Positions 1-64,000 of a DNA stretch of 64,000 nt are shown in pieces. The position numbers and the translations under genes are program-made. Under the pieces are notes generated by a model. The model was given only the letters and a program-made list of their open reading frames with translations, did no database searches and was not told the origin of the DNA. The DNA is taken from assembly GCA_026415775.1 (NCBI GenBank), contig JAOAGL010000001.1, positions 334,233-398,232 of the forward strand, read 5' to 3'. The first letter of the stretch is position 1, and the number at the start of each line of letters is the position of its first letter. This stretch comes from Patescibacteria group bacterium (GTDB lineage: Bacteria > Patescibacteriota > Minisyncoccia > UBA6257 > JAAZHW01).

Positions 1-177
1 TGGGGGTGTATGCCGCTTCAAACATTGCGCGCTGATATTGATTACGCTGAAGCCACCGCTTTTTGTACTTACGGGACAATAGGTATTAAAGTTTGGATAT
101 ATAAAGGCGAGGTGTTTTTAAAAGATAAAAAGAAAGGAAAAACAAATGAAGTCGAAATTAAATCTGAAAACAAATAA
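1..177 (+). CDS. rpsC: 30S ribosomal protein S3, C-terminal fragment (gene begins upstream of window)
   Basis: Frame 1 translates to ...[29 protein letters not shown]..., a typical S3 C-terminus, with stop TAA at 175-177. It sits immediately upstream of rplP as in the S10/spc operon. Confidence 0.8.
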
Positions 178-182
178 GGAAT

Positions 183-596
183 ATGTTGATGCCTAAAAAA
201 ATGAAACATCGAAAAGCGCAGAAGGGCAGATCTCGCACTAGAAAAATTGATACGCGGGGTACTTTTTTAGTGTTCGGTTCTTATGGTCTGCAGGCTTTAG
301 AAAATATTTGGTTAACCGCTAGACAAATTGAGGCAGGAAGAAAGGCAATCGCAGGATATCTAAAAAAAGGAGGTAAAATTTGGTTAAGAGTTTTCCCTGA
401 TAAGCCAATTACTAAAAGACCGCCAGAGGTAACAATGGGTGGTGGAAAAGGAGATTTAGATCATTTCGCTTTTCCTTTAAAATCAGGTCGAATTATTTAT
501 GAGATTGATGGTGTCAGCGAAGAAATAGCAATTGAGGCTTTAAGAAGGGCCGCTTCGAAAATGCCGGTTAAAACCAAGATAGTTAAAAAGGATTAA
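183..596 (+). CDS. rplP: 50S ribosomal protein L16
   Basis: N-terminus MLMPKKMKHRKAQKGR matches the L16 consensus MLQPKRTKFRKQHKG; 137 aa; operon position after S3. Confidence 0.95.
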   Translation: MLMPKKMKHRKAQKGRSRTRKIDTRGTFLVFGSYGLQALENIWLTARQIEAGRKAIAGYLKKGGKIWLRVFPDKPITKRPPEVTMGGGKGDLDHFAFPLKSGRIIYEIDGVSEEIAIEALRRAASKMPVKTKIVKKD

Positions 597-611
597 TAAA
601 AATAAAAGCCT

Positions 612-812
612 ATGATAAAATTTGAAGAATTAAAAAAATTACCAAAAGCAGAATTGCAAAAACTTCTAGCAGAAAACCAAAATCGACTAAAAGACTTGCG
701 TTTTAATTTGTCTTTCGGTAAAGTAAAAGATATAAGCGCAATTAAAAAAACAAAAAAATTAATTGCCCAAATTTTAACTATTTTAAATCAAAATCATGAT
801 AAAGAAAAATAA
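612..812 (+). CDS. rpmC: 50S ribosomal protein L29
   Basis: 66 aa; ...[34 protein letters not shown]... is an L29 signature; position between L16 and S17. Confidence 0.85.
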
Positions 813-1137
813 AACTATTAAAAGAAAATTAGAAGGAGTGGTTGTTTCTGATAAGATGAATAAAACGATTGTGGTAAAAGTCGAAAGTTTCAAAAGACAT
901 CCTCTTTATCATAAAATAATGAGGGTTTCTAAGCGTTTTAAGGCGCATGATGAAAAGAATGAATGTAAAGTAGGTGATGTTGTTGTAATTGAACAAACTA
1001 GGCCTTTGTCAAAAGAAAAAAGATGGAAGGTGGCGCAAATTATTAAAAGAGCTGATATAAATAATGAAATTGATAATGTTGTTGAAGAGAGCGAAGAAGA
1101 AAAAAAGTCGATGTCAAATATTGAAGAACAAGAATAA
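796..1137 (+). CDS. rpsQ: 30S ribosomal protein S17 (with acidic C-terminal tail)
   Basis: Contains [17 protein letters not shown]...HPLYHKI, an S17 OB-fold motif. Overlaps the rpmC end by 17 nt. Carries an extra Glu-rich C-terminal tail. Confidence 0.9.
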
Positions 1138-1142
1138 AAATT

Positions 1143-1511
1143 ATGATTCAGCCCAGAAGCATGTTAAAAGTAGCAGATAATAGTGGCGCAAAAATTGTGC
1201 AGTGTTTTAAAGTTTTAGGTGGCTCCAAAAGAAGATATGCGCAAATAGGTGATATTATAATTGCTTCAGTCAAAGTTGCTCAACCGAGAAAAAGTGTAGC
1301 CAAAAAAGATGTTGTGCGTTGTCTAATTATTAGACAGAGAAAGCCTTATCGTCGAGAAGACGGTTCTTATATTCGTTTTGATGATAACGCTGTAGTTTTA
1401 TTGGATAATAAGAATCAACCTCGAGGTACAAGAATTTTTGGTCCGATTCCACGCGAAATAAAACAAAAAGAATTTGAGGAGGTCGCTTCATTAGCTATTG
1501 AAATTTTATAA
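1143..1511 (+). CDS. rplN: 50S ribosomal protein L14
   Basis: [17 protein letters not shown]... is a canonical L14 N-terminus; 122 aa. Confidence 0.95.
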
Positions 1512-1845
1512 TATGGCACAGAAGAATCAGGAGAAAAAATTAAAATTTAAAAAAGGAGATGAAGTAATTATGTTAATTGGAAAAGATAGAGGTAAAAAAG
1601 GGAAAATTATCAAAGTTTTACCTCACGCTAATAAGGTGGTGGTTGAAGGATTAAATTTGATTAAAAAACATCTGCGTCCAAAAAGACAAGGAGAAAAGGG
1701 TGAAATTGTTTCTTTGCCGCGTCCTGTTAATGCTTCAAATGTGGCTTTATGGTGTTCAAGCTGCGGCAAGGGCGTTAGGGTCGGTTATCGTTTTGAAGGC
1801 GATAAAAAAATAAGAATTTGTAAAAAATGCCAACAATTAATTTAA
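1498..1845 (+). CDS. rplX: 50S ribosomal protein L24 (KOW) with C-terminal Cys4 zinc-ribbon-like motif; alternative ATG start at 1513
   Basis: Has the KOW motif [18 protein letters not shown] and C-terminal ...[34 protein letters not shown] Shine-Dalgarno-like sequence lies at 1476-1482. Either the TTG at 1498 or the ATG at 1513 could be the start. Confidence 0.85.
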
Positions 1846-2390
1846 AAGAAAAATATAAAAAAGAAATTATTCCATCTCTTCAGAAAGAATTTAATTTGAA
1901 AAATATTTTTATGGCACCTTCAATTAAAAAGGTAGTTATTAATGCTGGGATAGGAAGATTAATTACAAATGCCGGTGGCAGTAAAAATGCAGAGGAATTA
2001 ATTAAAGCTATTAAACAAGATATTAGTTTAATTACCGGTCAGTGGCCCACCGAAACTAAAGCAAAAAAATCAATTTCTTCTTTTAAAGTAAGAGAAGGTC
2101 AAACTGTCGGTCTTAAAGTAACATTAAGAGGTCAAAAAATGTATGATTTTATAAGTCGATTAGTTAATATAGCTTTGCCGCGTATCAGAGATTTTAAGGG
2201 AATTCCTGAAAAAAATCTAGATCAATATGGCAATTTAAATATTGGTATTCCTGAGGCAACGATTTTCCCTGAGGTCACTAATAGTGTTTTAAAACATCCT
2301 TTTGGATTAGAAATAACTGTAGTTACTAATGATAAACATCGCGAAAGAGTCGTAAAATTATTAAAATTATTAGGATTTCCTCTAAAGTAA
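1827..2390 (+). CDS. rplE: 50S ribosomal protein L5
   Basis: 187 aa; [23 protein letters not shown]... is a typical L5 N-terminus; operon order. Confidence 0.95.
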
Positions 2391-2391
2391 T

Positions 2392-2577
2392 ATGGCTAAA
2401 ACATCTGTTGTTGCTCGAGCAAAAAAGAAACCCAAATTTTCAACGCGAATTGTAAGGCGTTGTTTCAGATGTGGTCGCAAAAGAGGTTATATGAGAGATT
2501 TTGGATTGTGTCGTATCTGTTTCAGAGAATTAGCGCGAAAGGGCGAAATCCCCGGTATTAGAAAAGCGTCGTGGTAA
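2392..2577 (+). CDS. rpsZ: 30S ribosomal protein S14 type Z (zinc-binding short form)
   Basis: 61 aa with [20 protein letters not shown], the CxxC...CxxC arrangement of the short S14 form. Confidence 0.9.
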
Positions 2578-2589
2578 TATAGAAATTTT

Positions 2590-2979
2590 ATGGATGTAAT
2601 ATCTGATTTTCTTATTCAAATTAAAAATGCAATAGCGGTTAAAAAGCCGTTTATTTCGACATCTTTTTCAAAAATGAAATATGAAATTGCCCAAATTTTA
2701 TTGAAAGAGAAATATGTTAATGATGTTAAAATTGTTGGTAAAATTCCTAAAAAGATGATAAAAATAGAATTGAAATATGATGACAATGGCGTCCCGGCAA
2801 TTCAGGAGATAAAAAGGATTAGCAAGCCCGGTTGCCGACGTTATATCAAGGCTAGCCAACTAAAGCCAGTGAAAGCCGGTTATGGTCGATATATTATTTC
2901 AACCCCCCGCGGTTTAATGACAAATGTGGAAGCTAAAAAGCAAAAATTAGGAGGGGAGTTGATTTGTGAAATTTTTTAA
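2590..2979 (+). CDS. rpsH: 30S ribosomal protein S8
   Basis: 129 aa; DVISDFLIQIKNA... N-terminus and ...ISTPRGLMT... are typical S8 motifs; operon order. Confidence 0.9.
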   Translation: MDVISDFLIQIKNAIAVKKPFISTSFSKMKYEIAQILLKEKYVNDVKIVGKIPKKMIKIELKYDDNGVPAIQEIKRISKPGCRRYIKASQLKPVKAGYGRYIISTPRGLMTNVEAKKQKLGGELICEIF

Positions 2980-2988
2980 TTTCGATCT

Positions 2989-3537
2989 ATGTCTAAAATA
3001 GGCAAAAAATTAATTGAAATACCAGAAAAAGTTCAGATTGAAATAAAAGATTCCGAGGTTATTGTTAAGGGTCCCAAGGGAGAATTAAAAATTCCTGTTT
3101 TCCAAGGATTTAAATTACAATTAGAAGAGGGTTTCTTAAAAGTTATTCCTCCGGAAGACAACAAAAAGCGGACACCGGCCTTTTGGGGAACGTTGCGTGC
3201 TTTAATAGCCAACGCAGTTAAAGGTGTAATTGAGGGATATGAGAAAAAATTAGAAATTGAAGGCATTGGTTATCGTGCTAATGTCGAAGGAAAGTTTTTA
3301 GTTTTAAATCTCGGTTTTTCTCATCCGATTCGTTATGAAATTCCCGAAGGCATTCAGATTACAACCGAAAAGAATATTATTACGGTTTCGGGCACTGATA
3401 AACAATTAGTTGGCCAAGTTGCGGCTAAAATCAGATCCTTTAGAAAGCCCGAGCCATATAAAGGTAAGGGTATTCATTATCTCGGTGAATATATTCGTCG
3501 AAAAGCCGGTAAAAAAGCTACCGGAACTGCAGCTTAA
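2989..3537 (+). CDS. rplF: 50S ribosomal protein L6
   Basis: 182 aa; SKIGKKLIEIPEKVQIE...VKGPKGEL is the typical L6 two-domain repeat. Confidence 0.9.
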   Translation: MSKIGKKLIEIPEKVQIEIKDSEVIVKGPKGELKIPVFQGFKLQLEEGFLKVIPPEDNKKRTPAFWGTLRALIANAVKGVIEGYEKKLEIEGIGYRANVEGKFLVLNLGFSHPIRYEIPEGIQITTEKNIITVSGTDKQLVGQVAAKIRSFRKPEPYKGKGIHYLGEYIRRKAGKKATGTAA

Positions 3538-3548
3538 ATAAATAATTT

Positions 3549-3908
3549 ATGAGGCAAAAGATTAATAAAAAAGAAATCAGGATAAGAAGACATAAAAAAA
3601 TTCGAGCCAAAATTTTTGGTACTGCTACTAAACCGCGCGTATGCGTTTTTATTTCTAATCGACATTTATATGTTCAAGCAATCGATGATAATAAGGGAAA
3701 AACATTGGCAAGTGTTTCTGATTTTGAATTGAAAAAAGAGAAAAAAGAAAATAAAATTACTATATCTAAAAAATTAGGGTTGCTATTAGCAGAAAAGATT
3801 AAAAAATTAAAAATTCATAAAATCATTTTTGATAGGGGAGGATTTAAATACCATGGTCGAGTAAAAAACATCGCTGATGGTTTGAGAGAAGGCGGAATTA
3901 AATTTTAA
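3549..3908 (+). CDS. rplR: 50S ribosomal protein L18
   Basis: 119 aa; ...RIRRHKKIRAKIFGTATKPRVCVF.SNRHLYVQAIDD... is an L18 signature. Confidence 0.85.
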   Translation: MRQKINKKEIRIRRHKKIRAKIFGTATKPRVCVFISNRHLYVQAIDDNKGKTLASVSDFELKKEKKENKITISKKLGLLLAEKIKKLKIHKIIFDRGGFKYHGRVKNIADGLREGGIKF

Positions 3909-3910
3909 TT

Positions 3911-4468
3911 ATGATAAAAGAAAAACCATATATAAACAATAAAAAAGAAATCAAATCAGAACGTCCCGAGAATCAATATGAAGAAAAACTTCTTGATTTA
4001 AGACGTGTTACTCGTGTTGTTGCTGGTGGTAAAAGATTCAGTTTCCGCGCCACATTAGTAGTGGGTGATAGAGCGGGGAAGGTTGGTATTGGAATTGCGA
4101 AGGGAAAAGATGTTAGTGAGGCAATTGCAAAGGCAAAAACCCAAGCCATTAAAAAAATAATTCGTGTGCCAATTATTAATGATACAATTCCCCATGAAGT
4201 AAAAGCAAAATATTGTGCAGCCCAAGTTGTTTTAAAACCAGCTCAAAGAGGTCATGGTATTGTGGCCGGAGGAGCAGTGCGGGCGGTATGTGAATTGGCT
4301 GGTATTAAAGATTTGAGCGCTAAAATTTTGAGCCGAACACCAAATAAATTAAGTAATGCTATGGCAACTCTAGCTGCTTTAAAAAAAATCAAACCAACTA
4401 TTTTAAAAGAGTTATTAACCAAACAACAAAAAAATGAGTCGGCATTAACGACTGAAGAAAATAAATAA
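3911..4468 (+). CDS. rpsE: 30S ribosomal protein S5 (with N- and C-terminal extensions)
   Basis: ...RVTRVVAGGKRFSFRATLVVGDRAGKVGIGIAKGKDVSEAIAKA... matches the S5 dsRBD and C-domain. L15 follows directly, with no L30 gene in between. Confidence 0.9.
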   Translation: MIKEKPYINNKKEIKSERPENQYEEKLLDLRRVTRVVAGGKRFSFRATLVVGDRAGKVGIGIAKGKDVSEAIAKAKTQAIKKIIRVPIINDTIPHEVKAKYCAAQVVLKPAQRGHGIVAGGAVRAVCELAGIKDLSAKILSRTPNKLSNAMATLAALKKIKPTILKELLTKQQKNESALTTEENK

Positions 4469-4470
4469 CT

Positions 4471-4890
4471 ATGCAACTTCACGAATTAAGAAAAGAGTAT
4501 AAAACGAAAAAAGAGAAAAGAGTAGGTCGTGGAGGTAAGCGGGGAACTTATTCGGGCCGCGGTTTAAAAGGCCAGAAAGCTCGCGCTGGCGCAAAGATTA
4601 GACCAGCGATTTACGATTTAATTATTAAAATTCCCAAAAAACGTGGAGTTAAAAATAAACCGCTTAACGAAAAACCAATAGCAATTAATCTAGATATTCT
4701 AAATAAATATTTTAAAGAAGGAGATGTTGTTTCGCCGCAAACATTATTCGAAAAGGGTTTGATTGAAAAGAAAAAAGGCAAGTTACCAAAAATTAAGATT
4801 TTGGGGAGAGGGGAATTAAAACATAAATTGATTTTTAAAAAATGTTATTTTTCTCAAGAGGCGTTTAAAAAAGTTAAGATTAAGAAATAA
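4471..4890 (+). CDS. rplO: 50S ribosomal protein L15
   Basis: 139 aa; MQLHELRKEYKTKKEKRVGRGGKRGTYSGRG matches the L15 N-terminus. Confidence 0.85.
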   Translation: MQLHELRKEYKTKKEKRVGRGGKRGTYSGRGLKGQKARAGAKIRPAIYDLIIKIPKKRGVKNKPLNEKPIAINLDILNKYFKEGDVVSPQTLFEKGLIEKKKGKLPKIKILGRGELKHKLIFKKCYFSQEAFKKVKIKK

Positions 4891-4892
4891 AT

Positions 4893-6176
4893 ATGGGAAT
4901 TGTTAGCAAAGCAATCCAATTATTTAAAATCAAAGATTTAAGAAAAAAAATCTTGATGGTGGTTTTAATTTTGGTTATTTTTCGCTTATTTGCTAGTTTG
5001 CCAATTCCTGGAATTGACCTTGAAAGATTAAGAGCAATTTTTGCTTCTAATCAACTGTTGGGTATTTTGAATATCTTTTCCGGCGGTACTTTAAGTAAGC
5101 TTTCTATTATGATGTTAGGTGTTGGTCCTTATATCACTGCCACTATTATAATGCAACTTTTAACAATGATTATCCCGCGATTAAAGGAGATTTATTACGA
5201 AGAGGGTGAAGCTGGAAGAAAAAAATTCAACCAATGGTCTCGTTATTTAACAGTGCCATTATGTATTCTCCAATCCTACGCCTTTTTAAATTTGTTAATT
5301 TCCCAGAATGTTATTTTACCGCTTTCGCCGTTGGAAATGGTCAGAAATATTTTGGTTATTACAGGGGGCTCAGTTTTTTTGATGTGGTTGGGTGAATTAA
5401 TTACCGAGTATAAAATTGGTAATGGAATTTCATTAATTATTTTCGCTGGTATTATTAGTGGTTGGCCAGCTAATTTCCGCTCAGCAATTTTGTCATATAC
5501 ACCATCAAACCTCCCAACTTATTTGATGTTTATTGTCGTAGCTTTAATTGTTGTCGCTGGGGTGGTTTATATTAATGAAGCTGAGCGTAAAGTGCCCGTG
5601 GCTTATGCTAAAAGGGTGCGAGGAAACAAAATGTATGGCGGCGTAACGAGTTATTTGCCTCTAAAAGTTAATCAAGCCGGTGTTATCCCAATTATTTTTG
5701 CTATTTCTATTTTGCTATTCCCGCAATTTATAGGACAAATTATCACAACAATTAAAACCCCTTGGGCTTTAAGTATTGGTAAATTTTTAATGGGATTATT
5801 AAATAACCATCTAATTTATTCGGCTTTATATTTTGTTTTAGTGGTGCTTTTTACTTATTTTTATACGATGGTCACTTTTGATCCCAAAGAAATTTCTAAC
5901 AATTTACAGAGAAATGGTGGTTTTATTCCGGGAATTAGACCTGGACAATCAACTGCCTCTTATATAAATTTTGTTCTAAATCGAATTACTTTTGTAGGAG
6001 CTTTATTTTTGGGTTTAATCGCTATTTTGCCCAACATTTTACAAAGCGTTACTGGTACTCAATTTTTGACTATTGGAGGCACTTCTATTTTAATCGTTGT
6101 ATCTGTGGCAATTGAGACTATAAAACAAATTGAGGCGCAATTAGTAATGCGCGAATACGAGGGCTTTTTGAGTTAA
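4893..6176 (+). CDS. secY: Preprotein translocase subunit SecY
   Basis: 427 aa polytopic protein; position after rplO; conserved segments such as GISLIIFAGII and LNPFASIGGTSILIVV-like. Confidence 0.95.
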   Translation: MGIVSKAIQLFKIKDLRKKILMVVLILVIFRLFASLPIPGIDLERLRAIFASNQLLGILNIFSGGTLSKLSIMMLGVGPYITATIIMQLLTMIIPRLKEIYYEEGEAGRKKFNQWSRYLTVPLCILQSYAFLNLLISQNVILPLSPLEMVRNILVITGGSVFLMWLGELITEYKIGNGISLIIFAGIISGWPANFRSAILSYTPSNLPTYLMFIVVALIVVAGVVYINEAERKVPVAYAKRVRGNKMYGGVTSYLPLKVNQAGVIPIIFAISILLFPQFIGQIITTIKTPWALSIGKFLMGLLNNHLIYSALYFVLVVLFTYFYTMVTFDPKEISNNLQRNGGFIPGIRPGQSTASYINFVLNRITFVGALFLGLIAILPNILQSVTGTQFLTIGGTSILIVVSVAIETIKQIEAQLVMREYEGFLS

Positions 6177-6184
6177 TAGCCAAT

Positions 6185-6883
6185 ATGAAAAACCCTAAAA
6201 TTTTAATTTTTTATGGTCCGCCCGGTGCTGGAAAAGATACTCAAGCAAAAAGAGTGGCTTTTAAATCTGGTGCGCATATTGTTAGCTCCTCAAAACTAAT
6301 AGAAGAGAAAATTTTTGATCCCAACCTACAGAACGATCCTATTATTCAGCGTGAAAGAAAAAATTATGAAAGTGGAGCATTATGTACCCCTGAATGGGTT
6401 ACTGAAATAATTAATAATAAAGTTAAGGAACTATATCAAAAAAATATTTCTTTGATTTTCACTGGCTCTCCACGTACTTTATATGAGGCTGAAAACGAAA
6501 TTCCGTTTTGGGAATCAATTTATAATAAAGAAAATATTTTTGTTATTGTAATTAATTTAACCGATGAATCCTCTATTTTCCGCAATAGCCATCGTCGTAT
6601 TTGTGAGAAATGTGGTTATCCGGTAATTTATTCTTTCGAGACAGAGATGTGGCAGTTTTGTCCAATGTGCGGAGGAAAAATTGTTGATCGTGGCATTCTT
6701 GATAATCCAGAAACAATTAAAGTGAGATTGGTGGAATATCGCGAACGAACCAAACCGGTAATTGATTATTTCATTAATCGCGGTTATTCAATTATTGAAA
6801 TTGATGGAGAACCATTGCCTGATGTTGTTACTCAAAATATTTTTGAACAATTAAATAAAGTTAATTTTTTCAATAATGATTAA
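6185..6883 (+). CDS. adk: Adenylate kinase with zinc-binding LID (CxxC...CxxC)
   Basis: P-loop GPPGAGKDTQA; LID cysteines CEKCG...CPMCGG; 232 aa with an internal insertion; position after secY. Confidence 0.85.
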   Translation: MKNPKILIFYGPPGAGKDTQAKRVAFKSGAHIVSSSKLIEEKIFDPNLQNDPIIQRERKNYESGALCTPEWVTEIINNKVKELYQKNISLIFTGSPRTLYEAENEIPFWESIYNKENIFVIVINLTDESSIFRNSHRRICEKCGYPVIYSFETEMWQFCPMCGGKIVDRGILDNPETIKVRLVEYRERTKPVIDYFINRGYSIIEIDGEPLPDVVTQNIFEQLNKVNFFNND

Positions 6884-7634
6884 ATTAAAATCTAAAGAAG
6901 AAATTAAGATTTTAAGAGAGGGAGGACGTATTTTAGCACAAATTCTTTTTGAGGTGGCAAAAAAAGCGAAGCCGGGCGTAGCCACGAGGGAATTAGATTG
7001 GTTGGCGGAAAACTCCATTTTAAAATTTGGCGGCGAACCGGCTTTTAAAAATTATCAACCAGCTTTTAATCTTCGTCCCTTCCCCGCTTCTTTATGTGTT
7101 TCGGTAAACAATACCATTGTTCATGGCATCCCCGGTGATTATGTGTTGGTTAACGGCGATGTTGTCAAATTAGATTTGGGAATGAAATATGAGGGTTTGT
7201 ATACTGATATGGCTATTACTATTGGAGTAGGCAATATTTCTTCTCTGGCAAAAAAACTTATAAGAGTAACTAAAAAAGCTTTGAGTTTGGCAATAAAGAC
7301 AGCTCAATCCGGAGCGACGTTGGGAGATATTGGCTTTGCCATTCAGAATTATATTCGTTCCCAGGGTTTTTATGAGATTCAAACGCTAACAGGCCATGGC
7401 GTTGGTTATGCGCCACATGAGGAACCAGATGTGTTTAATTATGGTATACCAGGCAAAGGGATTAAATTAAAAGAAGGTATGGTAATTGCAATTGAGCCAA
7501 TGGTAGCGGTTGATTCCTCGGATGTTATTGAATTGCCTGACGGGAGTTTTGTGACAAAAACGGGTTGTTTGTCGGCTCATTTTGAGCATACTATTGCCAT
7601 TACCGAACGCGGTCCGTTGATTTTAACTAAATAA
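6876..7634 (+). CDS. map: Methionine aminopeptidase type I
   Basis: 252 aa; MIKLKSKEEIKILREGGRILA... and metal-ligand context (D...D...H...E...E pita-bread fold motifs); position after adk. Confidence 0.9.
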   Translation: MIKLKSKEEIKILREGGRILAQILFEVAKKAKPGVATRELDWLAENSILKFGGEPAFKNYQPAFNLRPFPASLCVSVNNTIVHGIPGDYVLVNGDVVKLDLGMKYEGLYTDMAITIGVGNISSLAKKLIRVTKKALSLAIKTAQSGATLGDIGFAIQNYIRSQGFYEIQTLTGHGVGYAPHEEPDVFNYGIPGKGIKLKEGMVIAIEPMVAVDSSDVIELPDGSFVTKTGCLSAHFEHTIAITERGPLILTK

Positions 7635-7637
7635 ATT

Positions 7638-8072
7638 ATGGCAAATATTTTGGGAATTGATTACGGAACTAAGAGAATAGGTTTGGCAATTGCAGACGAA
7701 AGTTTAAAATTACCCCTACTTTTAAAACCGATTGAATATTCCGAGAATGAAGTCGAGGGTGTTTTTAAAAAAATTAAAAAAATTTGTGATGAAAATAAAA
7801 TTTCTCTTATTATTTTAGGGTTGCCCCTATCATTTAATTTTAAAGAAACACCAATTTGTGAAAAAATAAAAAAATTTGGAGAATTGTTAGAAAAATATAC
7901 CCAAAGAAAAGTGTTATATCAAAATGAAATTTTAACAACTGATGAGGCAATTAAAATTCAGGAAAGTTTTGACATAAAAAGAAAAAGAAAATATCGCAGT
8001 GGATCTAATTTAGACAGTCAATCAGCCGCTTTAATTTTAGAAAGTTATTTTATTTCCAGGGGGAAGCAATAA
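7638..8072 (+). CDS. ruvX: YqgF/RuvX-like putative pre-16S rRNA nuclease (RNase H-like Holliday-junction-resolvase-like)
   Basis: N-terminal ILGIDYGTKRIGLAIAD and C-terminal DSQSAALILESYF are hallmarks of YqgF. Confidence 0.7.
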   Translation: MANILGIDYGTKRIGLAIADESLKLPLLLKPIEYSENEVEGVFKKIKKICDENKISLIILGLPLSFNFKETPICEKIKKFGELLEKYTQRKVLYQNEILTTDEAIKIQESFDIKRKRKYRSGSNLDSQSAALILESYFISRGKQ

Positions 8073-8119
8073 ATAGTTGCACTTGCAACTTTTTATTTTT
8101 TATGATATAATTAAATTAT

Positions 8120-8572
8120 ATGAAGAAAACAACCATTTTTTTAATTATTTTGATAATTATTCTATTGGCTCTTTTGATCCTTATTTTGTATACGTATTAT
8201 TCAGATTACAAGCGAGCAAAGGAGAGTGTTTCAGATAAAATTTTAACTGCTCATCTTGAAGGATTTAAACCCGGTGTTACTATTGAGCGCAATATGAAGG
8301 GAGAAGAAAAAACGGTTTTTAAAAAGGGCGAGTGGTTAGGAATCGCTGGAACTATTCAAGCAAATCAGGATTCAGAATTAACTTTTAAAATTTTTGATTT
8401 AAATGAAAATTTAATTGCTTCTAACAATCAATGGAAAACAGATATTAAAAAAGGGCAGGGAGAATTTGGTATGTGTTGTGTAGAAATTCCAAGTGAAATA
8501 GGCCAATATAAAGTTAATTTATATTTAGATAATAATTTAATGGAAACCCTGAATTTTTCCGTTACCGAATAA
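8120..8572 (+). CDS. Hypothetical membrane-anchored protein (single N-terminal TM helix)
   Basis: 150 aa; hydrophobic N-terminus IFLIILIIILLALLILILY; no recognisable motif; followed by a terminator. Confidence 0.5.
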   Translation: MKKTTIFLIILIIILLALLILILYTYYSDYKRAKESVSDKILTAHLEGFKPGVTIERNMKGEEKTVFKKGEWLGIAGTIQANQDSELTFKIFDLNENLIASNNQWKTDIKKGQGEFGMCCVEIPSEIGQYKVNLYLDNNLMETLNFSVTE

Positions 8573-8590
8573 ATCTTTTTTATTGACTCA

Positions 8591-8624
8591 AAAAACCGCA
8601 TAGAATTAACTATGCGGTTTTTTG
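8591..8624 (+). terminator. Rho-independent terminator hairpin
   Basis: AAAAACCGCATAG-aattaa-CTATGCGGTTTTTT is a perfect stem followed by a T-run. Confidence 0.6.
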
Positions 8625-8679
8625 ATTTTTGTGTTATAATAATAAAGCAGGCAAATAGGTCAATTTTAAATATAAATTT

Positions 8680-9411
8680 ATGGCTAAACCATTTCTTTCA
8701 GTGATTATACCCGCTTATAATGAGGCGGAAAGAATACCAAAAACTCTTTTGGATATGGATAAATATCTTTCTCAGGCGGGTTTTTCTTATGAAATTATCG
8801 TTGTTAACGATGGATCAAAAGACAAAACGGCAGAAGTAGTCGAAAAAATGCGCCCACTAATTAAAAATTTAAAGTTGATTGATAACAAGTTTAATCAAGG
8901 AAAGGGAGGTGTTGTTGCTCAAGGCATGCTCGAAGCTAAAGGATTAATTCGTTTATTTGCTGATGCTGATAATTCAACACCGATTGAGCAAATAGAAAAA
9001 TTTTTTCCTTATTTTAAAGAAGGGTACGATGTTGTTATTGGTTCGCGGGCAATGAAAGATTCGCAATTAGCAGTGAAACAACCTTTTTATCGTCAGATTT
9101 TAGGAAGGTTGGGGAATTTAGTGATTAGATTGTTAGCCGTGCCAGCAATAAAAGATACTCAGTGCGGTTTTAAAGCATTTACTGAACAAGCAGCTGAAAA
9201 GATTTTTTCTCAATTAACAATTAAACGATGGGGGTTTGATGTAGAAGTTTTAGTAATTGCGAGGTTGTTGGGTTATCGCATTAAAGAAGTTGGTATTCGT
9301 TGGATAAATGACCCGCATTCTAAAGTTAAAGCCTCGGCTTTTTTGGAGGTTTTGACCGAGGTATTAAAAATTCGATTAAATATTTGGCGTAAAAAATATA
9401 AATTAAATTAA
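8680..9411 (+). CDS. Family 2 glycosyltransferase (polyprenol-phosphate sugar transferase-like)
   Basis: SVIIPAYNEAERI...VVNDGSKDKT...DAD is GT-A fold with DxD; 243 aa; resembles the GtrB / ArnC / DPM1 type. Confidence 0.75.
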   Translation: MAKPFLSVIIPAYNEAERIPKTLLDMDKYLSQAGFSYEIIVVNDGSKDKTAEVVEKMRPLIKNLKLIDNKFNQGKGGVVAQGMLEAKGLIRLFADADNSTPIEQIEKFFPYFKEGYDVVIGSRAMKDSQLAVKQPFYRQILGRLGNLVIRLLAVPAIKDTQCGFKAFTEQAAEKIFSQLTIKRWGFDVEVLVIARLLGYRIKEVGIRWINDPHSKVKASAFLEVLTEVLKIRLNIWRKKYKLN

Positions 9412-9414
9412 TTT

Positions 9415-10443
9415 ATGAAAAAGAATAAGAATAATAATCATCTAGAATATATTTCTCAATTAAGGCAAAATCCCATTTCAAAAGATTGGATTACAATTGC
9501 CTCAGTTCGCGCCAAAAGGCCAGAGCAATTAATTATTAAAAAACCAAAAAGAATTATTACGCCGAAAAGCAAGTGTCCTTTTGAAAATCCCCAAAAATCG
9601 GGACATAAACCGCCGGAATTAATTAAATTCTTGCCTAATAAAAAAGAATGGTTTTTACAAATTTTTGAAAATAAATACCCAGCGTTTCAACCAACAGATG
9701 TATCAGTTTCTGAACAGAAAATCGGTCCATATAAGTTTATCAATGGTTATGGTTATCATGAATTATTAGTTTTAAAAGACCACTACAAACCCTTGGCGGA
9801 TTATAACACAAAAGAAATTTTTATTATTTTAAAAGCTTTGCAAGAGCGATATTGTGAAATTGCACAAGATAGGAAAATAAAATATATATCTATTTTTCAC
9901 AATTGGGGTCCAACGGCTGGCGCTTCGGTATATCATCCGCACCTTCAAATTATTGCTATACCAGTTATACCTCCCCACATTCAACATTCATTGAGCGGAA
10001 GCCATCGTTATTGGATTAAGAATCGCCATTGTGCGCATTGTGAAATTAATAAATTTGAGATTCAGAATAAAACACGCATGCTTGTTCAAAATAAACACGC
10101 AATTAGTTTTAGTCCTTTTGTTTCGCTGGAACCATTTGCTTTAAGAATTATTCCCGTAAAACATTTGCCATATTTTGAAGAGACGTCCAATAAGATTTTG
10201 ATGGGCATAGCGGAAATTTTGCGGAAAAGCCTCCAAATACTAAAAAATAAATTAAACGATCCGGATTATAATTTATTTATTCATACTGCACCCACAATCG
10301 AAAAAAGAAAATATCATTGTTATCACTGGCATATTGAAATTATTCCAAAAATTAATATTTCAGCCGGCTTTGAATTATCAACTGGAATTGAAATCACCAC
10401 TGTTGATCCAGATGAAGGTGTGAGATATTTAAAAGAAAAATAA
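9415..10443 (+). CDS. Galactose-1-phosphate uridylyltransferase (GalT)-family / HIT-superfamily nucleotidyltransferase
   Basis: SVRAKRP motif near the N-terminus; GASVYHPHLQIIA corresponds to the GalT active-site HPH-Q motif. Confidence 0.65.
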   Translation: MKKNKNNNHLEYISQLRQNPISKDWITIASVRAKRPEQLIIKKPKRIITPKSKCPFENPQKSGHKPPELIKFLPNKKEWFLQIFENKYPAFQPTDVSVSEQKIGPYKFINGYGYHELLVLKDHYKPLADYNTKEIFIILKALQERYCEIAQDRKIKYISIFHNWGPTAGASVYHPHLQIIAIPVIPPHIQHSLSGSHRYWIKNRHCAHCEINKFEIQNKTRMLVQNKHAISFSPFVSLEPFALRIIPVKHLPYFEETSNKILMGIAEILRKSLQILKNKLNDPDYNLFIHTAPTIEKRKYHCYHWHIEIIPKINISAGFELSTGIEITTVDPDEGVRYLKEK

Positions 10444-10445
10444 TT

Positions 10446-11093
10446 ATGTTTAGTGAAATTTTATCAGCGGCAGCAGCATTTGTTTTAAGCGTTATCAAAA
10501 AAGGAGGATATGTTGGAGTTTTTGTTTTGATGGCTTTAGAGAGTTGCAATATTCCTATTCCTTCAGAAATAATTATGCCTTTTTCAGGATTTTTAGCGAC
10601 TCAGAAAATTTTTAATTTATTAATATTGGCTATTATTGGCGGCTTGGGCAATTTATTTGGTTCGCTTATTTCCTATGCGATAGCCTTTAAGTTAAAAGAT
10701 AATCTTAAGAAATTTTTTGTTAAATCAAGATTTTTTTATCATGATTATCTTTCAGCAGAAAGATTTTTTCTAAAACATGGGATAAAATCAATTTTTTGGG
10801 CTCGATTATTGCCTATTGTCAGAACTTTTATTTCCTTTCCAGCTGGAATTTTTAAAGTCCAAATTAAAAAATTTATTATTTATACTTTTATTGGCGCCTT
10901 CTTCTGGTCTTATTTTTTGGCTTATTTAGGTTATTATTTGGGCGAGCGCTGGGATGTTTTAGGACAATATTTTCATAAATTTGATTATTTAATTGTCGCT
11001 CTTTTTATTTTGGGTGTAATTTATTATATAATTAAGAAGATTAAAGAAATAAAAAAATATACAAAGTCGTCTAAAAATAATACACAGTTATGA
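10446..11093 (+). CDS. DedA/SNARE-associated (VTT domain) family membrane protein
   Basis: 215 aa multi-TM protein; GYVGVFVLMALESCNIPIPSE matches the DedA signature region. Confidence 0.75.
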   Translation: MFSEILSAAAAFVLSVIKKGGYVGVFVLMALESCNIPIPSEIIMPFSGFLATQKIFNLLILAIIGGLGNLFGSLISYAIAFKLKDNLKKFFVKSRFFYHDYLSAERFFLKHGIKSIFWARLLPIVRTFISFPAGIFKVQIKKFIIYTFIGAFFWSYFLAYLGYYLGERWDVLGQYFHKFDYLIVALFILGVIYYIIKKIKEIKKYTKSSKNNTQL

Positions 11094-12058
11094 AATATAA
11101 AGTTGTTGTAACGCGAAAAATTCCTGATGTGGGAATTTCGCTTTTAAAAAAGGCCGGTTTTGAAGTAGTAGTTAATCCGTATGATCGAGTTTTAAAACGC
11201 GAGGAATTAAAACGAATGTTAAAAGGAGCACATGGAATTCTTTCTCTTTTAACTGATAAAATTGATGGTGAAATTTTAGATGCTGCTGGCCCACAATTAA
11301 AAATTGTAGCTAATTATGCGGTTGGTTATGACAATTTTAATTTAGATGATTTTAAAGCGCGAAAAATTTATGCTACAAATACCCCCGGTGTTTTAACCGA
11401 AACTGTTGCCGAACATGCTATTGGCTTGCTTTTTGCTATTGCCCAGCGAATTGTTGAGGCAGATGAATTTGTTCGTCAGGGGAAATTTAAGGGCTGGGGG
11501 CCGATGTTATTTTTAGGAACGGATATTAGAAATAAAACATTAGGTATTGTTGGTTTGGGGCGGATTGGCGCAGAGGTTGCAAAAAGAATGCGCGATGGTT
11601 TCGGATTAACGATTATTTATTATGACGCAAAAAGAAATTTAGACTTGGAAAAAGAATTAAAAATAAAATATGTTCCATTTAAACAATTATTAAAGAAATC
11701 GGATTTTATTAGTATCCATGTTCCTCTTTTGCCAACAACACGACATATGTTTACTTTGAAAGAATTTAAGTTGATGAAGCCGACAGCTTATATTATTAAT
11801 ACAGCTCGCGGTGCTGTGATTAATGAAAAAGATTTAGTGATAGCTTTAAAGAAAAAAATGATTGCAGGAGCAGCATTAGATGTTTATGAATTTGAACCTA
11901 AAGTTACTCCAGAATTAATTAAATTACCAAATACTGTACTTTTGCCTCATATTGCTTCTGCAAGTATTGAAACAAGATCAAAAATGGCAGAGATGGCAGC
12001 AAAAAATATTATTGCAGTTTTGAAGGGCAAAAAACCGCTAAATCCTATTCTTAAGTAA
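11090..12058 (+). CDS. D-isomer-specific 2-hydroxyacid dehydrogenase (glyoxylate/hydroxypyruvate reductase-like)
   Basis: Rossmann motif GIVGLGRIGAEVAKR; catalytic-region signature ...INTARGAVI...; 322 aa. Confidence 0.8.
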   Translation: MKYKVVVTRKIPDVGISLLKKAGFEVVVNPYDRVLKREELKRMLKGAHGILSLLTDKIDGEILDAAGPQLKIVANYAVGYDNFNLDDFKARKIYATNTPGVLTETVAEHAIGLLFAIAQRIVEADEFVRQGKFKGWGPMLFLGTDIRNKTLGIVGLGRIGAEVAKRMRDGFGLTIIYYDAKRNLDLEKELKIKYVPFKQLLKKSDFISIHVPLLPTTRHMFTLKEFKLMKPTAYIINTARGAVINEKDLVIALKKKMIAGAALDVYEFEPKVTPELIKLPNTVLLPHIASASIETRSKMAEMAAKNIIAVLKGKKPLNPILK

Positions 12059-12156
12059 TTTATGTTATCCACAGAAAGTTTTTAAAAACAAAAGATTTTG
12101 ATTATAATAAAAATAAGCCTATAAAAGGTCGAGTAAAACAATAAATATTTAAAAAT

Positions 12157-12840
12157 ATGGTCGTTCAATCTTGGGCAGATATTTTAGTCGGTTCGTTCCA
12201 AACCTGGTGGAATGTTTTTGTTAACTTTTTGCCAAATTTTTTGGGTGCTTTAATTGTTTTTCTTATTGGTTTAATTATTGCCGCCGGTTTGGCTGCGTTA
12301 GTAGCTAAAATTATTGCCGCTATTAAATTAGATAAACTTCTTGAGAAGTTGGGTGTGGGCAAATTCTGCGAACGCGCTGGATGGACTTTGAATTCAGCGA
12401 AATTTTTAGGAGAAGTCATTCGCTGGTTCTTTATTTTGGTTTTCTTGTTGGCAGCAACTGATATCCTTAAGTTGCAAGCCATCAGCAGTTTCTTGAAAGA
12501 AGTTTTACTTTACTTGCCAAATATTATTATTGCCATTGTCATTATTTTGGCGGCAATTGTTGTTGGTGATTTCTTGGCTGGTTTAGTAAAAGGAACTGTA
12601 AAGGGTGCCAACTTATATGCTTCCAAATTCTTATCTTCTTTGACTCGTTGGGTAATTTTGATTTTCGGTTTTTTGACTGCTTTGATTCAGCTTGGAGTAG
12701 GTGTAGCAATTATTAATACCGTTATTACTGGTATTATTGCAATGCTTGCTATTGCTGGTGGTATTGCTTTTGGTTTGGGTGGAAAAGAATATGCTCAGCA
12801 TATAATTAATGAATTCCGAAATAAGGTAGAAGAAAAGTAA
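12157..12840 (+). CDS. Integral membrane protein with repeated conserved-TM-helix segments (MscS N-terminal-like)
   Basis: 227 aa, about 5 TM helices with repeated GxxL.F.L.AIV(V)GDFLAG-like segments. Family assignment is from memory of the TM_helix repeat. Confidence 0.45.
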   Translation: MVVQSWADILVGSFQTWWNVFVNFLPNFLGALIVFLIGLIIAAGLAALVAKIIAAIKLDKLLEKLGVGKFCERAGWTLNSAKFLGEVIRWFFILVFLLAATDILKLQAISSFLKEVLLYLPNIIIAIVIILAAIVVGDFLAGLVKGTVKGANLYASKFLSSLTRWVILIFGFLTALIQLGVGVAIINTVITGIIAMLAIAGGIAFGLGGKEYAQHIINEFRNKVEEK

Positions 12841-12851
12841 AATATTTAAAG

Positions 12852-12888
12852 AAAGCCCCGCCCTTAGATTTAAGGGCGGGGCTTTCTA
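12852..12888 (+). terminator. Rho-independent terminator
   Basis: AAAGCCCCGCCCTTA-gatt-TAAGGGCGGGGCTTT is a 15-bp perfect stem. Confidence 0.6.
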
Positions 12889-12901
12889 ATCAATATACAT
12901 C

Positions 12902-12930
12902 TTGACTTCAAAAAAATTATTTGTTAAAAT
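12902..12930 (+). promoter_or_regulatory. Candidate sigma70-type promoter for the rRNA locus (TTGACT-N17-TAAAAT)
   Basis: TTGACT at 12902-12907 and TAAAAT 17 nt downstream; followed by a structured leader and the 23S gene. Confidence 0.35.
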
Positions 12931-13175
12931 ATCCTCACAAATAAACAATGCGTACTATTCTTACACTATTTTTAAATATTCAAGGAAGCTAAATTGAAAA
13001 GGGGAAATTTTGTGCTAAAAAATCCGCTTCCTTGAATAGAGCGGATTTTTTAAAATAAAAAATAAATTATTGTTAACAATCGAGAGATAGACAAAAAATA
13101 AAAATTTGTTTAATCTCGGTTGTTAACAAAAACAACCGCGCACATTGAAAATTAAAAGGGTATAATGAAGCATTT

Positions 13176-16322
<3,147 letters not shown>

Positions 16323-16359
16323 AAAAATGCTTCATTAAAAATTCATTCTCAGCAAAGAC

Positions 16360-16477
16360 TTCTCGGTGATTTAGCCCATTGTGTACCACCTCTTCCCATT
16401 CCGAACAGAGAAGTGAAAGCAATGGGCGCCGATGGTACTCACCCGAACACGGTGGGAAGAGTAGGCTTCGCCGAGAA
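16360..16477 (+). rRNA. rrf: 5S ribosomal RNA
   Basis: CTTCTCGGTG...CCACCTCTTCCCATTCCGAACAGAGAAGTGAAAG...GCGCCGATGGTACT...CGCCGAGAA has conserved 5S loop motifs and terminal helix I. Confidence 0.85.
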
Positions 16478-16497
16478 ATCTTTGTTGAGAATAAAAA

Positions 16498-16524
16498 AGA
16501 GCCTGCTTAATCAGGCTCTTTTTG
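16498..16524. terminator. Bidirectional rho-independent terminator (rRNA operon end / 3' end of the convergent minus-strand gene)
   Basis: AGAGCCTG-cttaat-CAGGCTCT followed by TTTTT, with an A-run on the other side. Confidence 0.6.
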
Positions 16525-17157
16525 TTCATTAATTTTTTTGAGAAAGAATTCGTATAATAATTGTGGATCTTTACTAATAAAAGCTCCGAAATAATCTGCC
16601 TTTTCTGTATGACTAACAAAAAAAGGTTGAATCTGAAAATAATTGATAAGGTAAAAAAGTAATGCTCGATTTACACGGCAATTGCAATTATAAAAAGGAT
16701 TAATAAGACCAAAATGATAATGAAAACTACTGATAAACTCGATTTTAGTATCCAACGAAGAAATTTTTTTATTTTTACAACGAAACAATATCTGATGTTT
16801 ATTTAAAACCTTAATTAATTCGTCCATTTTTTTGGGAATAATTTCTGGAGAAACTCCACCCAATTCACCAATTAACACTTTCCCTTGACGATAATTACCA
16901 GCCCAACCCTCGTTTGTTTTGTTTAGCCAAATCTCGGATTCTTTAAAGATTAATTCATGTGTTTTTTTAATATCAAATTCAGTAAGTGGAATGTCTTTCT
17001 CATTGGTGCGTTTTTCAAGATAAAGAATCGCTCCTACATGCCCGTCTTTTTTATTTTGTTCAATTTCTGATTTGATCGTGTTATAACTGCAACATCGATT
17101 ATCAAGCAATTCAGATTCATAAATAAATTTTGCTAAAAAATCAACTCTATTTTTCAA
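16507..17157 (-). CDS. Fic-fold-like protein with degenerate active-site motif
   Basis: FHYHFGLINPFYNCNCRVNRALLFYLI aligns with the Fic core (L)HxxLxxIHPFx[DE]GNGRxxRLL, with H to N, D to N and both G to C. Confidence 0.4.
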   Translation of the reverse strand: MKNRVDFLAKFIYESELLDNRCCSYNTIKSEIEQNKKDGHVGAILYLEKRTNEKDIPLTEFDIKKTHELIFKESEIWLNKTNEGWAGNYRQGKVLIGELGGVSPEIIPKKMDELIKVLNKHQILFRCKNKKISSLDTKIEFISSFHYHFGLINPFYNCNCRVNRALLFYLINYFQIQPFFVSHTEKADYFGAFISKDPQLLYEFFLKKINEQKEPD

Positions 17158-17233
17158 TAAAACCTCCTTATTAAAAAATTAAAAAACCATTATTATTATA
17201 ACGCAAATAAAATTCAAATAAAATATTTTTAAT

Positions 17234-18214
17234 TTATACTTGTTTAATAATTTCAAAAACAATATAGATAATGTAAATCATTAAAAGAAAGATGGCTTCT
17301 TTTTTTGAAATTTTTCTTTCGCTTTGGACAAAAACAAAGAAAAAGATGGCAGCGCAAATCATAAAGAATCGCGCTAAAATCAAGGAACTAAAATCTATTA
17401 TATCAATCGGGCGTATCAGAGCGATAATTCCTAAAACTAAGGTGGCGGGGAAAATAACCGAACCCATTAAATTTCCCAATATCATCCAATTTTCTTCTTT
17501 TTTGGCAGTATTTATGGCAAAATAAATTTCCGGCAAGGCATTAGTTAAACCAGTAATAATTAGACCAAAGAATATTAAAGAAATTCCCAATTTTAAGGTT
17601 ATTTTTTGAGCCGAGAAAACAATTAATTGAGCAATAATAAAAATAGCGACAATTAAACCAATAATTTTTACGACATTTTTTATAAAAGCAGAAAACTGCT
17701 TTAGTGATTCGTCAATGCCAAAAGAATTCGCCTGTTTTAAATCATAGGTTTTTTGGAATCTTTCTTTTTTAGAAAAAAGCCAAACGAGATACAAAATGAA
17801 AGCCAAAATTAAAATCAATCCATCAATACGAGAAATTTGATAATCAGATGCTAATAAAATTGGTAGAAGAGCGGCAACTAAAACAAAAAAAGTTGTTGAT
17901 TGAACGGTTTTGCTATTAGTGCAAATTTCCCGGTTTTTAGAAAAAAGAATCCCCAATGCCACTGCTAATGTTAAAGCAATTAAATTATTGCCTATGATAT
18001 CTCCCAGAGAAAGCTCTGGGATGCCATTAATTGCTGAAGAAATGCCTAAAAATAAATTAGGTAAAGCCGAAGCAAAAGCTAATATAAAAAAAGCAACGAC
18101 AAATTCTTTTACTGCCAAAAAAGCCGAAATTTTTATTAAATTTTTTACTAATAACTCACAAGAAAGATATAAAGCAATTGCTGAAAATAAAAATAAAAAA
18201 ACAAAACCAATCAT
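17234..18214 (-). CDS. Ca2+/cation antiporter (CaCA family, YrbG-like)
   Basis: 326 aa, about 10 TM helices. Two alpha-repeat-like segments (GIPELSLGDIIGNNL and ALPEIYFAI...LGNLMGSVIF). Confidence 0.6.
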   Translation of the reverse strand: MIGFVFLFLFSAIALYLSCELLVKNLIKISAFLAVKEFVVAFFILAFASALPNLFLGISSAINGIPELSLGDIIGNNLIALTLAVALGILFSKNREICTNSKTVQSTTFFVLVAALLPILLASDYQISRIDGLILILAFILYLVWLFSKKERFQKTYDLKQANSFGIDESLKQFSAFIKNVVKIIGLIVAIFIIAQLIVFSAQKITLKLGISLIFFGLIITGLTNALPEIYFAINTAKKEENWMILGNLMGSVIFPATLVLGIIALIRPIDIIDFSSLILARFFMICAAIFFFVFVQSERKISKKEAIFLLMIYIIYIVFEIIKQV

Positions 18215-18245
18215 TAGAAATAGTATAACAATAATTTAATTGAAG

Positions 18246-18332
18246 CGGAAGGGGTGGGATTCGAACCCACGAGGCGCCTCATCAGCGCCAGAGTTTAGCA
18301 AACTCTTGCCTTAACCACTCGGCCACCCTTCC
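18246..18332 (-). tRNA. tRNA-Ser (anticodon GCU), long variable arm
   Basis: The reverse complement folds as a cloverleaf: acceptor GGAAGGG/CCCTTCC, anticodon loop TTGCTAA, long variable arm, T-loop GGTTCGAATCC, discriminator G. No encoded CCA. Confidence 0.85.
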
Positions 18333-18413
18333 TTAATTAATTTTTAACTTTTTTATTATAGCAAAAACTTACTTTTTTGCAAACAAAACATTTTTTATTA
18401 TATAATAAAATCA

Positions 18414-19049
18414 ATGCTTGAATATCATACTTTAGCGATTGTTGTCAAAAAAGAACTAATCAATGAAACCGACGCTAATGTTGTTTTGTATACAAAAGAA
18501 CTGGGTAAATTGGAAATCATAGCCAAAGGCGTTAAAAAACTTCTTTCTAAATTTGGTGGACACCTCGAACCGCTTAATTTAATTGAGGCAACGATTATCG
18601 CGGTTAATCATAAACATCTAACGAGCGTTTTAACACACAATAATTTTTTTCATATTCGAAAAAATTACACCAGATTAGAAAATGCTCTAAGAATGATGGC
18701 GATATTTAATGAGGCAATTGTTTCTTCAGAAAAAGACAATTTTCTTTGGGAAAACATTCTTAATTATTTAAACAAACTTAATCAAGCAGCCGTTTTTTCA
18801 GAAGAAAAAGAAAGCGCTTTTATTCAATTGTTAAATCTTGAATTTTTAATTAAATTGGGCAGGGGTTTAGGTTTATTGCCTGATAATCAAGAATTAAAGG
18901 AGCACTTTGATAATTCAACAGCTTCAATAATTGTTTTTTTAACTCAAAATCCCCCTGAAAAAATTATTAATCAATATGACATATCAAAATTGCAAAAAAT
19001 CGATTATAATAAAATAGAGAAGTCAATTAAACAAAAAATTATTATTTGA
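18414..19049 (+). CDS. recO: DNA repair protein RecO-like
   Basis: 211 aa; N-terminal OB-fold pattern ...AIVVKKELINETDANVVLYTKELGKLEIIAKGVKK... resembles RecO. Confidence 0.55.
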   Translation: MLEYHTLAIVVKKELINETDANVVLYTKELGKLEIIAKGVKKLLSKFGGHLEPLNLIEATIIAVNHKHLTSVLTHNNFFHIRKNYTRLENALRMMAIFNEAIVSSEKDNFLWENILNYLNKLNQAAVFSEEKESAFIQLLNLEFLIKLGRGLGLLPDNQELKEHFDNSTASIIVFLTQNPPEKIINQYDISKLQKIDYNKIEKSIKQKIII

Positions 19050-19050
19050 T

Positions 19051-20961
19051 ATGGCTCTAAAAGATATCGAGGAAAAACTTTATAAAATGAAAGAGGGGAG
19101 TCCGCTTGAAGAGGAAGAAACCCCATCTTTTAAAAAAGAAAAAATAGAAACAACAGAAATAATTTCCGAAAAACCCTCTTTCAAAATAGAAGTAAAACCC
19201 AAACGACCGCCTATTAATTTTTATCAAAAATCTGGTAAAAAAAACGCAATTTTTTATGTTGTGATTGGAATTCTTTTTGCGGCGTTATTGTTTGAAGGAT
19301 ATCTTTTGGCTCAAAAACTTTCTTCTCAAAAAACCGGAATTCAAATTAATATTAATAGCACCGATAATGTTTTATTAGGGCAGGTTTTTCCATTAGACGT
19401 TGTTTATAAAAATGATTCAGCAAATTTATTGCAGAATACTTCTCTCATTGTTGAACTGCCCAATAATATAAAAATTTTAGGATCAGAAAATAATGGGCAA
19501 ATTTTTAGAAAAGAATTAGGTGATTTGGGGACTGGAAGCAATAATGTTGAGCGTCTATATTTAGTGGCGATGGGAACGCCTAATCGCATTGATACTATTA
19601 AGGCTACATTGCAGTATAATATAGTTGGTTTTAGCGGTAGATTTGAAAAATCGAAAATCCAAACAATTACAATAGGAGGCCCTATTATAGATTACAATTT
19701 ATCCGTGCCGGAAAAAATTGTAAGCGGTGAAGAATTCACTATAAAAGTTAATTTTAAAAATAATTCTAATCAAACAATCCCGGAATTGCGACTCCAACTT
19801 TATTATCCCCTAGGTTTTAATTTTACTAATTCTGATATTGCTTCAGCGGAAGGAAATAATTTATGGATTTGGGGTAATTTGCAACCTTATCAAAGCGGAG
19901 AAATTAATATTAGGGGAATAATTATCGGCGAGGTGGGAAGCTATTATGAGATAGGAATGGATGCCAGTTTGATTTCCCAAAATCAACCAGTTGTTTTTGA
20001 TAAAAAAACTACTTCTTTAAGTATTTTAGAGGCGCCGTTGAATGTTGCAATTTATGTTAATAATAGCAGGGATTATATTGCGCGAAATGGCGAGTCTTTG
20101 GAATATCGCATTGATTACCAGAATAATACTGAAATTGCTTTAAGTGAAGTAATTATAAAAGCAGAGTTGGAGGGCGCTATGTTTAATTATCAGAGCATTG
20201 CGACTAATGGTTATTTTGATTCATTGAAAAAACAAATTATTTGGAATGCTGGTAATACACCGGGTTTGAAATTATTAGACAGAGGAAAAGGAGGATCAGT
20301 AACTTTTAAAGTTTTTACTACCTCAGATTATCCCGCCAGAAGTTTCAAGGATAAAGAACAAACACTTAAAGTAAAAGTTACAGTGGAGTCCCCATCTGTT
20401 CCGCCAAAAAGCAATTTAACTAGTACGACTGCTGTAGCACAAATAATAACTAAGATTTTGGGTCGAGTTGATTTTCAGTATTACGCTTTATTTAGAGATG
20501 CTGCCTCAGGAATTGTTAATAAAGGAAGTTTGCCGTTAAAAGTTGGTAAAACTACCAATTTTACTATTCACTGGAAAATTATTAATTATAATAATGATTT
20601 AAGTGAGGTAACTATCAAAACAATTCTACCGCAAGGTATAGCTTGGACAAATGTTATTGCTGGTAATTATGGCGATTTAAAACCTGAATATAATGAAAGA
20701 ACGGGCGAATTAGTTTGGCGCATAAAAGAAATTCCAGCTTTTTCAGGAGTTTTAATGCCGCCTTATGAATTAATTTTCCAAATTGCTGCTACACCATCTC
20801 TTAACCAAGTAGGTAGTTATATGGAATTGATTAAAGAAACAACTTTTACTGCCACGGATAAATTTACGGGTCAGTCAATAAATTTAAAAACTAATATTCT
20901 TACTTCCGAACTGCGTTCTGATCCTACGGTGAAATATGGAGAGGGCCAGGTACAATATTAA
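19051..20961 (+). CDS. Large membrane-anchored extracellular protein (single N-terminal TM, repeated beta-rich domains; DUF11/CARDB-like guess)
   Basis: 636 aa; TM helix at about residues 65-87; remainder N/T/S-rich with repeated units of about 100 aa; adjacent to a pilin-like gene. Confidence 0.5.
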   Translation: MALKDIEEKLYKMKEGSPLEEEETPSFKKEKIETTEIISEKPSFKIEVKPKRPPINFYQKSGKKNAIFYVVIGILFAALLFEGYLLAQKLSSQKTGIQININSTDNVLLGQVFPLDVVYKNDSANLLQNTSLIVELPNNIKILGSENNGQIFRKELGDLGTGSNNVERLYLVAMGTPNRIDTIKATLQYNIVGFSGRFEKSKIQTITIGGPIIDYNLSVPEKIVSGEEFTIKVNFKNNSNQTIPELRLQLYYPLGFNFTNSDIASAEGNNLWIWGNLQPYQSGEINIRGIIIGEVGSYYEIGMDASLISQNQPVVFDKKTTSLSILEAPLNVAIYVNNSRDYIARNGESLEYRIDYQNNTEIALSEVIIKAELEGAMFNYQSIATNGYFDSLKKQIIWNAGNTPGLKLLDRGKGGSVTFKVFTTSDYPARSFKDKEQTLKVKVTVESPSVPPKSNLTSTTAVAQIITKILGRVDFQYYALFRDAASGIVNKGSLPLKVGKTTNFTIHWKIINYNNDLSEVTIKTILPQGIAWTNVIAGNYGDLKPEYNERTGELVWRIKEIPAFSGVLMPPYELIFQIAATPSLNQVGSYMELIKETTFTATDKFTGQSINLKTNILTSELRSDPTVKYGEGQVQY

Positions 20962-20972
20962 AAGCTAATGTT

Positions 20973-22208
20973 TTGTTTATGTCTTTTATTAAGTTATCTG
21001 GTAAAATTTCTCCCTCTTTTACTCTTATTGAATTATTAATTGTTATCGCTATTCTCGCTGTTTTAATGTCTGTTATTGTTATAACGATTAATCCTACCGA
21101 GATGCTAAAACGCACTCGTGATGTTAGACGTCTTTCTGATTTAAAAACTCTTAATTCAGCTTTATCTGTTTACTCAGCCTCTAATCCCGATGGTTTTTTC
21201 GGGAATCTCAACACTGTCTATATCTCTATTCCAGATTCTTCACCAACTTGTGCTAATTTAGGTTTACCAGCTTTACCAACTGGTTGGTCTTATGCTTGTT
21301 CAAATTCTACTAATTATCGTAAGACAGATGGTGCTGGCTGGATACCCATTAACCTTAAAAACCTGGATATTGGTTCACCAATTTCAGCCCTTCCAATCGA
21401 TCCTATTAACTCAACAACTTCTGGTCAATATTATACTTATGTGGTGGGAGGAAGTTGGGAGTTAAATGCTATTTTGGAATCAGATAAATATCGTAATGAT
21501 AAAACACTTACTAAACAAAATTTTCCTGGTGTTCTTTCTTTTGGTTCCAATATCAACCTTTCACCTATATTTAACAATTCAGGTTTAGTAGGATATTGGT
21601 CTTTTGATGAAGGAAGTGACACTATTGCTTATGATTATTCGGGCAATAATAATCATGGAACTTTATATAATGGTCCTCAATGGGTTAATGGTAAAATCGG
21701 CAAAGCCTTAAGTTTTGATGGGATGGATGATTATGTGGATTGTGGCACTAGTACAGTTTTTGATATGAACACAAATGATTTTACTATTGCAGTTTGGGCA
21801 AGGGCTATTAGTGGTATTTCACGTAGAGGTATTATTAATAAAGGAGGGTGGTCTGGGTCTGTAAAGGGGTATGCTATCCAACAGGCCTATACCCCCGCTA
21901 ATAAATATTATTTTGTGGTTATGGATGATACAGGCTATAAAGGCGTTCCTACTTCTCTTTTGGAGACTTGGGATTGGAGTTTTATAGTTGGTAAGAAAAC
22001 AACTAATCATATTGAAGTTTGGACAAACGGCATGAATTCTAGTGCTTATGATACTACTATTAATTCTTTAAGTAATCCTATTAAACCATTCGAAATTGGA
22101 AAAAGTGCAACAACTGAGTTTTTCAATGGTTTAATTGACGAAGTTCGAATTTACAATCGCGCTCTTTCTGAAGCTGAAATTAAGGCTTTATATAATGCTA
22201 CAAAGTAA
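20973..22208 (+). CDS. Type IV pilin-like protein with C-terminal LamG / concanavalin A-like lectin domain
   Basis: N-terminal prepilin-like segment SFTLIELLIVIAILAVL; C-terminal ...LIDEVRIYNRALSEAEIKALYN is a typical ending of LamG_3-type domains. Confidence 0.6.
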   Translation: MFMSFIKLSGKISPSFTLIELLIVIAILAVLMSVIVITINPTEMLKRTRDVRRLSDLKTLNSALSVYSASNPDGFFGNLNTVYISIPDSSPTCANLGLPALPTGWSYACSNSTNYRKTDGAGWIPINLKNLDIGSPISALPIDPINSTTSGQYYTYVVGGSWELNAILESDKYRNDKTLTKQNFPGVLSFGSNINLSPIFNNSGLVGYWSFDEGSDTIAYDYSGNNNHGTLYNGPQWVNGKIGKALSFDGMDDYVDCGTSTVFDMNTNDFTIAVWARAISGISRRGIINKGGWSGSVKGYAIQQAYTPANKYYFVVMDDTGYKGVPTSLLETWDWSFIVGKKTTNHIEVWTNGMNSSAYDTTINSLSNPIKPFEIGKSATTEFFNGLIDEVRIYNRALSEAEIKALYNATK

Positions 22209-22250
22209 AAGTTAATTGTTTTTTTATTTAATTTTTTTATAATAAATTTA

Positions 22251-23603
22251 ATGTCCAAAAAAGAAGAACAACAAAATAATTTAATGGATAAAATCATTAG
22301 TTTAGCGAAACGCCGCGGCTTTATTTTTCCATCCTCAGAAATTTATGGAGGATTTTCCAGTTCCTATGATTATGGGGCGATTGGTGTGGAATTAAAAAAT
22401 AATATTAAAAGAGCATGGTGGAAAGAAATGCTTCAAAAACAGAACAACATTTTTGGATTAGACAGTGCTATTTTAATGTCTCCAAAAATTTGGCAAGCCT
22501 CAGGTCATTTATCAGCGGGCTTTGCTGATTCTTTGGTTGAGTGTACAAAATGTCATCATCGTTTTCGTGAGGATAATGTAGAAAATAATAAGTGTCCTGA
22601 TTGTGGGGGAGAATTGATGCCGCCAAGAAAATTTAATTTGATGATGAAAACTTTTGTTGGGCCCGTAGAAGATGAGGCAGCAATTACTTATTTACGAGCG
22701 GAAACCTGTCAGGGAATTTATATGAATTATGAAAATGTTTTAAATTCAATGCGAGCAAAAATTCCTTTTGGTATTGCGCAAATTGGCAAAGCTTTTCGTA
22801 ATGAAATTAACCCTGGTAATTTTACTTATCGAATGCGCGAATTTGAACAAATGGAAATGCAATTTTTTGTTCATCCTTCCGAAGCTGATAAATGGTTTGA
22901 ATATTGGGTGGAACAGCGATTAAATTGGTATATTTCATTAGGTATTAAAAAAGAAAATCTGCGTTTGCACCAACAAACAAAAGAAGAACTAGCTCATTAT
23001 GCGAAAGCAGCGGTTGATATTGAATATAAGTTTCCATTTGGTTGGAAAGAAATAGAGGGAATTCATAATCGTGGCGATTGGGATTTGTCCAACCATTCTA
23101 AATATTCCGGACATGAATTAATTTATTTTGACGAAAAAACAAAAGAGCGTTTTATTCCTTATATTATTGAAACTTCAGCTGGTGCTGATAGAAGTGCGTT
23201 GGTTTTTTTAATTGATGCTTATGAAGAAGTGGTTGGTGGAAGGACTCAAACAACTGAAGCAACAAAAGAAATAGAGGTTGTTTTAAAATTTCATCCATTT
23301 ATTGCGCCAGTTAAGGTTGCTGTTTTTCCTTTGTTGAAAAACAAAGAAAATCTGGTGAGTTTAGCTAAAGAAATTTATAATAATTTAAAATTGCATTTTA
23401 TAACTTTATATGATGAGGTTGATTCAATAGGCCGTCGTTATCGTCGTCAAGATGAAATCGGAACTCCATACTGTGTAACAGTTGATTTTGAAAGTTTGGA
23501 AGATAAAACTGTTACGGTGAGAAATCGCGATACATTGCAACAAGAGAGAGTAAAGATTGATGATTTAATTAACTATCTTAAATCAAAAATTGAGACCTTT
23601 TAA
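22251..23603 (+). CDS. glyQS: Glycyl-tRNA synthetase (class II, alpha2 type)
   Basis: 450 aa; MDKIISLAKRRGFIFPSSEIYGGFSSSYDYG... is a typical GlyRS N-terminus. Class II motifs and the C-terminal anticodon-binding domain are present. Confidence 0.9.
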   Translation: MSKKEEQQNNLMDKIISLAKRRGFIFPSSEIYGGFSSSYDYGAIGVELKNNIKRAWWKEMLQKQNNIFGLDSAILMSPKIWQASGHLSAGFADSLVECTKCHHRFREDNVENNKCPDCGGELMPPRKFNLMMKTFVGPVEDEAAITYLRAETCQGIYMNYENVLNSMRAKIPFGIAQIGKAFRNEINPGNFTYRMREFEQMEMQFFVHPSEADKWFEYWVEQRLNWYISLGIKKENLRLHQQTKEELAHYAKAAVDIEYKFPFGWKEIEGIHNRGDWDLSNHSKYSGHELIYFDEKTKERFIPYIIETSAGADRSALVFLIDAYEEVVGGRTQTTEATKEIEVVLKFHPFIAPVKVAVFPLLKNKENLVSLAKEIYNNLKLHFITLYDEVDSIGRRYRRQDEIGTPYCVTVDFESLEDKTVTVRNRDTLQQERVKIDDLINYLKSKIETF

Positions 23604-23631
23604 TTAAAGGTCGATATAAATAAAATAAAAT

Positions 23632-23838
23632 ATGGCAATTATTAAGATTAGAAGAATTATTGGAACTTCACCCAAAAGTTTTGATGACGCATTAAAAAAT
23701 ATTATTGAATTTGTTGGGAAGGATAAATATAATTTGACTGGTGTTAAAATCATCGATCAATCAGTTTCATTAGATAAAGGCAAAATTGTAGAATACAAGA
23801 TTGTGGCGGATGTCGCTTATAAATGGGAAGAAAAATAA
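23632..23838 (+). CDS. Dodecin-like small flavin-binding protein
   Basis: 68 aa; ...KIRRIIGTSPKSFDDALKN... resembles the dodecin EIVGTSP-containing fold. Confidence 0.45.
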   Translation: MAIIKIRRIIGTSPKSFDDALKNIIEFVGKDKYNLTGVKIIDQSVSLDKGKIVEYKIVADVAYKWEEK

Positions 23839-23840
23839 AA

Positions 23841-25124
23841 ATGAAAAAGAATAATCAGCCTACTATCCTTAAAAAAGAAGGATTAAATTTTTTGCTTATA
23901 CCGCTTAAAGAAGCAACTAGCGTGACTTTTTTGATTTTGGTAAAAACTGGTTCTGAATATGAAAAACCAAATGAAGCGGGAATTTCGCATTTTTTGGAGC
24001 ACATGTGTTTTAAGGGCACCAAAAACAGACCTAGTCCAAAAATTATTTCCACCGAACTTGATTCAATTGGTGCGGTTTATAATGCTTTTACTTCTCGGGA
24101 ATATACTGGTTATTATGCTAAGGCAGCTGCGGAACATACTGATAAAATTTTAGATATTGTTACTGATATTTATCTTAATTCTTTGTTTGATTCTAATGAA
24201 ATAGAAAAGGAAAAAGGGGTAATTTTAGAAGAAAAGAATTATTATGAGGACACGCCAAGTGTCAAAATTGAAGAGTTGATTTTTGAATTATTATATCCCA
24301 AACAAGCAGCAGGACGGCCGATTATTGGAGATGAAAAGGTAATTAAAAATTTGAAAAGAGAAAATTTTTTAGATTACCACAAAAAACATTATACCAATGA
24401 AAAAACTCTTATTGTCTTAGCTGGTAATTTTGAGAAGGAGAAGATTATTAAAAAAATTGTAAATTTAATGAAAGATATTCTTCGGGGAAAAGGTGGTGAA
24501 AAATTTAAGACAATTATTAAAAAACAAGTGGAACCACAAGTTTTAATCCATAATAAAAAAACCGACCAAACACATTTAATTTTGGCTGCAAGAACTTTTA
24601 ATTGTTTTGATGAGAGACGGTATGCATTATCAGTTTTATCAACTATTTTAGGAAGCGGTATGAGCTCCCGACTTTTTCAAGTTATTAGAGAGGAATTAGG
24701 AGCAGCTTATTATGTTTATTCATTTAATGATTTAAGTTTGGACCATGGTTTTTTGGGTATTGCGGCTGGTTTGGCTTTGGATAAAACTGAAAAATCTTTG
24801 ATGGCAATTAAAAAAGAATTGGACAAATTAAGCAATGAATTAGTTGGTGACGAAGAATTAAAAAAAGCCAAAAGCTTTATTAAAGGAAAGTTGGCCCTTT
24901 CTTTAGAAACGACCAATGATTATGCATTTTATTATGGTTCCCAACACCTTTTTTACGGACAAACATTCTCTTTGAGGGAGATATTTAATAAAATTGATGC
25001 TGTGGATAAATTAACAATTAATAAGTTAGCAAGGGTTATTTTCCAGCCAAAATCATTGAATTTAGCCTTAATAGGACCATATGACCAAAAAGACAAAATG
25101 CGCTTTAAAAAAATGCTAATTTGA
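23841..25124 (+). CDS. M16 family zinc peptidase (insulinase-like)
   Basis: Inverted zincin motif HFLEHMCFKGT (HxxEH). The ATG at 23841 avoids overlap with the previous gene; the ORF track gives an alternative start at 23823. Confidence 0.8.
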   Translation: MKKNNQPTILKKEGLNFLLIPLKEATSVTFLILVKTGSEYEKPNEAGISHFLEHMCFKGTKNRPSPKIISTELDSIGAVYNAFTSREYTGYYAKAAAEHTDKILDIVTDIYLNSLFDSNEIEKEKGVILEEKNYYEDTPSVKIEELIFELLYPKQAAGRPIIGDEKVIKNLKRENFLDYHKKHYTNEKTLIVLAGNFEKEKIIKKIVNLMKDILRGKGGEKFKTIIKKQVEPQVLIHNKKTDQTHLILAARTFNCFDERRYALSVLSTILGSGMSSRLFQVIREELGAAYYVYSFNDLSLDHGFLGIAAGLALDKTEKSLMAIKKELDKLSNELVGDEELKKAKSFIKGKLALSLETTNDYAFYYGSQHLFYGQTFSLREIFNKIDAVDKLTINKLARVIFQPKSLNLALIGPYDQKDKMRFKKMLI

Positions 25125-25141
25125 TTTAAAATAATAAAGAA

Positions 25142-25780
25142 ATGGAAATAAACAAAAACAAATTAATAGATGATTTAATTAAAGACGGATTTTTGAAAAG
25201 TCCGAGGCTTATTGATGCATTTAGAAAAGTTGATAGAATGAGTTTTGTAATTGATTATGTAAAAAATGAGGCTTATCGGAATACGCCATTGGCCATTGGT
25301 TTTGGACAAACCATTTCTCAACCATTAACAGTAGCATTTATGTTGGAATTATTAGACGTTAAAGAAGGTAATAGGGTTTTGGATGTTGGTTCTGGTTCGG
25401 GTTGGACAACGGCTTTGTTGGCGGAATTAGTGGGAGAAAATGGAAAAGTTTATGGAATTGAAATTATCCCGGAACTTTATGAATTTGGTAAAGCCAACGT
25501 GATGCGTTATAGTTATATTACAAAAGGAATTGCCGAGATGTATTTAGGTAATGGCTTATATGGTTTGCCAGACAAAGCGCCCTTTGATAGAATTTTGTGT
25601 TCAGCCGAAGCAAGGGAAATCCCCGAAGCCTTTAAAGAACAGTTAAAAATCGGCGGTAAAATGGTTTTGCCAATGAATAACAGCTTATGGCTTATTGAGA
25701 AAAAAACTGAAACCGATTTTGAATCAGAAGAATTTCCAGGTTTTGTTTTTGTGCCTCTTATTGAAAAACTAAATAATTAG
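25142..25780 (+). CDS. pcm: Protein-L-isoaspartate O-methyltransferase
   Basis: SAM-binding motif VLDVGSGSGWTTALLAEL; 212 aa; typical PIMT architecture. Confidence 0.85.
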   Translation: MEINKNKLIDDLIKDGFLKSPRLIDAFRKVDRMSFVIDYVKNEAYRNTPLAIGFGQTISQPLTVAFMLELLDVKEGNRVLDVGSGSGWTTALLAELVGENGKVYGIEIIPELYEFGKANVMRYSYITKGIAEMYLGNGLYGLPDKAPFDRILCSAEAREIPEAFKEQLKIGGKMVLPMNNSLWLIEKKTETDFESEEFPGFVFVPLIEKLNN

Positions 25781-25803
25781 TAATGTTTAGGATAACGATT
25801 GTT

Positions 25804-25846
25804 AAAAAAATCTTGCATTTGCAAGAATTTTTTTCTTTTTTATAAT
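25804..25846 (+). promoter_or_regulatory. Palindromic hairpin (A-run/stem/T-run bidirectional terminator) with embedded TTGCAA-N16-TATAAT promoter for the downstream GC-rich ORF
   Basis: AAAAAAATCTTGCA-tt-TGCAAGAATTTTTTT; TTGCAA at 25819-25824, TATAAT at 25841-25846; GGAGGTG Shine-Dalgarno-like sequence upstream of the ATG at 25911. Confidence 0.5.
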
Positions 25847-25910
25847 GGAGATGGGAGAAAATCCCATTCAATAGATCTTTTAAAAATAAAAAAAGAAGGA
25901 GGTGAAAATA

Positions 25911-28751
25911 ATGAAAGCAAAACCTGGTTTTAATGAAAAGGATTTTAGGAAAAAATTTAAATTGTGGGAGAATGGCGAGGTCGGATTGAAACATTTTACT
26001 TCCGATGAAAGAGCAGAATTGTTGGAAACTGGTTACATCACTCAAGAACAATTTATTGAGTTGATGCCGGAAAAACTTCAAGAATACTGGCGGGCAATTA
26101 GTGAATTGCTTAGCAAAAAAAGGGTTTTTCGGAATACTGACGCAGCCACTGCCTTGCCGCTTGGTTTAAAAGGCAGGTACCAACGCTTGAATATGTCTCG
26201 CGGTATTTTAATGAAGTTCAAAGAGTGGGGGATGCTGGAGACAATTCGTATTGGTGCTCATAATGTTTACTTTTCAACTGCTCCTGGCTTCTATACTCAA
26301 GATGAAATTTTAAAGCTGATTCCAAAAGAATATCAGAAAAACGTTTTGCAATTATTTGCTGATGATTGGACATCGATTCAAGAGGTAGCTAATTTGTTGA
26401 ATTTATCCTCGCGATTTCTGGAAGAAATTTTGGATGCTTTTGTAAAAAGGGGGTTGTTGGTTAAAGGGAAAGGCGGCTATCGTCGTTCGCAAGCGTTGAA
26501 AGAGGCGGGTGTTAGTGTTGAATCCCTTGAGGCTTTAGATTTAGTTCAGGCGCATAATTTACTGATGCAGGAAAAAGAACGCAAAGCAGCTACCCAAAAG
26601 ATTACCAGTTTGAAAGAAATAAAAGAAGTGGTTGAAAGAGATATTCGCCATAAGAGTGTTAAAATGCTTCAAGAAGAAATCAATGAAGAATCGGCGCGTT
26701 TAAGCTTTATTGGTGAAGTGCGCTTCGGCAATCAATTTGTAGATGTAGAACTGGTAGAATGGGCAATAAATATACTGAAAGAATATTTTAAACCTCATGT
26801 TATTATTGCTTCTGACTTTGTTCAGGGCGATTTCCGCGGAATTCAAGTTGAAAGACTGCGCTCTTTGACAAGGACGGGTCTTCAGCGGATAGAGCAGCAA
26901 TATTCTGCAGCCAATTTGTTGTTAAAAGAACTAGAAAAAATTGCCAAAAACAAGGTTGTCTATCTTTTGTCTGATGATGATTGGCAGGTTTCTTTGTCCC
27001 GAGTGATTATTGCCCTAGAACAATTCCGAGGCATTAGAGGATTGGGTATTGGTAGTCGTTGGCCAGAAGAAATAAAACGTCTTTCTGGTGCAGACTACTA
27101 TCGTTTAATGAAAATCCAGTGGGAAACAGTTCAGCCTTATATGTATCGAATCGGTCGCTCCCTTCTTAATGCCGATGAAGTAAAAAAGGTTATTGGTGAT
27201 CATATTACTGAACTCTTGGTGATTATTTTTATTTTGCTGTTCGAAGAGTTTAATAAGCCGATCCCTGAAAAGTATAAAAAGTTGGTTGATGTTGAAGCTC
27301 TTCATAGCGATAAACCGGGTTCTAAAAGAATCATTAGTCCTGATCCCATCAATCTCTATCTGAAAAATATCCAAAAAAGAATTCTTGCTCAGCATAATAT
27401 TGCCTTCTCAGACATTACGCAGTACGTGGATAGCGGATTGATTCCAGAATGGATTTTGCGCAATCTTCAAGCTCGCGGTCGAGAAACGCCTTACATTTGG
27501 GTTGATTTCCACCAAGAAAGATTTTGGGGTACTAAGTTGTACAATACTTTCATTTTTAATTTACCCGGCTGTCAGAATCCTTTACCAGCTGCTGAAGGAA
27601 AAATCAAAACTTTTCACACAAAAATTCTTTCAGATAAAGCCCATCGACAAATCTATTTCCGAAAAGAACCACCAACGCCTGGTGTTGTAAACTTTGAAAT
27701 TTTCAAAGATGGTCGGCTGCGCATCCATGTTCTTAACAACAAAATCAAAGATGTTATTGAGAAAGAAAAGGATGAACCAGAGAAAAAAGATTTACTTGCC
27801 TACACTTCAGATTGGCAGTTTGGTTCTTTAACTATGAGACCCGAATGGGTGATAAAATTCCTGGACTATGCTCTTTTTAGTAGACGAGCGACTAATTTGG
27901 CGCTCAATGGTGACCTCATTCAGGGTTTTCATTATCCGAGGTTCGTTTCTGAAAACAGACCAAAAAGACTAGTGTCCGTAAGCAGCCAGAAGGCATTTAC
28001 TACCACGTTGCTCAAACCATTTTTCCCAGCGCCTAATCTTGAAACTATTGATGTTTTGTTGGGGAATCATGAATGGGAAATTTGGGGAGCAGACATTACT
28101 GGACAGAATAATCTCGAATTCATCTTCTTTGTTCTTAAAGAAATATACGAAAACCAAAAGTTATTTAAAGCTGATCTCAAAGTACCTGATATTAAAATTT
28201 GGAATAGAGTTAGAATTGTTAAAACTGCTGGGAGACATGGTTCAACAATCAACCATCCATATGGTAGCAGAGTGCTCAAGTCAAACTACAAGATTGCTAT
28301 TCAACATCAGTGGTATCCGCGTGGCGGCGGAAGAACACCAATGCATTCTCAAATAACTTGGTTAAGAAACATTGCTCAAGCTGCTTCTGATTTACATGTT
28401 CTTTTTGGTGGGCACAAACATACTTTTTGGATTGCGATGATTGCTGAAATTTTGATGTTGCAACTTCCTGGTCTGAATGACCAATCAGCTTTTGAATTTG
28501 CCCGTGGCCTGATGCCTCAGTCAATGGGTTGTCTGGTAGAATTTTCCAACAAAAGCGGCGTTACCATTGAATTAATCCCTGTTGAATTTCTAGAAGAATA
28601 TAAATGCATCTCTCCGTTCTACAAAGAAATAGATGAGAAAGGACTTCTTGATCGTCCAAAACCAGGAAGTGTTGAATACAGATATGGCCTAGATTCTCCA
28701 TTCATTCACCAATTAGAAGAACAAATTGACGCCGAATATCCAGAAGTGTAA
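25911..28751 (+). CDS. Large (946 aa) multidomain hypothetical protein, compositionally foreign; winged-helix-like region plus C-terminal calcineurin-like metallophosphoesterase-like motifs
   Basis: Uninterrupted ORF with a strong Shine-Dalgarno-like sequence. GC is about 45 percent against about 30 percent in flanking DNA, and codon usage is distinct (CTG, CGC, GCC). Motifs SDWQFG...NGDLIQG...GNHE...GGHKH are phosphoesterase-like. Confidence 0.7.
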   Translation: MKAKPGFNEKDFRKKFKLWENGEVGLKHFTSDERAELLETGYITQEQFIELMPEKLQEYWRAISELLSKKRVFRNTDAATALPLGLKGRYQRLNMSRGILMKFKEWGMLETIRIGAHNVYFSTAPGFYTQDEILKLIPKEYQKNVLQLFADDWTSIQEVANLLNLSSRFLEEILDAFVKRGLLVKGKGGYRRSQALKEAGVSVESLEALDLVQAHNLLMQEKERKAATQKITSLKEIKEVVERDIRHKSVKMLQEEINEESARLSFIGEVRFGNQFVDVELVEWAINILKEYFKPHVIIASDFVQGDFRGIQVERLRSLTRTGLQRIEQQYSAANLLLKELEKIAKNKVVYLLSDDDWQVSLSRVIIALEQFRGIRGLGIGSRWPEEIKRLSGADYYRLMKIQWETVQPYMYRIGRSLLNADEVKKVIGDHITELLVIIFILLFEEFNKPIPEKYKKLVDVEALHSDKPGSKRIISPDPINLYLKNIQKRILAQHNIAFSDITQYVDSGLIPEWILRNLQARGRETPYIWVDFHQERFWGTKLYNTFIFNLPGCQNPLPAAEGKIKTFHTKILSDKAHRQIYFRKEPPTPGVVNFEIFKDGRLRIHVLNNKIKDVIEKEKDEPEKKDLLAYTSDWQFGSLTMRPEWVIKFLDYALFSRRATNLALNGDLIQGFHYPRFVSENRPKRLVSVSSQKAFTTTLLKPFFPAPNLETIDVLLGNHEWEIWGADITGQNNLEFIFFVLKEIYENQKLFKADLKVPDIKIWNRVRIVKTAGRHGSTINHPYGSRVLKSNYKIAIQHQWYPRGGGRTPMHSQITWLRNIAQAASDLHVLFGGHKHTFWIAMIAEILMLQLPGLNDQSAFEFARGLMPQSMGCLVEFSNKSGVTIELIPVEFLEEYKCISPFYKEIDEKGLLDRPKPGSVEYRYGLDSPFIHQLEEQIDAEYPEV

Positions 28752-28776
28752 ACAGAATTTCAAATTTAACAACAAT

Positions 28777-28806
28777 ATAGAGGGTCCTTGTGACCCTCTA
28801 TTTTTA
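28777..28806 (+). terminator. Rho-independent terminator
   Basis: ATAGAGGGTC-cttgt-GACCCTCTAT followed by TTTTT. Confidence 0.65.
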
Positions 28807-28846
28807 TTTGATTTTTTAAAGAATTTTATTATAATTATGTAAAATT

Positions 28847-29398
28847 ATGAGAAAATTTTTAGCGGCAATTTGGGATACAATTGAAGTAGCAATAGTAGCG
28901 TTAGTGATAGTTTTAATCATTCGCACTTTTTTGTTTCAGCCGTTTTTTGTTGAAGGAGCCAGCATGTACCCCAATTTTAAAAACGGAGACTATTTAATTG
29001 TTGATGAATTAACCTATCGATTGCGCGAACCTCAAAGAGGAGAAATTATAGTTTTTCATCCGCCTCAAGCAGCGAAAGAATACTATATTAAAAGAATTAT
29101 TGCTTTACCCGGTGAAAAAATTGAAATTAAAGATGGACAAATAAAAATTTATAATCAAAACCATCCCGAAGGATTTGTTTTAAAAGAAAATTATCTATTA
29201 GACAGCAAGACACCAGGCGAAATAAGTTTAACGTTGGAATCAAATGAATATTTTGTTTTGGGCGATAATAGATATGCTAGTTATGACTCGCGAGCGTGGG
29301 GGACTGTAACAAAAGATAAAATTATTGGTATAGTTCGTTTGAGAGTTTGGCCATTTAATAATGTAAAAGCTTTTTCAACGGTCCAATATCAAAATTAA
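28847..29398 (+). CDS. lepB: Signal peptidase I
   Basis: Catalytic Ser box GASMYP, K box KRIIALPGE, and GDNRYASYDSRAWG. Confidence 0.85.
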   Translation: MRKFLAAIWDTIEVAIVALVIVLIIRTFLFQPFFVEGASMYPNFKNGDYLIVDELTYRLREPQRGEIIVFHPPQAAKEYYIKRIIALPGEKIEIKDGQIKIYNQNHPEGFVLKENYLLDSKTPGEISLTLESNEYFVLGDNRYASYDSRAWGTVTKDKIIGIVRLRVWPFNNVKAFSTVQYQN

Positions 29399-29456
29399 TT
29401 AAAATATGGGAAGAAGACCAAAAGATTTTTTCAAAAATAAAATAAAAAGGCCAAAA

Positions 29457-30737
29457 ATGAAAACAATTCTTCAGGCGCCTAAGGGTATGCCTGATATTTT
29501 ACCTGAGGAGAATTTAATTAGACGTAAAATTTTAAAAGTGGTAGAGGAGTTAGCGGATTTTTATGGTTTTGGCCAAATCGAGACGCCTATTTTGGAAGAA
29601 ACAAAACTATTTCTACATGGTACTGGCCCAACAAGTGATGTTGTTCAAAAACAGATGTTTAATTTAAAGACACCCGGGAAAGACTTGTTATCTTTACGTC
29701 CCGAATTTACGCCCAATATTGTCCGCGCATATTTAGAAAACGGGATGTTCAATTGGTCTAAGCCAGTTAAATTATTTGCCTGGGGTCCCGTCTTTCGTTA
29801 TGAACAACCGCAAAGAGGAAGATATCGCCAATTTTGGCAATGTAATTTTGAAATTTTAGGATCATCAGATTCTATTTATGACGTTTTAATTATTCAATTA
29901 TTTTTTAATTTATTTACTGAATTGAAAATTAAAGATTTAATTGTTGAAGTTAATACCATTGGTTGCGATAATTGTCGACCAATCTGGCACAAAGAATTAA
30001 AAAATTATTTTAAATCCAAAAGAAAATTTTTATGCGTTGATTGTAAAAATCGTTTAAAATTAAATCCTTTGAGAATTTTGGATTGTAAAAATGAAAGTTG
30101 TCAAAATTTAAAAAATGATGCCCCTAAAATGATGGATTATTTATGCACTGAATGCCGCCATCATTTTAAACAAATATTAGAATACTTGGAATCTTTAGGG
30201 TTGCCATATACAATTAATCCATATTTAGTGCGCGGATTAGATTATTATACTAAAACCGTTTTTGAAATTAGGAAAAATGATGATAATTTAGCATTGTGCG
30301 GTGGTGGAAGATATGATTATTTAGTTGAAATGTTGGGCGGCAAGTCAACACCTGCTGTTGGTGGAGCGGCTGGAGTCGAACGTTTAGTAGAAATTGTTAA
30401 AAAAACTTTGAAATTAGATAACAATCACAAAGCAAAAGTATTTTTAGTAGCGATCGGGGATTTGGCCAAACAGAAAGCATTACAATATATAGAAGTATTC
30501 CGTAAGGCCAAGATTGATGTGATTGAATCTTTTGCTCACGAATCATTAAAAGCTCAAATGAGGCAAGCGGATAAAGTTGGAGTCCATTATGTTATTATTA
30601 TAGGCCAGAAAGAAGCTATTGATGGTACGGTAATTTTAAGGGATATGACAGCCAGCATTCAAGAAGTTATTGATGGTAATAAAATCGTTGATGAATTGAA
30701 AAAAAGATTTAAAAATGATATTATAAAAACATTATAA
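29457..30737 (+). CDS. hisS: Histidyl-tRNA synthetase (with Cys-rich insertion domain)
   Basis: MKTILQAPKGMPDILPEE is a typical HisRS N-terminus. The ORF track gives an alternative start at 29406. Class II motifs and the C-terminal anticodon-binding domain are present. Confidence 0.9.
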   Translation: MKTILQAPKGMPDILPEENLIRRKILKVVEELADFYGFGQIETPILEETKLFLHGTGPTSDVVQKQMFNLKTPGKDLLSLRPEFTPNIVRAYLENGMFNWSKPVKLFAWGPVFRYEQPQRGRYRQFWQCNFEILGSSDSIYDVLIIQLFFNLFTELKIKDLIVEVNTIGCDNCRPIWHKELKNYFKSKRKFLCVDCKNRLKLNPLRILDCKNESCQNLKNDAPKMMDYLCTECRHHFKQILEYLESLGLPYTINPYLVRGLDYYTKTVFEIRKNDDNLALCGGGRYDYLVEMLGGKSTPAVGGAAGVERLVEIVKKTLKLDNNHKAKVFLVAIGDLAKQKALQYIEVFRKAKIDVIESFAHESLKAQMRQADKVGVHYVIIIGQKEAIDGTVILRDMTASIQEVIDGNKIVDELKKRFKNDIIKTL

Positions 30738-30742
30738 ATCAT

Positions 30743-31090
30743 ATGAATGAGTGTATTTTTTGCCAAATTATTAATAAAAAAATTCCCTCAGAAATCGTTT
30801 TAGAAAACGATAAAGTTATTGTTTTTAAAGATATAAATCCCAAAGCCGAAATCCATCTTTTGATTGTTCCCAAAAAACATATAGCAAATATAAACGAAAT
30901 TAATGAAGAAGATAGGGAATTGTTGGGAGAACTTTTTTTAACTGCTAAAAAAATAGCACAACAATTATCATTAATTGAAAAAGGTTATAAATTGGTAATG
31001 AATGTTGGTCGAGGCGCCGGTCAATTAATCGACCACATTCATTTACATCTTTTAAGTGGTTCATTTAATAGGTCGCTTAAAGAAATATAA
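30743..31090 (+). CDS. HIT-family (Hint-like) nucleotide hydrolase
   Basis: Histidine triad HIHLHLL; 115 aa. Confidence 0.8.
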   Translation: MNECIFCQIINKKIPSEIVLENDKVIVFKDINPKAEIHLLIVPKKHIANINEINEEDRELLGELFLTAKKIAQQLSLIEKGYKLVMNVGRGAGQLIDHIHLHLLSGSFNRSLKEI

Positions 31091-31101
31091 ATAAAGAGTT
31101 T

Positions 31102-31392
31102 ATGGCTATTGAAGTGAATAAAAAACCGAACGAGCCAATTAATAATTTTCTTTTACGATTTAATCGCGCTTTAAAACAAGCTGCTGTTTTAGATGAGGCA
31201 CGAAAAAAACGTTTTTTTGAACCAGAAATAAATCGTAATCGCAAAAAACAATCAGCGGTATATCGCGCACAAATAAAAGAAAAAATAATGGCTCTCAAAA
31301 AAAGAGGGATTCTTACTGGGAAAGAAGATCTTAAGCTAATCAAAAAACTCTTAAGAAATCCCAAATGGTCTTTTACTAATTTGCCTAAATAA
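31102..31392 (+). CDS. rpsU: 30S ribosomal protein S21 (with C-terminal extension)
   Basis: MAIEVNKKPNEPINNFLLRFNRALKQAAVLDEARKKRFFEPEINRNRKKQSAVYRA matches the S21 consensus (PxVxVxxNEPxxxALRRFKR...GVL.E.R.R.F). Confidence 0.75.
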   Translation: MAIEVNKKPNEPINNFLLRFNRALKQAAVLDEARKKRFFEPEINRNRKKQSAVYRAQIKEKIMALKKRGILTGKEDLKLIKKLLRNPKWSFTNLPK

Positions 31393-32642
31393 TGAAACCT
31401 TTTCTTGTTTTAGATTTAGGTAATCAAAATATCAGGGGGTTGGTAGTTCAACCAACAAAAGATTATTCCAAAATAAAAATTTATACGGTTTTTGAGCGAC
31501 TCTCTGATGGTATGAATAAAGGCGCCATTAATGATTATGGTGCCTTTTGTAATGTTTTGTTTGAAACTTTTGAGGATATAAATAAGTTAGGGTTTAATCC
31601 GAAACAGGTGGTAGTTAATATTGCTTCGCCCCATTCAAATTTTAAAATAACTAAAACAACAGGGGGAGTAACAAGGGGAGATTCTCAGATTACCAGGAAT
31701 GATCTTGTACAACTTGAAGAAAAAATTTATGAAACCCACAGTGAAACAAGTAATAAAATTATTGAACATATTATTCCTCGAGATTACACCGTTGATGGTT
31801 TGACTAATATTAAAGATCCAATTGGGATGCACGGATATCGTTTAGAAATGGAAGCGGCTGTAATTGAGGTATTAAATACTCATTTCCAAAATCTTTCCAA
31901 GGTTTTTAAAGAATTAAACAAAAATTTGTTGATCTCGCCAGTTTTTAGTCCTTTGGCAGCTTCTTTTGGTTGTCTGACTAAAAAACAACAAAATGTTGGT
32001 ACTATTTTAGTTGATATTGGCGCTCAAAATACCAGTTATATTATTTACGAAGATGACAAATTAATTGATACAAAAATTTTACATTTAGGAGCTGATAGTA
32101 TTACGCATGATATTGCTATTTGTTTGAAAGTACCTCTAGAAACAGCAGAAAAAATTAAATTAACTTGCGGTTATGCTTTAGCGGCCGAAGTTAGTCGTAA
32201 AGAAAATATCGATGTTTCTAAAATCAGTAAGGAAATTGATTATGCAATCAATAAACGATATTTAGCGGAAATTATTGAAGCTCGATTAGAAGAACTTTTT
32301 GGATTTATTAATAACGAAATTAAGAAAAATAATGTCTATAATAAATTAGCGGGTGGCGTGGTTTTGGTTGGCGGTGGCGCCAAGTTGCCCGGTATGGTTG
32401 ATTTTATTAAAAAATATTTAAAATTGCCCGCTAAAATAGGATATCCCAATTTAGAACAAATTGAAGCAAGCGAAAAACATTTGGATTTGATTGATGATCC
32501 ATCATTTGTTGAAGTTGTAGGATTGGCATTGTTTATGTTGGCTTATTCTTTTAGTGGTAAGTCTATTGAGTTTGTAAAAACAATGCCCCCTAGTGATATA
32601 TTGAATAAAATTAAAAAATTCTTTAAAATCTTTTTACCTTAA
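31392..32642 (+). CDS. ftsA: Cell division protein FtsA (actin-like ATPase)
   Basis: 416 aa; LVLDLGNQNIRGLVV is phosphate-1-like; VVLVGGGAKLPGMVDFIKKYL; immediately upstream of ftsZ. Confidence 0.85.
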   Translation: MKPFLVLDLGNQNIRGLVVQPTKDYSKIKIYTVFERLSDGMNKGAINDYGAFCNVLFETFEDINKLGFNPKQVVVNIASPHSNFKITKTTGGVTRGDSQITRNDLVQLEEKIYETHSETSNKIIEHIIPRDYTVDGLTNIKDPIGMHGYRLEMEAAVIEVLNTHFQNLSKVFKELNKNLLISPVFSPLAASFGCLTKKQQNVGTILVDIGAQNTSYIIYEDDKLIDTKILHLGADSITHDIAICLKVPLETAEKIKLTCGYALAAEVSRKENIDVSKISKEIDYAINKRYLAEIIEARLEELFGFINNEIKKNNVYNKLAGGVVLVGGGAKLPGMVDFIKKYLKLPAKIGYPNLEQIEASEKHLDLIDDPSFVEVVGLALFMLAYSFSGKSIEFVKTMPPSDILNKIKKFFKIFLP

Positions 32643-32648
32643 AAAATT

Positions 32649-33959
32649 ATGACTACAAAAAAGAAAAATAAAAAAATTAAAAAACAACAGAAAAAATTGA
32701 TAAAAACTCAGAAAAAAACAAAAAGAATTAAGGCAAGAAAAAAAGCCGATTTAAAAAAGAAGAGGGCAACAAAACAAACTTTAGAAACATCGGTAATATT
32801 GCCAAAAATTGCAGTTAAAAACTTGAGAAAAAATAAAGCAAAATCCTCTAAAGAAAATCATCTAATAGAATTGGGGAATTTTCCCGTGATTAAGGTTATC
32901 GGCATTGGCGGTGCAGGCGGAAATATTTTATCAAGAATGAAGCAGGCAAAAATTCAGGGAGTAGAATTTATCGCTGTTAATACCGATTTACAGGATTTAT
33001 ACAAATGCGGCATTCGGCGTCGAATTCATATAGGGAAAAATATTTCTAAAGGAATGGGAACAGGAATGAATCCAGAAATTGGTCGCCAAGCCGCAGAAGA
33101 ATCCCGCCCTCAAATAGAAGAGGCCCTAAAAGGCGCCGATCTCGTTTTTCTAACCTGCGGATTAGGCGGTGGAACTGGTTCTGGCGCTACGCCTGTAATT
33201 GCCGATGTTTGTCAACAGCTCGGGGTTTTAACGGTTGCTGTAATGACAAAACCTTTTTCTTTTGAAGGTAGTAAGCGTTCGCAAATCGCCGAGGAAGCGC
33301 TTTTGAAAATTAAAGATAAAGTAGATTCTTATATAGTTATTCCCAATGACAGAATTTTTAATATCATTGATAATTCAACTCCTCTTTATAAAGCTTTTGA
33401 GTTAATCGATGATATTTTAAGACAATCAGTAAAGGGTATTAGTGATTTAATCAATATGCCCGGTATTATTAATGTTGATTTTTCTGATATAAAGACCATA
33501 TTAAGTAATGCCGGGATGACGTTAATAGGATTAGGAAAGGCCAGTGGGGCAGAGCGCGCTGTAAATGCAGCGAAGAATGCTCTTAATTCTCCATTATTTG
33601 AATATTCTCCTCATATGGCTAAAGGTGTCTTGTTTAATATTATGGGAGATAGTAGTCTGACGATGACGGAAATTAATGAGGCAGCACGTTTAATCACAGA
33701 AATTGTTGATCCTTCTGCCAAAATTATTTTTGGCGCCATGGAAGATCCAAAAATTAAAAAAGGGGAAATAAAAATTATGATTATTGCGGCAGGATTTGAT
33801 AATTCTTCAAAATACCAATCCTACACGGCAAATCAACAAAGAACTATTTCTAAATCTAATATAGAAACTATTACTACAGAAATTAAAGAAGAAAAAGAAT
33901 TAATACCTACAGATTCTCTAGAAGAAATTCCAGCTTTTTTGCGAAAAAAGAAAAAATAA
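32649..33959 (+). CDS. ftsZ: Cell division protein FtsZ (with about 85-aa Lys-rich N-terminal extension if the ATG at 32649 is used)
   Basis: Tubulin signature GGGTGSGATPV; IKVIGIGGAGGN; T7 loop region. Confidence 0.9.
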   Translation: MTTKKKNKKIKKQQKKLIKTQKKTKRIKARKKADLKKKRATKQTLETSVILPKIAVKNLRKNKAKSSKENHLIELGNFPVIKVIGIGGAGGNILSRMKQAKIQGVEFIAVNTDLQDLYKCGIRRRIHIGKNISKGMGTGMNPEIGRQAAEESRPQIEEALKGADLVFLTCGLGGGTGSGATPVIADVCQQLGVLTVAVMTKPFSFEGSKRSQIAEEALLKIKDKVDSYIVIPNDRIFNIIDNSTPLYKAFELIDDILRQSVKGISDLINMPGIINVDFSDIKTILSNAGMTLIGLGKASGAERAVNAAKNALNSPLFEYSPHMAKGVLFNIMGDSSLTMTEINEAARLITEIVDPSAKIIFGAMEDPKIKKGEIKIMIIAAGFDNSSKYQSYTANQQRTISKSNIETITTEIKEEKELIPTDSLEEIPAFLRKKKK

Positions 33960-33964
33960 TTCAT

Positions 33965-35995
33965 TTATTCTTTATTTTTTTCTAATTGGGATTCTGGTTT
34001 TGTCCAGGAAGCATAGTTACATTCGGGATAGCGAGAACACCCATAAAAAATCCTTCCTTTCTTTGTTTTTCGTATTACAATATAACCATCATTACACTTC
34101 GGACATTTTAGTTCAGTGAGGTGATTATTATTATTCATTAAACTTTTGGTATTTTTGCACTTGGGAAAATTAGAGCAAGCCAGAAATTTACCATAACGGC
34201 CGTATTTAATTACCATTTCAGCACCGCACAATTCGCATTTTTCATTTGTTTTTTCTTCAATAGTATTTTTAGCTACTTCAATATATTTTTTGTCGAGGTT
34301 TTCTTTAAAAGGAAGGTAAAATTCGCGTATAACATCTTGCCAGTTAATTTTTCCATCGGCAATTTTATCCAAATCTTCTTCAATTTTTGCAGTAAAACCA
34401 ATATCAATAATTTGGGGAAAATGCTGAGTAAGTATATCATCAACTAATATGCCGATTTCTGTTGGTATAAATTTTTTATTTTCATCTAACTCAACGTATC
34501 GTCTTTCTTTTAGGATGGAGATGATTGTGGCATAAGTTGAAGGGCGGCCAATACCATAATCTTCTAGTGTTTTAATCAAACTAGCTTCGGAATAGCGAGG
34601 AGGGGGTTCGGTGAAATGTTGAAGAGGAACAACTTTTTTAACTAATAATTTTTGATTTTCTTGAAGTGGGGGCAATTCATTTTCTTCAAATTTTATCGGA
34701 TAAACTTTTAAAAAACCATCAAAAATTAATTGACTGCCGATAGTTTTAAGGAAAAAAACATCATCATCGTTTTTCGCTTTTATATCAATCAATAATTTTT
34801 TAATTTGAGCCGGCGCCATTTGAGAAGCAATAAATCGTTGCCAAATTAAAGTGTAAAGTTTATAAAGTTTATTATCAACCCTACCTTTAATTTTTTCTGG
34901 TAAAATATTGGGGTCGGTGGGGCGAATAGCTTCGTGAGCTTCTTGAGCGAGGCGAGATTTATTAATAAATTGACGACGATTGTAATATTTTTCCGAGAAT
35001 TGATTTATTATTACTTCTTTGGCTTTATTTAATGACTCCTCTGATAAATTAACGGAGTCAGTCCTCATATAAGTAATTAAACCTGTTGGTCCTTTACCAA
35101 AATCAATTCCTTCGTAAAGCTTTTGAGCTAAAAGCATTGTTTGTTTGGCTGAGAAATGAAGTTTTTTCCAGGCCTCTTGTTGGAGGGTGCTAGTAATGAA
35201 AGGTGGTAGAGGATTTTTTTGGGTTAATTTTTCTTCAATTTTATTTATAATAAAATCTGCCTTTTTCAGTTTATCAACAATTTCTTCAGCATCTTTTTGT
35301 TTTTTTATATCGAATTTACCCAAAACCTTTTCATTAATTTTATAAAGATGGGCACAAAAGCATTTTTTGCTGCCGGTTAGAAAATCAGCTGAAATTGTCC
35401 AATATTCTTCTGGTTGAAATTTTTTGCGTTCATTTTCTCGCTCAACAATTAAATGCAAGGCTGCTGATTGAACTCGTCCAGCAGATAAACCATGAAAAAT
35501 TTTTTTCCAAAGAAAAGGGGAGAGAAGGTAACCGACTAAACGATCTAAAATTCTTCTGGCTTGTTGAGAAAAAACTAGATTCATATTGATATCACGAGGA
35601 TTAAGCAAGGCATTTTTAATAGCTGATTCAGTAATTTCGTGAAAAGCGATACGTTTAATATTTTTATCAGATAAATTATTGTTTAATAAAGTTTCTTTTA
35701 AATGCCAGGCAATGGCTTCTCCTTCACGGTCTTCATCGGTAGCCAGAATAATTTCAGAGCTTTTTTCAGCTATTTTTTTTAATTTCGTTAATTGTTTTTG
35801 ATTTTTTCGAATAATGATATATTGTGGCTTAAAATCATTTTCTATATCAATGCCTAATTTTGATTTTGGCAAATCCCTTACATGGCCATAAGACGCCTCA
35901 ACAAAATAATCAACCGTTAAAAAGCGGCTAATAGTTTTTGCTTTGGTCGGAGACTCTACAATGACTAAATTTTTCTTTTTATTTTTAACAGGCAT
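33965..35995 (-). CDS. topA: DNA topoisomerase I with C-terminal zinc ribbons
   Basis: 676 aa; TOPRIM N-terminus LVIVESPTKAKTI; active-site Tyr region; C-terminal CxxC...CxxC pairs. Confidence 0.9.
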   Translation of the reverse strand: MPVKNKKKNLVIVESPTKAKTISRFLTVDYFVEASYGHVRDLPKSKLGIDIENDFKPQYIIIRKNQKQLTKLKKIAEKSSEIILATDEDREGEAIAWHLKETLLNNNLSDKNIKRIAFHEITESAIKNALLNPRDINMNLVFSQQARRILDRLVGYLLSPFLWKKIFHGLSAGRVQSAALHLIVERENERKKFQPEEYWTISADFLTGSKKCFCAHLYKINEKVLGKFDIKKQKDAEEIVDKLKKADFIINKIEEKLTQKNPLPPFITSTLQQEAWKKLHFSAKQTMLLAQKLYEGIDFGKGPTGLITYMRTDSVNLSEESLNKAKEVIINQFSEKYYNRRQFINKSRLAQEAHEAIRPTDPNILPEKIKGRVDNKLYKLYTLIWQRFIASQMAPAQIKKLLIDIKAKNDDDVFFLKTIGSQLIFDGFLKVYPIKFEENELPPLQENQKLLVKKVVPLQHFTEPPPRYSEASLIKTLEDYGIGRPSTYATIISILKERRYVELDENKKFIPTEIGILVDDILTQHFPQIIDIGFTAKIEEDLDKIADGKINWQDVIREFYLPFKENLDKKYIEVAKNTIEEKTNEKCELCGAEMVIKYGRYGKFLACSNFPKCKNTKSLMNNNNHLTELKCPKCNDGYIVIRKTKKGRIFYGCSRYPECNYASWTKPESQLEKNKE

Positions 35996-36004
35996 ATTTA
36001 AAAT

Positions 36005-37123
36005 TTAAAACTTCACTTGATATCCGCCCATATCCCACTTAATTAAATTTTTTAATTCCAACAGTGTAATAATTTGATTAACGACGCCAGTATCAAATTC
36101 GGAAATTTTTATAATATCATCAATAGAAAGGGGGGATTCTGATTTCTTTATAATATCCAATATTTTCTTTTCTTCAACAGTTAAATTATTAAATAATGTT
36201 TTTGTTTTTTCAAAATCAATGTTTAGGGTTAAATTCTTTGCAATATTCAATTCATCTAAAATATCTCCGATGTTATGAACTAATTTGGCGCCCGATTTAA
36301 TTAATTGATGATTGCCTTCATAATTCTGGGAAAAAATTGATCCGGGGACGGCGAAAACTTCTCGATTTTGTTCTAGGGCAAAACGAGCCGTAATGAGAGA
36401 GCCAGATTTTAATGGAGCTTCAATCACAATAGTTCCAAGAGCTAAACCGCTAATAATTCTATTGCGAGCTGGGAAATGATGTTTAAGCGGCGGAGTTGAA
36501 AGAGGATATTCCGAAATTAAAGCTCCACTTTTAACAATTCTTTCGGATAATTTTCTATTTGCAGAAGGAAAAATGATGTCCAATCCCGATCCTAATACGG
36601 CAATAGTTTGTCCTTTGTTTTCTAATGTAGTTTGATGACAAATAGTATCAATTCCATAAGCTAATCCGCTAACAGTAATAAATCCACATTCTACTAATTC
36701 TTTTGTAATTTTTTCCGCAACCATTTTTCCATAATTAGTAGCTTTGCGCGTTCCCACAATTGCTATTATTGGTTTATTATTAAAATCAAATTCGCCAAAA
36801 ATATAAATTCCTAAAGGTGGTTCGGCGATTTCTTTTAATAAAGAGGGGTATTCTTTTTCTTCTAATAAAATCAATTTATACTCCCCATCTTCTAATTTTT
36901 CCCATTCTTTTTGAGGATTAATTTTTTGTTTGTTTTGGTAAAAATTCTGGATAGTTTCTAAAGAAAATTTTGGGTAATAATTTAGAAAATCATTATAATC
37001 ATCAACAAACCAGATTTTTTCAAAAGATTTATAAAAATTCTTTAGTTTGCTCAGTAGATTATAATTGCAGGCGCTGGCTAGATTTAAGGCATTGAAATAA
37101 ATTTTTTCCTTCAAATTTTGCAT
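36005..37123 (-). CDS. dprA: DNA processing protein DprA (Smf)
   Basis: IAIVGTRKATNYGKMVAEKIT...VSGLAYGIDTICH is the Rossmann-like DprA core; conserved smf-topA arrangement. Confidence 0.85.
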   Translation of the reverse strand: MQNLKEKIYFNALNLASACNYNLLSKLKNFYKSFEKIWFVDDYNDFLNYYPKFSLETIQNFYQNKQKINPQKEWEKLEDGEYKLILLEEKEYPSLLKEIAEPPLGIYIFGEFDFNNKPIIAIVGTRKATNYGKMVAEKITKELVECGFITVSGLAYGIDTICHQTTLENKGQTIAVLGSGLDIIFPSANRKLSERIVKSGALISEYPLSTPPLKHHFPARNRIISGLALGTIVIEAPLKSGSLITARFALEQNREVFAVPGSIFSQNYEGNHQLIKSGAKLVHNIGDILDELNIAKNLTLNIDFEKTKTLFNNLTVEEKKILDIIKKSESPLSIDDIIKISEFDTGVVNQIITLLELKNLIKWDMGGYQVKF

Positions 37124-37191
37124 ATTTTTTGTTAAAATAATAAAGCCTTGTTTTATCAGTGATTTTATCTTATAATATATAAAATTTTTGA

Positions 37192-37800
37192 ATGCTTGTA
37201 AAATCTATGCCCAATAATCAAAATAATCAAGGTAGGAAATCTTTTTTTGCCAATATCGACAAGAGAATAATAAAGTCGCTTACGATTTATGGCATTATAA
37301 TCGCAATTTTTATTCTAGCTTTGATATTATCATTTTCAATTATTAAAAAACAGGGATCTGCAATAAAAAACACAAGAATTGAATATTCGACCTTATTACA
37401 ACAATCAGAAATTTATAGTAATTTACAAAAAAATGCAAAATTATTATTGCCTTATACAAAAAATATTCAAAATTTAATTCCTGATAAAAATCACTTGATT
37501 GATTTTAGTGAATATTTAAATCAATTAGCAAATAAGCATAATTTAGAATTGGGTTTGGTTTTTAAAGAAGTGGGTGCTGACGATGAGAAAAAAATTGTTT
37601 TTCAAAATATTGACCAGGCGACTTTTTCAATAAATATTCGAGGAACATCAGATGATTTTTTGGCCTTCATCAAAGATTTAAAAACATTTCCGTATTTTAT
37701 CGACTTTTATAATTTCAATATTACAAGCACCGGAGTCAATGCTGATAAAAAAGAAGTTTTTTCTTATAATATAGAAGGGAAGGTCTTTATCCAAAAATAA
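37192..37800 (+). CDS. Hypothetical bitopic membrane protein (PilN/PilO-like architecture)
   Basis: 202 aa with a short N-terminus, one TM (residues about 28-50) and an alpha/beta C-domain. Assignment is by architecture only. Confidence 0.3.
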   Translation: MLVKSMPNNQNNQGRKSFFANIDKRIIKSLTIYGIIIAIFILALILSFSIIKKQGSAIKNTRIEYSTLLQQSEIYSNLQKNAKLLLPYTKNIQNLIPDKNHLIDFSEYLNQLANKHNLELGLVFKEVGADDEKKIVFQNIDQATFSINIRGTSDDFLAFIKDLKTFPYFIDFYNFNITSTGVNADKKEVFSYNIEGKVFIQK

Positions 37801-37806
37801 AATAAT

Positions 37807-38283
37807 ATGTCTCTTTTTTCAACAAAACAAAAAAATCATAATACTTTTAACCCCAAAGAATTAAATCGCAAACAACTCCAACAGCAAAACTTGATTTTTA
37901 TAATTTCTGCGATTATTATAATAATAGGATTAATTGTGGTGGTGGTGTATACTATCAATTTTTTAGTTGGACAGATGGATGAAATTTTTGAAACAGTAAA
38001 AAATACAGACGTTAATTTAGAGGGATTTGATATTAAAGGATTTAACGAGATAAAAGAAAAATTGCAATTAGGAGGAAGTGAAATAGAGAAATTTTTGGAA
38101 GAAATAGAAGAAACAATAAATCAAACTGCTACTACGACACCAAAAGAAGGTTTTATGGAAGGAGTTACTAGTACTTTAGAAAACGTCACTACTACCGTCA
38201 CTATTACTTCTTCGCCTCCTTCAACTATTTCTGCCACCCCAACAACTACTTTAACAATTACGCCTTCGCCAGAAGGATTCTAA
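37807..38283 (+). CDS. Hypothetical bitopic membrane protein with Thr/Ser/Pro-rich C-terminus
   Basis: 158 aa; TM at about residues 30-52; C-terminal TTTPKEG...TTTVTITSSPPSTISATPTTTLTITPSPEGF low-complexity tail. Confidence 0.35.
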   Translation: MSLFSTKQKNHNTFNPKELNRKQLQQQNLIFIISAIIIIIGLIVVVVYTINFLVGQMDEIFETVKNTDVNLEGFDIKGFNEIKEKLQLGGSEIEKFLEEIEETINQTATTTPKEGFMEGVTSTLENVTTTVTITSSPPSTISATPTTTLTITPSPEGF

Positions 38284-38286
38284 AAT

Positions 38287-38361
38287 GCGTGTGTAGTTCA
38301 GTGGTAGAACGCTGTCCTGATAAGACAGAGGTCGGAGGTTCGATCCCTCCCACACGCACCA
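38287..38361 (+). tRNA. tRNA-Ile (anticodon GAU), CCA encoded
   Basis: Cloverleaf: acceptor GCGTGTG/CACACGC, D-arm GTTC/GAAC, anticodon loop CTGATAA, T-loop GGTTCGATCC, discriminator A, CCA. Confidence 0.85.
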
Positions 38362-38389
38362 TTGACAAATAATATGTTTTGATTATAAT
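38362..38389 (+). promoter_or_regulatory. Consensus sigma70-type promoter TTGACA-N16-TATAAT
   Basis: TTGACA at 38362-38367 (abutting the tRNA CCA end), TATAAT at 38384-38389. Confidence 0.45.
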
Positions 38390-38397
38390 AGAAAGTG

Positions 38398-38476
38398 AAG
38401 TGAGTGCTTTTCCTGAACGTTTATTCGTTTAGGAAATCCAATTACCGTGGAAAGCCGCCCGTAAGGGCGGTTTTCT
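38398..38476 (+). ncRNA. Candidate small RNA (about 75-80 nt) bounded by a consensus promoter and an intrinsic terminator
   Basis: Predicted transcript begins about 38396-38398 and ends at hairpin AAGCCGCCC-gtaa-GGGCGGTTTT (38451-38476). Internal imperfect hairpin CCTGAACG/CGTTTAGG. No ORF or Shine-Dalgarno-like sequence. Confidence 0.3.
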
Positions 38477-38551
38477 TCATTATTTCTTGATTTTGATTAT
38501 TTTTTTGATATACTTGGGACAGTATTTAAATCTTTAAAAAGGAGGTGCAAA

Positions 38552-38935
38552 GTGATTTTAAAATATTCCGATTTAAATAAGGAAGAGCAAGATATTTTGA
38601 TTAGAGCAAAAGAAGCTAGAAAATTATTCGTTCTTTTTTCAACAGCAGAAGCGGGAGTTACTTTGAAAATAAGCGATGGAAGAATCATGACCCATGGTAA
38701 TCTTGATCCAACGGCTCTATATCCCAGTCTCAATGCTATTCTGGTGCTAATAAAAAATATAAGAAAGAATGACAAAATAGAAAAAATTGCTATTGTAAGT
38801 AATGAAAGTAAAGAAGTTTGGGAAACGGCGATATATGTATTAAAAAGATTCCTAAAAGAGCGGTGTGAAAATGCAGAAATTTTTATTTCAAATCCAACAC
38901 TTGAAATAATAAATAAATACAAATTAACCATTTAA
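38552..38935 (+). CDS. Hypothetical protein (127 aa), GTG start with strong Shine-Dalgarno-like sequence
   Basis: AAAGGAGGTG 5 nt upstream of the GTG at 38552; own terminator downstream; no recognisable motif. Confidence 0.5.
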   Translation: MILKYSDLNKEEQDILIRAKEARKLFVLFSTAEAGVTLKISDGRIMTHGNLDPTALYPSLNAILVLIKNIRKNDKIEKIAIVSNESKEVWETAIYVLKRFLKERCENAEIFISNPTLEIINKYKLTI

Positions 38936-38958
38936 AAGCGCCCTCTGGCGCTTTTCTA
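38934..38958 (+). terminator. Rho-independent terminator
   Basis: AAAAGCGCC-ctct-GGCGCTTTT. Confidence 0.55.
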
Positions 38959-39013
38959 TTTTTAATTGCTCTTTTATAGAAATTGATTATAATATTAAAT
39001 AGATTCGGTTCTA

Positions 39014-39077
39014 TTCTGGCCCGAAGGTTGAGCACTCACTTAAATGGTAATTGGAGTCAACCTCCTTCGGGCCAGAA
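39014..39077 (+). promoter_or_regulatory. Long perfect hairpin in the murB leader (14-bp stem, no U-tract)
   Basis: TTCTGGCCCGAAGG ... CCTTCGGGCCAGAA with an inner AGGTTGA/TCAACCT pairing. Lies 20 nt upstream of the murB ATG at 39098. Confidence 0.35.
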
Positions 39078-39097
39078 TGGAACGGAAGCAAATAAAA

Positions 39098-40030
39098 ATG
39101 GAATTACAAAAAAATATTTTATTAAAACAATTTACCACTTTTCAAATTGGCGGACCAGCTGAATATTTCGTTGAAATTTCCGATTTAGAAGGATTAAAAA
39201 ATTCTATTCAAAAAGCATATCAACAAGACAAACCATTTTTTGTTTTGGGAGGAGGTTCCAACTTGTTGGTTAGTGATAGCGGATTTAAGGGTCTTGTCAT
39301 AAAAATTAAAAATGTGGGAATGGAGTTTCTAGAAAATAATAATCAGATAAAAATAATTGTTTTAGCCGGTACGCCCTTAGCGTTACTTCTTCAAAAAACT
39401 CTTGAAATGGGTTTGACAGGATTAGAATGGGCAGCAGGTATTCCGGGAACAGTGGGAGGAGCGATTTTTGGAAATAGCGGAGCTTATGGGCAAAGCATGG
39501 GTGAATGCATTAACAAAGTTTTAGCTTTAAACCCTCAAACATTTGAAATTTATGAATTTTCTCAAAAAGAATGTGAATTTTCTTACAGAGATAGTATTTT
39601 TAAAAGAAATAACTTTATTATTTTATCTGCTGAAATAATACTTTTGAGAGGGGATAAGGATTTAATTAAGAAAAAAGTAGTAGAATATATAAAAGAAAGG
39701 AGAATGAAAACACCACCATATCCCTCAGCTGGTTGTATTTTTAAAAATATTTCTATTGATAAATTAACACAAGAACAATTAAGGCAAATTCCGCCCGAAA
39801 AAATTAAGGGTGGCAAAGTGCCAGTTGGATATTTAATAGATCAATGTGGTTTAAGAGGAAAAAGAATAGGAGATGCTCAAATTTCAGAAATGCACGCTAA
39901 TTTCATTATTAATTTAGAAAATGCCAAGGCTGCTGAAGTTTATCAGTTAATAAACCTTTGCAAAGAAGCAGTTTTGAATAAATTCGGAATTAATTTAGAA
40001 GAAGAAATTCGTTATTTAGGGAATTTTTAA
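39098..40030 (+). CDS. murB: UDP-N-acetylenolpyruvoylglucosamine reductase
   Basis: FAD-binding N-terminus TTFQIGGPAEYF...VLGGGSNLLVSD. In-frame upstream ATGs at 39044 and 39077 lie inside the leader hairpin. Confidence 0.85.
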   Translation: MELQKNILLKQFTTFQIGGPAEYFVEISDLEGLKNSIQKAYQQDKPFFVLGGGSNLLVSDSGFKGLVIKIKNVGMEFLENNNQIKIIVLAGTPLALLLQKTLEMGLTGLEWAAGIPGTVGGAIFGNSGAYGQSMGECINKVLALNPQTFEIYEFSQKECEFSYRDSIFKRNNFIILSAEIILLRGDKDLIKKKVVEYIKERRMKTPPYPSAGCIFKNISIDKLTQEQLRQIPPEKIKGGKVPVGYLIDQCGLRGKRIGDAQISEMHANFIINLENAKAAEVYQLINLCKEAVLNKFGINLEEEIRYLGNF

Positions 40031-40059
40031 TAAATAGTCGTTTAAAAAATATAATTTTT

Positions 40060-40437
40060 ATGAATATTAATTATAAAACTAAAAATCTTGTTCTCGATGA
40101 AGAAATAAAAAATTATCTAGAAGATAAAATTAGTAGTCTTATCGAAAAATATCTTTTAAAGCTTGATGAAAAAGAAAATATTCAGGTTGATTGTGAGATT
40201 TCTCGAGAAACCCATCATCAAAAGGGAAATGTTTATTATGTAGAAGTTAATATGGAATTGCCAGGGCGTATTTTAAGAGCAGCAAAATATCATTCCGATA
40301 TTCAGAGCGGAATTGATGAAGTAGAGGGGGATTTAAAAAGACAAATTAAAAAATATCGAGAAATTAATAAAGCTAAAACACGAAAAGATTGGTTAAAATT
40401 AAAAAATTTTATCAGAGGAATTTTTAATAAAGAGTAA
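40060..40437 (+). CDS. hpf: Ribosome hibernation promoting factor / RaiA family
   Basis: 125 aa; MNINYKTKNLVLDEEIKNYLEDKI...YVEVNMELPG matches the YfiA/HPF fold pattern. Confidence 0.8.
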   Translation: MNINYKTKNLVLDEEIKNYLEDKISSLIEKYLLKLDEKENIQVDCEISRETHHQKGNVYYVEVNMELPGRILRAAKYHSDIQSGIDEVEGDLKRQIKKYREINKAKTRKDWLKLKNFIRGIFNKE

Positions 40438-40523
40438 TTCTTGACAAATTTCAAACTAAAAATAAAATTGATTATAATTAGCACTCAAAGGTCGAGAATG
40501 CTAATTTAAAAAATTATAAAAAT

Positions 40524-40811
40524 ATGCTCAAACCTTTATCTGATCATATTATTTTAGAACCTATCAAAGAAGAAATGGTTACTGAAGCCGGTATTATTTT
40601 GCCGGAAACAGCAGAAAAAGAAAAACCTCAAAAAGGCAAAGTTATTGCTGTTGGACCAGGTCGTATTAAAGAAGATGGGACAAGAATACCATTAGAGGTA
40701 AAAGTAGGAGATGTTGTTCTTTTTCATCAATATGGACCTTCTGAAATAAAAATTGATAAAAAAGAATATTTGGTCGCCAAAGAAGATGATATTATTGCGA
40801 TAATAGAATAA
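40524..40811 (+). CDS. groES: Co-chaperonin GroES
   Basis: [13 protein letters not shown]...[24 protein letters not shown] is the canonical mobile loop and fold. Confidence 0.9.
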
Positions 40812-42515
<1,704 letters not shown>

Positions 42516-42526
42516 TAAAGCTTAAC

Positions 42527-42563
42527 AAAAAGCCCGAGTGTTGTCACTCGGGCTTTTTGTTTT
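42527..42563 (+). terminator. Rho-independent terminator after groEL
   Basis: AAAAGCCCGAGTG-ttgtc-ACTCGGGCTTTTTGTTTTT. Confidence 0.65.
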
Positions 42564-42575
42564 TAAAATAATATC

Positions 42576-43064
42576 ATGAGTAAAAATTATATTTTTGTCG
42601 CTATTTTAGATAATATTCGTAGTCTTCTAAATGTTGGTTCTATTTTTAGAACAGCAGAAGCTTTAGGTTTTGAAAAAATTTATTTAGGAGGAATTACACC
42701 ATCTCCCAATTCCGAACATCATAAAAAAATAATACACAAAACTGCTTTGGGTGCAGAAAATTTCTTGCCATGGGAAAAAAATTATAAAACCCTTTCACTT
42801 ATTAAAAAATTAAAAAAAGAGGGTTTTTATATTATTGCTTTAGAGACAATAGCTAAAAGCAAACCCTTAAATAAATTTTTAAATTTACCTAAAAAAAGTC
42901 AAAAAATAGCTTTAATAGTGGGAAATGAAGTGAAAGGAATAAATAAAAAATATTTAAAATATTGTGATAGAATTTTAAATATTCCAATGACGGGCAGAAA
43001 AGAATCTTTAAATGTTTCTGTAGCTTTTGGCATAGGAGCTTTTTGGTTAAAAAATTTAAAATAA
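42576..43064 (+). CDS. SpoU-family (TrmH/TrmL-like) RNA 2'-O-methyltransferase
   Basis: SPOUT motifs NVGSIFRTAEALG, IALETIAKS, LIVGNEVKGI, NVSVAFGIGAF. Confidence 0.75.
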   Translation: MSKNYIFVAILDNIRSLLNVGSIFRTAEALGFEKIYLGGITPSPNSEHHKKIIHKTALGAENFLPWEKNYKTLSLIKKLKKEGFYIIALETIAKSKPLNKFLNLPKKSQKIALIVGNEVKGINKKYLKYCDRILNIPMTGRKESLNVSVAFGIGAFWLKNLK

Positions 43065-43118
43065 CTAAAAAATTTGGTATAATAAATTTAATTAGTCGCT
43101 ATAAAAAACATAAAAAAC

Positions 43119-44159
43119 ATGAAAAAATTAAGAGTTGCTATAAATGGTTTTGGTCGTATCGGACGCGTCTTTTTTAGACAGGCATTTGATAATAAAAATT
43201 TAGATATTGTAGCAATTAATGATTTAGCAGATATTGAAACATTAACTTATCTTTTAAAATACGATTCTGTGTATGGAGTTTATTCCAAAAAATTAGAAAT
43301 TAATAAATCAGAAGAACACCAAAAATTAGTTATTGACAATAAAGAAATTTTGTTTTTGCAACAGAAAGACCCTGCTCAATTGCCTTGGAAAGATTTAAAT
43401 ATCGATGTAGTAATAGAAGCTACTGGTGTTTTTGAAAGTTTTGAAAAATCAAGCTTTCATTTAACCGCGGGTGCAAAACGGGTAGTTATAACTGCTCCAG
43501 CCAAAGATGATGATGGTAGTTTAAGTAAAGGAGCCACAATAATTTGTGGTATTAATGATCATTTAATTGAAAAAGTTAAAATAACATCTAACGGATCTTG
43601 TACTACTAATGCTATTGCACCAGCTTTGGCAATACTAATTAATTCAATTGGTATAAAAAAGGCGATTTTAAATACCACTCATGCCTACACTGCTACACAA
43701 AAAATTGTTGACGGTCCAGATGCTAAAGATTTGAGACGAGGCCGTGCTGGTGCAATTAATCTCGTTCCTTCTACTACTGGCGCGGCGATTGCCGTTGGAA
43801 AAGTTCTGAAAGAACTGGACGGTATTTTTGATGGCATTTCTATTCGAACTCCAGTACCAACCGTTTCTTTAGCTGATATTACGTTTTTAGCAAATAGAAA
43901 AACTTCAGCAGAAGAAATAAATCAAATATTTATAAATGCTTCAAAAGATTCTCATTGGCAGGGTATTTTTACAGTTGTTTCTGATCCAGTGGTTTCAACT
44001 GATTTAATTGGAAGTTCTTTTGCAAGCATTGCTGATTTATCATTTACTAAAGTAATTGATGGGGATTTAGTTAAAGTTTTGATTTGGTATGACAATGAAT
44101 GGGGTTATGCAACCTCTTTATTAAACCATTTATTAAAAATTGCAGAAATTAAAGAATAG
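43119..44159 (+). CDS. gap: Glyceraldehyde-3-phosphate dehydrogenase
   Basis: INGFGRIGR NAD-binding motif; active site SCTTNAIAP; 346 aa. Confidence 0.9.
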   Translation: MKKLRVAINGFGRIGRVFFRQAFDNKNLDIVAINDLADIETLTYLLKYDSVYGVYSKKLEINKSEEHQKLVIDNKEILFLQQKDPAQLPWKDLNIDVVIEATGVFESFEKSSFHLTAGAKRVVITAPAKDDDGSLSKGATIICGINDHLIEKVKITSNGSCTTNAIAPALAILINSIGIKKAILNTTHAYTATQKIVDGPDAKDLRRGRAGAINLVPSTTGAAIAVGKVLKELDGIFDGISIRTPVPTVSLADITFLANRKTSAEEINQIFINASKDSHWQGIFTVVSDPVVSTDLIGSSFASIADLSFTKVIDGDLVKVLIWYDNEWGYATSLLNHLLKIAEIKE

Positions 44160-44161
44160 TT

Positions 44162-45805
44162 ATGATGAAAATATTGTTGCGATTTATAAAAGAAAAGTGG
44201 GAATTGATTTTTCTCGTTATTTTTTTTGGATTATTGTTTTTTTATCTTTTATCCTCCCACATTCTTTACCCAGCTAATAATAATTTATATTCGTCTGGTT
44301 CAACTTGGGGCGATTTAGCATTTCACCTAACTTTAATTAATAGTTTTAAAGAAAGAGGTTTTGTTGCAACATTAAAAAACTTTCCAATTTATCTTGGAGA
44401 AAAAACACGCTATCCTTTTATTTCTGATTATATTTCAGTACTACTTTTAAAACTGGGAATAAATCTGCGCTGGTCTATTATTATTCCTTCATTATTGTTT
44501 CTAATTGGTTTTATTGTTTGTATTTATTACTTAGCTTTGAAAATTAGTAAAAAACGTTTGGTGGCATTTTTCACTCCCTTTTTATTTGTTTTTAATGGTT
44601 CGATTTTTGGGCTTTATTATTTTTGGCAAGATTTTAAAAAAAGTGGCCAAACCTTTATAGATTTTCTAAATCGGATGCCACTACAATATACCCATTTATC
44701 TGAACAAGGTATTGAATTTTCAAATATTATTGCTGATTTTCTTTTACCTCAGCGCGCTATTATTCTGGGATTGGTTTTTTCTTGTTTAGCATTGATTTTT
44801 CTTTGGAATTATTGGGAAACAAATAAAAAAAGGGAGTTGTTTAAATCAGCTATTATAATTGGTTTATTGCCTTTAATTCATACTCATTTATTTTTGTCTT
44901 TGATTTTATTCTGTCTTTTTCTTTTTTTAATTCAATGGCTTTATTTTAGAAAGTTATCTCTTAAAGATTGGTTGGGGTGGGGGATAATTATCTTTATTTT
45001 AGCTATAGGTCCTGTTTTGTGGCTTTTCCCATTTGGCAATAAAAGTTTTTTTCGAATTCAGTTAGGTTGGATGGCTAATGGAGAATTTTTCTGGTTTTTT
45101 TGGTTAAAAAATCTTGGCTTATACTTAATTTTTCTAATTGCTAGTTTTTCTATTATTAAAAAATACCCTCACGGAAATAAAATTATTACTTTTTATCTAC
45201 CTGCTCTTTTTATTTGGGTGATTTGTAATATTTTTATTTTTCAGCCCTGGGAATTTGATAATATGAAAATTTTTATTTTTTGGTTTTTGCTTTCAGTAAT
45301 TATAATTGCTTTTTATTTTAATTATCTTATCGAGAAAAATACAATTTTTTTCAAAATTTTATCAATAATTTTACTTTTAGTAACTATACTACCTGGATTA
45401 TTAACAGGTTATCGAGAATTAACATTGAGATTTGTTTTATATACAAAAGCTGATTTAGAATTAGCCGATTTTGTTAAACAAAATACGAAAATCAATGAAG
45501 TTTTTCTTACTACCGATCAACACAATAATCCGATTTCCTCTTTGGCTGGTCGCCAAATTTTAATGGGATATAGAGGTTGGCTTTGGTCTCATGGTATAGA
45601 TTATAAAGAACGTTTTAATGATTTACTTAATATTTACAATGGATCAGATAATGCTTATCAATTAATAAGCAAGTATAGCCCAAACTATATTTTGGTAGAA
45701 AAAAAGCCAGATTCTCCTTGGATAATTAATCAAAATTATTTTAGAAGTTATTTCCGACCAATTTTTGAAAACTCTTCATATGTGTTATATAAAATCGAAA
45801 ATTGA
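44162..45805 (+). CDS. Polytopic membrane protein (GT-C-like glycosyltransferase or YfhO-like; uncertain)
   Basis: 547 aa with about 12 TM helices and a soluble C-terminal domain of about 130 aa. Assignment is by architecture only. Confidence 0.35.
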   Translation: MMKILLRFIKEKWELIFLVIFFGLLFFYLLSSHILYPANNNLYSSGSTWGDLAFHLTLINSFKERGFVATLKNFPIYLGEKTRYPFISDYISVLLLKLGINLRWSIIIPSLLFLIGFIVCIYYLALKISKKRLVAFFTPFLFVFNGSIFGLYYFWQDFKKSGQTFIDFLNRMPLQYTHLSEQGIEFSNIIADFLLPQRAIILGLVFSCLALIFLWNYWETNKKRELFKSAIIIGLLPLIHTHLFLSLILFCLFLFLIQWLYFRKLSLKDWLGWGIIIFILAIGPVLWLFPFGNKSFFRIQLGWMANGEFFWFFWLKNLGLYLIFLIASFSIIKKYPHGNKIITFYLPALFIWVICNIFIFQPWEFDNMKIFIFWFLLSVIIIAFYFNYLIEKNTIFFKILSIILLLVTILPGLLTGYRELTLRFVLYTKADLELADFVKQNTKINEVFLTTDQHNNPISSLAGRQILMGYRGWLWSHGIDYKERFNDLLNIYNGSDNAYQLISKYSPNYILVEKKPDSPWIINQNYFRSYFRPIFENSSYVLYKIEN

Positions 45806-45821
45806 GTTATAATATAATCGT

Positions 45822-46277
45822 ATGCTTTATTTAGGAGCCGACCATGGCGGTTATAAATTTAAAGAAAAAATAAAAGATTTTTTACGAAAATCAGAAATTG
45901 AATTTGAAGATCTCGGTAATTTGGAATTTGACCCTCAAGATGATTTTCCAATTTTTGCTTTTCGGGTAGCTGAAAAAGTTTCTCAAAACAAAGGCAAAGG
46001 CATTTTAATTTGTACTAATGGAATAGGCATGTCTATTGCAGCAAATAAAATTAAAGGAATAAGAGCAGCATTAGTGACCACAAAAAAATCAGCCCAACAA
46101 TCCCGAGAACATTTAGATGCTAATATTTTATGTTTGGGCGCGCACACCATTTCCTTTTTGACTGCTAAAAAAATTATTCGCACGTGGTTAGCAACAGAAT
46201 TTTCTCAAAAAGAAAAATATATTCGTCGCTTAAAACAAATTGAAGAAAAAGAAAATGCATCTGATTCCAACAATTAA
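45822..46277 (+). CDS. rpiB: Ribose-5-phosphate isomerase B (RpiB/LacAB family)
   Basis: MLYLGADHGGYKFKEKIKDFL...ILICTNGIGMSIAANK is the RpiB signature. Confidence 0.8.
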   Translation: MLYLGADHGGYKFKEKIKDFLRKSEIEFEDLGNLEFDPQDDFPIFAFRVAEKVSQNKGKGILICTNGIGMSIAANKIKGIRAALVTTKKSAQQSREHLDANILCLGAHTISFLTAKKIIRTWLATEFSQKEKYIRRLKQIEEKENASDSNN

Positions 46278-46893
46278 TGAACAATCATTTGAAGCAATAA
46301 AAGAGAAAGTAAAAATAGTAGAAAATCTAGTTGATATGATTCAGCTTGATATTGCGGATGGAAAATTTACTTCTTATAAAACTTGGGATAATCCTGAAGA
46401 TTTGCTTACTTTAAATGGTTTTGTTCAATTTGAAATTCACTTGATGGTAGAAAAACCAGTTGAAATTTTTGAAAGATGGTTAAAAATTCCCACGGTTAAA
46501 CGTATTATTATTCATGTCGAAACAATTACAGAAAAAGATTTTGCCAAAATTTATACCATCACTAATCAATATCAAAAAGAATTAGGTTTAGCTATTGAAA
46601 GTAAAACACCATGGGAAGCATTAGAACCATATTTAGCTAGCATAAAATTTGTTCAAATTTTAGCTGTTTCGGCTGGACCAGCTGGTCAAACATTTGAATT
46701 TCACAATTTAGAAAAAATAAAGAGTCTTAAAAATAAATATCCTAATTTAATTATTGAGGTTGATGGGGGAGTAAATAATGATACAGCTCCTTTGATAAAA
46801 GCGGCAGGAGCAGATATTATTTGTTCTTCATCATACCTCTTTTCGGATATTAATAAGGTCGAAGAAAAAATAAAATTTTTAGAAAATATTTAA
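46255..46893 (+). CDS. rpe: Ribulose-phosphate 3-epimerase-like (TIM barrel)
   Basis: MHLIPTI...LDIADGKF...IIHVE...VDGGVN pattern. The ATG at 46255 avoids a long overlap; the ORF track gives an alternative start at 46240. Confidence 0.65.
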   Translation: MHLIPTINEQSFEAIKEKVKIVENLVDMIQLDIADGKFTSYKTWDNPEDLLTLNGFVQFEIHLMVEKPVEIFERWLKIPTVKRIIIHVETITEKDFAKIYTITNQYQKELGLAIESKTPWEALEPYLASIKFVQILAVSAGPAGQTFEFHNLEKIKSLKNKYPNLIIEVDGGVNNDTAPLIKAAGADIICSSSYLFSDINKVEEKIKFLENI

Positions 46894-46894
46894 T

Positions 46895-47755
46895 ATGCTT
46901 TTAACTGATGAAAAATTAAAAGAATTAAATCAGATTGCTGCTCAATTACGCTGCGATGTAATTGAAATGCTTTTAGAGGCAAAATCCGGCCATTCAGCTG
47001 GTACATTAGGAATGGCTGATGTTTTTGCTGCCTTATATTTCAGCGGCATTCTTAATGTAGATCCAAAAAATCCAAATTGGGAGGATAGGGATAGAGTTAT
47101 CTTATCTAACGGTCATATTTGCCCAGTTCATTATGCGGCTTTGGCGCGAGCCGGATTTTTTCCTGTTGAGGAATTAAAAACCCTAAGAAAATTCGGTTCG
47201 CGATTACAAGGACATCCCCATGTTGGCACAACCCCCGGTGTCGATAATAGTTCTGGTCCTTTAGCTCAAGGAGCTTCTATTGCTGTAGGCTTAGCTTATG
47301 CAGCAAAAATGGATAAGAAAAAATGGCAAGTTTATTGTATTGCTGGCGATGGTGAACAACAAGAAGGACAAACATGGGAAGCCGTAATGTTTGCCGGAAA
47401 GCATAAATTAGATAATCTTACCTTTTTAATGGATCGCAACAATATTCAAATTGACGGCTTTACTGAAGATGTTATGCCACTTGAACCATTAAAAACAAAG
47501 TACGAGGCTTTTAATTGGCATGTTTTAGAAGTAGATGGACATAATATTAGAGAAATTGTTGATGCTTTATGTCATGCTAAATCAATTTATGAAAAACCGG
47601 TAATGATAATTTGTCATACTATTCCAGGAAAAGGTGTTGATTTTATGGAGTGGAAACCTGAGTGGCATGGAAAAGCACCAAATCCTGAAGAAGCAGCTCA
47701 GGCTTTAAAACAACTGCGTACTTTACAAGGTCGAATTACAAGCGAAGCAGAATAA
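46895..47755 (+). CDS. Transketolase, N-terminal (thiamine-PP-binding) subunit
   Basis: GHSAGTLGMADVFAALYF and GDGEQQEGQTWEA TPP-binding motifs; 286 aa, the split-tkt type. Confidence 0.9.
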   Translation: MLLTDEKLKELNQIAAQLRCDVIEMLLEAKSGHSAGTLGMADVFAALYFSGILNVDPKNPNWEDRDRVILSNGHICPVHYAALARAGFFPVEELKTLRKFGSRLQGHPHVGTTPGVDNSSGPLAQGASIAVGLAYAAKMDKKKWQVYCIAGDGEQQEGQTWEAVMFAGKHKLDNLTFLMDRNNIQIDGFTEDVMPLEPLKTKYEAFNWHVLEVDGHNIREIVDALCHAKSIYEKPVMIICHTIPGKGVDFMEWKPEWHGKAPNPEEAAQALKQLRTLQGRITSEAE

Positions 47756-47758
47756 AAT

Positions 47759-48748
47759 ATGATTAACCCAAACGCAAAACTTAATCCAAAATTATTTGAT
47801 GCTGATGTTGAACAAAAACCAACTCGTGATGGTTATGGCGAAGGAATGGTAATTGCTGGTAAAGAAAATCCTAATGTGGTTGTTCTATGTGCAGATTTAT
47901 CTGATTCAACTCGAGCAGCTATGTTTCAAAAAGTTTTTCCAGAACGTTTTATTGAAACGGGCATTGCTGAACAAAATATGATGGGATTAGCAGCGGGGTT
48001 AGCATTAGCTGGTAAAATTCCGTTTGTTTCAACATATGCTGTTTTTTGTCCTGGTCGGAATTGGGATCAATTACGCGTCAGTGTTTGTTATTCTAATGCC
48101 AATGTTAAAGTTACGGGCGCTCATGCTGGAGTATCAGTTGGTCCTGATGGCGCAACACATCAAGGATTAGAAGATATTGCTATTACTCGTTGTATTCCTA
48201 ATTTAGTTGTTATTGCGCCATGTGATGTAATTGAAACTCGAAAAGCCACTGTTGCTGCTGCTCGCTACGTTGGACCTGTTTATCTTCGTTTTGCTAGAGA
48301 AAAAACACCAATTATTACAACTGAAGAAACACCTTTTGAAATTGGCAAAGCTACTATTTTCCGCGATGGAAAGGATGTGGCAATTATTGGATGCGGACCA
48401 TTGCTTTATAATGCTATGCTTGCCGCTGAAGAATTAGCAAAAGAAGGGATTGATGTAATGGTTATAAATAACCATACTATAAAACCAATTGATAAAGAGA
48501 CAATTATTGCAGCTGCACAAAAATGCGGAGCAATAGTAACAGTAGAAGATCATCAAATTATGGGAGGAATGGGTTCGGCAGTGGCAGAAGTTTTAGCTCA
48601 ATATTATCCCGTGCCTATAGAATTTATTGGAATGAGAGATAGATTTGGCGAATCAGGTGATCCTAATGAATTGATTGAAGCTTTTGGAATGGGTAAAAAT
48701 GCTATAAAAGAAGCAGTAAAAAAAGTATTACAAAGAAAACAAAAATAA
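47759..48748 (+). CDS. Transketolase, C-terminal (pyrimidine-binding) subunit
   Basis: 329 aa; ...FIETGIAEQNMMGLAAGLAL...; pairs with the upstream N-terminal subunit. Confidence 0.9.
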   Translation: MINPNAKLNPKLFDADVEQKPTRDGYGEGMVIAGKENPNVVVLCADLSDSTRAAMFQKVFPERFIETGIAEQNMMGLAAGLALAGKIPFVSTYAVFCPGRNWDQLRVSVCYSNANVKVTGAHAGVSVGPDGATHQGLEDIAITRCIPNLVVIAPCDVIETRKATVAAARYVGPVYLRFAREKTPIITTEETPFEIGKATIFRDGKDVAIIGCGPLLYNAMLAAEELAKEGIDVMVINNHTIKPIDKETIIAAAQKCGAIVTVEDHQIMGGMGSAVAEVLAQYYPVPIEFIGMRDRFGESGDPNELIEAFGMGKNAIKEAVKKVLQRKQK

Positions 48749-50023
48749 ATGAAGTATATTGCATCAAACAACAAACATCCTAAAAAAAATCAAAGAGGAT
48801 TTACTCTTTTTGAGTTATTAATTGCTGTTTCTGTGGTAGCGATAGTAATGACTATTACTGTGGTTACTTTGAATCCGGCCGAATATTTAAGAAAAGCCCG
48901 CGATACTAAAAGAATTAGTGATTTAACAAATTTACAGTTAGCATTACAACTCGTATCGACTGATAGAAACATTTCAATGGGTGTTTGCGATGGAACAAAA
49001 ATTTATGCTTCAGTTCCTTCGGAAACTCCTTTATCTAATGATAATCTACCCGCGGGCGTATCGTGGGTGCAAGTTTCACAAAGCAATTTAATGAAAAACG
49101 ATGGAACAGGTTGGATTCCAATTGATTTTAGAAGTTTTTCTTCAAAAGGAATTCAATTGCCAGCGCTGCCAATAGACCCAAAAAATTCAGCAAATGAGTA
49201 TTTATTTTATACTTATACCTGCAATAGTAATCGTCAATTTGTTTTAACTGCCTGGTTTGAATCACAAGCTTTTGGTCCAAAAGGACAAGATCCAAAAAGC
49301 AAAAAAGATAATGGCCCAGACCCTTATTTGTATGAAGTAGGAAGTAATTTATTTATTCATCCTTTAAAACCAGTGGGTTATTGGCCATTAGATGAAGGAG
49401 TGGGATCAACAACTGCTGATTTATCTGGTAATAATGTTAACATGCAGGTAAAAAATTTGGTTAATTGGGTGGATGGTGTTTCTGGTAAGGCAATTCAAAT
49501 GGACCCTTCTGTTTCAACTTCTTGTGTAAATCAAGATGCAGGAGTATACACGGGTACTTTACCCGATAATATCAAAAATCTGCCCAGTTATAAATTTACT
49601 TATGAGTGGTTAAATTTAACAACTCAATCGGGACAAACACGTGTTCATTTGCCTACTGTTATAATAAGTGGTTGTGGGAATTGTAGTATATGGACGCGAT
49701 ATGCCGATGTTTGGATTGCTAATAGTGCCCAACAAAATACTTCAATTATTTTTTCACCTCCTTCTCACAATAGCTGGCATCATTTTGTACTTACTTTTGA
49801 TAAAATTAATCTTAATAGTAAACTTTTTATAGATAACTCTTTAGCAGGACAAAGTAATTTAATTAGTGGAAGCGATTATGGAACTGTTCAATGGTTATCA
49901 TTTGGTGTTTACCTTCCTATTTGTGTCGATTCTATACCAGGTGAAAAAATAGACGAAGTTTTACTATATAATCGCACATTATCACCAGCTGAAATCAATC
50001 GTCATTATCAATTAATAAAATAG
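48749..50023 (+). CDS. Type IV pilin-like protein with C-terminal LamG / concanavalin A-like lectin domain (paralog of 20973-22208)
   Basis: Canonical prepilin N-terminus QRGFTLFELLIAVSVVAIV; C-terminal ...IDEVLLYNRTLSPAEINRHYQ. Confidence 0.65.
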   Translation: MKYIASNNKHPKKNQRGFTLFELLIAVSVVAIVMTITVVTLNPAEYLRKARDTKRISDLTNLQLALQLVSTDRNISMGVCDGTKIYASVPSETPLSNDNLPAGVSWVQVSQSNLMKNDGTGWIPIDFRSFSSKGIQLPALPIDPKNSANEYLFYTYTCNSNRQFVLTAWFESQAFGPKGQDPKSKKDNGPDPYLYEVGSNLFIHPLKPVGYWPLDEGVGSTTADLSGNNVNMQVKNLVNWVDGVSGKAIQMDPSVSTSCVNQDAGVYTGTLPDNIKNLPSYKFTYEWLNLTTQSGQTRVHLPTVIISGCGNCSIWTRYADVWIANSAQQNTSIIFSPPSHNSWHHFVLTFDKINLNSKLFIDNSLAGQSNLISGSDYGTVQWLSFGVYLPICVDSIPGEKIDEVLLYNRTLSPAEINRHYQLIK

Positions 50024-50053
50024 GTCACATAAAAAAATAAATATTTAAAGATT

Positions 50054-51088
50054 ATGTACGATATAATTTCAATTGGATCAGCAACAAGGGATGGATTTTT
50101 TGAAGGAATTCCTTTTGTTGTTGTAAAGGATAAAAGATTTAGAGTCGGAAAGGGGATAGCCCTACCTTATGGAGGAAAAGTAAAAGTGCCTAAAATAACT
50201 TTTACAACGGGCGGAGGAGGAACTAATACGGCTGTTACTTTTGCCCGACAAGGATTAAAAACAGCATGTATTTTTCGTGTGGGAAAAGATGTAAGCGGGG
50301 AAGAAATAATTAGAAATCTTCAAAGAGAAAAAGTTGATACTTTATATGTACAAATCGACAAAAACACCCCAACAGCCTATTCTGTAATTTTTTTAACTGA
50401 AACAGGCGAAAGAACAATTTTAAGCTACAAAGGCGCTGGTGAAAATATATCTGAAAAAGAAATTCCGTGGAACAAACTAAAAACAAGATGGTTATATTTA
50501 AATTCACTTGGTGGAAATTTAAATTTGTTAAAAAAATCTCTTTGGTTTGCCCAAAAAAATAATATTTTTGTAGCGGCTAATCCCGGTGGTGGAGAACTAG
50601 AAAATTTAAAAAAACACAAAGAATTATTGAAATATTTTGATATTTTCATTGTAAACCAAGAAGAAGCTTCTTATTTAACAGATATCCCTTATCAAAAAGA
50701 AAATCTTGTTTTTCAAAAATTAGATGAGCTAATACAAGGATTGGTAGTAATGACTAAAGGACCAGATGGCGTTTCTGTTTCCAATGGTAAAACATTATGG
50801 CAAGCTGGTACTTATCCTGAAAAAAGAATAGTTGATCGCACTGGCGCTGGCGATGCTTTTGCTTCAGGTTTTGTTTCTGTTTTTGCTAAAGAAAAAATTA
50901 AAAAAGCAGGATTTCGTAGTATTTTCCAAGATGAGAAAATTAAAGAGGCAATTAAGGTTGGAAGTGCGAATGGCACTTCTGTTGTGGAATATGTGGGTGC
51001 CAAAACGGGAATTCTCTATAAAAAAGATTTAGGTAATAAAAGATGGAAAAAATTGCCATTGAAAATATTTTCTTTGACAAATAATTAA
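50054..51088 (+). CDS. PfkB-family carbohydrate/nucleoside kinase (ribokinase-like)
   Basis: N-terminal DIISIGSATRD and C-terminal anion hole TGAGDAFASGF. Confidence 0.8.
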   Translation: MYDIISIGSATRDGFFEGIPFVVVKDKRFRVGKGIALPYGGKVKVPKITFTTGGGGTNTAVTFARQGLKTACIFRVGKDVSGEEIIRNLQREKVDTLYVQIDKNTPTAYSVIFLTETGERTILSYKGAGENISEKEIPWNKLKTRWLYLNSLGGNLNLLKKSLWFAQKNNIFVAANPGGGELENLKKHKELLKYFDIFIVNQEEASYLTDIPYQKENLVFQKLDELIQGLVVMTKGPDGVSVSNGKTLWQAGTYPEKRIVDRTGAGDAFASGFVSVFAKEKIKKAGFRSIFQDEKIKEAIKVGSANGTSVVEYVGAKTGILYKKDLGNKRWKKLPLKIFSLTNN

Positions 51089-51227
51089 TTTTCAGTTAAA
51101 ATAAGAGTGTTTTAAAACAAGGTCGGAAAAATCGTTTTATCTAATTTAGTTATTTTCATAATAAAATAACGGAAGATCAATAAAACGGAAATAAGTGTAC
51201 CAGGGAAATAATCAAGGAGAAAGACAG

Positions 51228-51410
51228 ATGTTTCACCCCAAAGAAGAAGAGAAATGGATTTGCGCTGAATGTGGTGCTGAAATTACTGAATTACCATTTG
51301 ATCCCCGCCGGGATGAAGGTGGTAATGTCAGCGGTAATCTCTACTGCCGTGAGTGCCACAGAAAGAGACAATCCCAATTTCGAAATCGACGTGGTGGACG
51401 AAGATTCTAA
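51228..51410 (+). CDS. Small zinc-ribbon protein (CxxC-x21-CxxC), Arg-rich C-terminus; locally GC-rich
   Basis: Shine-Dalgarno-like AAGGAGA upstream of the ATG at 51228; ICAECGAEI...YCRECHRKRQSQFRNRRGGRRF; own terminator. The ORF track starts it at 51195. Confidence 0.45.
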   Translation: MFHPKEEEKWICAECGAEITELPFDPRRDEGGNVSGNLYCRECHRKRQSQFRNRRGGRRF

Positions 51411-51429
51411 CTCCTGTCACTTCACAACA

Positions 51430-51456
51430 AAACCCCGTTAAAAACGGGGTTTTGTT
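51430..51456 (+). terminator. Rho-independent terminator
   Basis: AACCCCGTT-aaaa-ACGGGGTTTTGTT. Confidence 0.6.
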
Positions 51457-51498
51457 ATCTTTAATAATGACCTTTTTTGCGTTATAATAAAAATAACT

Positions 51499-53076
51499 AT
51501 GACCATTTTAATTAAAAATGGCACCATAATAAATGGAAGCGGCAAAGAACCTTTTAAGGGGGATATTTTAATAAAAGACAAAAAAATAATTGATATTTCG
51601 TTTAATAAATCAATTAACAAAAAGGCTGAAAAAATCATTGATGCGTCTAATTTAATTATTACACCTGGTTTTATTGATATAAACAATGAATCCGATCACT
51701 GGTTAACGCTTTTAACTCAGAAGGAATTAGAAAGTTTAATCGCTCAAGGAATTACAAGTATTATTGTTGGTAATAACGGTTCATCTTTGGCGCCGGTTTT
51801 TAAAAACAGCTTAAAAAGTATCAGAAAATGGTCTAGTTTAAATGTTAATTTAAATTGGACATCAGTAGAAGAATTTTTGAAAACTTTAGAAAAACAAAAA
51901 ATTAGTTTGAATATTGGCACTCTCGTTGGTCACGCAACTATCAAACGAGGGATTTTAGAAGAGGAATTTAGGGATTTAATTGATTCCGAAATTAAACAAA
52001 TGCTTTATTTAATTGAAAAAAGTTTAGATGAAGGTGCGCTGGGTGTTTCAATGGGATTGCGTTTCAATCATTCTCGTTTGACTTCTTTTTCTGAAATTTT
52101 TTCAATTAGTGAAATAGTTAGAAAACATGATGCCATTCTTAATATCCAACCGCGATGGGAAAAACATGATATTTTATCTTTTATTAATGAAATTCATAAT
52201 TTAGTAAAAACAATCACAAATGCGGAACAATTAAAAATTTTAATTTCATACCTCCGCCCATATAAAGAAAATATAGATGAATTAAAATTATCTTTGGGAT
52301 TATTAGAAAAAATACGCGGTCAATACTGTCCAAATATTCATTTGGATGTTAACCCCTACACACTTGTCTCTAATCAAATGTATCTTTATTTGCCTGAGTG
52401 GCTTTTGTTTGGCAATTTTGAAATGATGGTTAGGGTATTATCTGAAAAAAATAATTATCAAAGAATTTTATCAGAATTAAAAGAGAAAAATTATGATTAT
52501 GGCAAAATGATAATATCTTCTGCTCAGAATAATATTTTTTACTTTAATGGAAAAAGTATTAAATTTTTAGCCAAAGAAAGAGGGGTAACACCAGAAGAAA
52601 TGTTTTTGGAAATTTTTAAAATTAGCAATGGAAGAGCGATGATTCTTTATGATGAAATTCTTTGGCCAGAACTTTTAGGATTAATGGAATTACCTTATAC
52701 AATCATCACATCTCAAAATGCCGGTTTAAATTTTTCAAATTTTTCCTTCTTGCCGCATATTGCGTCCATTAATACTTTTCCAAGATTTATTGGTTTAGTA
52801 AAAAGTGGTGTTATTAATATAAGTCTAAGCGAAGCCATCAAAAAAATTACTTTCGAACCAGCTTTGAAAATCGGCATAAAAAATAGGGGATTAATAACTA
52901 AAGATTATTTTGCGGATTTGGTTATAATAGATTTAAAAGAAATTGATTATGCGGTTGATTATAAAAACCCCACCCAAAAACCAAGGGGGATTAAAACGGT
53001 GTTAATAAATGGTCAGATAGTTTTTGAAAATGATCAATTTACAAATAATACGGCGGGTCAAATTTTAACTCGATAA
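51499..53076 (+). CDS. Amidohydrolase-superfamily protein (D-aminoacylase-like) lacking the N-terminal HxH metal-binding motif
   Basis: ILIKNGTIINGSG...ITPGFIDINNESDHW aligns with the D-aminoacylase PGFIDVHTHYD region, with HTH replaced by NNE; 525 aa. Confidence 0.6.
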   Translation: MTILIKNGTIINGSGKEPFKGDILIKDKKIIDISFNKSINKKAEKIIDASNLIITPGFIDINNESDHWLTLLTQKELESLIAQGITSIIVGNNGSSLAPVFKNSLKSIRKWSSLNVNLNWTSVEEFLKTLEKQKISLNIGTLVGHATIKRGILEEEFRDLIDSEIKQMLYLIEKSLDEGALGVSMGLRFNHSRLTSFSEIFSISEIVRKHDAILNIQPRWEKHDILSFINEIHNLVKTITNAEQLKILISYLRPYKENIDELKLSLGLLEKIRGQYCPNIHLDVNPYTLVSNQMYLYLPEWLLFGNFEMMVRVLSEKNNYQRILSELKEKNYDYGKMIISSAQNNIFYFNGKSIKFLAKERGVTPEEMFLEIFKISNGRAMILYDEILWPELLGLMELPYTIITSQNAGLNFSNFSFLPHIASINTFPRFIGLVKSGVINISLSEAIKKITFEPALKIGIKNRGLITKDYFADLVIIDLKEIDYAVDYKNPTQKPRGIKTVLINGQIVFENDQFTNNTAGQILTR

Positions 53077-53091
53077 TTTCTAAATTTTAAA

Positions 53092-54228
53092 ATGCAATCA
53101 CGCTCAACTATTACCATTACGTTTATTATTACTGTTGTCATAATAGTTCTTTCGGGACTGTTTATTCTAACCAGTGCCTCAATGATTTTGGGTCGAACTA
53201 ATTTTAATGACCCTTATTATTATTTAAAACAGCAGGTTTTAAAAGGGATTTCTTTGGGAATTATTGGTTTTGTTCTCGCATATAAAATCCCTTACACTAA
53301 ATATAAAAAATTTATTCCCTTGCTTTTTGTTGTTTCTATTATCGCCACCATCTTAGTTTTTACTCCGTTAGGTTTGGAATTCAACAATGCGAGACGTTGG
53401 TTAAAAATCGGCTCTTTTTCTTTTCAGCCTGCTGAATTATTAAAAATAAGTTTTATTTTATATTTGAGTTTGTGGCTTTCTAATAAAAATCAGAAAGAGA
53501 AAAATTCAATAAGTACAATTATAGCTTTTGTTTCGATGATAGGTGTTATTGGAGTAATATTAATTTCCCAACCAGCAACCAGCTCCTTTTTAATATTATT
53601 AGCTGCCAGCGCCATAATATTTTTTATCAGCGGAATTAAATTACGAAATATCATTTTACTAACAATGATCGGAATTTTATTGTTGGTTCTTGGTTTTATA
53701 ATTCTGAAAAAAATCAATCCCAATGATTATAGAATTCAAAGAATCAATCATTATTTATTAATGTTTCAATCTGAAGATGATTTAAACGATAAGGATTTAG
53801 ATAATAAAAATTATCAACTAAATCAATCACTTATGGCTATTGGTTCAGGAGGGTTGTGGGGTGTTGGCTTTGGAAATGCGGTAAGTAAATATAATAATTA
53901 TTTACCAGAACCGATTGGCGATTCAATTTTTGCAATTTTTGCACAAGAATTTGGTTTAATAGGAAGTTTCATTCTTATTTTATTTTATTTAACACTCTTT
54001 TTACTTGGTTTAAAGATTAGTTTAAATATCTCGGATGAATTCGCAAAATTAGCTTCGTTTGGAATTATATCTTTAATAATAATCCAAGCGTTTGTCCATA
54101 TTGGATCCATTTCCGGCCTTTTTGTTTTAACAGGACAACCACTTCCGTTAATAAGTTATGGTGGAACAAATCTAGCGATTATTTTGACATCTTTGGGAAT
54201 AGTTGCTAATATATCTAAAAATGGGTGA
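53092..54228 (+). CDS. ftsW: SEDS-family peptidoglycan glycosyltransferase FtsW/RodA
   Basis: 378 aa, about 10 TM helices. Contains ...LMAIGSGGLWGVGFGNA... and PEPIGDSIFAIF motifs; immediately upstream of murG. Confidence 0.8.
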   Translation: MQSRSTITITFIITVVIIVLSGLFILTSASMILGRTNFNDPYYYLKQQVLKGISLGIIGFVLAYKIPYTKYKKFIPLLFVVSIIATILVFTPLGLEFNNARRWLKIGSFSFQPAELLKISFILYLSLWLSNKNQKEKNSISTIIAFVSMIGVIGVILISQPATSSFLILLAASAIIFFISGIKLRNIILLTMIGILLLVLGFIILKKINPNDYRIQRINHYLLMFQSEDDLNDKDLDNKNYQLNQSLMAIGSGGLWGVGFGNAVSKYNNYLPEPIGDSIFAIFAQEFGLIGSFILILFYLTLFLLGLKISLNISDEFAKLASFGIISLIIIQAFVHIGSISGLFVLTGQPLPLISYGGTNLAIILTSLGIVANISKNG

Positions 54229-54241
54229 AAAACACAAAAAT

Positions 54242-55420
54242 ATGCCAAAGGAAATCAATTTGCGAGAATTAAAATTAAAAATTGCTTTAGCTGGCGGCGG
54301 AACCGGAGGTCATACCTATCCTTTAATTGCTGTTTATCGCCAATTAAAAAAATTTTGCGAAAGCCATTTAATTATTTTGGATGCTTTTTATATTGGCCCC
54401 AATTCTTTTAATGAAGAAGTTTTTACAAAAGAAGGAATAAGGATTGTAAAAATTACCAGTGGCAAATGGCGAAATTATTTTTCACCATTAAATTTTATTG
54501 ATGTTTTTAAATTAGTGTTTGGAACTTTTCAGGCCTTTTTTAAATTATGGAAACGAATGCCGGATATAATTTTTAGTAAAGGAGGATATGGTGCTCTTCC
54601 GACTGTTATTGCTGGTTATTTACTAGGAATTCCCATAGTTATTCATGAATCAGATGCCGCGCCTGGCAAAAGCAATAAAATAGCAGCTATTTTTGCAAAG
54701 AAAATAGCTTTGGCGTTTGAAACAACAAAGAGATATTTCTTACCCGAAAAAACCGTTGTGGTTGGCAATCCAATTCGAGATTCAATACTTCATAATAACA
54801 TTTCTCAGGAAGACGGAAAAAAATATTTTGGTTTTTTGCCAGACAAACCTTTAGTTGTTTTTCTTGGCGGATCACAAGGCAGCCAAAGGATTAACGATTT
54901 AGTTTTAGACTGCATTGAAAATTTATTAAAAAATGATATTCAAATTCTTCATCAGGCTGGCCCGAAAAACTATAAAGAGATATTTCTTGAATCAAAATTA
55001 ATCCTGGATTTTTTACCGGATCCTTATCCTAAATTTTATCAAGTTCGAGATTTTCTTAATGAAAAAGATTACTTATATGCTTTAGCGGGTGCTGATTTAA
55101 TAGTTTCTCGAGCTGGTAGTGGAGCGGTTTTTGAAATTGCCGCTGCCAAAAAACCTTCAATTCTAATCCCACTACCAGAAGCAGCGCACAATCATCAATA
55201 TCTTAATGCTATTGAATACGCTCGTTATAACGCAACAATAATGTTAGAAGAAAAAAATGCAACCCCTAATTTATTAATAAAACACATTCTAGATATTCTA
55301 AAGAATAATCCGAATCAAAAAGCATTAATGATAAATGGCGCCAAACTTTTTATTAAAAAAGATGCCACCGAAGAAATTACTAAAATCATTTTTGAAACAT
55401 TACAAATATATTTTGAATAA
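54242..55420 (+). CDS. murG: UDP-GlcNAc:undecaprenyl-PP-MurNAc-pentapeptide GlcNAc transferase
   Basis: ALAGGGTGGHTYPLIAV is the MurG G-loop; GT-B fold; the ATG at 54242 follows the ftsW stop. Confidence 0.85.
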   Translation: MPKEINLRELKLKIALAGGGTGGHTYPLIAVYRQLKKFCESHLIILDAFYIGPNSFNEEVFTKEGIRIVKITSGKWRNYFSPLNFIDVFKLVFGTFQAFFKLWKRMPDIIFSKGGYGALPTVIAGYLLGIPIVIHESDAAPGKSNKIAAIFAKKIALAFETTKRYFLPEKTVVVGNPIRDSILHNNISQEDGKKYFGFLPDKPLVVFLGGSQGSQRINDLVLDCIENLLKNDIQILHQAGPKNYKEIFLESKLILDFLPDPYPKFYQVRDFLNEKDYLYALAGADLIVSRAGSGAVFEIAAAKKPSILIPLPEAAHNHQYLNAIEYARYNATIMLEEKNATPNLLIKHILDILKNNPNQKALMINGAKLFIKKDATEEITKIIFETLQIYFE

Positions 55421-55422
55421 AT

Positions 55423-56919
55423 ATGGTTCCAGCAAAACAAAAGATAATTAAAAATCCTCGTGTTCGTATTGCTCCTTCGCCAACTGGCTATTTTCATATC
55501 GGGACTGCCCGCACAGCTTTATTCAATTTTCTTTTTGCCAAAAAATATGAAGGAAAGTTTATTTTAAGAATTGAGGATACCGATGTAGAACGTTCGAAAC
55601 CAGAATTTGAAAGGGATATTATCGAAGGCATGAAATGGTTAGGATTGTTATGGGATGAAGGGGTTGAAATAGGTGGGGAGTATGGTCCTTATCGCCAAAG
55701 TGAAAAAAAAGAAATATATGAGAAATATCTAAAAGAATTAATTGATAAAGGCGCAGCATATTATTGTTTTTGTTCAGCCGAAGAGTTGGAAGTTAAACGC
55801 CAAGAAATGATGAGTAGGGGAGTTGCGCCTATCTATGATGGGACCTGCCGTAATTTATCAAAAAAAGAGATTGAAGAGAAACTAAAAAACAAAACCCCTT
55901 TTGTTATTCGTTTGAAAATACCCGAAAAAGAAATAATATTTAATGACTTAATTCGTGGCAAAGTTAAATTTGATACAAAATTAATAGGGGACTTTATTAT
56001 TGCCAAAAACTTTCAAAACCCTCTTTATAATTTCAGCGTAGTAGTTGATGATTATGAAATGAAAATTTCTCATGTTATTCGAGGCGAAGAACATTTATCA
56101 AATACACCAAAACAACTGGCTATTTATGAAGCCCTGGGTTGGTCAGTCCCGGAATTTGCCCATCTCCCCCTCATTTTAAATCCCGACAGAAGCAAAATGT
56201 CCAAAAGATTTGGCGATGTTGCCTTAAAAGATTTTCGTAAAAAAGGATATCTACCCCAGGCTATTCTTAACTTTTTACTTTATCTAGGTTGGCACCCTAA
56301 AGAAGAAGTTGGAAAGCCAATCAATGAAATTCTTGATTTAGAAGAAATGATAGAACAATTTGATTTTTTCCGCATTCAAAAAGCTGGCGCTATTTTTAAT
56401 ATCGAAAAATTAAATTGGATTAATACCGAACATATTAAAAAACTATCGCTTGATGAACTAACACTTCAAGTTATGCCGTTTTTAAAAGAGAAATTTGGCG
56501 AATCTCTTCTAACAAATATGGAATTGATTAAAAAAGTAGTGGATTTACATCGTCAAAGAATAAAAACATTAAATGAATTACCTGAAATTGCATCATATTT
56601 TTTTGTTTTGCCTGATTATAATGCCGATTTACTTTATTGGCAAAATATGGAAAAAAGCCAATTAATGGATAATCTTGACTATTTATATAATTTATTTTCT
56701 AATTTAGAACCTAAACTTTTTACAAAACAACAATTAGAAACCTTGATTATGCCAGAAGCGGAAAAAAGAGGTAGGGGAACAATTTTATGGCCTTTAAGAG
56801 TGGCACTTAGCGGACTCAAAAATTCTGCGGGTCCTTTTGAAATTGCCGAAATTTTAGGAAAAACTGAAACATTAAGACGTTTAAATCTTGCTCGAGAAAA
56901 AGTAAAAAATCAAAATTAA
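55423..56919 (+). CDS. gltX: Glutamyl-tRNA synthetase
   Basis: Class I HIGH (FHIGTARTALFN) and KMSKR motifs; 498 aa. Confidence 0.9.
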   Translation: MVPAKQKIIKNPRVRIAPSPTGYFHIGTARTALFNFLFAKKYEGKFILRIEDTDVERSKPEFERDIIEGMKWLGLLWDEGVEIGGEYGPYRQSEKKEIYEKYLKELIDKGAAYYCFCSAEELEVKRQEMMSRGVAPIYDGTCRNLSKKEIEEKLKNKTPFVIRLKIPEKEIIFNDLIRGKVKFDTKLIGDFIIAKNFQNPLYNFSVVVDDYEMKISHVIRGEEHLSNTPKQLAIYEALGWSVPEFAHLPLILNPDRSKMSKRFGDVALKDFRKKGYLPQAILNFLLYLGWHPKEEVGKPINEILDLEEMIEQFDFFRIQKAGAIFNIEKLNWINTEHIKKLSLDELTLQVMPFLKEKFGESLLTNMELIKKVVDLHRQRIKTLNELPEIASYFFVLPDYNADLLYWQNMEKSQLMDNLDYLYNLFSNLEPKLFTKQQLETLIMPEAEKRGRGTILWPLRVALSGLKNSAGPFEIAEILGKTETLRRLNLAREKVKNQN

Positions 56920-58191
56920 ATGCGTACATTCGCTAAGAATATCTTTAAAATATTTTTAATTTTTTGTCTTGTTTTGGTTTTGGGTTTAAATAATATTTCG
57001 GCTGTTACTTATCAAGAACTCCAAAAACAAATCGATGCTAAAAAGGCGGAGATTAATCAGTTAATTCAACAGGCTGAAATTTATAATGCCGAACTTGAAA
57101 AAACACAAGCTACTTCTAAAACACTCAGCAACGAACTTAAAAGAATTCAAAATAATTTAAATAATATTAATTACAAAATCAAAATAAACGAAGTTCAAAT
57201 TGAAAAACTAACGCTTGAACTAGAACAATTAGAAATGGATATCGGCAATACAAGCGAGGAAATCAACATCAAAAAGGTTATTCTTGCAAAAACACTGCAA
57301 AATCTCTACGAAAAAAATAAAGAATTGGACCCCCTTATTATTGTTTTAAAAAATATGAAAATTTCTGATGCGCTTTCTGAAATTAACAATATTCAAAATA
57401 TAAGCATTAATTTGCAAATAACATTAGATGAATTGGAGGGTTTAAAAGAAAATTTAACAAATAAACAGACGGATACAGCTCGCAAAAAACAAGAATTAGA
57501 ACAAACAAGAATCAATTTGAATAATCAAAAAAGAATAGTTTTGGCTTTGCAAGATGAAAAAACTACCTTATTAAATAAAACTAAAAATCAAGAAAAAAAC
57601 TATCAAACCCTCTTGGAAAATATTGAAAAACAAAGATCGGAAATTGAGTTAGAAATATCTCGCTTAGAAGAAGCATTAAAAGCCCAGATTGATCCATCAT
57701 TGCTACCATCAGCACGCGCTGGTTTGCTTTTGTGGCCGGTTAGCAATCCTGTTATTACTCAAGGCTTTGGGGTTACAAGCGCTTCCAAATATTTCTATAA
57801 TATAGGACGATACAAAACACCCACTCATAATGGAATTGATTTAAAAGCCAGCCTTGGCACGCCAATTTATGCAGCAGAAGATGGGGAAGTAATAGCGGTT
57901 GGTAATCAAGATTTATATTGCTACAAAGGAGCATATGGTAAGTATGTGGTTATAAGACATTATAATAATTTGACGACCTTATATGCCCATTTATCGTTGC
58001 AAACAGTTAAAAAAGGCGATATAGTTAAAAGAGGAGATATCATAGGATACAGCGGGAGTTCCGGCTTTGCCACCGGCCCACACTTACATTTTACTGTTTA
58101 TTTTTCTCCAACATTTCAAATGACCGGAAGTGCTTCGTGTGGTCCAATGCCCATTGGCGCTCCGGTTAATCCGCTTCCGTATCTCCAGTAA
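56920..58191 (+). CDS. M23-family metallopeptidase with N-terminal signal/TM and long coiled-coil (EnvC-like)
   Basis: HNGIDLKASLGTPIYAAEDGEV...GPHLHFTVY has M23 zinc ligands; residues 30-250 are heptad-rich. Confidence 0.8.
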   Translation: MRTFAKNIFKIFLIFCLVLVLGLNNISAVTYQELQKQIDAKKAEINQLIQQAEIYNAELEKTQATSKTLSNELKRIQNNLNNINYKIKINEVQIEKLTLELEQLEMDIGNTSEEINIKKVILAKTLQNLYEKNKELDPLIIVLKNMKISDALSEINNIQNISINLQITLDELEGLKENLTNKQTDTARKKQELEQTRINLNNQKRIVLALQDEKTTLLNKTKNQEKNYQTLLENIEKQRSEIELEISRLEEALKAQIDPSLLPSARAGLLLWPVSNPVITQGFGVTSASKYFYNIGRYKTPTHNGIDLKASLGTPIYAAEDGEVIAVGNQDLYCYKGAYGKYVVIRHYNNLTTLYAHLSLQTVKKGDIVKRGDIIGYSGSSGFATGPHLHFTVYFSPTFQMTGSASCGPMPIGAPVNPLPYLQ

Positions 58192-58225
58192 TTAAAAATT
58201 GTGCGACATATATTAAATTTAAATT

Positions 58226-58675
58226 ATGCTCGGCAATCATAAATCTCCAATTCTCATTTATTTCATTGTCTTTGTAATTTTTTTCTTAATTGCCAACAAT
58301 GAAGCGCATTCGCAAAACGCTACAAACATCCAGACAACCATAAGGAATTCCTGGTATAATTTATTACCGAATTTTATAAAAAATTTTATTCATAATATAA
58401 CTAATTTCACTGAAGAAAAATTAAATCCATCCATACAAAATGAAGTTGGAGACATAGTAAATAATCCCACCAATCAATCTGCTCAACAAACATTTTTTAA
58501 TAAAATAAAAAACCGATTATCAAGCTTATCCAAGGAAATTAATAATTTTTTTAAAGTAGATATTGGTAGCGCTTTTAAAAAAATAATGAATTTATTTATT
58601 TATGGATTTAATAAAGGAGTGGAGTTTATAAGAAATCTATTTTCTTGCCAATATTTCTTCAACTATAATTGTTAG
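58226..58675 (+). CDS. Hypothetical secreted/membrane-anchored protein
   Basis: 149 aa; N-terminal hydrophobic segment; Asn-rich; no motif recognised. Confidence 0.45.
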   Translation: MLGNHKSPILIYFIVFVIFFLIANNEAHSQNATNIQTTIRNSWYNLLPNFIKNFIHNITNFTEEKLNPSIQNEVGDIVNNPTNQSAQQTFFNKIKNRLSSLSKEINNFFKVDIGSAFKKIMNLFIYGFNKGVEFIRNLFSCQYFFNYNC

Positions 58676-58737
58676 TTAAGTAGTAAATAGTAAAGAAAAA
58701 GTCATAAATAATGAGAGGGATTTCTTTAAAAATCCTT

Positions 58738-58780
58738 AAACACGTCGCAAAATCTACCTTGTGCGACGTGTTTGATTTTT
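58738..58780 (+). terminator. Rho-independent terminator
   Basis: AAACACGTCGCA-(12 nt loop)-TGCGACGTGTTTGATTTTT. Confidence 0.6.
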
Positions 58781-58882
58781 CTAAAAAACAATAAAAATCC
58801 CGCCATATATCTTTCCTACCGATCTCCTAGGCTATTATTTTTATCTTTATAATTTTATTTTTCTTTTTATAATTAATTAAAT

Positions 58883-60058
58883 ATGCGTACTTCCTATTCT
58901 AATTTAGAAATATTTGAAAATTGTCCAAAACGTTATGAATTTCAAGTAATTGAAAAAATTAAAACCCCTCAAAGCAAGGAGCAATTTTTAGGTACCATTT
59001 TACATAAATGCCTAGCTTTTCTTTACAAAAGGGCCCCTCTATTTCCCCACCTCGATGAATTGCTTGATTATTTTAAAACGCAATGGAAGGAGGCAGAAAA
59101 ATTTAAATGGCGTGATAACTATGAAAAAGAGGCCTACTTTAAAGAAGGTTTAAGAGTTTTAGAAAATTTTTACAAAAAAAATATCCCCTCTTTTGCTATT
59201 CCAATGGACTTGGAAAGTTATTTTGAAACCGAAATTGAAGATGAAGCAAATAATACCATCCACATTTTAACGGGTCGTATTGATCGCATCGATAAAAAAG
59301 AAGATGAAACATTTGAGATTATTGATTATAAAACAAATAAAAAAATGCCAGCCGAAGCAAATTTAAAAAATAATTTACAGCTAGCAGTTTATATTTTGGG
59401 TTTTTTAAAAAAATGGCCAAATTTAACCTCAATCGACAAAATTAACCTCACCCTCTATTATTTAAAACACGGCGAAAAACTTACAGGCAAAAAAAATGAA
59501 GAAGATATTTTACTAACCAAAAAGCGCGTTCTCAAAAATATTCATGAAATTGAAAAAAACTACTTCCCCCCTATTCCTTCTAAATTATGTCATTCCTGTC
59601 CCTATCGAAAGATTTGTCCGATGTGGTCACATTTATATCAAAAAGAAAAGACACCCGAAGAGACAGAAATAAAAAAATTAATTACTGAATATTTTAAATT
59701 AAAAGAAGAGGTTGATAATAATAAAGCTAAGTTAGAAGAAATTAAAAAACAGATTAATCATTATGCTCAAGAAAAAAATTTAGAAAGAATTTTCGGCGAT
59801 GAAGGCTTCTTTTCTTATCAAATACAACAAATTAAAGAATATGATAACGAACAATTAAAAAACCTTTTGATTAAAACAGGTTTATGGACAGAAGTTTCTA
59901 TGCTAGACAAGAAAAAGTTGGAGAAATTGCTAAAAAAAATAGATTCTTCCCTACTTCAACAAATTGAACAATTACAAAAAATAAAAAATCGCAAAATTTT
60001 GAAAGCTATTAAGAAAGACATTGAAATAATAAAAAGCACGCTTAATGAAGAAGAATAA
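58883..60058 (+). CDS. Cas4-like / RecB-family PD-(D/E)XK nuclease with Fe-S cysteines and C-terminal coiled-coil extension
   Basis: GRIDRID...FEIIDYKTNK is the D...EhhDYKT nuclease core; QLAVY motif; Cys ligands C14 plus CHSCPYRKICP (C-x2-C-x5-C). Confidence 0.6.
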   Translation: MRTSYSNLEIFENCPKRYEFQVIEKIKTPQSKEQFLGTILHKCLAFLYKRAPLFPHLDELLDYFKTQWKEAEKFKWRDNYEKEAYFKEGLRVLENFYKKNIPSFAIPMDLESYFETEIEDEANNTIHILTGRIDRIDKKEDETFEIIDYKTNKKMPAEANLKNNLQLAVYILGFLKKWPNLTSIDKINLTLYYLKHGEKLTGKKNEEDILLTKKRVLKNIHEIEKNYFPPIPSKLCHSCPYRKICPMWSHLYQKEKTPEETEIKKLITEYFKLKEEVDNNKAKLEEIKKQINHYAQEKNLERIFGDEGFFSYQIQQIKEYDNEQLKNLLIKTGLWTEVSMLDKKKLEKLLKKIDSSLLQQIEQLQKIKNRKILKAIKKDIEIIKSTLNEEE

Positions 60059-60297
60059 AATTTATTCTGAGCACTTTTCAATAATAATCGGAGTTTTTTG
60101 AACAAAATTTATTGCAAATAAATAGCCCAGAGCAAAACTAATTGTGACGATTAGAAAAATGAAAATCGCTATAATAAACACTCTTTTATTATTTGAAAAA
60201 AATTCTCTAAGTTGCATTTTTTTAAAAAATATGTAAAATATTCTTTTGAAATTGAAAGTCGGTTATGTTATTTTAATTTTTATTATATCAAAAATTT

Positions 60298-60570
60298 ATG
60301 GCCCATACAAAATCCGGTGGCTCAACAAGATTAGGAAGAGATTCCGAGGCAAAACGCTTAGGGGTTAAATTATTTGATGGTCAAAAAGCAAAAAAAGGTG
60401 CTATTATTGTTCGTCAAAGAGGAGAAACTATTAAAGCAGGTAAAAACGTTGCCGTTGGCAAAGATTACACTCTTTATGCATTAAAAGATGGAGTTGTTAA
60501 ATTTTCTGAGAAGCAAAAAAGCAATTTTGATGGCTCAAAAAAACGCATCAAAATTGTTTCAGTTATTTAG
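60298..60570 (+). CDS. rpmA: 50S ribosomal protein L27
   Basis: [24 protein letters not shown] is the canonical L27 N-terminus. Confidence 0.9.
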
Positions 60571-61013
60571 TTTACTCCCATTATTTTAATTTTTAATTCA
60601 GTCTCGATTTTGGGACTGAATTTTATTTTTATTAAATAATCCCCCACTTCTTTTAAGGGTTTATCTAGAATAATTTGTTTTTCTTCTATTTCAATTCCCC
60701 GTTTTTTTAATTCTTCAATAATTTTATCTTTATGTAAAGAGCCAAACAGTTTGCCGTTTTTATCCGCTTTTATTTGAAATTGTAATTGCTCATCTCTTAT
60801 TGTTTTTGCTAATTCTTTAAATTTCTGTTCCTGTTGTTGTTTAAATAAATCCTCCTGTTTTTTTAAAATTTCTATTTCTTTAATTTTTTCTGGCGTGGCA
60901 ATTACGGCTAAATTTTTTGGTATCAAAAAATTTCGCGCGTAACCATCAGCTACTTCCTTAATTTCATTTTTTTTGCCCAACTTAGGGACATCAACCAATA
61001 AAACAACTTTCAT
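60567..61013 (-). CDS. rplI: 50S ribosomal protein L9
   Basis: [36 protein letters not shown] is the canonical L9 N-domain. Confidence 0.85.
60595..60625. terminator. Bidirectional terminator hairpin between convergent rpmA and rplI
   Basis: TTCAGTCTC-gattttg-GGACTGAA flanked by T/A runs. Confidence 0.5.
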
Positions 61014-61014
61014 A

Positions 61015-62292
61015 TTATTTATTTATAAGTTGTTTTATAATTTCCGTTGCTTTTTCTAATTGTGAATCTTTTGCATTTGTCTGCAAATCGCCTTCATTAA
61101 CTTTTACCTCATAATCTGGCTCTAACCCCTTTTCGTTAATTTGATGACCATCGGGCGTCAACCATTCAGCAATGGTAACTTTTATCATTGAATTATCCAT
61201 CAAAGGCAGAAGTGTTTGAACAGAACCCTTGCCAAAAGTTTTTGCTCCTATTAATTTAATACCTCGTAAATCTCTTAATGCGCCAGCTAAAATTTCCGAA
61301 GCAGACGCAGATCCTTCATTTACTAACACCGCAACAGGCATATAAAGAAACATCTGGTTTCCGTTAGCTTTAAAAACTTGCTCTCTGCCATCTTTTTCTC
61401 TTTCGCGAACCACAACCTCTCCCCTTTTCACAAACCACCCAGCTATTTCCACTGATTTTTCCAAATAACCACCGGGGTTGTTCCTTAAATCTAGAATGAT
61501 GCCGGGCGAATTTTTCATAATCATTTGCATTGCAGCTCGATAAAATTCATAAGAAATGTTTTCATTAAAACTTAATAATTTCACATGAGCAATATTATTT
61601 TCCAAAAAATCGATTTTTACGGCTGGTACATTTATAATATCCCTGATAATGGTAAAATCTTTTGGCTGATCAAATCCGTCGCGCATAATTTTTAATTTTA
61701 CCGGTGTTCCTTTTTCACCACGAATTTTCTTCACTGCTTCATCAACACTCAAACTATCCGTTGGCTCATCATTAATTGCTAAAATTTTATCCCCTGCTTT
61801 TAATCCAGATTTCCAAGCCGGCGTATCTTCCAGTGGCGAAATAACCATTAAGAAATTATCTCTCTTTCCAATTTCAATTCCAATACCACTGAAGCTACCA
61901 CTGACATCTTCGGTGAATTTTTTAGCATCATCGGGTTTAAAAAATGTGGTATATGGATCGCCCAATGAATCCACCATTCCTTTAATCGCTCCATACACCA
62001 TTTCCTGGTAATTTAAATCATTTTGTTTAAGAAAATATTCTTGAATATAATGCCAAGCATCCCAAAACAAAGAAAAATCAACATTTTCTGGTTTATTTAA
62101 ATCAACATTTTTTAAACCTTCAATGGGCGTAAATAAAACTTGATTTTTTTGACCAATGCGTAAACCAGCAATAAAAGCACCACAAATTAAAATACTAATG
62201 ACGGCGGCCAAGAAGGCTTTTTTTAATGATTTTTTATTTTTTTCTTTTTGTTGTTGATAGAATTTTTTTATTGTATCAATAATTTTTAGCAT
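61015..62292 (-). CDS. Carboxyl-terminal processing protease (S41 family, PDZ domain)
   Basis: PDZ region plus S41 catalytic segment [15 protein letters not shown] and K box; N-terminal TM anchor. Confidence 0.85.
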
Positions 62293-62331
62293 GATTTTTT
62301 TATTATAAAATTTTTCTACAATTTTTCAAAT

Positions 62332-62874
62332 TTATTTAAGCAAAAATCTTTTTAAAGGAACATAAACAGCGTGTGGTTTTTGTAAACGACTTTCCATTAG
62401 AAATATTTCATTAGTTTTAAAATGCAAAGGAAATTTAACATTTTTGAATTCTAAATGAGTTGGTTCAAATCGTGCTAAAGTAATATGTGGCTTCATTTCC
62501 CTATTTTCTTTTTGAAAATTAATCCCTGAATTACTTAATAATCTTTCAAGTTTTTGTTTAACATTTTCTAATATTTCATTTTTTTCAAAATTTAACCAAA
62601 TCATTCTGGCATAATTATTATTTGGCGCAACAGAAATATGGGTAGCATATAAATCAAGAGGAGGTGTTTGATTAAAAATTTCATCACCAATTTTTAGAAT
62701 TTGCGGCACATCTTCCATTAAAATATTACCTAAAAACAAAACGGTTAAATGAAGATTATCTTTAGGGGTGTACTTTACGTTAATGGGCAATGCAATTTCT
62801 TTTAATTTTCTTTCTATTTTATCTTTTAATGAATCAGGCAAATTAATAGCAAAAAATAATCTCAGAGTTTCCAT
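62332..62874 (-). CDS. thpR: RNA 2',3'-cyclic phosphodiesterase (2H phosphoesterase, LigT/ThpR)
   Basis: Two H-x-T/S-x motifs: NLHLTVLFLG and KPHITLARF; 180 aa. Confidence 0.75.
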   Translation of the reverse strand: METLRLFFAINLPDSLKDKIERKLKEIALPINVKYTPKDNLHLTVLFLGNILMEDVPQILKIGDEIFNQTPPLDLYATHISVAPNNNYARMIWLNFEKNEILENVKQKLERLLSNSGINFQKENREMKPHITLARFEPTHLEFKNVKFPLHFKTNEIFLMESRLQKPHAVYVPLKRFLLK

Positions 62875-62943
62875 ATTATACTATTTTAATTTTATTTTTC
62901 TTTTTTGTCCATTTTTCATTATAATAAATTATGTATGTTTTTG

Positions 62944-64000
62944 GTGTCTGTAATTCCCATTACTTATCTTCCCCGCTCTCAAAATAAGCCTCTTTCTTAT
63001 TTTTCTTTAAAAAAACTCGCTCCCCTCAGTCTCGTGTTTGTCTCTTTTGGAAATCGTAAAACAGAGGCACTTGTTATAAAGTGTGAGGAAATTAAATCAA
63101 AAATTGCAATAAAAAAAGCCGAGTTTCAAATTAAACCCATTGAAAAAATTATAAATCCTAATCCGATTATTACTCCTCAACAGTGGGAGTTATTAAAAAT
63201 GGCTTCCATTTGGTACTATAACCCCCTTTCTTCTTTGCTAAAAAATATTATTTCACCTATTCAATTGTTTGAAAATTTATCAATCAAAACACAAGAAATA
63301 AAAATAAATAATGAAGTTTCTTCAAAGCCAAAAATTATTCTAACCGATGATTTTGATTATCTTAAAAATCGCGTAAAAGAAACTTTAAATAAATCGCAGC
63401 AAGTCCTTTTTTTATTTCCTAATCAAATAAAACTCGAATTTTATTATCAAAATTTTAGTGAATTTCATGATCAAATTTTTATTTTTGAGAAAAAAGGGTC
63501 AAAAAAATTTTTTAAAAATTATCAGAAAATTAATACTAATGAAATAAAAATAATCTTTGGAAAACAATCAGCTTTATTTGCTCCTTTTAATAATTTGGGC
63601 CTTATTATTATTGTTGATGAAGATAATGATGGATTCGAAACTTTTGAAACCAAAATTCATTATAATGTCAAAAAATTAGCATTATTTTTATCGGAAAAAT
63701 ATAATATTGAAATAATTTTAATAACTTCTATTTTAAGCCTCGAAGCTTTTTTAAATATTCAAAATAAAAAATATATAACCCCTCCCTCTTTTAAATTGCT
63801 AAATGACAAAATAAATCTGTCACATATTCAATTTCAGGATTTCCACGCTAAAAAAGATGGTGTAATTCATTCAGAAACAAAAAATACTATTGAAAGAATA
63901 TTAAAAAATAATGGAAAAATTTTAATTTACAATAATCGACGCGGCCACTCCCCTGCTTTGGTTTGTGAAGAGTGCGGTTTTATATTCCAATGTCCAAATT
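62944..64000 (+). CDS. priA: PriA-like primosomal helicase homolog, N-terminally short, Walker A motif absent (partial; continues past window end; start uncertain)
   Basis: Clear PriA collinearity: IIFGKQSALFAPFNNLGLIIIVDEDND (helicase motif II region) and ILIYNNRRGHSPALVCEECGFIFQCP (PriA Cys-rich region). The position of GxGKT instead reads ILTDDFDYLKNRV. Confidence 0.55.
   Translation, partial: MSVIPITYLPRSQNKPLSYFSLKKLAPLSLVFVSFGNRKTEALVIKCEEIKSKIAIKKAEFQIKPIEKIINPNPIITPQQWELLKMASIWYYNPLSSLLKNIISPIQLFENLSIKTQEIKINNEVSSKPKIILTDDFDYLKNRVKETLNKSQQVLFLFPNQIKLEFYYQNFSEFHDQIFIFEKKGSKKFFKNYQKINTNEIKIIFGKQSALFAPFNNLGLIIIVDEDNDGFETFETKIHYNVKKLALFLSEKYNIEIILITSILSLEAFLNIQNKKYITPPSFKLLNDKINLSHIQFQDFHAKKDGVIHSETKNTIERILKNNGKILIYNNRRGHSPALVCEECGFIFQCPN

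Follow-up and report, generated by a model that had tools for sequence, protein, structure and literature searches.

The gene of 946 codons at 25911-28751 of the window (the whole stretch of 64,000 nucleotides from a Patescibacteria group bacterium that we analyzed) is a monocistronic chromosomal gene, vertically inherited in a small group of Patescibacteria within one Paceibacterota/Minisyncoccia lineage, and is not a recent import. Its protein joins two winged helices (WH), a degenerate metallophosphoesterase (MPE) domain (psiMPE) and an intact-looking MPE domain; the bacterial family to which it belongs has not been described and is sparsely distributed. With moderate confidence, we read the whole as a metal-dependent enzyme, a nuclease or phosphodiesterase, that acts on nucleic acids by itself, with one active and one dead MPE half.

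The ORF, the promoter-like site, the ribosome-binding site (RBS) and the flanking terminators reported in a preliminary description of this DNA are all present in the sequence, and one recorded protein, 'hypothetical protein, Patescibacteria group bacterium' (P0001), is identical to the product. The gene and its signals are as follows:

25811..25836, forward strand: terminator-like hairpin TCTTGCATTTGCAAGA with a T-run, closing the upstream pcm gene (6-bp stem, 3 GC pairs; hairpin and T-run at 25811-25826)
25819..25846, forward strand: candidate sigma-70-like promoter of the 946-aa gene, TTGCAA-N16-TATAAT (10/12 consensus matches only)
25850..25880, forward strand: 5' leader, a small hairpin GGGAG...TCCC (25853-25865) and then the box ATAGATCTTT (25871-25880)
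25898..25904, forward strand: RBS GGAGGTG, about 6-7 nt 5' of the ATG
25911..28751, forward strand: ORF of 946 codons plus stop, ATG at 25911, encoding the WH-WH-psiMPE-MPE protein
28777..28806, forward strand: intrinsic terminator of the 946-aa gene, ATAGAGGGTC-loop-GACCCTCTAT with a T-run (10-bp stem, 5 GC pairs; G+C-rich hairpin and T-run at 28777-28801)

Several of these signals recur at orthologous loci. Equivalents of the hairpin 3' of pcm are found in L001, L002 and L005, where hairpins equivalent to the 28777..28806 terminator also trail the orthologues, and TTGACA/TATAAT-like boxes stand at the same position in L001, L002, L009 and L010. In these last four loci the position of the leader hairpin and a ATAGATCTTTAA box are kept as well, with different stem sequences, and the stretch 25850..25880 is possibly a regulatory leader.

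In base composition the ORF is a mild outlier. It is GC-richer than its surroundings, as had been claimed, but by 38.7% against 32-33% in the flanks and not by 45-48% against 30% (60-mers of the ORF range from 28 to 55% GC, mean 39%). Its GC is the second highest (z = 2.0) and its GC3 the highest (33.6%, mean 22.4%; z = 2.8) among all 56 ORFs of the window. The codon usage described earlier was borne out for CTG (14.8 vs 1.6 per 1000) and CGC (11.6 vs 5.1 per 1000), but not for GCC, which is not enriched (11.6 vs 11.3 per 1000). A methionine aminopeptidase-like M24 gene at 6876-7634 is equally GC-rich.

The slot between pcm and lepB is identical in 13 of the 13 orthologous loci fetched, down to 47% identity, within a conserved block that reads recO-...-glyS-dodecin-M16-pcm-X-lepB-hisS-HIT-S21-ftsA-ftsZ-topA-dprA, where X is the 946-aa gene; the locus search with alignment A1 reached 7 GTDB species. 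Moreover, the protein diverges in step with its neighbors (identity to orthologues 85/68/49%, against 74-93/49-86/44-68% for the neighbors), and its dN against L001 is 0.097, where neighbors have 0.04-0.16. Synonymous sites are saturated against L001, to the point that the 946-aa gene yields no dS value; its silent-site identity is lower (0.34 vs 0.41-0.59) because its third positions are less biased, and hence no rate was inferred. A modest GC excess over the neighboring genes is present in every orthologue.

These observations bear directly on the proposal that the gene forms an autonomous one-gene island, gained by horizontal transfer, whose product serves in defence, as a toxin or as an effector aimed at nucleic acids. 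Such an origin would agree with GC and GC3 values at or near the top of the range in the window, with a promoter-like site and terminators of its own, and with the combination of winged helices and a nuclease-like module, which is common in defence architectures; a single match in PADLOC-DB 2.0 (WH_III-A, E 0.009) points the same way, but is insignificant, and no defence model was matched there. Against a recent acquisition stand the position and gene order kept in 13 loci, the co-divergence with the neighbors and the recurrence of the same GC offset in every orthologue. Furthermore, no homologue of the protein was found in phage, plasmid and IMG/VR collections, and neither an integrase nor flanking direct repeats are present (short AT-rich chance matches only), as had been stated from the outset. 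The distant homologues have housekeeping or metabolic genes around them and share no recurrent neighbor, and the close context is one of conserved housekeeping genes. Conservation of the homologues in related CPR genomes, the observation that the preliminary description had itself named as counting against its proposal, is what we found for this clade. The island reading is therefore largely refuted, and we leave it only a minimal probability. Where synteny and co-divergence contradict it, a mild GC excess together with transcription signals of its own is not enough to call a gene an island, and one false positive is removed.

The protein can be divided into the following parts:

26070..26276, forward strand: winged-helix domain 1, aa 54-122 (AF2: H54-70, H75-81, H89-105, hairpin 109-122, pLDDT 85-92)
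26325..26486, forward strand: winged-helix domain 2, aa 139-192, holding the SIQEVANLL...KRGLL stretch
26517..26654, forward strand: long helical linker, aa 203-248 (AF2 H203-228, H234-248)
26658..27740, forward strand: degenerate metallophosphoesterase domain (psiMPE), aa ~250-610
27783..28580, forward strand: intact-looking metallophosphoesterase domain, aa ~625-890
27810-27818, forward strand: motif I, D634-x-Q636
27909-27914, forward strand: motif II, G667-D668, with Y675 downstream
28062-28073, forward strand: G718-N719-H720-E721
28305-28307, forward strand: H799
28413-28421, forward strand: H835-x-H837
28581..28748, forward strand: helical tail at the C-terminus, aa 891-946, kept throughout the close subfamily

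The full-length AF2 model has pLDDT 73 and pTM 0.70, that of aa 245-625 has pLDDT 78 and pTM 0.81, and confidence falls below 50 in the loops of motifs II and III (aa 669-688, 719-733).

The C-terminal domain (aa 625-890) has the four-layer alpha/beta sandwich of the MPE fold, and the ordered phosphoesterase motifs noticed earlier in this third of the protein follow the order of the dimetal-ligand motifs DxH / GD / GNH[DE] / H / GH / GHxH (SDWQFG at aa 633-638, NGDLIQG at 666-672, GNHE at 718-721 and GGHKH at 833-837). Across 130 homologues, the seven positions with ligand or catalytic roles all show little or no variation. The sole deviation is Gln for the His of motif I (DxQ, non-canonical), and this position 636 alternates only with the canonical ligand (Q in 122/130, H in 8/130). 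Pfam Metallophos and Metallophos_2 gave no match to the window protein even at E <= 1, hence none at the gathering score.

A second, degenerate phosphoesterase domain at aa 250-610 had been overlooked in the preliminary description. This region has an MPE fold devoid of conserved metal ligands, with E269-x-R271, S301-D302, S354-D355-D356-D357, H495 and H534 at the places of the motifs, and it holds a 110-residue helical insertion (aa 355-465) with an invariant QPYMYRIGR motif (PY..R.GR). When the middle and C-terminal profiles were aligned with hhalign, motifs I-III fell in register (probability 85%, E 6.8e-6), with the pairs E269~D634, G273~G638, D302~D668, Q330~Q693 and SDDDW~GNHEW; judged by this alignment, the MPE pair arose by duplication within the protein. 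The middle-domain profile A5 found nothing significant in the PDB. A DP1-type OB-fold between the halves was also considered and rejected, the top matches of aa 245-625 all being MPE domains.

At the N-terminus, the three-helix bundle and beta-hairpin wing of a winged helix-turn-helix (wHTH) are found, and the winged-helix-like segment pointed out earlier is a wHTH-like stretch at aa 155-183, inside WH domain 2. The N-terminal region matched the SelB C-terminal WH over aa 48-208 (E 6.8e-5; Foldseek 1lva/2ply), a match that weakens with the family profile (E 0.18-0.37), and Pfam/NCBIfam regulator models stayed far below threshold for the 946-aa protein.

Both MPE halves most resemble the PolD DP1 exonuclease, the polymerase B-subunits and Mre11. 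When the PDB was searched with the 60-sequence family profile A2, the best and only significant match was DP1 of T. kodakarensis (E 1.4e-6), with DP1 of P. abyssi at E 0.029; the narrower profiles A1 and A6 lacked the DP1 match, which was seen with the broad A2 only, and Pfam DNA_pol_E_B gave no match to the window protein even at E <= 1. The DP1 alignment spans SDxQ/HxGS, GDxxxGxxYP (the base-stacking Tyr, then a conserved Gln) and GNHE, and takes in motifs I-III. Y675, which is kept in 121/130 homologues, aligns with Y415 of DP1, the base-stacking residue that stacks on the 3'-terminal base (PMC4996933). Previous work also described an OB-fold domain inserted towards the N-terminal side of the phosphoesterase domain in DP1 and the B-subunits (PMC4996933), but no such insertion was found in the 946-aa protein. 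Looking for a DP2 or B-family polymerase partner, we found no polymerase gene within 8-10 kb in any locus, and no Rad50/SbcC ATPase, the partner in Mre11/SbcD complexes, adjoins the gene in any of them.

The absence of a named family, already remarked on, was confirmed: Pfam, NCBIfam, PADLOC and PHROGs give nothing above threshold for the window protein (a weak 'exonuclease' match to phrog_284 lies below it), and nine distant members have no significant Pfam match and no Metallophos at E <= 0.05. An exhaustive HMM search returned 172 clusters at 50% identity, mostly of 750-1250 aa, which include homologues of ~770 aa that are devoid of any WH module; the few members with a source name are all labelled 'hypothetical protein'. 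A protein search that started from the 60-sequence alignment A2 gave no more than the 18 close homologues already found, and one with the distant member P0058 returned P0058 alone. BLASTP clustering of the ORFs from 16 distant loci gave no neighbor family in more than 3 loci, the recurring neighbors (PGI, HisF-type, CbiX) being plain synteny. Close and distant loci alike have no adjoining conserved partner (SbcC/Rad50-like ATPase, polymerase, ligase), and gene context therefore lends no functional support. In the literature we found no paper joining 'Patescibacteria' with 'metallophosphoesterase' and none on tandem or inactive MPE domains.

From these features we propose the following function. 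The two N-terminal winged helices are predicted to bind nucleic acid and would supply targeting; the psiMPE, having lost the canonical metal ligands, would be a scaffold or substrate-binding half; and the second MPE, with a complete dimetal site in which Gln replaces the first His of motif I, is predicted to bind metal. Since the two MPE halves arose by internal duplication, one polypeptide would probably imitate the dimer of Mre11/SbcD-type nucleases. Its most likely activity is metal-dependent phosphodiester cleavage at DNA (or RNA) ends, since the resemblance to DP1 and Mre11, the conserved DP1 base-stacking Tyr and the weak phrog_284 match favor a nuclease, and as an exo- or endonuclease it may take part in repair, in recombination or in the processing of nucleic acids.

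Many enzymes of the MPE superfamily are not nucleases, and similarity of fold does not fix the substrate. The protein might be a phosphoesterase for non-polymer substrates (a cyclic or linear (di)nucleotide phosphodiesterase, a pyrophosphatase/Ap4A hydrolase or a protein Ser/Thr phosphatase), fused to winged helices as a DNA-bound regulator or sensor. We consider this unlikely, given that profile and structure comparisons alike gave their best matches to MPEs of the nuclease type (DP1, E 1.4e-6), that nothing significant was obtained for cNMP phosphodiesterases or protein phosphatases, and that the base-stacking Tyr is conserved; further, the WH module is absent from the ~770-aa homologues, and regulation by DNA binding is therefore not the core function. 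An RNA-directed enzyme, whose SelB-like winged helices would bind an RNA hairpin while the MPE trims, debranches or heals ends by Dbr1-like or 2',3'-cyclic phosphodiesterase-like chemistry, appears rather improbable to us. For winged helices DNA is a far commoner ligand than RNA, the SelB match fades with the family profile, and no Dbr1- or Pnkp-type match stands above DP1/Mre11; since a promoter-like site and terminators of its own flank the gene, the conserved neighborhood reflects overall synteny rather than an operon.

The likeness to DP1 could be taken further, and the DNA_pol_E_B clade of the MPE superfamily contains both the active DP1 and inactivated B-subunits. Were the protein a bacterial counterpart of DP1 or the B-subunits, it would dock as an accessory or proofreading subunit on a replicative or repair polymerase, with the dead half as a B-subunit-like scaffold; this we hold to be very improbable, as the OB insertion typical of these subunits was not detected, no polymerase gene adjoins in any locus, proximity to dnaN is confined to one sub-branch and the similarity is remote (10-16% identity). 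A broader version, in which the family is a new bacterial branch of the DP1/B-subunit type with active and inactivated halves by internal duplication, and acts either in Mre11-like end-processing that needs no Rad50/SbcC or together with a polymerase, in proofreading or as a scaffold, is a conjecture with a small chance of being right; if true, it would bear on the origin of the archaeal and eukaryotic replicative polymerase small subunits.

The family lies outside all curated libraries, with ~170 clusters at 50% identity, and its architecture, in which two winged helices precede an MPE pair from internal duplication, the first dead and the second live, is unreported. If the nuclease activity that we favor is true, ultra-small Patescibacteria, whose means of DNA repair are sparse, would gain an end-processing enzyme of the Mre11/DP1 kind that stands alone, and its natural pair of one active and one inactive MPE would help in tracing the evolution of polymerase B-subunit scaffolds from nucleases.

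Among known systems, the N-terminal module comes closest to the SelB C-terminal tandem winged helices and to the wHTH regulators of the ArsR/MarR/Rrf2 type; unlike these, the 946-aa protein has no GTPase or regulator effector domain. Mre11 and SbcD nucleases are among the nearest known proteins, with a sequence similarity that is insignificant (E about 0.25), and differ in that no capping domain was recognized in our protein and one of its two halves is degenerate. The psiMPE may be likened to Vps29 and other catalytically dead MPE scaffolds, but is fused to a live paralogue and carries the helical insertion of 110 residues, which has an invariant motif of its own. PolD DP1, the archaeal 3'-5' proofreading exonuclease, and the eukaryotic polymerase B-subunits are likewise among the nearest; in contrast to them the 946-aa protein is bacterial, has two MPE domains per chain and begins with tandem winged helices, and in contrast to DP1 it has DxQ rather than DxH in motif I and no DP2 nearby. 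The pairing of an active DP1 with inactivated B-subunits is paralleled by the intact and degenerate halves of this single protein.

The open reading frame of 946 residues (25911-28751, + strand), the ribosome-binding site GGAGGTG (25898-25904) upstream of its ATG, and the promoter and terminator signals described on either side of it were all recovered, the signals by a consensus scan, which gave four in all:

25811-25826, hairpin and T-run 3' of pcm
25819-25846, promoter-like TTGCAA-N16-TATAAT
28777-28801, strong hairpin and T-run 3' of the big ORF
5' of lepB, second promoter-like site

This terminator-promoter-gene-terminator arrangement is kept in orthologous loci, and only short, AT-rich chance repeats surround the gene, in agreement with the reported absence of flanking direct repeats. 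The big gene is a conserved chromosomal gene with the appearance of independent transcription. The stretch between the promoter-like site and the ribosome-binding site (25850-25880) contains a short hairpin, GGGAG...TCCC, and 3' of it the box ATAGATCTTT(AA). Orthologous loci whose big proteins are 84% and 68% identical (about 7935-7975 in locus L001, with equivalents in L002, L009 and L010) have this box too, and a hairpin in the same position with different stem sequences (e.g. GGCGGAAG...CTTCCGTT), which suggests a putative conserved regulatory leader.

A database entry from a Patescibacteria MAG, annotated as a hypothetical protein, is identical to the 946-aa product, and a word-indexed search returned 17 more homologues (47-84% identity), all uncharacterised. 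We examined the contexts of homologues at 84%, 68% and 47% identity and of seven GTDB species representatives, labelled Patescibacteria group, Minisyncoccia, Candidatus Paceibacterota and, in one case, Saccharibacteria. As far as the contigs extend, the common order is recO, a 636-aa DUF11 protein, glyS, dodecin, M16 peptidase, pcm and the big gene, followed by lepB, hisS, HIT, S21, ftsA, ftsZ, topA and dprA. Protein identity to three orthologues was 85, 68 and 49% for the big gene versus 74-93, 49-86 and 44-68% for its neighbours, within the neighbours' range at all three distances.

The foreign composition that had been claimed stood in direction and not in size: GC is raised, but to 38.7% against 32.5% and 32.2% in the flanking genes (mean of 60-mers, 39%) rather than to 45-48%. 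GC3 was 33.6% versus 21-28% in the flanking genes, and of the 56 ORFs of the window only one exceeded the big gene in GC (z 2.0 for the big gene) and none in GC3 (z 2.8); CTG and CGC were enriched as stated, GCC was not. The big gene and its locus had GC contents of 36.3%/33.7%, 38.4%/36.1% and 44.2%/41.4% in three orthologous genomes, and since a slight excess over the neighbours occurred in every genome examined, the offset belongs to the gene itself and does not mark it as newly arrived. The gene is richer in both GC and GC3 than its neighbours in the window, L001, L002 and L005, despite clear vertical inheritance; amino-acid composition, codon selection or ancient origin are possible sources.

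No match to the big protein was found by tblastn among 50,697 phage and 72,556 plasmid records, two pattern scans of IMG/VR gave no relative, and its sole PADLOC match was an insignificant winged helix (WH). Together with the synteny, co-divergence, shared GC offset and conserved layout, these results leave the reading of an acquired defence island unsupported. The conserved slot, the neighbour-like divergence, the offset in every orthologous genome and the conserved layout argue against horizontal acquisition, and we regard a defence island as close to excluded. The gene and its unusual protein are real, yet the grounds on which the preliminary description flagged them (foreign composition, island, defence) do not hold.

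Several differences were observed nearby. A type IV pilin-like gene (20973-22208; N-terminal methylation motif, Laminin_G_3/ConA-like domain) lies between the DUF11 gene and glyS, is missing from 13/13 syntenic loci, and is the one strain-specific insertion of this neighbourhood. In L002 a large serine recombinase gene (115-1629; Resolvase/Recombinase/Zn_ribbon_recom) lies upstream of recO. L003 and L004, whose big protein (P0006) is identical to that of L002, have none there, and the recombinase gene resembles a mobile-element insertion adjoining the conserved block. Two of the 47%-identity loci have an extra ~750 bp between the big gene and lepB (L011 7138-7885, L013 6219-7004), versus ~95 bp in the window and closer relatives. 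The dodecin-like (23632-23838) and M16 peptidase (23823-25124) ORFs overlap by 16 nt and lie side by side in every syntenic locus, with an overlap in L005 and L006 as well. In the rRNA stretch at 13181-16477, the 23S rRNA spans 3141 nt versus 2925 positions in the model, a difference that suggests an insertion, and is followed by 5S; directly upstream are protein-coding ORFs instead of 16S, and the operon therefore seems to be split.

Pfam, NCBIfam, PADLOC and PHROGs gave nothing above threshold for the big protein (the best matches, all sub-threshold, were to Rrf2/HTH models over aa 150-230 and, with E 2e-4, to a phrog 'exonuclease' over aa 817-893), and Pfam gave no significant match for nine diverse family members. 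When 1.84 billion cluster representatives were searched exhaustively with an HMM, 172 proteins reached E <= 1e-3 (90 reached <= 1e-30), mostly of 750-1250 aa; the few with source names are all 'hypothetical protein'. The 130 full-length members fall into at least 16 groups at about 25% identity, many distant members of ~770 aa lack the N-terminal region, and no neighbour gene recurred across the branches compared. Within Patescibacteria it is a conserved feature of one lineage, and scattered members occur in other uncultivated bacteria. In two loci with distant homologues (L029 3616-11334, L024 3754-11297), a 765-775-aa protein without the winged-helix module follows dnaN-murF-pgi, with hisF-like, cbiX, aspS and hom genes on its other side. 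The genome of this branch also encodes an LPS heptosyltransferase, and is therefore not CPR-like, and a homoserine dehydrogenase; its homologue indicates that the family reaches beyond Patescibacteria.

In the AlphaFold2 full-length model (pLDDT 73, pTM 0.70), residues 54-122 and 139-192 each form a winged-helix unit, aa 203-248 form long helices, and there are two alpha/beta sandwiches; the wHTH-like stretch noticed earlier lies at aa 155-183. Foldseek against PDB ranked DP1, the nuclease subunit of archaeal DNA polymerase D (PolD), and the Pol alpha B-subunit at the top for the metallophosphoesterase (MPE) fold, with Vps29 and Mre11 further down. Scores for MPE-fold matches, in a listing with no Toprim or OB protein among its best 60, were:

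Pol delta B-subunit, 15.9 and 15.0
MJ0936, 15.0
DP1, 14.8
Vps29, 14.5
Pol alpha B-subunit, 14.4
Mre11, 13.3

The big protein thus has two tandem MPE domains, preceded by two WH domains, and is a new architectural variant in the metallophosphoesterase superfamily. Inserted in the first MPE domain is a helical segment of 110 residues that contains the invariant motif QPYMYRIGR. All motifs quoted for the second were found (SDWQFG, aa 633-638; NGDLIQG, 666-672; GNHE, 718-721; GGHKH, 833-837), and in the alignment of 130 full-length homologues, on which conservation was scored, it keeps every canonical ligand except the motif-I histidine:

D634, 130/130
G667-D668, 130/130
G718-N719-H720, 130/130
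E721, 123/130
H799, 130/130
H835, 121/130
H837, 125/130

Position 636 is Q in 122/130 and H in the remaining 8, and so alternates solely with the canonical ligand. The middle-domain equivalents are variable (E/D-x-L/R/N, S-G/D, G/S-D-D/E-D), with Gly at the bridging Asp position in 85/130. Profile-profile comparison of the halves (probability 85%, E 6.8e-6, 97 columns) placed motifs I-III in register, with E269~D634, G273~G638, D302~D668, Q330~Q693 and SDDDW~GNHEW. The degenerate and the intact-looking MPE domains are paralogous, and this match indicates that an internal duplication produced the tandem and that its first copy then degenerated.

We propose that the C-terminal domain would bind two metals and cleave phosphodiester bonds at the ends of nucleic acids; a small-nucleotide phosphodiesterase or phosphatase-type regulator, which the MPE fold might also serve, seems unlikely. 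The SECIS-binding winged helices of SelB were matched by the single sequence (aa 48-208, E 6.8e-5), and Foldseek likewise matched the N-terminal module to SelB. The winged helices of the big protein may guide it to DNA or to structured RNA, and an enzyme processing RNA ends is, in our estimate, a slightly weaker candidate than such a regulator.

Against all PDB sequences, a 60-member diverse profile gave the PolD small subunit DP1 as the sole significant family (T. kodakarensis E 1.4e-6, P. abyssi 0.029), with Mre11/SbcD at about 0.25 at best. The likeness exceeds generic motifs, with SDxQ/HxGS, the next helix, GDxxxGxxYP and a conserved Gln aligned, and Y675 of the family (121/130) corresponds to Y415 of DP1, to which the DP1 crystal-structure study (PMC4996933) assigns binding of the base of the 3'-terminal nucleotide. 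However, the big protein lacks the OB insertion that defines DP1 and the B-subunits, and neither a polymerase gene nor a Rad50/SbcC-like gene was found near it; therefore, we did not file it under DP1/B-subunits or Mre11/SbcD, and we consider a polymerase accessory factor very improbable. Its nearest relatives are nuclease-type MPEs, and for the proposed end-cleaving enzyme the degenerate half would pack on the C-terminal domain and act as an internal second protomer or as a platform for the substrate, a role comparable to that of the Mre11 dimer or the B-subunit scaffolds.

Follow-up and report, generated by a model that had tools for sequence, protein, structure and literature searches.

Trans-encoded small RNAs of the enterobacterial RybB/OmrA type act by base-pairing, carry a 5'-terminal seed and end in an intrinsic terminator. 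In the CopA-CopT system of plasmid R1, an antisense RNA makes hairpin-loop contacts and a four-way junction forms, and in the countertranscript-driven attenuation of pT181 and pIP501 a terminator forms in the nascent leader. T-box leaders are tRNA-sensing riboswitches, and sRNA sponges or decoys such as 3'ETS-leuZ and SroC are small transcripts with a high-affinity site for another sRNA. For Staphylococcus aureus, an sRNA acting in trans has been reported to bind a leader that is itself structured and cis-regulatory, a combination that the authors call unprecedented (bioRxiv 10.1101/2024.09.30.615890).

The locus described here lies in a 64-kb stretch of DNA, which was analysed as a whole and is called the window (Table 1). 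Comparison with related loci supports the view that one short segment of it is a stand-alone small RNA gene of about 80 nt (RNA-1), the product of which is predicted to pair with the loop of a hairpin (RNA-2) in the murB leader. At the level of comparative sequence analysis we regard the predicted RNAs, their promoters, their structures and their pairing as established, the pairing by co-variation. That both RNAs are made as transcripts we infer from the promoters and terminators. With moderate confidence we regard RNA-1 as a dedicated riboregulator, one that acts by clamping the hairpin of the murB leader.

Like the RybB/OmrA-type sRNAs, RNA-1 appears to be an independent gene with a sigma-70 promoter, a 5' seed, an internal hairpin and a Rho-independent terminator, and it is predicted to pair with an mRNA 5' leader. 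Unlike in that class, the pairing is bipartite and circularly permuted, the target is not a ribosome-binding site but the loop of a hairpin, well away from the start codon, this target is encoded next door and apparently unique, and the host mostly lacks Shine-Dalgarno (SD) sequences. Unlike usual sRNAs, RNA-1 is also conserved in sequence down to 37% MurB identity. With CopA-CopT the pair shares the contact to a leader-hairpin loop and the joining of two intermolecular helices and intramolecular stems in a four-helix junction. However, CopA- and pT181-type RNAs are cis-encoded, fully complementary hairpins, whereas RNA-1 is trans-encoded, matches its target in blocks of 8-15 bp only, and would keep its own hairpin unmelted at the junction. 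In contrast to the plasmid antisense systems, RNA-1 and murB are chromosomal, the gene concerned is a housekeeping gene, and a terminator U-run is present in some lineages only. As in a T-box, the leader would bind a separately transcribed, structured RNA at two sites and thereby decide what becomes of a hairpin or terminator further downstream. The ligand of RNA-2 would nevertheless be a dedicated sRNA and not a tRNA, and RNA-2 has neither a specifier loop nor a T-box sequence nor an antiterminator/terminator pair. Where RNA-2 has its own terminator it would fit the description of a sponge, but it is usually the murB 5' UTR, no other RNA-1 targets are known, and the two-segment junction geometry is atypical of sponges. 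The leader in the S. aureus example is reported to be a metabolite or metal riboswitch of known type, and further roles are ascribed to its sRNA (bioRxiv 10.1101/2024.09.30.615890), whereas RNA-2 has no known ligand and RNA-1 is apparently dedicated.

Table 1. Features of the RNA-1/RNA-2 locus in window coordinates.
Feature	Position	Strand	Description
tRNA-Ile(GAT)	38287-38361	+	ARAGORN; Rfam tRNA 74.9 bits
RNA-1 promoter	38362-38389	+	-35 TTGACA 38362-38367, 16-nt spacer, -10 TATAAT 38384-38389
RNA-1	38396-38480	+	small RNA, ~80-85 nt; predicted ends, 5' from -10 spacing, 3' from terminator T-run
Segment A	38398-38408	+	5'-terminal seed AAGUGAGUGCU; pairs with A' (39031-39041)
RNA-1 internal hairpin H	38409-38436	+	between A and B; 11 bp including one G.U, 6-nt loop
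Segment B	38437-38446	+	UCCAAUUACC; pairs with B' (39046-39055)
RNA-1 intrinsic terminator	38449-38480 (hairpin 38449-38476)	+	12-bp stem, GUAA loop, U-rich tail
Optional passenger ORF, 127 aa	38552-38935	+	between the two RNA genes; degenerate cytidine-deaminase homologue, outside the module
RNA-2/murB promoter	38966-38993	+	-35-like TTGCTC 38966-38971, 16-nt spacer, -10 TATAAT 38988-38993; read from the sequence
RNA-2	39004-39087	+	5'-terminal hairpin of the murB transcript; stem P1 39004-39027 with 39064-39087; 34-36-nt apical loop
A'	39031-39041	+	AGCACUCACUU; RNA-1 seed target within the RNA-2 apical loop
B'	39046-39055	+	GGUAAUUGGA; pairs with segment B; AAAU between A' and B'
Junction strand	39056-39061	+	GUCAAC (within AAUUGGRGUCAAC); conserved
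murB	39098-40030	+	UDP-N-acetylenolpyruvoylglucosamine reductase; Pfam MurB_C 2e-29, FAD_binding_4 2e-16
hpf	40060-40437	+	downstream of murB; Pfam Ribosomal_S30AE 1e-13

The RNA-1 promoter matches the sigma-70 consensus at 12 of 12 positions and is the top-scoring site in a 4-kb scan. An earlier, sequence-only reading of this DNA had placed a TTGACA-N16-TATAAT promoter directly after the CCA end of the tRNA-Ile, followed by a stretch of about 78 nt with an internal imperfect hairpin and a strong intrinsic terminator. All three elements were recovered. The terminator stem has 12 pairs, 7 of them G-C, with a T-rich tail behind it, and the whole RNA folds with -41.1 kcal/mol (z = -7.1 relative to shuffles). 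The same reading had called the stretch non-coding and without a good start codon. This holds in that the region is not conserved as coding in relatives, although a 28-codon GTG ORF (38404-38490) overlaps RNA-1. Its further remark that the stretch contains no SD sequence carries no weight as an argument, since SD sequences precede only 2 of the window's 48 long ORFs.

The 127-aa ORF between the two RNA genes gave no match in a Pfam search and none in GTDB genomes, and has only two homologues among 5.8 billion proteins. It is 25% identical to the cdd of a related locus (L031), has lost the HAE motif, and is missing from L006, L029, L030, L032, L034 and L035; it is best classified as an orphan pseudo-cdd.

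Relatives were gathered via MurB and by a loop-motif scan of metagenomes, the orphan 127-aa ORF being too rare to lead to them. The RNA-1/RNA-2 pair is present in about 55 related loci, at MurB identities down to 37%. Scanning JGI metagenomes with the loop motif only returned 46 loci, with murB on the same strand 26-190 nt downstream in 39 of them and an identifiable partner RNA-1 in 43. Two of the motif-scan loci, L071 and L079, were discarded as false matches, since neither murB nor a partner RNA-1 occurs there. The murB loci of Gottesmanbacteria and Peribacteria, which lie outside the clade, do not contain the hairpin.

Every one of the 40 distinct upstream regions of RNA-1 homologues has a -35 box TTGACA or TTGACT, a spacer of 16 or 17 nt and a -10 box TAnnnT, with the seed starting 5-10 nt past the latter. 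The terminator is always present, and its stem is preserved while its loop changes. RNA-1 differs by a single substitution where the intervening ORF diverges by about 9%, and at 60-73% MurB identity RNA-1 and the RNA-2 loop are essentially identical. Hairpin H keeps its structure with compensatory changes, and substitutions in close relatives sit in its loop; in distant clades (e.g. L038, L041) it is variable, displaced or absent. No tRNA adjoins RNA-1 in L029, L032 and many metagenome loci, and in L030 a 110-nt spacer with RNA-1's own promoter separates the two. Since the unit occurs where no tRNA adjoins, RNA-1 is not a tRNA trailer, and we take the tRNA-Ile(GAT) to be a neighbour in the window lineage only, outside the module. 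The conserved spacing of promoter, element and terminator bears out the proposal of an independent small RNA. There is usually no ORF between RNA-1 and RNA-2, which lie 116 to 874 nt apart.

The 11-mer AAGTGAGTGCT (38398-38408) is the exact reverse complement of positions 39031-39041, so that both the coordinates and the loop position of the complementarity to the apical region of the murB leader hairpin were given correctly by the sequence-only reading. A second complement had been overlooked: the 10-mer TCCAATTACC (38437-38446) matches GGTAATTGGA (39046-39055) and is unique in the window. The A and A' 11-mers are also each unique in the window, for which 0.4 matches with at most one mismatch are expected. 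Among the non-self sites in the whole 64 kb, the RNA-1 seed pairs best with A' (-19.4 kcal/mol). A second site, at 51349 on the minus strand (-17.4 kcal/mol), is antisense to a small zinc-ribbon ORF and was dismissed as a chance match; beyond these two, the window contains no site complementary to the seed. Both A' and B' lie inside the 34-nt apical loop of RNA-2. The segments are ordered A-hairpin-B in RNA-1 and A'-linker-B' in RNA-2, which is a permuted, non-nested arrangement. Because of this order, the complex is expected to be a four-way junction and not a linear duplex. As the linker from A' to B' measures 0-4 nt, the two helices may not form fully at the same time.

B and B' co-vary through at least eight sequence types: TCCAATTACC / GGTAATTGGA in the window, TCCAATTGCT / AGCAATTGGA in L032, CCCCAATTTATCCAA / TTGGATAAATTGGGG in L034, CCAATTTATTC / GAATAAATTGG in L035, AATTCTAAAGTT / AACTTTAGAATT in L065, ATTATACATTG / CAATGTATAAT in L053, CTAGGTG / CACCTAG in L038, and TCCAATTCT + ATGTC / GACAT + AGAATTGGA in L041. 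The mean energy of the B duplex is -15.5 kcal/mol for cognate and about -9.3 kcal/mol for non-cognate combinations (permutation p ~1e-5). The cognate loop ranks first or second for 10 of 10 RNA-1 types; for a given loop, the cognate RNA-1 ranks first or second for nine types and third for L038. We also built a joint alignment of 22 distinct pairs in which each RNA was anchored independently on its own conserved core. In this register 82% of cells pair, versus 26-40% in slid registers, and 10 of 19 B pairs show changes on both sides. Each of five consecutive B columns contains 3-4 pair types, all of them Watson-Crick except for G.U in a single column, and has 0-2 of 22 cells unpaired.

Helix A:A' behaves differently. 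Its core AGUGAGUG:CACUCACU is invariant except for G.U changes in the 22 distinct pairs, and the helix is uninformative with respect to co-variation; what supports it is complementarity together with the co-variation of B. This invariance hints at an additional constraint. Since the substitutions in A:A' and B:B' include G.U pairs, selection appears to act at the RNA level on the plus strand. The sequence-only reading had offered two accounts of the complementarity, an sRNA-target pairing or membership of both elements in one repeat family. The B/B' co-variation between RNA-1 and the murB-leader loop supports the former, while the permuted non-nested blocks, the spacing of 116-874 nt, the flipped orientation in L038/L073 and the G.U wobbles lead us to reject the latter. 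That reading had in fact understated its case, as the pairing is bipartite and conserved over great depth, and the hairpin that it targets is a conserved RNA in its own right.

RNA-2 folds with -45.5 kcal/mol (z = -6.9). Its -10 box lies 6-9 nt ahead of the first stem nucleotide, a distance kept across clades, and this nucleotide is probably the transcription start in all of them. The stem of the window lineage comprises about 24 bp (20 contiguous), is not followed by a U-run and ends 10 nt ahead of the murB ATG (39098). Of the 26 stem pairs, 10 carry compensatory changes, and the strand is identified by G.U pairs. The junction strand GUCAAC is invariant in 9 of 9 MurB-derived relatives, down to 52% MurB identity; no conserved pairing partner for it was found in RNA-1, around the murB start or in the 5' strand of the RNA-2 stem. 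The RNA-2 loop contains no GNRA tetraloop or AGCA motif, features by which SRP RNA is recognised (the latter in helix 8). Because most genes in this organism have no SD sequence and very short or no leaders, as seen across the window, the murB leader of about 95 nt is exceptional. SD sequestration by the leader hairpin was dropped as an explanation in an organism that hardly uses such sequences (2/48 ORFs).

A U-run follows the RNA-2 stem in the L034 clade, L037, L051/57 and L065/69, and is absent in the window clade, the L032 clade and L072. The loop (33-38 nt across clades) is far larger than those of canonical terminators, and no single expression platform appears to be conserved across clades. 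In many clades the AUG lies only 2-20 nt past the stem, which leaves no room for a promoter, so that RNA-2 is physically the murB 5' UTR. In several other loci RNA-2 is 60-190 nt away from murB, which may there have leaderless promoters, and cis-control of murB therefore cannot be the sole role of RNA-2. A distant clade contains a self-contained RNA-2 unit of about 65 nt, consisting of a -10 box, 6-8 nt, a 10-bp stem with the conserved loop and a canonical U-run. Two loci, L038 and L073, carry an inverted RNA-2 gene that converges with RNA-1 and diverges from murB; it keeps its own promoter and terminator as well as the complementarity to RNA-1, and murB has its own leaderless-type promoter.

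We also compared both RNAs with known families. At the gathering threshold, the 4227 covariance models of Rfam 15 identified only LSU rRNA, 5S rRNA and two tRNAs in the window. Between 38200 and 39200, with E values up to 10, there were only sub-threshold chance matches, the best being rnk_pseudo with 24 bits against a threshold of 55 bits, and nine diverse related loci contained tRNAs only. The exclusion of 6S RNA, SRP RNA, tmRNA and RNase P by the sequence-only reading was upheld: cmscan (E up to 10) found no SRP (4.5S), 6S or RNase P RNA over RNA-1/RNA-2, the only tmRNA signal there was a chance permuted-tmRNA fragment (11.6 bits versus 47, E = 7.4), and ARAGORN found no tmRNA. Hammerhead and other ribozymes, two-piece tmRNA and crRNA:tracrRNA were rejected on motifs, size, topology or for want of a model match. 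An H/ACA-type guide would need the target order B'-N-A', and the order observed is A'-N-B'. A T-box leader was rejected as well, with no Rfam T-box match (E up to 10) and RNA-2 being a single hairpin with no conserved alternative pairing. A literature search found no description of RNA-1 or RNA-2. RNA-1 is previously undescribed, as neither RNA is covered by an Rfam family or by a paper that we found.

How might RNA-1 act on murB? The RNA-2 hairpin would form the very beginning of the murB(-hpf) mRNA. RNA-1 would enter its 34-nt apical loop through A:A', using the 5' seed, and through B:B', using the segment after its own hairpin. The result would be a four-way junction that holds RNA-1 inside the RNA-2 loop, its arms being the RNA-2 stem, the RNA-1 hairpin and the two helices A:A' and B:B'. 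Such binding, which is probably co-transcriptional, would clamp the large loop shut and stabilise the hairpin. We favor clamping over opening because no RNA-1 segment was seen to invade the RNA-2 stem. In lineages with a U-run behind the hairpin, clamping would favor premature termination. In the window lineage, which has no U-run and an AUG 10 nt past the stem, the hairpin would be locked beside the start codon and could be open to double-strand RNases. Control of murB-hpf by RNA-1 would thus be negative, the sign being the weakest step of this proposal.

Several of the features described above also fit other explanations. RNA-2 may primarily be a stand-alone small RNA, in which case RNA-1 and RNA-2 would be either sRNA and sponge or the partners of an obligate two-RNA complex, and not a system for cis-control of murB. 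We consider this possible but rather unlikely. It agrees with the self-contained unit with a canonical U-run in the distant clade, with the inverted genes of L038/L073 that keep promoter, terminator and B/B' co-variation, with the 60-190 nt to murB and the possible leaderless promoters of several loci, and with the invariant A/A' and GGRGUCAAC sequences, which suggest a further partner (protein or other RNA). Adjacency to murB would then reflect conserved synteny or a coupling of RNA-2 synthesis to the murB promoter, and RNA-2 of the window lineage would have lost its terminator and become fused to murB. However, murB is directly downstream on the same strand in 39 of the 46 motif-only loci, the distance of 2-20 nt from stem to AUG in many clades leaves no space for another promoter, and the window contains no other RNA-1 target that a sponge could protect. 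The junction might also serve as a bipartite structured RNA that, together with GGRGUCAAC, binds a metabolite or protein, either as a two-piece riboswitch-like sensor or as an RNP scaffold. This seems quite unlikely to us: the way in which the pairing segments are ordered does give a junction architecture, pairing leaves the invariant junction strand unexplained and the invariance of A/A' exceeds pairing needs, but the RNA-1 junction hairpin is variable, displaced or absent in L038 and L041, the junction strands vary apart from GUCAAC, and there is no match to known aptamer or ribozyme models. In a related and improbable proposal, RNA-1 and RNA-2 would each supply half of a single functional RNA that assembles in trans into a four-way-junction sensor or scaffold, in which the AGUGAGUG:CACUCACU helix and GGRGUCAAC would make up a putative site for a cell-wall precursor or protein, giving a split riboswitch-like device that couples murB-hpf to cell state.

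Seen in the window lineage only, the RNA-1 stretch could pass for the 3' trailer or terminator of tRNA-Ile, or for an attenuating leader of the 127-aa ORF, with the complementarity explained as a DNA inverted repeat of a mobile or invertible element or of a repeat family. The promoter begins directly behind the CCA end of the tRNA, no separate tRNA terminator precedes 38449, the RNA-1 terminator lies 75 nt upstream of the ORF, and the two 11-mers form an inverted repeat flanking this ORF. The comparative data contradict this explanation and make it highly improbable. The RNA-1 promoter is kept without an upstream tRNA (L029, L032) or behind the 110-nt spacer (L030), loci in which the contiguity expected of a tRNA 3' trailer-derived RNA is lacking, and the ORF is absent in most relatives and an orphan pseudo-cdd. 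A DNA inverted-repeat element (MITE, IS or invertible segment) was rejected because the order A..B..A'..B' is non-nested, each motif occurs once in 64 kb, the spacing ranges between 116 and 874 nt and the ORF is optional. In addition, G.U changes are mismatches at the DNA level, and RNA complementarity persists where the orientation is flipped (L038/L073). Among these explanations, we retain RNA-1 as a clamp on the murB leader hairpin as our preferred, still provisional, reading.

Patescibacteria (CPR) have tiny genomes with few recognisable regulators and for the most part cannot be cultured, and to our knowledge almost nothing is known about their RNA-based regulation. RNA-1 and RNA-2 constitute a two-gene RNA module with strong comparative support, which is tied to the essential cell-wall gene murB and to hpf and is conserved far deeper than ordinary sRNAs. 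We know of few examples outside plasmid antisense systems in which a permuted two-segment clamp within a hairpin loop leads to a four-way junction. The two RNAs would provide two new families for the annotation of CPR genomes, and the module offers a testable handle on the tuning of peptidoglycan synthesis in these organisms. If the split-device reading were true, this module would be a naturally split riboswitch-like device that links the expression of peptidoglycan and ribosome-hibernation genes to the state of the cell.

The promoter, internal hairpin, terminator and murB-leader complement that the sequence-only reading had described behind a tRNA-Ile gene are all present, and the finding is real: the stretch that they delimit is very probably the gene of a small RNA (RNA-1), which together with a second RNA makes up a module conserved in CPR bacteria (Patescibacteria). 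The window derives from a metagenome-assembled genome of this group. The RNA-1 promoter is the top-scoring site in a 4-kb scan, and hairpin H and the terminator together fold with -41.1 kcal/mol (z = -7.1). The 11-mer at the 5′ end (segment A) is the exact reverse complement of A′, which falls in the loop of RNA-2, a hairpin separated from the murB start by 10 nt; each 11-mer is unique in the 64 kb. The earlier reading was correct on this complement and missed a second one, TCCAATTACC (segment B) with GGTAATTGGA (B′), a pair that is also unique in the window. The 64-kb window contains no other seed-complementary site.

Features of the RNA-1/RNA-2 region and other elements of the window
Feature	Position	Remark
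23S rRNA match	13181-16477	spans 3141 nt; model 2925 nt
tRNA-Ile(GAT)	38287-38361	
RNA-1 promoter	38362-38389	TTGACA-N16-TATAAT, 12/12 match
A	38398-38408	pairs with A′
Hairpin H	38409-38436	11 bp
B	38437-38446	pairs with B′
RNA-1 terminator	38449-38476	12 bp, G+C-rich
127-aa ORF, promoter-like site	38487-38514	with TG
127-aa ORF	38552-38935	
127-aa ORF, terminator	38934-38955	
RNA-2 hairpin	39004-39087	-45.5 kcal/mol, z = -6.9
A′	39031-39041	
B′	39046-39055	
GGRGUCAAC	39056-39061	3′ side of RNA-2 loop
murB	39098-40030	
Non-coding stretch	51090-51228	upstream of small ORF
Small ORF	51229-51410	~60 codons, two CxxC pairs
Small ORF, terminator	~51433-51456	clean

Related loci were reached through MurB or through the RNA-2 loop, the 127-aa ORF that separates the two RNA genes being useless as a query. 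In L001 (88% identical), this ORF has diverged by ~9% at the nucleotide level, compared to a single change in RNA-1, in the terminator loop; RNA-2 also carries one change, a stem U·G turned into C-G. A MurB search led to loci with 87, 73, 64, 60, 58, 55, 54 and 52% MurB identity. All contain RNA-2 directly upstream of murB and RNA-1 upstream of RNA-2, except that an N-run masks the position of RNA-1 in L033. Scanning JGI metagenomes by the loop motif alone (GCACTCRCT-N5-20-AATTGGRGTCAAC) gave 46 loci: 39 have a same-strand murB 26-190 nt downstream, with MurB identities down to 37%, two have an inverted RNA-2, three are cut too short to judge and two are chance matches. A partner RNA-1 lies 116-874 nt from RNA-2 in 43 of the 46. 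Conservation of the promoter and its spacing, proposed earlier as a check, is borne out by all 40 distinct RNA-1 upstream regions, which contain TTGACA (31) or TTGACT (9) spaced by 16 or 17 nt from a TAnnnT -10 box; the seed begins 5-10 nt past this box, where the transcript would start. Compensatory and loop changes leave hairpin H and the terminator intact. The element is missing from the murB loci of Gottesmanbacteria and Peribacteria, which assigns the module to a Parcubacteria-like section of the phylum; L005 and L006 are labelled Minisyncoccia. Rfam 15, also suggested as a check on RNA-1, holds no model that matches either RNA, and we found no description of RNA-1 or RNA-2 in the literature.

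The proposed sRNA-target pairing is supported by the way in which B and B′ change together, with at least eight distinct complementary versions across the loci.

Complementary versions of B (RNA-1) and B′ (RNA-2 loop)
Locus	B	B′
Window	UCCAAUUACC	GGUAAUUGGA
L032	UCCAAUUGCU	AGCAAUUGGA
L034	CCCCAAUUUAUCCAA	UUGGAUAAAUUGGGG
L035	CCAAUUUAUUC	GAAUAAAUUGG
L065	AAUUCUAAAGUU	AACUUUAGAAUU
L053	AUUAUACAUUG	CAAUGUAUAAU
L038	CUAGGUG	CACCUAG
L041	UCCAAUUCU + AUGUC (split)	GACAU + AGAAUUGGA

The mean RNAduplex energy of the B part is -15.5 kcal/mol for cognate versus -9.3 kcal/mol for non-cognate combinations (permutation p ~1e-5). The cognate loop ranks first or second for 10 of 10 distinct RNA-1 types; in the reverse direction the cognate RNA-1 does so for 9 of 10 loops and ranks third for L038. 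In a gap-free alignment with each RNA anchored on its own conserved core (CCAATT, AATTGG), and thus independently of the pairing, standard pairs fill 82% of the cells, as opposed to 26-40% in registers shifted by 1-3 columns. Helix B has 10 of its 19 pairs altered on both sides, and five consecutive columns show 3-4 pair types each (Watson-Crick, with G·U in one column) with 0-2 unpaired cells of 22. The core of helix A, AGUGAGUG:CACUCACU, is invariant; the few changes in this helix are all to G·U. Because such wobbles are mismatches in DNA and on the opposite strand, selection must act on the plus-strand RNAs. RNA-1 is very probably a small RNA that pairs with RNA-2.

RNA-1 presents A, hairpin H and B in this order, and the RNA-2 loop presents A′, AAAU and B′. 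When the strands pair antiparallel, A with its 3′ end and B with its 5′ end join at the base of hairpin H; A′ with its 5′ end and B′ with its 3′ end join where the RNA-2 stem (P1) opens into the loop. From this order of blocks we infer that the complex would be a four-way junction of P1, A:A′, H and B:B′, with RNA-1 inside the RNA-2 loop. Written as one concatenated strand, the complex is a pseudoknot, so ordinary co-folding cannot display both helices together. In a variant RNA-1 (L041, L060 and L075, ~190-650 nt upstream of RNA-2), A and B1 are only 1-3 nt apart, the hairpin follows B1, and AUGUC, a short third block, pairs with GACAU of the RNA-2 loop; this form would give a three-way junction instead.

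The RNA-2 stem shows compensatory changes in 10 of 26 pairs, and its G·U pairs fix the strand. In most clades a -10 box lies 6-9 nt ahead of the first stem nucleotide, which makes RNA-2 a 5′-terminal hairpin; the L032 clade is an exception, where a clear TATAAT precedes the stem by ~30 nt. In many clades, that of the window included, the AUG follows 2-20 nt past the stem, leaving no space for a second promoter, and RNA-2 is physically the murB 5′ UTR. Of the 48 long ORFs of the window (≥150 aa), only 2 show an SD-like motif in the 20 nt upstream, and many genes carry a TATAAT-like box that precedes the ATG by 7-12 nt (e.g., 8120, 18414, 28847, 45822, 51499 and 58883), which suggests mostly leaderless or very short-leader mRNAs. 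Against this background a structured murB leader of ~95 nt is exceptional and presumably regulatory. GGRGUCAAC is invariant down to 52% MurB identity, as counted in loci recovered independently of that strand, and has no conserved pairing partner in RNA-1, RNA-2 or the murB start region. The invariance of A′ may stem in part from a competing 4-bp helix, ACUC:GRGU, in the free loop. A further partner (protein, ligand or third RNA) is suggested by the invariance of both A:A′ and the unpaired GGRGUCAAC.

As to function, we lean slightly towards regulation of the murB leader, and favour a model in which RNA-1 exerts negative control on murB-hpf, with sign and step both proposed. RNA-1 occupies the RNA-2 loop only and never invades the stem. 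The simplest mechanical effect would be that RNA-1 holds together the two ends of a large loop of high entropic cost and so stabilizes the RNA-2 hairpin. Binding would be co-transcriptional, as suggested by the fact that two ~10-bp helices in a closed loop form most easily before the 3′ arm exists. In lineages with a U-run 3′ of the stem (the L034 clade, L037, L051/57 and L065/69), binding should promote intrinsic termination. The window clade has a stem of ~24 bp (20 contiguous) without a U-run; here binding should lock a stable structure beside the start codon, and the long double-stranded segments so created might be cleaved by RNase III. No single expression platform is conserved across clades. 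In L074 (oriented ~2375-2500), the 3′ arm of the stem is overlapped by a second long hairpin 3′ of RNA-2, GGCCCCCACACC...GGTGTGGGGGCC then GGCCCTTTTT; it seems that in this one lineage an antiterminator and a terminator exclude each other.

In the main alternative, RNA-2 may serve RNA-1 as a sponge or partner, or what functions may be the complex of the two. A distant clade has RNA-2 as an autonomous unit of ~65 nt with promoter, hairpin and terminator. L038 (oriented 3240-3500) and L073 (oriented 1690-1900) contain an inverted RNA-2 gene that converges with RNA-1 and diverges from murB; in these loci murB has a separate promoter of the extended -10, leaderless type (TGnTAAAAT-type, 7 nt ahead of the ATG). 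RNA-2 still co-varies with RNA-1 in both loci, so the interaction must be of value even where RNA-2 is not the murB leader. Since RNA complementarity is kept in opposite DNA orientation, we can also exclude DNA-level inverted-repeat explanations, including the earlier suggestion that both elements belong to one repeat family. Mobile elements, repeats and invertible segments are likewise contradicted by the comparative data, and so is assignment to the SRP, 6S, tmRNA, RNase P, T-box, ribozyme or H/ACA-like guide classes. RNA-1 is not a tRNA trailer: it always keeps its promoter, also in L029 and L032, where the tRNA is missing, and L030, where it lies 110 nt away. An attenuator for the 127-aa ORF is rejected because this ORF is missing from most MurB-derived loci.

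As the tRNA-Ile lacks its own terminator, transcription may continue into RNA-1 in the window lineage. The 3′ CCA of this tRNA is genome-encoded (38359-38361); in L006 (73% MurB identity, 2725-2732) CCA is not encoded, and the sequence ahead of the RNA-1 promoter reads ...GCA-CTC-TA. The 127-aa ORF is an orphan, a diverged or degenerate cytidine-deaminase homologue with the catalytic H-A-E motif replaced. It is 25% identical to a 141-aa cdd at the same position in L031, has only two homologues in a database of 5.8 billion proteins, and possesses a strong SD, among the few in the window. Another strong SD (AAGGAG, rare in this genome) precedes the small zinc-ribbon-like ORF, whose upstream non-coding stretch is long for so compact a genome. 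The length of the 23S rRNA match implies an insertion of ~200 nt. A 5S rRNA follows the 23S rRNA; the 64-kb window holds no 16S rRNA gene, which indicates unlinked rRNA genes.

The module is previously undescribed and of a kind already known, a base-pairing small RNA on a leader. What is new is that the clamp on the hairpin loop has two arms in permuted order, that conservation reaches so deep and that the neighbouring target is a dedicated one.

Follow-up and report, generated by a model that had tools for sequence, protein, structure and literature searches.

The priA-like gene and its surroundings

The window, the whole stretch of 64,000 nucleotides analysed here, ends inside a single open reading frame on the forward strand that runs from an ATG at 62935 to the window end and comprises 355 codons. 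The initial annotation had used a GTG at 62944 as the start, in frame with the ATG and three codons 3' of it. We placed the start at 62935 because the N-terminus of the homologues, MYLINVLPI..., aligns with MFLVSVIPI... of this reading frame. The features of the gene, and three further genes of the window, are as follows.

62935..64000, forward strand: priA-like gene, 5' 56% (355 of 634 codons), from translation; the gene runs about 839 nt past the window
62971..63252, forward strand: 3'-DNA-binding domain (aa 13-106), from Pfam PF17764 (42-43 bits against a cut-off of 22.7, E 3e-11 on the window ORF)
63253..63330, forward strand: short linker (aa 107-132, about 26 residues) in place of the winged-helix domain, for which a domain match is absent
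63337..63375, forward strand: motif I (Walker A) site (aa 135-147), reading ILTDDFDYLKNRV, with the P-loop replaced and shortened, from alignments
63412..63435, forward strand: motif Ia remnant LFPNQIKL (aa 160-167) with its proline kept, from alignment
63559..63585, forward strand: motif Ib GKQSALFAP (aa 209-217), nucleic-acid-contacting and kept, from alignment
63613..63627, forward strand: motif II (DEEH) remnant VDEDN (aa 227-231), from alignment
63928..63948, forward strand: motif IV YNNRRGH (aa 332-338), kept, from alignment
63964..63999, forward strand: start of the Cys-rich zinc region (C344, C347, C353); the remaining five cysteines lie past the window
18414-19049, forward strand: RecO
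33965-35995, reverse strand: TopA
36005-37123, reverse strand: DprA

TopA, DprA and RecO had been reported for the window before, and all three were located. The full reading frame of the priA-like gene was recovered from a contig that is identical to the final 6 kb of the window (L009, 8036-9940, reverse strand) and encodes a protein of 634 residues; the contig was reached through an exact match of the protein of the neighbouring thpR/LigT gene. An NCBI record has the identical protein (P0157) under the name "primosomal protein N' [Patescibacteria group bacterium]". The gene is the first in a priA-def-fmt operon, with def and then fmt following beyond the window; Southlakia and the relatives L001, L007, L011 and L012 share this order. 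Neither promoter nor terminator signals exceeding the shuffled background came out of scans around the start codon and at the operon end. A search for a further, canonical priA, which covered the window and the two 20.5-kb loci overlapping its end (L008 and L009), found none.

Domain architecture and helicase motifs

The gene is a priA orthologue, coding for primosomal protein N', the replication-restart initiator, from a bacterium of the Paceibacteria-Minisyncoccia type within the Patescibacteria (CPR). The collinearity with PriA that had been read from the window was borne out by matches to Pfam PriA_3primeBD, to the NCBIfam PriA equivalogs and to PDB PriA chains (E ~1e-23). With TIGR00595, the full-length protein scored 275.6 bits against a cut-off of 230.35, in a match that leaves out motif I and begins at model position 17. 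Its scores with the other NF0040xx equivalogs were far under their cut-offs. In Pfam, the 3'-DNA-binding domain, Zn_ribbon_PriA and PriA_C all exceeded their cut-offs, whereas DEAD, ResIII and Helicase_C gave no match on the full-length protein.

The initial annotation had counted about 85 residues before the Walker A site. There are in fact 134, among them a complete 3'-DNA-binding domain. The proposed reduction of the N-terminus holds insofar as it is shorter than that of E. coli PriA, because the winged-helix domain is missing and nothing else. In E. coli this domain comprises residues 109-181 (PMC5778457). The circularly permuted winged-helix domain between the 3'-DNA-binding domain and the helicase core is absent here, and in the AF2 model the linker in its place is coil with one helix of four residues and has the lowest pLDDT blocks (66-84). 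The domain is not universal among canonical PriAs: in 21 of 130 sampled motif-bearing sequences Walker A is located at residues 133-168, so that these, too, lack it.

The 3'-end pocket is conserved. Residue K67 is K or R in 96-98% of the sequences (80% K and 18% R in the motif-less group, described below) and corresponds to E. coli K61 in a phmmer alignment to 8fak_H. Residue Y22 is conserved to 98% in the canonical and motif-less groups alike and presumably corresponds to E. coli Y18, as read from the E. coli N-terminal sequence. The roles of the pocket residues in E. coli have been described (PMC5778457). Further downstream, Zn_ribbon_PriA (PF18319) was matched at aa 353-379 with 38 bits against a cut-off of 26, and all eight cysteines of the Cys-rich region are present and 100% conserved, except for C388, which is found in 98% of the canonical group. 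The C-terminal domain PriA_C (PF18074) was matched at aa 534-629 with 32.9 bits against a cut-off of 26.9.

The AF2 model of the protein has a pLDDT of 91.6 and a pTM of 0.90. Its best PDB match with Foldseek was the fork-bound E. coli PriA (8fak_H, E 1e-45, TM 0.83), followed by the E. coli PriA winged-helix deletion protein 6dcr. By prediction, the two RecA-like lobes are present in the PriA arrangement. Taken together, the overall PriA layout is kept, with the 3'-DNA-binding domain, two RecA-like lobes, the two-zinc Cys-rich region and the C-terminal domain, and without the winged-helix domain.

The helicase motifs were then compared between canonical and motif-less PriAs. Motif I is virtually invariant in canonical sequences (G 100%, T 99%, S 100%, G 100%, K 100%, T 100%), whereas the motif-less group shows gaps or random residues. 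The replacement of GxTGSGKT in the window gene, noted before, was found as described, as was the reading DEDN for DEEH. In the AF2 model, just four residues lie between the strand 133-135 and the helix 140-152 at this site. In motif II, canonical sequences have D 100%, E 100%, E 99% and H 100%, whereas the motif-less group keeps E229 alone (83%) and has lost the histidine. Motif III (SAT) is lost, with ITSIL in place of GSATP. Motif VI, the QxxGRxGR arginine finger encoded past the window, is represented by a gap of six residues opposite E. coli GRAGRA; in the motif-less family the last two columns (G-R) are gapped in 97%, and no G or R is conserved elsewhere in the motif.

The elements that contact nucleic acid fared differently. 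P162 of motif Ia is found in 97% of the motif-less and 100% of the canonical sequences. Motif Ib is conserved in the motif-less group with G 91%, T 71%, R 86%, S 54%, F 82% and P 89%, compared with G 99%, R 100%, S 97%, F 93% and P 99% in the canonical group. Within the motif-less group, motif IV is kept (N 82%, R 92%, R 64%, G 99%), the threonine of motif V is found in 97%, and the aromatic-rich loop (Y/K...P.Y) is mostly kept. The window's own subclade departs from the family consensus at Q211 (for R), E235 (for K) and I241 (for P).

As judged from the alignments, the residues with which ATP would be bound and hydrolysed are no longer present; this concerns motifs I and III, the histidine of motif II and the arginine finger of motif VI. 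The earlier claim that this PriA homologue has lost its ATPase site was strengthened by the full-length sequence, in which motif VI is deleted and motif III lost. A motor that still binds or hydrolyses nucleotide through a non-canonical site would be in keeping with the acidic E229 and with the normal fold predicted for both RecA-like lobes. We consider it very improbable, since the P-loop is replaced and in the window's subclade cut to a four-residue turn, the other motifs are lost as described, and in E. coli PriA the single substitution K230R abolishes the activity.

Integrity of the gene and the motif-less family

A sequencing, assembly or frame error might have masked a normal GxGKT motif. 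A six-frame translation of 62900-64000 contains no GK[ST] tripeptide, and at the Walker A site (63201-63500) stops abound in both alternative forward frames. The intact reading frame of 634 codons is present in the JGI and Logan assemblies and in the NCBI record; the Logan contig (L009) is identical to the window across 6 kb, and the JGI contig (L008) differs at three positions. Homologues at 85%, 71% and 52% identity carry the same Walker A replacement. The chance of such an error is practically nil.

The initial annotation had also offered a decaying pseudogene. Such a reading would be in keeping with the loss of catalytic motifs and of one domain and with a small, AT-rich genome. However, the dN/dS of the priA-like gene was 0.085 for a pair at 85% amino acid identity and 0.146 for a pair at 72%, with 0.067 for the degenerate lobe 1, compared with 0.055-0.16 for def, 0.11-0.12 for fmt and 0.09-0.11 for L9. 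Purifying selection on the gene is as strong as on its housekeeping neighbours. Against decay stand also the intact frame in independent assemblies, the confident predicted fold and the approximately 220 diverged clusters that have retained the architecture, including invariant positions for Cys, Tyr and Pro. A pseudogene is thus extremely improbable, and both readings were ruled out, by the dN/dS values and by the comparison of frames and assemblies, respectively. In L005 the priA-like ORF is split, which might suggest a pseudogene but is explained by in-frame UGA sense codons.

Whether relatives share the Walker A loss can be answered from the profile search, which returned 16,188 PriA relatives. 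In the pool of sequences from all searches, motifs I, II and VI are all missing from 220 protein clusters. In a neighbour-joining tree, 221 of the 222 sequences without motifs I and VI fall into one clade, and Fitch parsimony counts two state changes. The tree was built from Kimura-corrected p-distances of a biased sample, and since it is crude, the single origin of the motif loss is provisional. The motif-less state is common to a large and apparently monophyletic family. Its sister group in the tree consists of short PriA forms without the winged-helix domain, and some such short PriAs come from Patescibacteria. The named members of the family belong to Paceibacterota/Parcubacteria, Minisyncoccia, Spechtbacteria and Falkowbacteria, with some MAGs labelled Saccharibacteria, a breadth that is read from few NCBI names and record titles. 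In the literature on PriA in Patescibacteria or CPR we found no paper on this motif loss; the one paper in which both are mentioned deals with an unrelated UBP6 gene family.

Proposed function and comparison with known PriA proteins

We infer the loss of ATPase activity, the binding to forks and the recruitment of DnaB from the sequence and the predicted structure, and on this inference a scaffold for replication restart, one of the options of the initial annotation, is the reading we favour. It is likely that the protein is an ancient, selected, natural PriA pseudohelicase, which would recognise forks and recruit the replicative helicase without ATP. The motor-dead lobes would grip the lagging-strand template through motifs Ia, Ib, IV and V and the aromatic-rich loop, together with the Cys-rich region and the C-terminal domain. 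The complex would then recruit the replicative DnaB, directly or via a loader, without hydrolysing ATP or unwinding the duplex. Because nothing would be unwound, its action would be limited to forks with a lagging template that is already single-stranded, or another helicase would be needed. In E. coli, a fork whose lagging strand is duplex apparently has to be unwound by PriA before PriB binds (PMC13594977), so that a motorless PriA would be limited in its substrates.

Alternatively, a PriA-derived scaffold may have kept the structure-specific DNA binding for a task outside canonical replication restart, with an output that is not the reloading of DnaB. Examples would be the protection or marking of stalled forks or D-loops, the origin-dependent loading of the helicase, or a partnership with RecG or a UvrD/PcrA-type helicase. 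That all catalytic motifs are lost while the lobes are under purifying selection tells only that surfaces matter, and this analysis brought up neither PriB, DnaT or DnaD nor a loader as a partner. Moreover, whether PriA acts alone is listed as a question for bacteria that have only PriA (PMC5778457). However, the ancestral priA-def-fmt position and the determinants of restart (the 3'-end pocket, the Cys-rich region and the C-terminal domain) are kept, and the helicase-dead precedents, priA300 and the D. radiodurans protein, are still restart or loader proteins. We therefore regard such a change of function as unlikely.

If replication restart is the function, the core task of PriA would be the ATP-independent recognition of abandoned forks and the recruitment of the replicative helicase, with unwinding as an accessory. 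From priA300 genetics comes the view that PriA cannot do without recognising forks and recruiting the helicase, whereas it can do without unwinding, and the motif loss described here strengthens this view. It is on balance probable that a large and ancient clade of Patescibacteria has long run replication restart on a PriA without an ATP site. Proteins of about 630 residues, without the winged-helix domain and with PriB and DnaT not expected, would then be the simplest natural system for examining if a lone PriA is able to pass DnaB on to a fork. The family would be a compact natural test case for the question, taken from PMC5778457, of whether PriA acts alone in bacteria without PriB, PriC and DnaT. 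The pipeline annotation "replication restart helicase PriA" probably overstates the activity of the motif-less proteins.

Like canonical PriA (TIGR00595; 4NL4, 6DGD, 8FAK), the Patescibacteria protein has the 3'-DNA-binding domain, the two-lobe core, the Cys-rich region with eight cysteines, the C-terminal domain and the priA-def-fmt context, but it lacks motif I, the histidine of motif II, motifs III and VI and the winged-helix domain. The actinobacterial PriA (M. tuberculosis Rv1402) is flagged in databases as being without helicase domains. It has been called an essential helicase loader (PMC5694481). A similarly compact build, with the core about 130-170 residues from the N-terminus, is found in the short PriAs P0242 (Peregrinibacteria, 659 aa), P0006 (616 aa) and SEML1_0166. 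P0242 and P0006 keep GxGKT, DEEH and GRxGR, whereas the motif-less family does not, and SEML1_0166 of Southlakia epibionticum (651 aa) has DEAD, ResIII and Helicase_C Pfam matches according to the supplement of its paper.

The PriA of D. radiodurans is without ATPase and helicase activity and still binds forks and DnaB (Lopper, Boone & Morrow 2015, PMC4504706). Neither Walker A nor Walker B is conserved in it, a state shared throughout the phylum Deinococcus-Thermus (PMC4504706). The Patescibacteria protein resembles it as a natural orthologue without the catalytic Walker A lysine and with weak motifs I and II that is otherwise PriA-like. However, the P-loop can still be made out in Deinococcus, where arginine has taken the place of the catalytic lysine (PMC4504706), whereas in the Patescibacteria protein a different and shorter segment stands at this site, motifs III and VI have been lost, the latter by deletion, and there is no winged-helix domain; here fork and DnaB binding are predicted from conserved DNA-binding residues. 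Deinococcus is absent from the relatives examined, so that the loss would be independent, and the nearest motif-bearing relatives in the tree, short PriAs of the Patescibacteria type, suggest the same. The motorless scaffold state, known before from Deinococcus alone, probably applies to this Patescibacteria protein. The PriA motor would have been lost for a second time, independently and more radically, in a loss that extends over hundreds of diverged clusters of a major uncultivated radiation and is under purifying selection.

A functional model for a motorless PriA is provided by E. coli priA300 (K230R) and by K230A/D, which are dead for ATPase, helicase and translocase and yet support restart in vivo and in vitro (PMC5778457). 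Variants of this type are defective in the PriA-PriC pathway, in Mu transposition and in some other functions (PMC5778457). They are engineered point mutants in a complete PriA that has PriB, DnaT and DnaC beside it, whereas the Patescibacteria form is natural, long maintained and has lost multiple motifs.

Architecture of the priA-like protein

The priA-like ORF is one open frame from ATG 62935 to the window end (355 codons). The start proposed in the initial annotation, GTG 62944, is in frame with this ATG; since the N-termini of homologues (MYLINVLPIAYLPRSQNK) align with MFLVSVIPITYLPRSQNK of the ORF, the start was placed at 62935. An exact match of the neighbouring LigT/ThpR-type protein located the contig in three assemblies. 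L009 (Logan SRR16606022) is identical to the window over its final 6 kb, and L008 (JGI Ga0417229_000018, 322 kb) differs from the window at 3 positions. The full-length product has 634 aa, and 20 bp downstream of its gene lie def and then the overlapping fmt, which is the classical order priA-def-fmt. The identical NCBI protein P0157 is named [quoted passage not shown]. Named relatives come from Minisyncoccia (71% identity), Paceibacterota (55%), Spechtbacterales and Parcubacteria.

Residues 13-106 match the PriA 3'-DNA-binding domain (3'BD; Pfam, E 3e-11). In the window ORF, matches to NCBIfam PriA equivalogs begin at aa ~146 and those to PDB PriA chains at aa 195 (E ~1e-23). The initial annotation had counted about 85 residues before the Walker A site, but 134 are present and include the complete 3'BD. 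The N-terminal part is therefore shortened only by the winged-helix domain, which comprises residues 109-181 in E. coli PriA (PMC5778457). Collinearity with PriA and the replaced motifs were borne out: in alignments with motif-bearing PriAs, ILTDDFDYLKNRV at aa 135-147 (nt 63337-63375) takes the place of TGSGKTE, and aa 227-231 read VDEDN instead of DEEH. In a phmmer alignment, the motif VI GRAGRA of E. coli PriA (8fak_H) lies exactly opposite a six-residue gap. The full-length protein gave Pfam matches above the cut-off to the 3'BD, Zn_ribbon_PriA (aa 353-379) and PriA_C (aa 534-629), and none to DEAD, ResIII or Helicase_C. It passed TIGR00595 with 275.6 vs 230.35 bits, the match starting at model position 17, past motif I. 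By architecture, curated TIGR00595 score and synteny, the protein is a PriA orthologue; by the criterion of the defining catalytic motifs, it does not count as a helicase.

An AlphaFold2 model built with a 71-sequence alignment had a mean pLDDT of 91.6 and a pTM of 0.90. The best PDB match in Foldseek was E. coli PriA bound to a fork and PriB (8fak_H; E 1e-45, TM 0.83), followed by the E. coli winged-helix deletion protein 6dcr (TM 0.71) and K. pneumoniae PriA; the other SF2 helicases Mfd, Brr2 and RecQ ranked far lower. At the P-loop position, the model has four residues between strand 133-135 and helix 140-152, and at the motif VI position helix 481-495 runs nearly straight into strand 499-503. 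The likeness of the model to the DNA-bound conformation was given no interpretive weight.

Integrity of the gene and its surroundings

The missing motifs could reflect a frame error concealing a GxGKT, or the gene could be a decaying pseudogene. GK[ST] is absent from all six frames of 62900-64000, and stop codons abound in the other two forward frames across the Walker A site (63201-63500). Together with the intact ORF in the JGI and Logan assemblies and an NCBI record, the six-frame scan rules out a sequencing, assembly or frame error. Pairwise Nei-Gojobori dN/dS was 0.085 against the L011 orthologue (85% identical) and 0.146 against that of L012 (72% identical; NCBI GCA_049720475.1); the degenerate lobe 1 by itself gave 0.067. 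In the same comparisons, the neighbours gave 0.055-0.16 (def), 0.11-0.12 (fmt), 0.09-0.11 (L9) and 0.08-0.10 (thpR). These low ratios and the ORF intact across assemblies rule out a pseudogene. No second priA was found within the window or the 20.5-kb loci L008 and L009 overlapping its end.

Neighbouring genes and other features of the window are:

62332-62874 (-), LigT/ThpR-type 2',5'-RNA ligase family gene, divergent, ~60 bp upstream of the priA-like gene
58883-60058 (+), PD-(D/E)XK nuclease family protein, 391 aa (PF12705)
13181-16321 (+), 23S rRNA, match of 3141 nt vs a 2925-position model
16361-16477 (+), 5S rRNA, after the 23S rRNA
25902-28751 (+), 949-aa ORF with GTG start, the largest unannotated protein of the window
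19051-20961 (+), large ORF with a DUF11 match only
20973-22208 (+), adjoining large ORF with only a C-terminal Laminin_G_3 (concanavalin-like) domain

The divergent LigT/ThpR-type gene lies in the same arrangement beside the priA-like gene at L004:656-1243, L011:5391-5933 and L012:5399-5941; L004 is a distant MAG labelled Saccharibacteria, and the other two are close relatives. The PD-(D/E)XK protein has a C-terminal Cys cluster (CHSCPYRKICPMW) and resembles AddB/Cas4-type iron-sulfur nucleases; its synteny is conserved in L008-L012.

The length of the 23S match points to ~200 nt of insertions, and Rfam detected no intron family there at the gathering threshold. Since no 16S rRNA was found in the whole 64-kb window, the rRNA operon appears to be split. 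The 949-aa ORF had no Pfam match at E <= 1e-5. The two adjoining large ORFs may encode surface proteins.

A PriA family lacking motifs I, II and VI

A search of 1.84 billion representatives with a profile built from the window protein and two relatives retrieved 16,188 PriA relatives, of which the best 150 nearly all lack GxGKT, DEEH and GRxGR. In the pool of sequences of at least 560 aa, in which relatives of the query are over-represented, motifs I, II and VI were all absent in 220, all present in 130 and mixed in 21. The Walker A loss is thus shared by relatives.

Conservation (per cent) of helicase motifs in motif-bearing and motif-less PriAs
Motif I (Walker A): motif-bearing G100 T99 S100 G100 K100 T100; motif-less, gaps or random residues
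Motif Ia: motif-bearing P100; motif-less P97
Motif Ib: motif-bearing G99 R100 F93 P99; motif-less G91 R86 F82 P89
Motif II (DEEH): motif-bearing D100 E100 E99 H100; motif-less, a single Glu retained (83)
Motif III (SAT): motif-bearing A99 T98 P100; motif-less, lost
Motif IV: motif-bearing N97 R96 G100; motif-less N82 R92 G99
Motif V: motif-bearing T100; motif-less T97
Motif VI (arginine finger): motif-bearing G100 R100 G98 R100; motif-less, nothing conserved, last two columns gapped (97)

The column statistics indicate that the nucleotide-binding motifs are gone while those contacting nucleic acid persist. The 3'-end pocket tyrosine Y22, which probably corresponds to Y18 of E. coli PriA, reaches 98% conservation in the motif-bearing and motif-less groups alike. 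The pocket lysine K67, which phmmer aligns with E. coli K61, is K in 80% and R in 18%, and each of the eight CRR cysteines is invariant (100%). The aromatic-rich loop (Y/K...P.Y), which touches the fork junction in E. coli PriA (PMC5175346), is mostly retained in the motif-less family. In the window's subclade, the P-loop is trimmed by ~6 further residues.

In a crude NJ tree, 221 of the 222 sequences without motifs I and VI formed one clade with zero motif-bearing members, and 2 state changes sufficed under Fitch parsimony. Its sister group is made up of short PriAs without a winged-helix domain, most of them motif-bearing and one named Moraniibacteriota. The taxonomic breadth of the motif-less family is gauged from few named sequences. 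Tree and sister group suggest that the winged-helix domain was lost first, followed by a single ancient loss of the ATP site and long maintenance.

The motif-less form is not universal among Patescibacteria. The Peregrinibacteria PriA P0242 has all motifs. For the cultivated saccharibacterium Southlakia epibionticum, the supplements of PMC10633639 list SEML1_0166 as a PriA of 651 aa with DEAD, ResIII and Helicase_C matches, preceding def (SEML1_0164-0166) and scored by Tn-seq as non-essential at the first two time points (T0, T1) but as essential at T2, the last one. This genetically tractable organism could host swaps with motif-less orthologues. Two MAGs labelled Saccharibacteria carry motif-less proteins, one of 604 aa (L001) and an even more reduced one of 522 aa (L004:1264-2832, CAYGVF010000032.1). 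In the latter, the motif Ib region follows the 3'BD almost immediately, RecA lobe 1 having lost its whole N-terminal half; CRR and CTD are still well matched. Motifs I, II and VI are likewise missing from the product of the priA-like gene L005:5772-7721 on a metagenome contig (JGI Ga0208461_1001349). The gene is a single 650-codon frame with 5 in-frame TGA, two of them at columns mostly Trp in relatives, and ends TAA TAA. Since ORFs of this contig are also far longer with table 4 than with table 11, this organism reads UGA as sense, Trp-like, with Gly also possible.

Possible role in replication restart

The E. coli PriA mutant K230R (priA300) is devoid of ATPase, helicase and translocase activity, yet it sustains restart in vitro and is nearly indistinguishable from the wild type in vivo; helicase activity is required for the PriA-PriC route, Mu transposition and some further tasks (PMC5778457). 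D. radiodurans PriA with a K-to-R change in Walker A is inactive as ATPase and helicase and binds forks and DnaB (PMC4504706).

Our results establish how the protein is built, that its ATP site is lost, that the gene is under selection and that DNA-binding and zinc positions are conserved. We consider it probable that the protein is a working PriA orthologue that serves restart without ATPase activity. Abandoned forks would be recognised by the 3'BD together with the motor-dead lobes, CRR and CTD would hold the single-stranded template of the lagging strand, and DnaB would be recruited ATP-free, either directly or through a loader. Usable forks would have a lagging template that is already single-stranded, or another helicase would have to make it so. 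Of the parts of this restart scheme, the lack of ATPase activity has the strongest support and DnaB recruitment the weakest.

No paper describing the motif-less Patescibacteria family was found in the literature searched, and databases label its members helicases. A PriA pseudohelicase of the same kind is already known from Deinococcus-Thermus. The Patescibacteria form belongs to another lineage, is shared across a very large family and shows a more complete loss: here the P-loop is replaced, motif VI is deleted, motif III is lost and the winged-helix domain is absent.
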